This document shows, piece after piece, positions 1-20,203 of a stretch of DNA of 20,203 bases (positions are counted from its first letter, which is position 1; the number at the start of each line of letters is the position of its first letter). Source of the stretch: a virus; UHGV virus genome UHGV-1356910; one strand, 5' to 3'. Both the position numbers and the translations under genes were made by a program. A model generated the notes under the pieces. That model did no database searches. It worked only from the letters and a program-made list of their open reading frames with translations, and had not been told where the DNA came from.

Positions 1-8286: not shown

Positions 8287-8415
8287 CATATTCATATTTT
8301 TGTTATTCTTGTATGAAATCGTCTCATGTACACGGTCCTTTTTTCGCCGAAAACTGATATTACTTTAATCAAAAGTTGACATGCCAGATTCGAAGCAAAT
8401 TTATAAAATATCAAA

Positions 8416-8721
8416 TCAATATACATTTTGCACCTTCGATATAGTAATGGCCGTTACTGTAATATGAGTTACAAACAGCTTCATACCCAGAGCTACTGAT
8501 GTATCAACACGATTCAACAATACCCGATATTTATTCCATGCCTCCAGCAACGATCTTTCTTCCTCCGTTGCGATTTCCAGATCTACAGCATCCTGCAGTG
8601 GCGCAATATACTCACTGAATTCCTGGATGTAGAACTGTGTGGTGACGGTCTTCCAGCCATTCGGCTCCTGCTGTATCGAAGCATACCAGGCTATTTCAAT
8701 ATCGCTATGCTGCGGCAGCAT
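8416..8721 (-). pseudogene. Tail fibre assembly (Tfa) protein fragment: C-terminal half with an aberrant terminus
   Basis: Contains [37 protein letters not shown], then departs from the canonical ..TAPDIEWP.. ending. The N-terminal half of the family is missing and the methyltransferase gene lies where it would be. Confidence 0.6.
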
Positions 8722-8777
8722 TTAACCCCTTGTAATTCATCGCCATAATTGATTTAATTCATAAATAAAACTATAAC

Positions 8778-9446
8778 ATGGTGAAATTAATGAAAAAAAA
8801 CACAGATGATGGGGCTAAAATTTACACACCACTTACCCTAAAGCTTTATGACTGGTGGGTTTTGGGAGTATCAAATCGGCTTGCATGGGGATGTCCTACA
8901 AAGGAACACCTTCTTCCACACTTTCTGGAACATTTAGGTAACAACCATCTGGATATTGGTGTTGGAACTGGGTTTTACCTTACTCACGTACCTGAGAGTA
9001 GTCTGATATCTTTAATGGATTTGAACGAAGCTAGCCTGAACGCGGCATCTACAAGGGCAGGGGAATCAAAAATTAAACATAAAATTAGCCATGATGTTTT
9101 TGAACCTTATCCCGCGGCGTTACATGGTCAATTTGATTCCATTTCCATGTTTTACCTTCTTCACTGCCTGCCTGGAAATATATCTACAAAAAGCTGTGTA
9201 ATACGCAATGCGGCGCAGGCCTTAACTGACGATGGAACTCTATACGGAGCCACAATTCTTGGCGATGGAGTTGTGCACAATAGCTTCGGTCAAAAACTGA
9301 TGCGCATTTACAATCAGAAAGGCATCTTTTCAAACACAAAAGATTCCGAAGAAGGCTTAACACATATACTCTCAGAGCATTTCGAGAATGTTAAAACCAA
9401 GGTTCAAGGTACTGTAGTAATGTTTTCCGCTTCAGGGAAAAAATAG
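8778..9446 (+). CDS. Class I SAM-dependent methyltransferase (small-molecule/RNA type, not an obvious DNA MTase)
   Basis: Motif I LDIGVGTGFYL, about 220 aa. The more likely start is ATG 8790 after GGTGA. Its position between tfa remnants recalls the ybcY pseudogene context at the edge of E. coli K-12 DLP12 (memory, unverified). Confidence 0.8.
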   Translation: MVKLMKKNTDDGAKIYTPLTLKLYDWWVLGVSNRLAWGCPTKEHLLPHFLEHLGNNHLDIGVGTGFYLTHVPESSLISLMDLNEASLNAASTRAGESKIKHKISHDVFEPYPAALHGQFDSISMFYLLHCLPGNISTKSCVIRNAAQALTDDGTLYGATILGDGVVHNSFGQKLMRIYNQKGIFSNTKDSEEGLTHILSEHFENVKTKVQGTVVMFSASGKK

Positions 9447-9450
9447 CATC

Positions 9451-9488
9451 CAACCGCAGCACGTTCTTGCTTAAGACGTGCTGCGGCA
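9451..9488. repeat. Hairpin-containing direct repeat, copy 2 (CCAACCGCAGCACGTTCTTGCTTAAGACGTGCTGCGG)
   Basis: Perfect 11-bp stem. Lies immediately 3' of the tfa remnant on the - strand, where it could act as that gene's terminator. First 21 bp identical to copy 1. Confidence 0.6.
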
Positions 9489-9500
9489 TAATCCCAATGA

Positions 9501-9629
9501 TTACTCCCTGACAGGGTTCGTAGGCCACTCAATATCAGGTGCAGTTGATGTATCAACACGGTTCAGCAACACCCTGCATGCCTTCCATGCCGCCAGCAAT
9601 GATGTTTCCTCCTTCGTTGCATATACTGC
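9501..9629 (-). pseudogene. Tail fibre assembly (Tfa) 3' remnant with no start codon
   Basis: The - strand frame translates to ..[39 protein letters not shown], the canonical Tfa C-terminus. An in-frame stop lies 43 codons upstream and there is no in-frame start. Confidence 0.7.
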
Positions 9630-9638
9630 TCACCTTTT

Positions 9639-9932
9639 TCACCCACGATTAACCAACAGCCAGACCAGCAGACACGCCACCACCGGCACAGCAAAATCCA
9701 TCAGGCTTGCCACATCCCATGCACGTGGATCAAAACCGCCCCACCACGGCATGTTAATCCGCTTGCCATGCCCGAACATTTCAATCCAGCGATATTCTGC
9801 CTGGGTGTGTTCACGCGCAATGAAGAACGTACAACCGGCTATCGCCCCGTAAGCCCAGTTTCCGGTAAAAAGACCAGCCAGTACCTGCACCGCCACGGCA
9901 CAAAGCGCATGAAGTATCGACGTGATATCCAT
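9639..9932 (-). CDS. Small membrane protein (97 aa, two predicted transmembrane helices), function unknown
   Basis: ATG preceded by AGGA; hydrophobic segments at both ends of the product. Follows orf92 by 9 bp in the same orientation as stf. Confidence 0.6.
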   Translation of the reverse strand: MDITSILHALCAVAVQVLAGLFTGNWAYGAIAGCTFFIAREHTQAEYRWIEMFGHGKRINMPWWGGFDPRAWDVASLMDFAVPVVACLLVWLLVNRG

Positions 9933-9941
9933 CTGCTATCC

Positions 9942-10220
9942 TTAAAACCACTCCCTGAGCGGGCGCTCTGGTGTAACCACCCACTCACGGAACACGGAAT
10001 CATCAAATCCATCGTCAAGAAGACGGATATTAACAAAGTACCCTTCGTTTCGCGTGTATTCTGGTTCTCCGTCATCAGAAACATCTGTCTCCCTGAACGT
10101 AAAACCAATCTCATCAACCAGAACGGCATTCTGCAGCTCTTCGTCCTCTTCCCAGTTAAGTTTCCTGAGAAATGCCCTGAAATCTGCTTTATCACTGAAA
10201 CGCAACGTGAAATCTCTCAC
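9942..10220 (-). CDS. Small acidic protein (92 aa), function unknown; translationally coupled to stf
   Basis: GTG start overlaps the stf stop (GTGA) with a GGGGAGG Shine-Dalgarno 7 nt upstream. Product is strongly acidic (many D/E). Confidence 0.6.
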   Translation of the reverse strand: MRDFTLRFSDKADFRAFLRKLNWEEDEELQNAVLVDEIGFTFRETDVSDDGEPEYTRNEGYFVNIRLLDDGFDDSVFREWVVTPERPLREWF

Positions 10221-12280
10221 TCCACAACCTCCCCAAGCTGCGCATCTGTTAGCTCTTTATGCCAGAGACGAAAATTCCTCACATGCCCAAATAAATGGCG
10301 TAATCCTGCTGTAGTTTGTCCACCAATGCGAATGGTTGCTGTACTCCGGATATATTCCCATTTGGTTTTAGTTTCGCTGCTTAACTTACCGTTACTGACT
10401 ACACATGTGGACCGTTCGGACTTTACCCGCATACCAATAAGCATTTTTTTCAGCCCGGCATTTTCATTTATTCGTCGGTTTGAACCACCAATATCACAAT
10501 ACGGAAAACCGTCGTACCCACCTGATGAACCAAACCCCATTACGATCCCCGCATCTGCCTGATGCCGGTATGTGTCAAAAACACGTGGCGCTGCATTTGG
10601 CGTTTTATACCAGTTCTTATGTACCTCACAAAGAACCGTAAAAGGAAGATTATAAAGATTATTCTTAATCGGAACTGTAACCATATCGCTTGCCCGCGTT
10701 ACCGGTGCCGTCCCCGTAACAATAAAAGATGATGCGCCTGTACCAGCCTCAATCTGTGGAGTGGTTACATCGAGATAATCCCTTGATGCAACCATCTGCC
10801 CTGTATCCGGAGAATACTGGACAAAACCGCCAACCGTATTTTCTGTTGTATCTGCTTTTAATGTAGCCTCAAAAAATATCCAGCCAGTTGCATCATCCTT
10901 AACAGACCTTGCTGTAACACGGCTTGTCTGACCTGTCTTGCTAATTATGCGGGTGGTAAGGTTCAGGCTTGCTGCTCCTATTGATGTCCTTACCTCCCCA
11001 TCATAATGTTCAAATAAAATACGAACGGCGATATTATCAACTTCACTTTTTACCCGACAGGATATAGTTACATACTTTTCGTCCCCTGAAGTATCAACCC
11101 CTCCGGTACTCGAATACAGTCCGATAATGGTATGCGCTTTACTTGTACCAACAATCGAATCCTGTACGACAAACCGGCCATAATTAAACCCGAAACTATC
11201 TGTGCCTGTTTCTGTAACGTCCAGTGAAGTTGACTTATTCCACTTCGAAGGGTCTGTACTGTTCGGGAAGAAGTTCGTTCTTTGCCCCTCAATAAGCAGG
11301 CCATCACACTCAAATCGTGGCTCATTAATTTCCGCCGTTTTCAGTTCGCCAGATTTGTTGATATATGTTGCCGTTGATGCGCGACTGAAATTAACCTGTT
11401 TATCACTGGCAACCTGAACCACATTATCACCAATCTTCACTTTTTTATAACCCGGAGAATAGCCCGTAATCATATCCAGCGAATCATTAAAGGGTATCCA
11501 CACATCCGGCAGCGGCTGTAAAACATATCTGTACGGCTCTGCTGTCTGGTTTGCGTATTCTCTGGCAGCATCTTCACTTGCTTTTGCTGCCGTCTGGCTT
11601 GCTGCCGATGCTTTCGCCGAGTTCGCCGCCGCTGTTTCGCTCACCTTTGCGTTGGCTTCACTGTCTTTGGCATTCGTCTCACTGGTTTTCGCTGCCGTCT
11701 GGCTGGATTTTGCGTTTTTTTCGCTGGCCTTTGTGGCTGTCTCGCTATTTTTCGCGTTGGTTTCTGATTTTTTGGCTGCTGTCGCGGAGTTTGCCGATGC
11801 AGTCTGCGAGGCCGCTGCCGCCTGTGCGCTGTTAGCTGCATTCGTCTCTGATGTTTTCGCCGCATTCCTGGACGATGCCGCTGCTGTTTCTGATTTCTTT
11901 GCTGCCGCTGCGCTCTGAGAGGCGGCTTCAGCGTTGCGTGCCACCTCTTCCACCATCTTTTCAAAACGATACAGTGCCTCCGGACGAACATCATCTTCTG
12001 TTGCAGCGCCCAGAAAATCATTCAATGTCCCCGGCTTAGAATCCTCATACACGGTGATGGCCCCGGCATGTGAAGGCGGAAAACCTTCAACCAGCAGGAT
12101 AACGCTGTACTGGCCATACTCGACATCCATGCTGTAACGTCCGGCTTCATCCGGATTTTCTGAGGCCACCGTGTTCACCACAACCGTGGTGCTGTTACGT
12201 TTTGCTTTGAGCTGAATGGTGCAGTTCTGTATCGGTTTTCCTGCACCGTCTTTCAGCACGCCTGAAATCTGTACTGCCAT
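10217..12280 (-). CDS. stf: Side tail fibre protein (Stf-like) with an Ala-rich repeat shaft and a non-lambda C-terminal domain
   Basis: N-terminus MAVQISGVLKDGAGKPIQNCTIQLKA.. matches the lambda Stf N-terminal domain. The likely start is ATG 12280 after GGAG; the ORF-track start at 12286 is GTG. The C-terminus ends ..NFRLWHKELTDAQLGEVVE. Confidence 0.85.
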   Translation of the reverse strand: MAVQISGVLKDGAGKPIQNCTIQLKAKRNSTTVVVNTVASENPDEAGRYSMDVEYGQYSVILLVEGFPPSHAGAITVYEDSKPGTLNDFLGAATEDDVRPEALYRFEKMVEEVARNAEAASQSAAAAKKSETAAASSRNAAKTSETNAANSAQAAAASQTASANSATAAKKSETNAKNSETATKASEKNAKSSQTAAKTSETNAKDSEANAKVSETAAANSAKASAASQTAAKASEDAAREYANQTAEPYRYVLQPLPDVWIPFNDSLDMITGYSPGYKKVKIGDNVVQVASDKQVNFSRASTATYINKSGELKTAEINEPRFECDGLLIEGQRTNFFPNSTDPSKWNKSTSLDVTETGTDSFGFNYGRFVVQDSIVGTSKAHTIIGLYSSTGGVDTSGDEKYVTISCRVKSEVDNIAVRILFEHYDGEVRTSIGAASLNLTTRIISKTGQTSRVTARSVKDDATGWIFFEATLKADTTENTVGGFVQYSPDTGQMVASRDYLDVTTPQIEAGTGASSFIVTGTAPVTRASDMVTVPIKNNLYNLPFTVLCEVHKNWYKTPNAAPRVFDTYRHQADAGIVMGFGSSGGYDGFPYCDIGGSNRRINENAGLKKMLIGMRVKSERSTCVVSNGKLSSETKTKWEYIRSTATIRIGGQTTAGLRHLFGHVRNFRLWHKELTDAQLGEVVE
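11590..11935 (-). repeat. In-frame degenerate tandem repeats encoding the Ala/Ser/Thr/Asn-rich Stf shaft (..KTSETNA.. heptad-like units)
   Basis: Repetitive GC-rich codons generate several spurious antisense ORFs in this interval. Confidence 0.5.
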
Positions 12281-12290
12281 ATTCACTCCA

Positions 12291-12319
12291 CAAATAAAAA
12301 AGGCACCATTTCTGGCGCC
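12291..12319 (-). terminator. Rho-independent terminator between J and stf
   Basis: On the - strand: GGCGCCA, GAAA tetraloop, TGGTGCC (7-bp stem with one G-U pair) followed by TTTTTTATTT. Confidence 0.55.
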
Positions 12320-12338
12320 CGTATCTGGGTTATAAAAT

Positions 12339-15300
12339 TCAACTGATACTGATACCGGCTGTAGATTTCTTCATCACAACAACAAGAAGGTCGCTGATAC
12401 TGGTCGTTGGCGTCCAGTTATTAGCACCATATGAAGAAACATTGAAAGTCAGGGTGACATGGCCGTGTCCGGCAGGCATATCAATGACTGATGAAAATAC
12501 CCTGCTGACATCCGTCGCGGGTTGCTGAAAGATTTCCTGTCCGTTCTTCAGTACCTGCAGCTTACAGGTTGAATACCAGTATGACTGTTGGTTGTTGCTG
12601 TTGAAGTTTTCATGCTTACCCCCACGAAACAGAACGGGGGGGACTACTATCTGACGGTCAAAAGCCTGGTCATCGTACACAGTGACCGTTATTGTACCGC
12701 TGGCATAACTGCCATTTCTCGGAAAGGCTTTTCCCACCGTTTTGACAATATCACCTTCAATCTGGTTAGCTGACAGTTTTCCCAGAATCCGACAGTTCTG
12801 ATTAATCGTGACGTTGTTGAGCGTCCCGGAGTTCGCGTTCACGTTACCGCTGATATCCGCATTTTTCGCAGAAAGTCGACCATCAGGTGTCAGTGAAAAC
12901 GTTGGGGGATTGCCACCGCTGGTAATGGTGGGAGCCGTCAGATATTTCAGGAACACTTCGTTCATGAATATCTGATCGCCCTGCCCAACAAACATCGGCT
13001 TTGTGTTGCCATTCGCAGGATTAATCATCGCAATCCTGTCCGCCGCCAGCAGCACCTGACTCTGCATACCGTCAGGAGTATTCTCAACACCGGCACCAAT
13101 ACCCGCGATATAAAGGCGTCCGTCCTGCATCTGCTGCAGCTTCACAGCCCACATGCTGTTCAGGTTATTATTTGTATCAACCTGAACCTTCTGTATCTGC
13201 TGGATCGCTGCACTCTGGTCTTCCAGTTTCTTATTGACGGTCTGCGTGATTTCATTGCTGACACCCGTAATGGACGTCCTGATTTCAGCCAGGTCAGGCG
13301 CAAGCTGACCGTTATCAATCTGCGTCCACAACTCCTGAGCCAGATGGGTTTTCCCTATCTCTCCTTTGAAAAAATTCAGATAGCCGGATGCATCATCACT
13401 CGGCTGGCCAACAGCCTCCACAAATGCCGATTTGCCAACGGTGTTCACACTGCGGATGTAAAAATAATAATCATGGCCCGGTTTGATATTGATACTGGCG
13501 GCTATCCAGTACAGCGCCGTACCAAGATAGCGTGCTGTGGTTTCAACCTGCCTGATATCCGCAATCCGCTTTCCCGAGAACCAGAACTCAAACTGTACCG
13601 TCGGATCATAAACCGCAAGATGCGGCGTGGCGGTTATCTGAAAATACCCCGGTGTCAGCTCAATCTGCGACGGCGCTGCCGGTGCGGCAATCCGGAACGA
13701 TACCGATGCCGGATCGCCCTGCTGCCCCCACGCATTTACCGCCCGGACTGTCAGCCTGTAGTTCCCCAGCGCCAGTTGCCTGAAGCGGTATGTGGTTTCC
13801 GTCGTCCGGGCCATGCTGACCAGCCGCTCACTGCCGTCGTCCGCTGCCACGGTAAGGCGAAGCAGGAAGCTCACGCCCTTCACCACCTTCGGCGTGTCCC
13901 AGCGCGCCAGCACCTGATATTCCCCGCTGTCTGCAGTGACTTCGGCGGTCAGGTGCTGCACCGCTGGCGGCGTGACACCATTCACCGTGCCGCTCTGGTC
14001 GCCGTCAAAGTGCGCCCCGTTATCCACGATGGCTTCTTTTTCCGGTACATGCTGCACGGCGGTGATGGCATACGTACCGTCATCGTTCTCCCGGATACTC
14101 ACACAGCGGAACAGGCGCTGGCGCAGCGTCGGCAGCTTCAGCCCCCACACGCTGTATTCGGCAACGCCGTCAGGAACACGGCTCACTTTCACCTTCACGC
14201 CGTCGGTGACGGACTGGACCTCCACGCTGACCGGATTGCCATTTCCGTCAACCAGGCTTATCAGCGTGGTGCCGGAGGATGGCAGCATGATTTCACGGTC
14301 GAGCGTCAGTGTCCGCGCCTGGCTGTTCACCGCCAGCACGCGCCCGCCGGTGCTGATACCCGCATAGTCATCATCGCAGATTTCAATGACATCGCCCGGT
14401 ACATGGCGAAGCCCTTCTGCGCCCACGCTGAAGTCCACGGTCTGCGTTTCCAGCAGCTCCGTTTTAATCAGCCACAGCCCGGCGCGGTGTGCCTGCCCCC
14501 GACTGGTACAGCCAAAGGCATCCATCTTCGTGACGTTACGACCGTAACGGGCAATGGCCTGCGTGTCCTCCACAAGCTCTGTCGCCGTCTCCCAGCCGTT
14601 ATCCGGGTCAATCCAGTTCACCTCAACGGCATTATGGCGGTCCTTCAGGGCGCTGAAGCTGTAGCGGAACGGCGCGCCATCATCCGGCATCACCACATTA
14701 CTGCGGTTATAGGTCCACACCTTATCCGACGGTCGGTCCTGCACGAATGTCAGCGTCTGCCCGTTCCATACCGGCATACAGCGCATCGCCGAGCAAAAAT
14801 CACTGAGCACATCCCACGCCTTGCGCTGTGTGGTCAGGTACGCATTACAGGTGATGCGCGGCTCCGTGCCGCCAAAACCGTCCGGCACCGACTGGTCGCA
14901 ATTCTGGCCGATGACATACAGCGCCCATTTATCCACATCTGCCGCACCAAGACGTTTACCCATGCCGTAGCGCGGGTGGGTCAGCATATCCCACAGACAC
15001 CAGGCCATGTTGTTGCTGTATGCCGGTTTAAACGTCCCGTCCCAGATACCGATGTATTGCCGCGTCTGCGGGTTATAGTTCGACGGCACCTGCAGAATGC
15101 GCCCGCGAAGATGATAATTACGGCTCACCTGCTGGCTGCCGAACTGTTCCGAGTCCACCTGCACGCCGACCAGTGCCGTGTTCGGGTAGCACTGTTTCAC
15201 ATCGATGATTTCGGTGTATGACGACCAGAGCGTTTTGTTCTGCAGCTGGTCTGTGGTGCTGTCCGGTGTCATCCTGCGCATCCGGATATTGAACGGGCGC

Positions 15301-15821
15301 GGAGGCAGGTTATCCACCACCACCGAGGCCAGATACTGCGAGGTGGTTTTGCCCTTAATGGTGATGTCTTTTTCCGTCACCCAGCCACCGTTACGCTGTA
15401 TCTGAACCAGCAGGCGGACTTCCGATGGATTACGGTCCCCCTTTGAAGTGGTTTCCACCAGTGCCTGCACACCGAAGGTAAAGCGCAGACGGTCGATGTT
15501 TGCAGACGTAATGGTGTGGGTGATCGGCGTGTCATATTTCACTTCCGTACCCAGCACCGTCTCGGAACCGGAGGATTCAAATCCCTCCGGCGGTGTCTGC
15601 TCCTGCTCACCTGCCCGGAACACCACCGTGACGCCGGAGATGTTGGTATTTCCCTCACTGTCCAGCACCGGTGTACTGTTCAGCAGCACGCTTTTTAATC
15701 CATCCACCGGACCTTCTATCGGCCCTTCGCTGATGGCATCGATCACACTCAGCAACTGCGTGGACTTCAGGTTGTCCTTCGCTTCGCGCGGGGTATGCCC
15801 CTTACTGCTGCCTTTACCCAT
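12339..15821 (-). CDS. J: Tail tip / host specificity protein J (central tail fibre)
   Basis: 1160 aa; the N-terminal roughly two-thirds is near-identical to lambda gpJ as recalled, and the C-terminal roughly third diverges. Confidence 0.95.
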
Positions 15822-16464
15822 TCCTCACGCTCCATAAACGACAAAACCGCCCGTAGGCGGTTTCACATAAAACATTTTGCATCAGCGACTGGTCTGTGGT
15901 GCTGTCCGGTGTCATCCTGCGCATCCGGATATTGAACGGGCGCGGAGGCAGGTTATCCACCACCACCGAGGCCAGATACTGCGAGGTGGTTTTGCCCTTA
16001 ATGGTGATGTCTTTTTCCGTCACCCAGCCACCGTTACGCTGTATCTGAACCAGCAGGCGGACTTCCGATGGATTACGGTCCCCCTTTGAAGTGGTTTCCA
16101 CCAGTGCCTGCACACCGAAGGTAAAGCGCAGACGGTCGATGTTTGCAGACGTAATGGTGTGGGTGATCGGCGTGTCATATTTCACTTCCGTACCCAGCAC
16201 CGTCTCGGAACCGGAGGATTCAAATCCCTCCGGCGGTGTCTGCTCCTGCTCACCTGCCCGGAACACCACCGTGACGCCGGAGATGTTGGTATTTCCCTCA
16301 CTGTCCAGCACCGGTGTACTGTTCAGCAGCACGCTTTTTAATCCATCCACCGGACCTTCTATCGGCCCTTCGCTGATGGCATCGATCACACTCAGCAACT
16401 GCGTGGACTTCAGGTTGTCCTTCGCTTCGCGCGGGGTATGCCCCTTACTGCTGCCTTTACCCAT
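15814..16464 (-). pseudogene. Truncated duplicate of the J 5' region (J N-terminal fragment)
   Basis: The first ~190 residues are identical to the J N-terminus. The frame then runs across the duplication junction into the I-J spacer and stops at a TAA overlapping the J ATG. Confidence 0.7.
15843..15863 (-). other. GC hairpin in the I-J spacer (CCGCC-N4-GGCGG flanked by A/T runs), duplicated at 16486-16506
   Basis: On the - strand the hairpin is followed by TTTTGTCGTTTAT. Possible attenuator or processing site just upstream of the J Shine-Dalgarno. Confidence 0.4.
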
Positions 16465-16524
16465 TCCTCACGCTCCATAAACGACAAAACCGCCCGTAGG
16501 CGGTTTCACATAAAACATTTTGCA

Positions 16525-17196
16525 TCAGCGACCAATCACCACAACCTGACCACCGTCCCCTTCGTCTGCCGTGCTGATCTCCTGAGAAACCACGCGTGAC
16601 CCCACGCGCATTTCACCGTACAGAACAGGCAAAACATTGCCCTGGGCAACCATGTTATCCAGTGAAGAGAAATACGTGTTCTGCTTACCGTTATCCGTGC
16701 TGGTCGCTGTGGGCGTCCTGGCTTTCGGTACCAGCATCTGCGCCACACCACCGAGCACCATACTGGCACCGAGAGAAAACAGGATGCCGGTCATACCACC
16801 GGCCCCAATGGCTGCCCCCCATGCTGCAAGGGTGGCTCCGGCAGTAAAGAATGATCCGGCAATGGCGGCAGCTCCCAGGACAATCTGGAATACACCACCT
16901 GACTTGGCCCCGGCGACTCTGGGAACAATATGAATCACAGCGCCATCAGGCAGAGTCTCATGTAACTGCGCCGTTAATCCGGACGTGCTGACATCCCGCC
17001 CGGCAATCCGTACCTGATACCAGCCGTCGCTCAGTTTCTGACGAAACGCCGGGAGCTGTGTGGCCAGTGCGCGGATGGCTTCAGCCCCCGTTTTCACACG
17101 AAGATCGATGCGGCGGCCAAATCGTTGTAAATCCCCGTAAAGGCAGATGCGTGCCATGCCCGGTGACGCCAGAGGGAGTGTGTGCGTCGCTGCCAT
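16525..17196 (-). CDS. I: Tail tip assembly protein I
   Basis: 223 aa starting MAATHTLPLASPGMARICLYGDLQRFGRRIDL, near-identical to lambda gpI as recalled. Overlaps the 3' end of K as in lambda. Confidence 0.92.
   Translation of the reverse strand: MAATHTLPLASPGMARICLYGDLQRFGRRIDLRVKTGAEAIRALATQLPAFRQKLSDGWYQVRIAGRDVSTSGLTAQLHETLPDGAVIHIVPRVAGAKSGGVFQIVLGAAAIAGSFFTAGATLAAWGAAIGAGGMTGILFSLGASMVLGGVAQMLVPKARTPTATSTDNGKQNTYFSSLDNMVAQGNVLPVLYGEMRVGSRVVSQEISTADEGDGGQVVVIGR

Positions 17197-20203: not shown

Follow-up and report, generated by a model that had tools for sequence, protein, structure and literature searches.

What has taken the place of tfa, the gene of the tail-fibre assembly chaperone, behind the side-tail-fibre gene stf of this virus? 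In the window, by which we mean the whole stretch of 20,203 nucleotides analysed here (UHGV virus genome UHGV-1356910), stf is directly followed by two small genes, orf92 and orf97, which a preliminary description had proposed to replace tfa as a pair. stf, the two small genes and both relics of tfa lie on the minus strand, in the order stf, orf92 (acidic product, GTG start), a gap of 9 nt, orf97 (membrane protein) and the 3' relics of tfa, with the following features:

12301–12320, minus strand: terminator-like hairpin between J and stf, found by pattern scan
10217–12286, minus strand: stf (side tail fibre), open reading frame from a GTG at 12286, 689 aa
10220–11518, minus strand: fibre-head module, Stf residues 257–689, with matches to NF048003, PDB 6tb9 and Laminin_G_3
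10228–10234, minus strand: Shine-Dalgarno sequence GGGGAGG of orf92, within the 3' end of stf, read from the sequence
9942–10220, minus strand: orf92, acidic, predicted cytoplasmic protein of 92 aa, phrog_1361 (E 1e-40)
9939–9943, minus strand: Shine-Dalgarno sequence AAGGA of orf97, overlapping the orf92 stop codon, read from the sequence
9639–9932, minus strand: orf97, predicted small inner-membrane protein of 97 aa, phrog_1443 (E 6e-58)
~9501–9629, minus strand: Tfa C-terminal relic 1, start-less, seen by translation; PGAP 'tail fiber assembly protein, missing N-terminus'
8778–9446, plus strand: class I SAM methyltransferase gene, between the Tfa relics
8416–8721, minus strand: Tfa C-terminal relic 2, PF02413 Caudo_TAP (E 9e-18); PGAP pseudogene

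The phage 21 record annotates a terminator at the position equivalent to the hairpin between J and stf. PGAP starts stf at the ATG at 12280 (687 aa), while residue numbers given here refer to the 689-aa form.

The 3' end of stf reads ...GAG GTT GTG GAG TGA, so that the GTG start of orf92 overlaps the stop codon (GTGA), with GGGGAGG 7 nt upstream of the GTG, and since in every homologue the Met lines up with residue 1, the GTG start is correct. Behind the TAA stop of orf92 follow 9 nt (GGATAGCAG) and then the ATG of orf97, preceded by AAGGA at a distance of 6 nt. Both genes were thus rightly read from the sequence in the preliminary description. They are judged genuine on the basis of low dN/dS (0.13–0.25 for the orf92 and orf97 comparisons with unsaturated dS, e.g., 0.25 for orf92 against the allele of the closely related phage ev243), homologues that number in the hundreds for each of them, and a kept gene order; for orf92 against the phage 21 allele dS is saturated and dN is 0.28. 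The conservation in related prophages that had been named as a check was found throughout, as stf-orf92-orf97 is kept in 78 of 78 IMG/VR lambdoid loci extending far enough (two further loci, outside the 78, end at a contig edge just past orf92), with the spacing between orf92 and orf97 fixed at 9–18 nt. Both genes are neither rare nor new to databases, being genes 23 and 24 of phage 21. The earlier statement that neither protein belongs to a family that can be named also held, since Pfam, NCBIfam, PADLOC and PDB sequences gave no usable match for either (for the PADLOC-DB defence models no family at E ≤ 1), and each falls in a PHROG family of unknown function. A literature search on the accessions and PHROG numbers returned no paper mentioning them.

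Investigating the fibre itself, we found that Stf begins like a side tail fibre, with a match to PF08400 (phage_tail_N, E 1e-68 in the Pfam scan) and with its N-terminal 94 aa matching the 'Tail fiber protein' of PDB 9e7m (E 1e-49), whereas residues 331–532 match NF048003, GTA_spike_fiber, with 70.5 bits (cut-off 36; E 2.4e-19) and the protein matches the head spike fibre of RcGTA, PDB 6tb9, with E 9.4e-5. The head allele of phage 21 hits Laminin_G_3 with E 5e-5, which lies below the Pfam cut-off. These matches indicate that the C-terminal ~430 residues (~257–689) form a ConA/LamG-like head module resembling the RcGTA fibre, and the non-lambda C-terminus noted previously can now be assigned to a module of this type. 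In the comparison with Rcc01080 (PDB 6tb9; NF048003), which Stf matches by sequence over residues ~300–547, the domain of Stf is located at a tail-fibre tip, with a further LamG-like part C-terminal to it. The module, present in 223 phage records (tblastn) and alignable across fibres of five phage groups, has a conserved frame (LPDVWIPFNDSL..., EPRFE-DGLLIEGQRTN, GGQT-G-RHLFGH-RNFR-W), a hypervariable stretch at residues 347–506 and a basic C-terminal part at residues 572–689 (pI 9.5 and 8.8). PF13884 (Peptidase_S74) is absent from the C-terminus of Stf and from the corresponding fibre of phage EmilHeitz. Cryo-EM of EmilHeitz virions described a 'lectin-like head' on the fibre named RBP_10 (PMC12143355), which is presumably the fibre upstream of the orf92 homologue; if so, the head would be retained in virions. 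A search of the head for enzymatic or toxin signatures found none, and the idea that orf92 is an immunity protein neutralising a toxic Stf C-terminal domain was rejected on that ground.

The product of orf92 has a pI of 4.26 (24 acidic and 12 basic residues) and an AF2 model of alpha/beta fold (pLDDT 88), and it matches PHROG 1361, whose family comprises 329 protein clusters, over its full length (residues 1–92 on profile positions 1–92 of 92, E 1.1e-40). A Pfam scan at E ≤ 1 gave only noise from unrelated families (best E 0.078), and the Caudo_TAP profile that in the same scan recognised the relic at 8416–8721 did not recognise orf92; likewise, the PHROG 'tail fiber assembly' families match the Tfa relic and not orf92. 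On these profile comparisons orf92 is not a Tfa homologue. It resembles the Tfa family (lambda Tfa, P2 G, Mu U; PF02413) in being small, in lying directly after the fibre gene and in being swapped together with the fibre tip, and it occupies the exact tfa position, but lacks a Caudo_TAP match.

What defines orf92 is its company. It was found in 196 phage records (tblastn), always abutting the head module, and in every record common to both tblastn tables the head match ends at most ~21 nt from the point at which the orf92 match begins; where loci were inspected, the orf92 start codon overlaps the fibre stop codon or lies right against it. Altogether, head plus orf92 occur in ~200 phage genomes, including lambdoids such as phage 21, Drexlerviridae, T5-like, 9g-like, Dhillonvirus and rV5-like myoviruses, so that siphoviruses and myoviruses, temperate and virulent, carry a coupled orf92-family gene directly after the head. 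The most diverged heads, those of AKFV33 and phiG7, were missed by tblastn with orf92, yet directly downstream of both a family member of 88 aa was found by profile search (E 2e-16 and 1e-18). The fibre rV5 gp41 ends in Peptidase_S74 and no small ORF follows it, whereas its homologue in EmilHeitz and CarlMeissner lacks S74 and ends in the head, which an orf92 homologue follows; in Vequintavirus, one fibre gene thus has two alternative alleles, ending either in S74 or in the head with orf92. The S74 chaperone (K1F, T5 pb1, DT57C LtfA/LtfB, rV5 gp41) has an equivalent position at the fibre end, but acts in cis and is cleaved off, while orf92 encodes a separate polypeptide. Within the family, one orf92 allele serves heads that are only 41–48% identical in residues 347–506, whereas Stf residues 572–689 co-vary with orf92 in segment identities, which could stem from physical linkage alone.

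Travelling with the head in ~200 genomes and replacing an S74 domain together with it in rV5-like phages argue that orf92 is most likely the head's trans-acting assembly partner, and its presence in virulent phages implies a function in the lytic cycle. Coupling to the fibre stop codon would give roughly equimolar synthesis of orf92 and Stf, and the acidic protein would most likely bind the basic part of the head, residues ~572–689, during folding and trimerisation of the fibre, doing for it what Tfa does for tips of the lambda type and what a C-terminal S74 domain does in cis for other fibres; it may even stay on the mature head. The earlier suggestion of a novel fibre chaperone or adaptor therefore stood as far as novelty and association are concerned, orf92 lying outside Caudo_TAP and being inseparable from this fibre head, while its binding and folding role is what we infer from them. 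The BASEL papers do not discuss the orf92-family gene, and the 'putative lateral tail fiber chaperone' annotated in KarlJaspers is an S74 protein encoded by the gene after the orf92 homologue. The DT57C papers deal with S74-type fibres without orf92, and the virion proteomics of rV5 gives no answer, as the allele of rV5 itself is the S74 one.

Turning to orf97, its product matches PHROG 1443 over residues 1–96 (profile positions 1–96 of 97, E 6e-58) and belongs to a family of 450 clusters at 50% identity, all of 58–146 aa, with a near-invariant RExxQAEYR signature. Among 115 diverse representatives with a median identity of 39%, each of H8, R40, E41, Q44, A45, E46, W72 and P83 is the majority residue and is present in at least 93%. 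The two transmembrane helices proposed previously correspond to two strongly hydrophobic stretches (residues 1–27 and 71–97), but the AlphaFold model (pLDDT 94) has three helices at 4–23, 26–53 and 74–96, so that this count is probably one too few. Lys and Arg residues number 5.35 in positions 39–73 versus about 0.1 in the turn at 24–25, which by the positive-inside rule predicts that the RExxQAEYR loop faces the cytoplasm. The suggested analogy to Cor and Lom-type genes did not survive. The context of C11 (H-A-L-C), which lies outside the conserved columns, does not match the lipobox L-[AST]-[GAS]-C, there is no Pfam match to Ail/Lom, and the model is all-helical and not a beta-barrel. A holin was considered as well; neither a Pfam nor an NCBIfam match was obtained, and every phage context inspected places the gene in the tail-fibre region.

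The genomic context of orf97 separates it from orf92. In P22-like phages, the DNA shared with the window begins exactly at the orf92 stop codon, i.e., the homology block starts at the ribosome-binding site of orf97 itself, and the gene there occupies the classical seroconversion slot. It lies between tailspike and int in Gally and 611R6 (in the latter adjoining the OafA O-acetylase), between tfa and the sheath gene in phiHAP-1, behind an S74 fibre in Leclercia, between two tailspikes in Salmonella, in a P2-like prophage in Enterobacter, after a giant J protein in Comamonas and, as in some lambdoids, behind a second fibre gene separating it from orf92 in Tritos. Temperate phages of all three morphotypes thus have orf97 parked at the 3' end of receptor-binding-protein loci, in several contexts, the window included, only 0–20 nt behind the fibre or tailspike gene. 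Among loci from alphaproteobacteria, Desulfovibrio and Halomonas there are several in which the predicted start of orf97 overlaps the 3' end of the longest ORF preceding it; only two of these ORFs are phage-like, encoding an S74 tailspike and a LamG protein. In the virulent phages inspected, orf97 was not found next to orf92, and virulent Aeromonas jumbo phages have partial homologues. When all ORFs from 76 loci (70 genomes) were clustered in search of a conserved neighbour, only orf97 and its antisense shadow ORF emerged. The small proteins before orf97 in Comamonas (72 aa) and Enterobacter (71 aa), examined as candidate relatives of orf92, show no relationship to orf92 or to one another.

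Outside phages, chromosomal copies lie next to housekeeping genes in Aeromonas and alphaproteobacteria, and orf97 shares 55–60% identity and the invariant motif with the chromosomal genes found in Aeromonas and Comamonas. It is an accessory membrane gene whose bacterial family has its chromosomal members in Aeromonas and sphingomonads. In E. coli, orf97-like DNA is present in 1,900 of 5,426 complete genomes, often in several copies, which were seen only in prophages. orf97 moves alone, which is the mobility expected of a moron in the sense of Juhala et al. 2000, and the earlier view of it as a moron-like accessory agrees with its separate spread across P22-like, P2-like and other prophages.

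A simple scan detected no promoter or terminator near orf97 in the window, and a promoter and terminator scan around the Aeromonas gene was uninformative. The published RNA-seq of E. coli LF82 (PMC9928086) showed that orf97 homologues are transcribed from non-induced prophages under host-associated conditions, in two cases. The Gally homologue rises from ~4 to 8.4–8.7 log2 units inside macrophages, where terL, portal and injection genes stay at 2.5–4 log2 units, and it is expressed above the upstream tailspike, from which a terminator separates it; this pattern of orf97 above tailspike with silent late genes is seen in macrophages and in the B1/B6 samples, and not in LB. In Perceval, stf, orf92 and orf97 are induced together in macrophages (log2FC 3.0 for orf97) with J and lom at background. 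The Tritos copy of orf97 was not induced in macrophages, and orf92, which is co-induced with stf in both Perceval and Tritos, is regulated differently from orf97 there. In LB, none of the orf97 homologues exceeds the 5-fold 'moron' cut-off, all being at background level. The 'transmembrane protein' moron reported for LF82 is not orf97, as LF82_152 (81-fold above background) is located two locus tags away from the cI repressor gene. In the window, where it follows orf92 by 9 nt, orf97 may mainly be a late gene.

Taken together, we favour with moderate confidence that orf92 is the partner of the lectin-like head and orf97 a separate inner-membrane cargo gene, both brought in by a block swapped into the stf-tfa region. 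They are two separate things side by side and not one unit, and here the preliminary description has to be corrected, as each gene occurs without the other and a second fibre comes between them in some lambdoids. That both would jointly form one substitute for Tfa, with orf97 serving this fibre, could draw on their constant association at short spacing in the lambdoid loci, on their location at the tfa position with a Tfa relic behind and on their joint induction in Perceval, but it is already largely refuted by the distribution and seems very improbable to us: inspected virulent phages with this head have orf92 and no orf97, while orf97 without orf92 follows unrelated tailspikes, S74 fibres and J proteins or stands in chromosomes, and the boundary of the P22-like homology, the arrangement and regulation in Tritos and the unrelated small proteins in Comamonas and Enterobacter point the same way.

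The second fibres raise another question, i.e., whether orf92, rather than being a chaperone, is a structural virion adaptor that anchors a second, shorter fibre on the lectin-like head in a branched arrangement as in DT57C LtfA/LtfB. A second fibre gene follows orf92 in five phage groups, which would fit this role; in KarlJaspers, Stokescottia and Tritos it carries a Peptidase_S74 domain, and in AKFV33 and phiG7 a gene annotated 'tail fiber protein' lies at this position. The first ~15 residues of these second fibres share M-x-T-x-T-x-I-P-x-D-I-x-x-L-K, resembling a common docking peptide, while the remainder diverges. Coupled, roughly equimolar synthesis would suit a structural part, and branched LtfA/LtfB fibres are documented (PMC4728585). 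However, orf92 occurs without a second fibre in the window, ev243, phage 21, Perceval and the rV5-like phages, the alleles of window and phage 21 being nevertheless full-length homologues (64% identity over 91 residues), and the docking peptide might equally bind the conserved frame of the head itself, and we therefore regard an adaptor as unlikely.

For orf97, an action on a conserved inner-membrane process of the lysogen would be most likely, for example blocking the entry of superinfecting DNA or altering envelope biogenesis. Sphingomonads lack classical LPS, and the chromosomal orthologues in these bacteria disfavour an activity specific for O-antigen. Instead of acting in the lysogen, orf97 might be a late membrane protein of the lytic cycle, made together with the receptor-binding protein in order to mask or alter receptors, which would spare progeny from being lost on debris, or to tune lysis. 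Its close coupling to upstream fibre or tailspike genes, the background level in LB lysogens, an expression tracking that of the upstream gene in Perceval and Gally and the partial homologues in jumbo phages are compatible with this; but the Gally gene exceeds its tailspike behind a terminator with the other late genes silent or repressed, the virulent E. coli phages inspected showed no orf97 next to orf92, and stand-alone chromosomal orthologues exist in non-phage contexts, leaving it a rather unlikely explanation. It is likewise unlikely that orf97 simply retains the house-keeping membrane function of its chromosomal relatives and is fitness cargo, unrelated to entry or receptors, at the usual insertion hot spot where the late operon ends. 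Such hot spots are the Z/fun region of P2, the gtr region of P22 and lambdoid effector loci, and the 55–60% identity to chromosomal genes with the same motif, the lack of a conserved neighbour across 70 genomes and the induction in macrophages together with other cargo genes would agree with it. Against it, orf97 also sits inside receptor-binding gene clusters, as between the two Salmonella tailspikes, its start overlaps the preceding ORF in the alphaproteobacterial, Desulfovibrio and Halomonas loci, and in E. coli it is confined to prophages. The more far-reaching reading is unlikely as well. Here the three-helix protein with its RExxQAEYR motif facing the cytoplasm, bacterial in origin and repeatedly captured by temperate sipho-, myo- and podoviruses at receptor-binding loci, would represent an undescribed class of small inner-membrane effectors, induced from the silent prophage in macrophages and blocking DNA entry or rewiring an envelope pathway by binding to a conserved membrane protein of the host, with orf92 as a third kind of fibre chaperone.

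The favoured role of orf97 as an inner-membrane cargo protein can be set against known systems. Cor (phi80, N15, T1) and Llp (T5) are likewise small proteins encoded next to receptor-binding genes, but they are outer-membrane lipoproteins blocking a specific porin, whereas orf97 has no lipobox, is all-helical and predicted to reside in the inner membrane, and lies behind receptor-binding proteins of many unrelated specificities. T4 Imm, P22 SieA and HK97 gp15 are small polytopic inner-membrane proteins that stop DNA entry and resemble orf97 in membrane type; a mechanism of their kind is the most likely one for orf97, although homology to them was not detectable (Pfam, PHROG annotation, PADLOC) and they lack the widespread chromosomal orthologues that orf97 has. 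Iap of Pseudomonas D3 and Gnarl1–3 (PMC12373910) have fewer than 100 aa, are in part phage cargo and modify both the surface of the cell and its sensitivity to phages; the paper on the latter places gnarl1 and gnarl3 in lytic phages and identifies gnarl2 with Mu E6. Judged from this description, Gnarl1–3 and orf97 appear to be different genes.

The relics hint at how the locus arose. As described earlier, no intact tfa remains and a start-less 3' relic lies behind orf97 (~9501–9629), beginning a few nt after the orf97 stop codon, and the same relic is present behind orf97 in the IMG/VR loci; the second relic (8416–8721), added here, covers only positions 75–121 of the PF02413 profile. The replaced stf-tfa segment ends on its right-hand side at relic 1. 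In lambdoids, a block of head, orf92, in some cases the second fibre, and orf97 would have taken the place of the 3' portion of stf and the 5' portion of tfa, with the Tfa relic as the remnant.

In conclusion, among the host-range cassettes that E. coli phages exchange, the lectin-like head with orf92 is one of the commonest, and several BASEL reference phages carry it. If orf92 is needed for assembly of this head, fibre transplants for phage retargeting must carry orf92 too, and fibre folding would have a third, non-homologous solution besides Tfa and S74. orf97 is present in about one third of complete E. coli genomes and in the model phage 21, and its conserved motif, high-confidence model and induction in macrophages make it a directly testable candidate for a new prophage membrane function.

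An ev243-like lambdoid prophage of E. coli EC9682, adjoining yecD/aspS, makes up the window, and its side-fibre region is arranged as follows:

J, minus strand, first in the minus-strand order, before the hairpin
12301-12320, minus strand, terminator-like hairpin between J and stf
10217-12286, minus strand, stf, the side tail fibre gene (PGAP start 12280)
9942-10220, minus strand, orf92
9639-9932, minus strand, orf97
about 9501-9629, minus strand, C-terminal relic of Tfa, the lambda-type tail fibre assembly protein
8778-9446, strand opposite to the stf block, class I SAM methyltransferase
8416-8721, minus strand, second Tfa relic (C-terminal)

The methyltransferase is thus flanked by two Tfa C-terminal relics (8416-9629), as it is in the viable phage ev243. 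Cargo genes beyond the second relic include an alpha/beta hydrolase (6748-8232, 494 aa) with ompT just upstream; the hydrolase matches the PADLOC candidate defence-associated model C3a206 'TAP-like protein' (E 2e-55), and its hydrophobic N-terminus, judged by eye without a predictor, resembles a signal peptide. At 12287-12338, between J and stf, lom is absent in the EC9682 prophage; an Ail/Lom gene holds this position in ev243, in the E. coli LF82 prophage Perceval and in several close E. coli relatives.

The preliminary description had noticed two genes behind stf, and both are confirmed, with their junctions reading as claimed: the orf92 GTG and the stf TGA overlap as GTGA, GGGGAGG lies 7 nt upstream of the orf92 start, the orf92 product is acidic (pI 4.26), and 9 nt separate its stop from the ATG of orf97, which has its own AAGGA. 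Purifying selection acts on both genes (dN/dS 0.13-0.25 where measurable). Neither matched Pfam, NCBIfam, PADLOC or PDB sequences, and they correspond to PHROG 1361 (orf92) and PHROG 1443 (orf97), two families of unknown function. Equivalents of stf, orf92 and orf97 are genes 22-24 of the classical phage 21, and the three are kept together in all 78 IMG/VR lambdoid loci extending far enough (two more stop at a contig end just after orf92); these genes are common, not rare. Many draft viral contigs (IMG/VR L021, L026, L031, L040, L061-L066 and others) stop a few bases past orf97, likely because assemblies break at the Tfa relic behind it, a multi-copy repeat.

In Stf, similarity to lambda is confined to the N-terminus (PF08400; PDB 9e7m), and from residue ~257 of the 689-aa form onward the protein is a different, non-lambda module, here called the head. 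Residues 331-532 match the RcGTA head-spike-fibre family NF048003 (E 2e-19) and PDB 6tb9 (E 9e-5), the C-terminal end bears a ...GGQT-G-RHLFGH-RNFR-W... signature, and the phage 21 allele gives a weak Laminin_G_3 match (E 5e-5, under the Pfam cut-off). The entire ~430-residue head, present in 223 phage records, can be aligned with the lateral-fibre ends of a T5-like phage, an rV5-like myovirus and a Hanrivervirus. In a published fibre atlas (PMC12143355), the EmilHeitz fibre RBP_10 is described from virion cryo-EM as having a 'lectin-like head', and we infer that RBP_10 is the fibre bearing the Stf-type head.

By tblastn, orf92 occurs in 196 phage records (lambdoids, Drexlerviridae, T5-like, 9g-like, Dhillonvirus and rV5-like phages) and abuts the fibre gene in every one, its start overlapping or abutting the fibre stop codon at the loci inspected. 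The difference between 223 and 196 records reflects search sensitivity; the heads of AKFV33 and phiG7, only ~36% identical to that of the window, are directly followed by an 88-aa orf92-family member (profile E 2e-16 and 1e-18). Vequintavirus amounts to a natural experiment for head/orf92 exchange. The C-terminus of rV5 gp41 is a Peptidase_S74 domain with gp40 directly next, whereas EmilHeitz and CarlMeissner have a homologous fibre without S74 that ends in this head, and between it and their gp40 homologue an orf92 homologue is inserted; the head plus orf92 allele is found in 35 of 123 related records. Given this alternation, head and orf92 form one cassette, which occupies the place of the cis-acting chaperone of other alleles. 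In lambdoids, a single orf92 allele accompanies heads only 41-48% identical at residues 347-506, and it is residues 572-689, basic as against the acidic orf92, that co-vary with the orf92 allele. Some phage records are named 'Campylobacter phage' or 'Listeria phage' (MG065635-MG065690, OR847733, OR848352); they hold an orf92 homologue 99-100% identical to that of E. coli rV5-like phages, or T5-like fibre sequence, and are probably mislabelled or contaminated.

We conclude that orf92 is a dedicated partner of the head. Since it is found in virulent phages, its function belongs to the lytic cycle, and its role is most likely that of an assembly factor of the head. The AlphaFold model (small alpha/beta fold, pLDDT 88) had no informative structural neighbours. 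Another reading, which we keep alive, is that orf92 serves as an adaptor, because five phage groups carry a second fibre gene 3' of orf92 (S74 domain in three, annotated 'tail fiber protein' in two):

L173, 2418-3458 (LF82 prophage Tritos)
L006, 3770-4447
L008, 3789-5519
L171, 3083 onwards
L172, 3087 onwards

The N-terminal ~15 residues of these second fibres are conserved (MxTxTxIPxDIxxLK) and the remainder has diverged, which suggests branched fibres, for which this stretch may be the docking peptide. However, orf92 is retained without a second fibre in phage 21, in rV5-like phages and in the window, whose prophage has no such gene. The earlier proposal that both genes replace tfa is half right: orf92, whose association with the head is demonstrated, is plausible as a non-Tfa fibre assembly partner. 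The locus came about when this block took the place of the 3' part of stf and the 5' part of tfa, leaving the Tfa relic.

For its part, orf97 is an accessory membrane gene in its own right; it does not belong to a tfa replacement, and it is neither Cor-like nor Lom-like. It was not found beside orf92 in the virulent phages inspected, and it occurs without orf92 behind tfa (phiHAP-1), behind an S74 fibre (Leclercia), between two tailspike genes (Salmonella), in a P2-like prophage (Enterobacter) and behind a giant J protein (Comamonas). P22-like phages carry it behind the tailspike, in the seroconversion slot before int (adjoining OafA in 611R6), and their homology with the window starts exactly at the orf92 stop codon. 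Aeromonas and alphaproteobacteria have chromosomal copies next to Pirin, ligA and further housekeeping genes, and ORF clustering over 76 loci gave no conserved neighbour. Among 5,426 complete E. coli genomes, 1,900 contain orf97-like DNA (median two copies). A 2.8-kb contig binned as Collinsella holds a copy 92% identical to that of E. coli, most likely binning contamination; homologues also lie on 877-bp Desulfovibrio piger scaffolds (L128, L130). Several virulent-looking phages of ~47.7 kb, Escherichia phage HC6 and its relatives, have an unannotated stretch that matches residues 41-93 of orf97 (L170, 3001-3159); it directly follows an 859-aa hypothetical protein and may be a decayed copy.

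The orf97 family comprises 571 clusters at 90% identity and 450 at 50%, every one of the latter single-domain and 58-146 aa long. AlphaFold predicts three helices (pLDDT 94), and H8, R40, E41, Q44, A45, E46, W72 and P83 are each the majority residue in at least 93% of 115 diverse members. From the K+R load of the charged stretch at residues 39-73 (mean 5.35), the predicted topology is N-in, C-out, which would put the motif on the cytoplasmic side.

Three prophages of E. coli LF82 carry orf97 homologues in published RNA-seq data (PMC9928086; log2(fpkm+5)), none of which reached the authors' 5-fold moron cut-off in LB. Inside macrophages, the Gally homologue rose from about 4 to 8.4-8.7, exceeding the tailspike gene immediately before it, with a terminator between the two; terL, portal and injection genes remained at 2.5-4, and the authors report 6- to 40-fold induction of the five rightmost genes. 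In Perceval, stf (log2FC 4.85), orf92 (3.73) and orf97 (3.0) rose with J and lom at background, and in Tritos orf92 and the second fibre rose strongly and orf97 did not (PMC9928086). Hence orf92 and the fibre genes are co-regulated. With log2FC of 3.7-7.9 inside macrophages for the side-fibre block (stf, orf92 homologue, second fibre) of Perceval and Tritos and J and lom, just upstream, at background, transcription of this block is here separate from that of the late operon, and it seems that the fibre genes have their own promoter (compare 10217-12320 in the window). A non-induced prophage can express orf97, though not all of the prophages do so and only certain conditions allow it. For the role of orf97 we favour, with low confidence, that it acts in the lysogen on a conserved process of the inner membrane, either by excluding incoming DNA or by changing the envelope; a late lytic role and one in plain host fitness are both live rivals.

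Follow-up and report, generated by a model that had tools for sequence, protein, structure and literature searches.

The window, a stretch of 20,203 nt from the virus genome UHGV-1356910, contained a perfect head-to-tail repeat of a 643-nt unit at the junction of the tail genes I and J, which places a truncated copy of J (J') ahead of the full-length gene. On the records compared, the repeat is private to this sequence, and the second copy has an even chance of being an untrimmed-overlap or joining artefact of sequence construction. That this phage lineage underwent a genuine tandem duplication very recently was considered a serious possibility, though less than an even bet. Whatever its origin, the repeat has no selected function.

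The repeat was delimited by base-by-base comparison at an offset of 643, in which positions 15246-15888 and 15889-16531 aligned with 0 mismatches. The run of matches was unbroken over 644 positions (15246-15889 against 15889-16532), corresponding to the 643-nt unit and one shared base; the span 15246-16531 is exactly 2 x 643 nt, and a repeat search of the window returned the same spacing of 643. The unit length and perfect identity claimed in the first-pass annotation were borne out. A perfect repeat of 643 nt cannot arise by chance. Tandem Repeats Finder reported nothing on the window because its longest period, 500, is shorter than the unit, and its blank result is hence no evidence against the repeat. 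In gene orientation, the unit consists of 7 nt of I (the last base of a Gly codon, CGC and TGA), a 60-nt spacer and 576 nt of J (codons 1-192). I, J' and J all lie on the minus strand, a point that qualifies the earlier description. Coordinates are given in Table 1.

Table 1. Features of the I-J region of the window, in order of position; a slash marks the join in the junction sequence.
Feature	Position	Strand	Basis or remark
J, intact tip attachment (central tail fibre) gene, 1160 aa	12339..15821	-	six gpJ Pfam domains
Copy 2 of 643-nt unit	15246..15888	-	base-by-base comparison
Copy 2, first 576 nt of intact J	15246-15821	-	
J', 216-aa ORF, J residues 1-192 plus 24 unrelated residues	15814..16464	-	ORF list, comparison with J
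J' stop codon TAA	15814-15816	-	overlaps J codons 2-3, 2 nt past J ATG (15819-15821)
Copy 2, repeated I tail and spacer	15822-15888	-	
J Shine-Dalgarno GGAG	15830-15833	-	
Spacer hairpin AAACCGCC-TACG-GGCGGTTT then TGTCGTTT, copy adjoining J	15844..15863	-	computed fold
Novel junction, J codon 192 joined to 3' end of I	15888..15889	-	gene strand ...ACCACAGACCAG/TCGCTGATGCAAAATG...
Copy 1 of 643-nt unit (first in gene orientation)	15889..16531	-	every base identical to 15246-15888
Copy 1, J codons 1-192	15889-16464	-	
Copy 1, I-J spacer, 60 nt	16465-16524	-	
Duplicate Shine-Dalgarno	16473-16476	-	
Duplicate spacer hairpin, upstream of J'	16487..16506	-	repeat identity
Copy 1, I 3' end, last 7 nt including TGA	16525-16531	-	
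I, tail tip assembly gene, intact	16525..17196	-	Pfam Lambda_tail_I; ORF list; stop codon within copy 1

The genes on either side of the repeat form a lambda-type tail tip block, in which ORFs and Pfam matches placed M, L, K, I and J in this order on a single strand, I immediately preceding J. The block is collinear with those of lambda, 434 and EC9682. Intact J matched six of six domains above the Pfam cut-offs (FNIII-A, the Phage-tail_3 hub, two Ig_J, Phage_Tail_Tip and the C-terminal receptor-binding Ig domain), and the exact J protein was found on 15 public contigs. Antisense ORFs in the unit (15448-15837 and 15877-16089) and nearby (13344-15221) had no Pfam match. The order M-L-K-I-J is shared with lambda (J02459; I 14773-15444, J 15505-18903), 434, HK629/630, Lambda_4C10 and the EC9682 prophage, as is the 60-nt spacer that contains the hairpin and GGAG; nucleotide identity is 96-100%, and these relatives carry the spacer and the 5' end of J once, whereas the window carries them twice. 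In the phage 434 record (OL657226) the 20 nt of the hairpin are annotated as 'terminator' and the GGAG as RBS. A simple promoter and terminator scan of the spacer called nothing, the hairpin included, and an Rfam search of the window gave no match. The second copy of the J ribosome-binding region that the first-pass annotation had anticipated is present as the duplicate Shine-Dalgarno.

Copy number was compared across related records. One copy was present in the best 30 E. coli records, including five at 100% identity, and a junction search of complete E. coli genomes gave six 100%-identical matches, each with one copy. Phages and plasmids among the matches listed had one copy each, and the novel junction was not found as one piece in the E. 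coli, phage or plasmid records among those matches. Four of the 15 contigs carrying the exact J protein were inspected, all single-copy at this place. The EC9682 prophage matched the window at 100.000% identity over 13,162 bp up to the junction with one copy, and single copies were found in both of the two prophages identical to the window over that distance. The novel junction was absent from IMG/VR, GTDB representative genomes and JGI metagenomes, and the exact J' protein was absent among 15 billion proteins. A conserved or programmed arrangement should be present in related phages or prophages, all of which had one copy where inspected. That the repeat reflects either a very recent event or an assembly artefact, as first proposed, is upheld by these comparisons as an either/or statement.

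Several other candidates were considered and set aside. Phage PhiR29_2 has two annotated J genes through a frameshift split and carries no duplication. Phage 'plasmids' in PLSDB with two I-J places were considered as examples of overlap artefacts. Inspection of one of them, NZ_CP126957.1, showed an N15-like phage-plasmid of the protelomerase type whose duplication is mirrored and inverted, a different error class. Mismatch density against lambda, 434, 4C10 and phiSTEC1575 was equal inside and outside the unit, which on this comparison is not an unusually conserved block of the kind that could act as an assembly repeat node. A phage direct terminal repeat and a programmed arrangement were both rejected on the grounds that the repeat lies within the late tail operon between I and J and that relatives are single-copy; the cos ends of lambda lie upstream of Nu1.

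At the novel junction, which can also be written ...GACCAG/TCGCTGATG..., the parental sites have one base in common, a G that is also found at 16532 and 15246. The first-pass annotation had reported this as a 1-bp junction microhomology, and the shared base was confirmed; as a sign of mechanism it says nothing about slippage, because at least one matching flanking base is expected at an arbitrary join with P = 1-(3/4)^2 = 0.44, that is, 44% of the time. Homology at the junction is therefore at chance level and is not evidence for slippage. A GCTG near both parental sites is out of register and was unused in the join. In E. coli, the amplification junctions sequenced from 31 of 31 isolates showed 4-15 bp of identity (Slack et al. 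2006, PMC1428787), and five experimentally verified duplication junctions in Salmonella had 11-27 bp of microhomology, with a deduced cut-off of at least 11 bp, shorter junctions being held indistinguishable from chimeras (Sun et al. 2012, PMC3411829). Microhomology-mediated (template-switch) duplication should leave head-to-tail copies with a single novel junction, as seen here, and several bases of homology at the breakpoints (4-15 bp, PMC1428787; at least 11 bp, PMC3411829), where the window has one. The short-junction duplications of E. coli and Salmonella are likewise head-to-tail, with a novel junction between unrelated sites and copies that are initially identical and unstable via homologous recombination; their units are mostly kilobases long with junctions of 4-15 or at least 11 bp, in contrast to the 643 nt and 1 bp of the window.

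If the second copy arose during sequence construction, a 643-nt stretch at the ends of two pieces would have been concatenated instead of merged, the pieces being both ends of a circularly assembled and later rotated phage contig or, alternatively, two contigs or two reads that overlapped and were joined at their ends. We infer that such a join would have been made in silico, and the true phage would then have the ordinary lambda layout of I, 60-nt spacer and J. The features expected of such an artefact, namely perfect identity, an arbitrary junction and no support in the independent sequences searched, were all found. The 0 differences in 643 nt and the 1-base junction are what a blind join would give (P = 0.44), and documented E. 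coli and Salmonella junctions have at least 4 bp against the 1 bp here. The repeat is single-copy in all inspected relatives, its junction and J' are missing from the three contig collections and the protein set searched, and the unit is not specially conserved, giving no hint of a selected module. Gene order in the window is vegetative (int, attP, b-region, J), which indicates an assembly of phage DNA in excised or virion form rather than of an integrated prophage. Duplicated start-end overlap has been documented in assemblies for small circular replicons (Wick & Holt benchmark, PMC6966772), and such overlaps resemble the window in being perfect direct repeats with arbitrary boundaries and no counterpart in relatives. 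They sit at contig ends, whereas the copies here are adjacent and lie in the interior of the window, with 3.7 kb to one end and 15 kb to the other, so that an overlap artefact would further require that the record was rotated or that pieces were joined by hand. Overlaps left by long-read assemblers are also usually tens or thousands of bases rather than about 640 (PMC6966772), De Bruijn assemblers are unable to create a junction k-mer absent from the reads, and the rest of the window appears to be a careful assembly, with no indels against relatives over 17 kb. We put the joining artefact at an even chance.

The position of the repeat in the interior of an otherwise clean assembly is in favor of a real duplication, neutral or slightly harmful, which we regard as quite plausible while holding it below even chances. 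A single illegitimate join, essentially independent of homology, would have linked J codon 192 to the I 3' end in sister or concatemeric molecules. The phage would remain viable because any tandem duplication leaves one intact copy of each gene, and genome size, with prophage ends taken from EC9682, would rise from about 46.8 kb to just about 47.4 kb, within the lambda packaging range. The copies do not differ from each other, and the window does not differ from the single-copy EC9682 over 13 kb; both observations would fit an origin after the separation from EC9682. Classical examples of tandem duplication are known from lambda and from enterobacterial chromosomes. Those described for lambda in the 1970s by Bellett, Busse and Baldwin and by Emmons and co-workers reportedly gave viable genomes with internal head-to-tail repeats that segregated by recombination; they are said to have been kilobases long and selected by genome-length effects, a selection that is not evident for the window. 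On induction, the J ribosome-binding site in copy 1 would direct translation of J', I and J being intact; ribosomes on J' would stop 2 nt past the J ATG, and J would be translated by reinitiation or with the use of its own Shine-Dalgarno. The duplication would be lost quickly through RecA or Red recombination of its 643-nt copies. Against a real duplication stand the 1 bp of junction homology, compared with at least 4 bp in documented and at least 11 bp in verified cases, the lack of a second independent record with the junction in the searched collections, and the lack of an apparent selective reason. Heteroplasmy during lytic growth, with a duplication carried by a fraction of the sequenced population and promoted to the consensus by the assembler, would reconcile a junction present in the reads with its absence from all relatives, and phage replication with Red/RecA and concatemers yields rearranged molecules; consensus callers normally take the majority, and we consider this improbable.

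The truncated product was examined by comparison with J. The first-pass annotation had described a 216-aa ORF sharing about 190 residues with the J N-terminus and ending at a TAA that overlaps the true J start, and both statements hold, with identity over exactly 192 residues. The 24-residue tail is read from the end of I and the spacer, and J' starts at an ATG with a full Shine-Dalgarno. Residues 1-192 aligned with lambda gpJ (8iyk, 9e7m; E about 1e-119) at about 97% identity. Pfam matched only FNIII-A_GpJ, up to profile position 110 of 126, and found none of the gpJ hub, Ig or receptor-binding domains in J', which has no complete domain. FNIII-A, which covers residues 86-207 by Pfam here and residues 72-215 in lambda, is an insert within hub domain II (HDII); J' ends within it, 15-23 residues short of its end, and lacks most of HDII. 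Because it is cut inside FNIII-A and is without most of the hub, J' is judged unlikely to be functional. The proposal that it could interfere with tail-tip assembly is speculation, and from its domain content J' would more likely be an unstable fragment than a competitor.

We considered it highly improbable that the arrangement is selected and functional, whether through J' acting as a decoy or as a dominant-negative piece of the tail tip, for instance against lambdoid phages resident in the same host, or through adjustment of J expression by the doubled hairpin and ribosome-binding site. Binding of gpI by an N-terminal fragment is conceivable, and J' has the full Shine-Dalgarno and ATG. None of the relatives inspected shares the arrangement, not even the prophages whose 13 kb on the J side of the junction match the window perfectly; J' stops before the end of FNIII-A, without the rest of HDII and with a nonsense tail; and perfect identity of the copies leaves no time for selection. 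There is similarly only the slightest chance that the duplication is real and that induction yields a J' (HDII strands 1-4 and most of FNIII-A) that attaches to gpI or gpL and inhibits tail-tip assembly as a dominant negative; if so, it would cripple this phage or co-resident lambdoid phages with nearly identical I and J N-termini.

The finding has little bearing on biology, and its practical value is in quality control. The I-J region of the record probably needs a check against the reads, and annotation pipelines would otherwise list a 216-aa fragment of 'host specificity protein J' that is spurious. A further lesson of the junction is that a 1-bp 'microhomology' is no evidence of mechanism. 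Whether it is an artefact or a young accidental duplication, the repeat is biologically ordinary; if real, it would add to the private, unstable tandem duplications of lambdoid phages and would leave I and J intact.

Shifted by 643 nt and compared with its own sequence, the window showed an unbroken run of identities (15246-15889 against 15889-16532), with matching at random level on either side. The run comprises two 643-nt units in tandem with 0 mismatches, plus one base common to both parental breakpoints; a repeat search of the window likewise returned a spacing of 643 nt. Tandem Repeats Finder gave no report for the unit because the longest period it handles is 500. The span of 15246-16531 assigned in the first-pass annotation is exactly 2 x 643, and the perfect identity and the 1-bp sharing at the junction described there were both reproduced. 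Read in gene orientation, the unit begins with the last base (T) of the third-from-last I codon, followed by CGC TGA, and ends exactly after J codon 192, enclosing the whole 60-nt I-J spacer between the I tail and the J start. A nearby GCTG is present in both parental sites, out of register and unused at the junction. The spacer carries the hairpin AAACCGCC-TACG-GGCGGTTT, followed by TGTCGTTT; in the phage 434 record the 20 nt of this hairpin are labelled "terminator" and GGAG is labelled as the J ribosome-binding site. The genes concerned all lie on the minus strand, and neither I nor J is disrupted, as must hold after any tandem duplication. A 625-aa ORF on the plus strand (13344-15221), antisense to J and without a Pfam match, can almost certainly be dismissed as a spurious shadow ORF.

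Coordinates of genes and sites in the window
Feature	Position	Strand	Details
int	1396-2709	+	attP region (window 1-3300)
att core	about 2728-2738		11-nt overlap joining two prophage ends
Moron cluster	3001-9446		DinI-like, GNAT acetyltransferase, HTH-cupin regulator, OmpT omptin protease, alpha/beta hydrolase, SAM methyltransferase
J (1160 aa)	12339-15821 (ATG 15819-15821)	-	ORF; Pfam gpJ domain series complete
J' (216 aa)	15814-16464	-	ORF; truncated J copy
I	16525-17196	-	ORF; Pfam Lambda_tail_I
K	17094-17837	-	ORF; Pfam JAB and NlpC/P60
L	17843-18541	-	ORF
M	18541-18870	-	ORF
H	from 18867 towards right end of window, cut off there	-	ORF

Because the unit ends after J codon 192, its upstream copy encodes J', which consists of J residues 1-192 extended by 24 residues encoded by the second copy's I tail and spacer. 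The first-pass annotation had proposed a 216-aa ORF sharing about 190 residues with J and ending at a TAA that overlaps the J start; 192 residues are shared, and the TAA (15814-15816) lies 2 nt past the ATG of intact J. Residues 1-192 of J' aligned to lambda gpJ (PDB 8iyk, 9e7m) with E about 1e-119. The Pfam domain FNIII-A_GpJ covers residues 86-207 of full J and ends at 192 in J', at profile position 110 of 126; in the lambda tail structure the Ig-like/FNIII-A insert forms residues 72-215 inside hub domain II (HDII) (PMC10721106). J' holds just the first HDII strands, FNIII-A without its last 15-23 residues and a nonsense tail, and would be unable to build the ring; such a fragment would more likely misfold than compete effectively.

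Matches to the 2-kb region around the repeat were found in 4,508 of 5,426 complete E. coli genomes. In the best 30 of these 4,508 records, which include five with 100.0% identity, the alignment fell into two pieces and covered 1,358 bp of the subject, which is 2,001 minus 643 and therefore corresponds to one copy in each. A 120-nt query centred on the junction (15888/15889) gave no one-piece alignment among the records listed, including all six at 100% identity, and the junction was not in one piece in the phage or the plasmid records listed. The closest relative, the prophage of E. coli strain EC9682 (NZ_CP095271), matches the window at 100.000% identity along the 13,162 bp between the att site and the junction and resumes past the latter at the position matching the end of copy 1. 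The exact 1160-aa J was found in 15 public contigs; in the four contexts displayed, I was followed by 60 nt and then directly by J, the remaining 11 being grouped as similar to these. The exact J' protein was not found in ~15 billion proteins, nor were junction 24-29-mers in IMG/VR, one genome per GTDB species or JGI metagenomes. Comparison with closely related prophages, a check suggested at first pass, thus returned one copy in each record inspected, EC9682 included. Since the inspected relatives are single-copy and the junction and J' are absent from the collections, the repeat is private to this sequence, and is younger than the split from a relative without any substitution across 13 kb.

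The sole differences between EC9682 and the window are position 18242 and a patch in the tape measure gene H (minus strand, 19221-19558; 18 substitutions within 340 nt), in contrast to the identity on the other side of the repeat. The patch looks like recombination from another lambdoid phage, and together with the rest of the window it was not found in complete E. coli genomes. Three further records were noted. The J annotation of PV340557.1 (phage PhiR29_2, 9956-13352) consists of two CDSs of 1428 and 1992 nt that overlap; a duplication was rejected there in favour of a frameshift split of J. NZ_CP082339.1, a Salmonella enterica "plasmid" of 48,502 bp in PLSDB, is exactly as long as the phage lambda genome and, with the 2-kb I-J query, equals lambda J02459 in identity and score; the deposit of lambda control DNA under the label of a plasmid is the likely explanation. 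NZ_CP126957.1, entered in PLSDB as a 68,426-bp "circular plasmid", belongs to the N15-like protelomerase phage-plasmids and has lambda-like tail genes. Its genes run in mirrored order about two points (telN/telN and sopA/sopA), as is typical of reads through hairpin telomeres; the record is therefore probably a mis-assembled linear replicon.

In the window, cargo ("moron") genes form a cluster that separates attP from the tail fibre genes. The methyltransferase gene is flanked by direct repeats of 75 nt (81% identity, 8497-8571 and 9546-9620), and the EC9682 annotation places two truncated tail fibre assembly (tfa) genes at these positions; the methyltransferase therefore looks like an insertion within or between tfa remnants. 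Another direct repeat, of 35 nt (91% identity, 3311-3345 and 9447-9481, 6.1 kb apart), has one copy just past DinI and the other just past the methyltransferase gene, and may be a shared terminator or module boundary. In the minus-strand side tail fibre gene, a 689-aa "prophage tail fibre N-terminal", a 41-nt motif recurs in three degenerate copies (61-76% identity, 11559-11746), which indicates that the fibre shaft is internally repetitive.

At 48-2738 the window matches, with 100% identity, the integrase end of the EC9682 prophage, which lies in yecE, between yecD and yecN; 2728-20203 corresponds to the opposite end of that prophage. An 11-nt overlap thus joins the integrase end of the yecE prophage (EC9682, DETEC-S589) to its DinI/b-region end as an attP joint, in the lambda vegetative order of xis, int, attP, b-region morons, side tail fibre and J. 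The window therefore comes from a phage genome that was excised, in virion form or assembled as a circle, or from a tandem lysogen. The attP joint was not found in one piece in complete E. coli genomes, nor in any contig collection searched.

The first-pass annotation had posed a very recent event or an assembly artefact as the alternatives, and the 0 mismatches and single-copy relatives support that choice. Both predict perfect identity and absence from relatives, and the junction discriminates between them weakly. An overlap or joining artefact of assembly is given about an even chance: one shared base is the outcome of a blind join (P = 0.44 for at least 1), and small circular replicons are a class with documented duplicated start-end overlap (PMC6966772). 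However, the repeat is internal, so that a rotation or manual join has to be assumed; the overlaps on record usually measure tens or thousands of bases, against about 640 here; k-mer assemblers cannot invent the junction; and the remaining window is clean, with 0 indels against relatives over 17 kb. The unit was also considered as a specially conserved block acting as an assembly repeat node and rejected, as mismatch counts were similar inside and outside: 22-26 in the unit against lambda, 434 and phiSTEC1575, with 17-20 and 25-27 in the adjoining 644 nt on either side, and 4 against the closer 4C10, with 8 and 8 in the flanks.

A real, recent illegitimate duplication is a serious prospect, rated somewhat short of even, and its 1 bp of sharing stands against longer identities at documented junctions: 4-15 bp in 31 of 31 E. 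coli amplification isolates sequenced in one study (PMC1428787), and 11-27 bp at five experimentally verifiable Salmonella duplication junctions, in a study that treated short-overlap junctions as indistinguishable from library chimeras (PMC3411829). Elevation of a minority variant to the consensus is improbable, and an arrangement with a selected function, which is not conserved in relatives, is more improbable still.

No new kind of element is defined, the arrangement being already known in kind. Of its closest known counterparts, the ordinary lambda I-J junction has the same genes, in one copy where there are two here; enterobacterial short-junction tandem duplications share the topology but have longer junction homology; and untrimmed overlaps in circular assemblies leave this sequence signature too, though usually at the ends of contigs. 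Conservation in relatives, the one test able to lend the arrangement interest, failed.

If real, the duplication would be neutral in the lysogen, where the late operon is silent, and homologous recombination between the 643-nt copies would delete it at an appreciable rate, which fits the absence of sightings elsewhere. On induction, Q-antiterminated transcription would pass through both hairpins, the upstream J ribosome-binding site would drive translation of J', and the ribosomes translating it would open up the second hairpin and stop 2 nt past the J ATG. J would still be produced, through its own GGAG or by reinitiation, and the genome, enlarged from about 46.8 to 47.4 kb, would be packageable.
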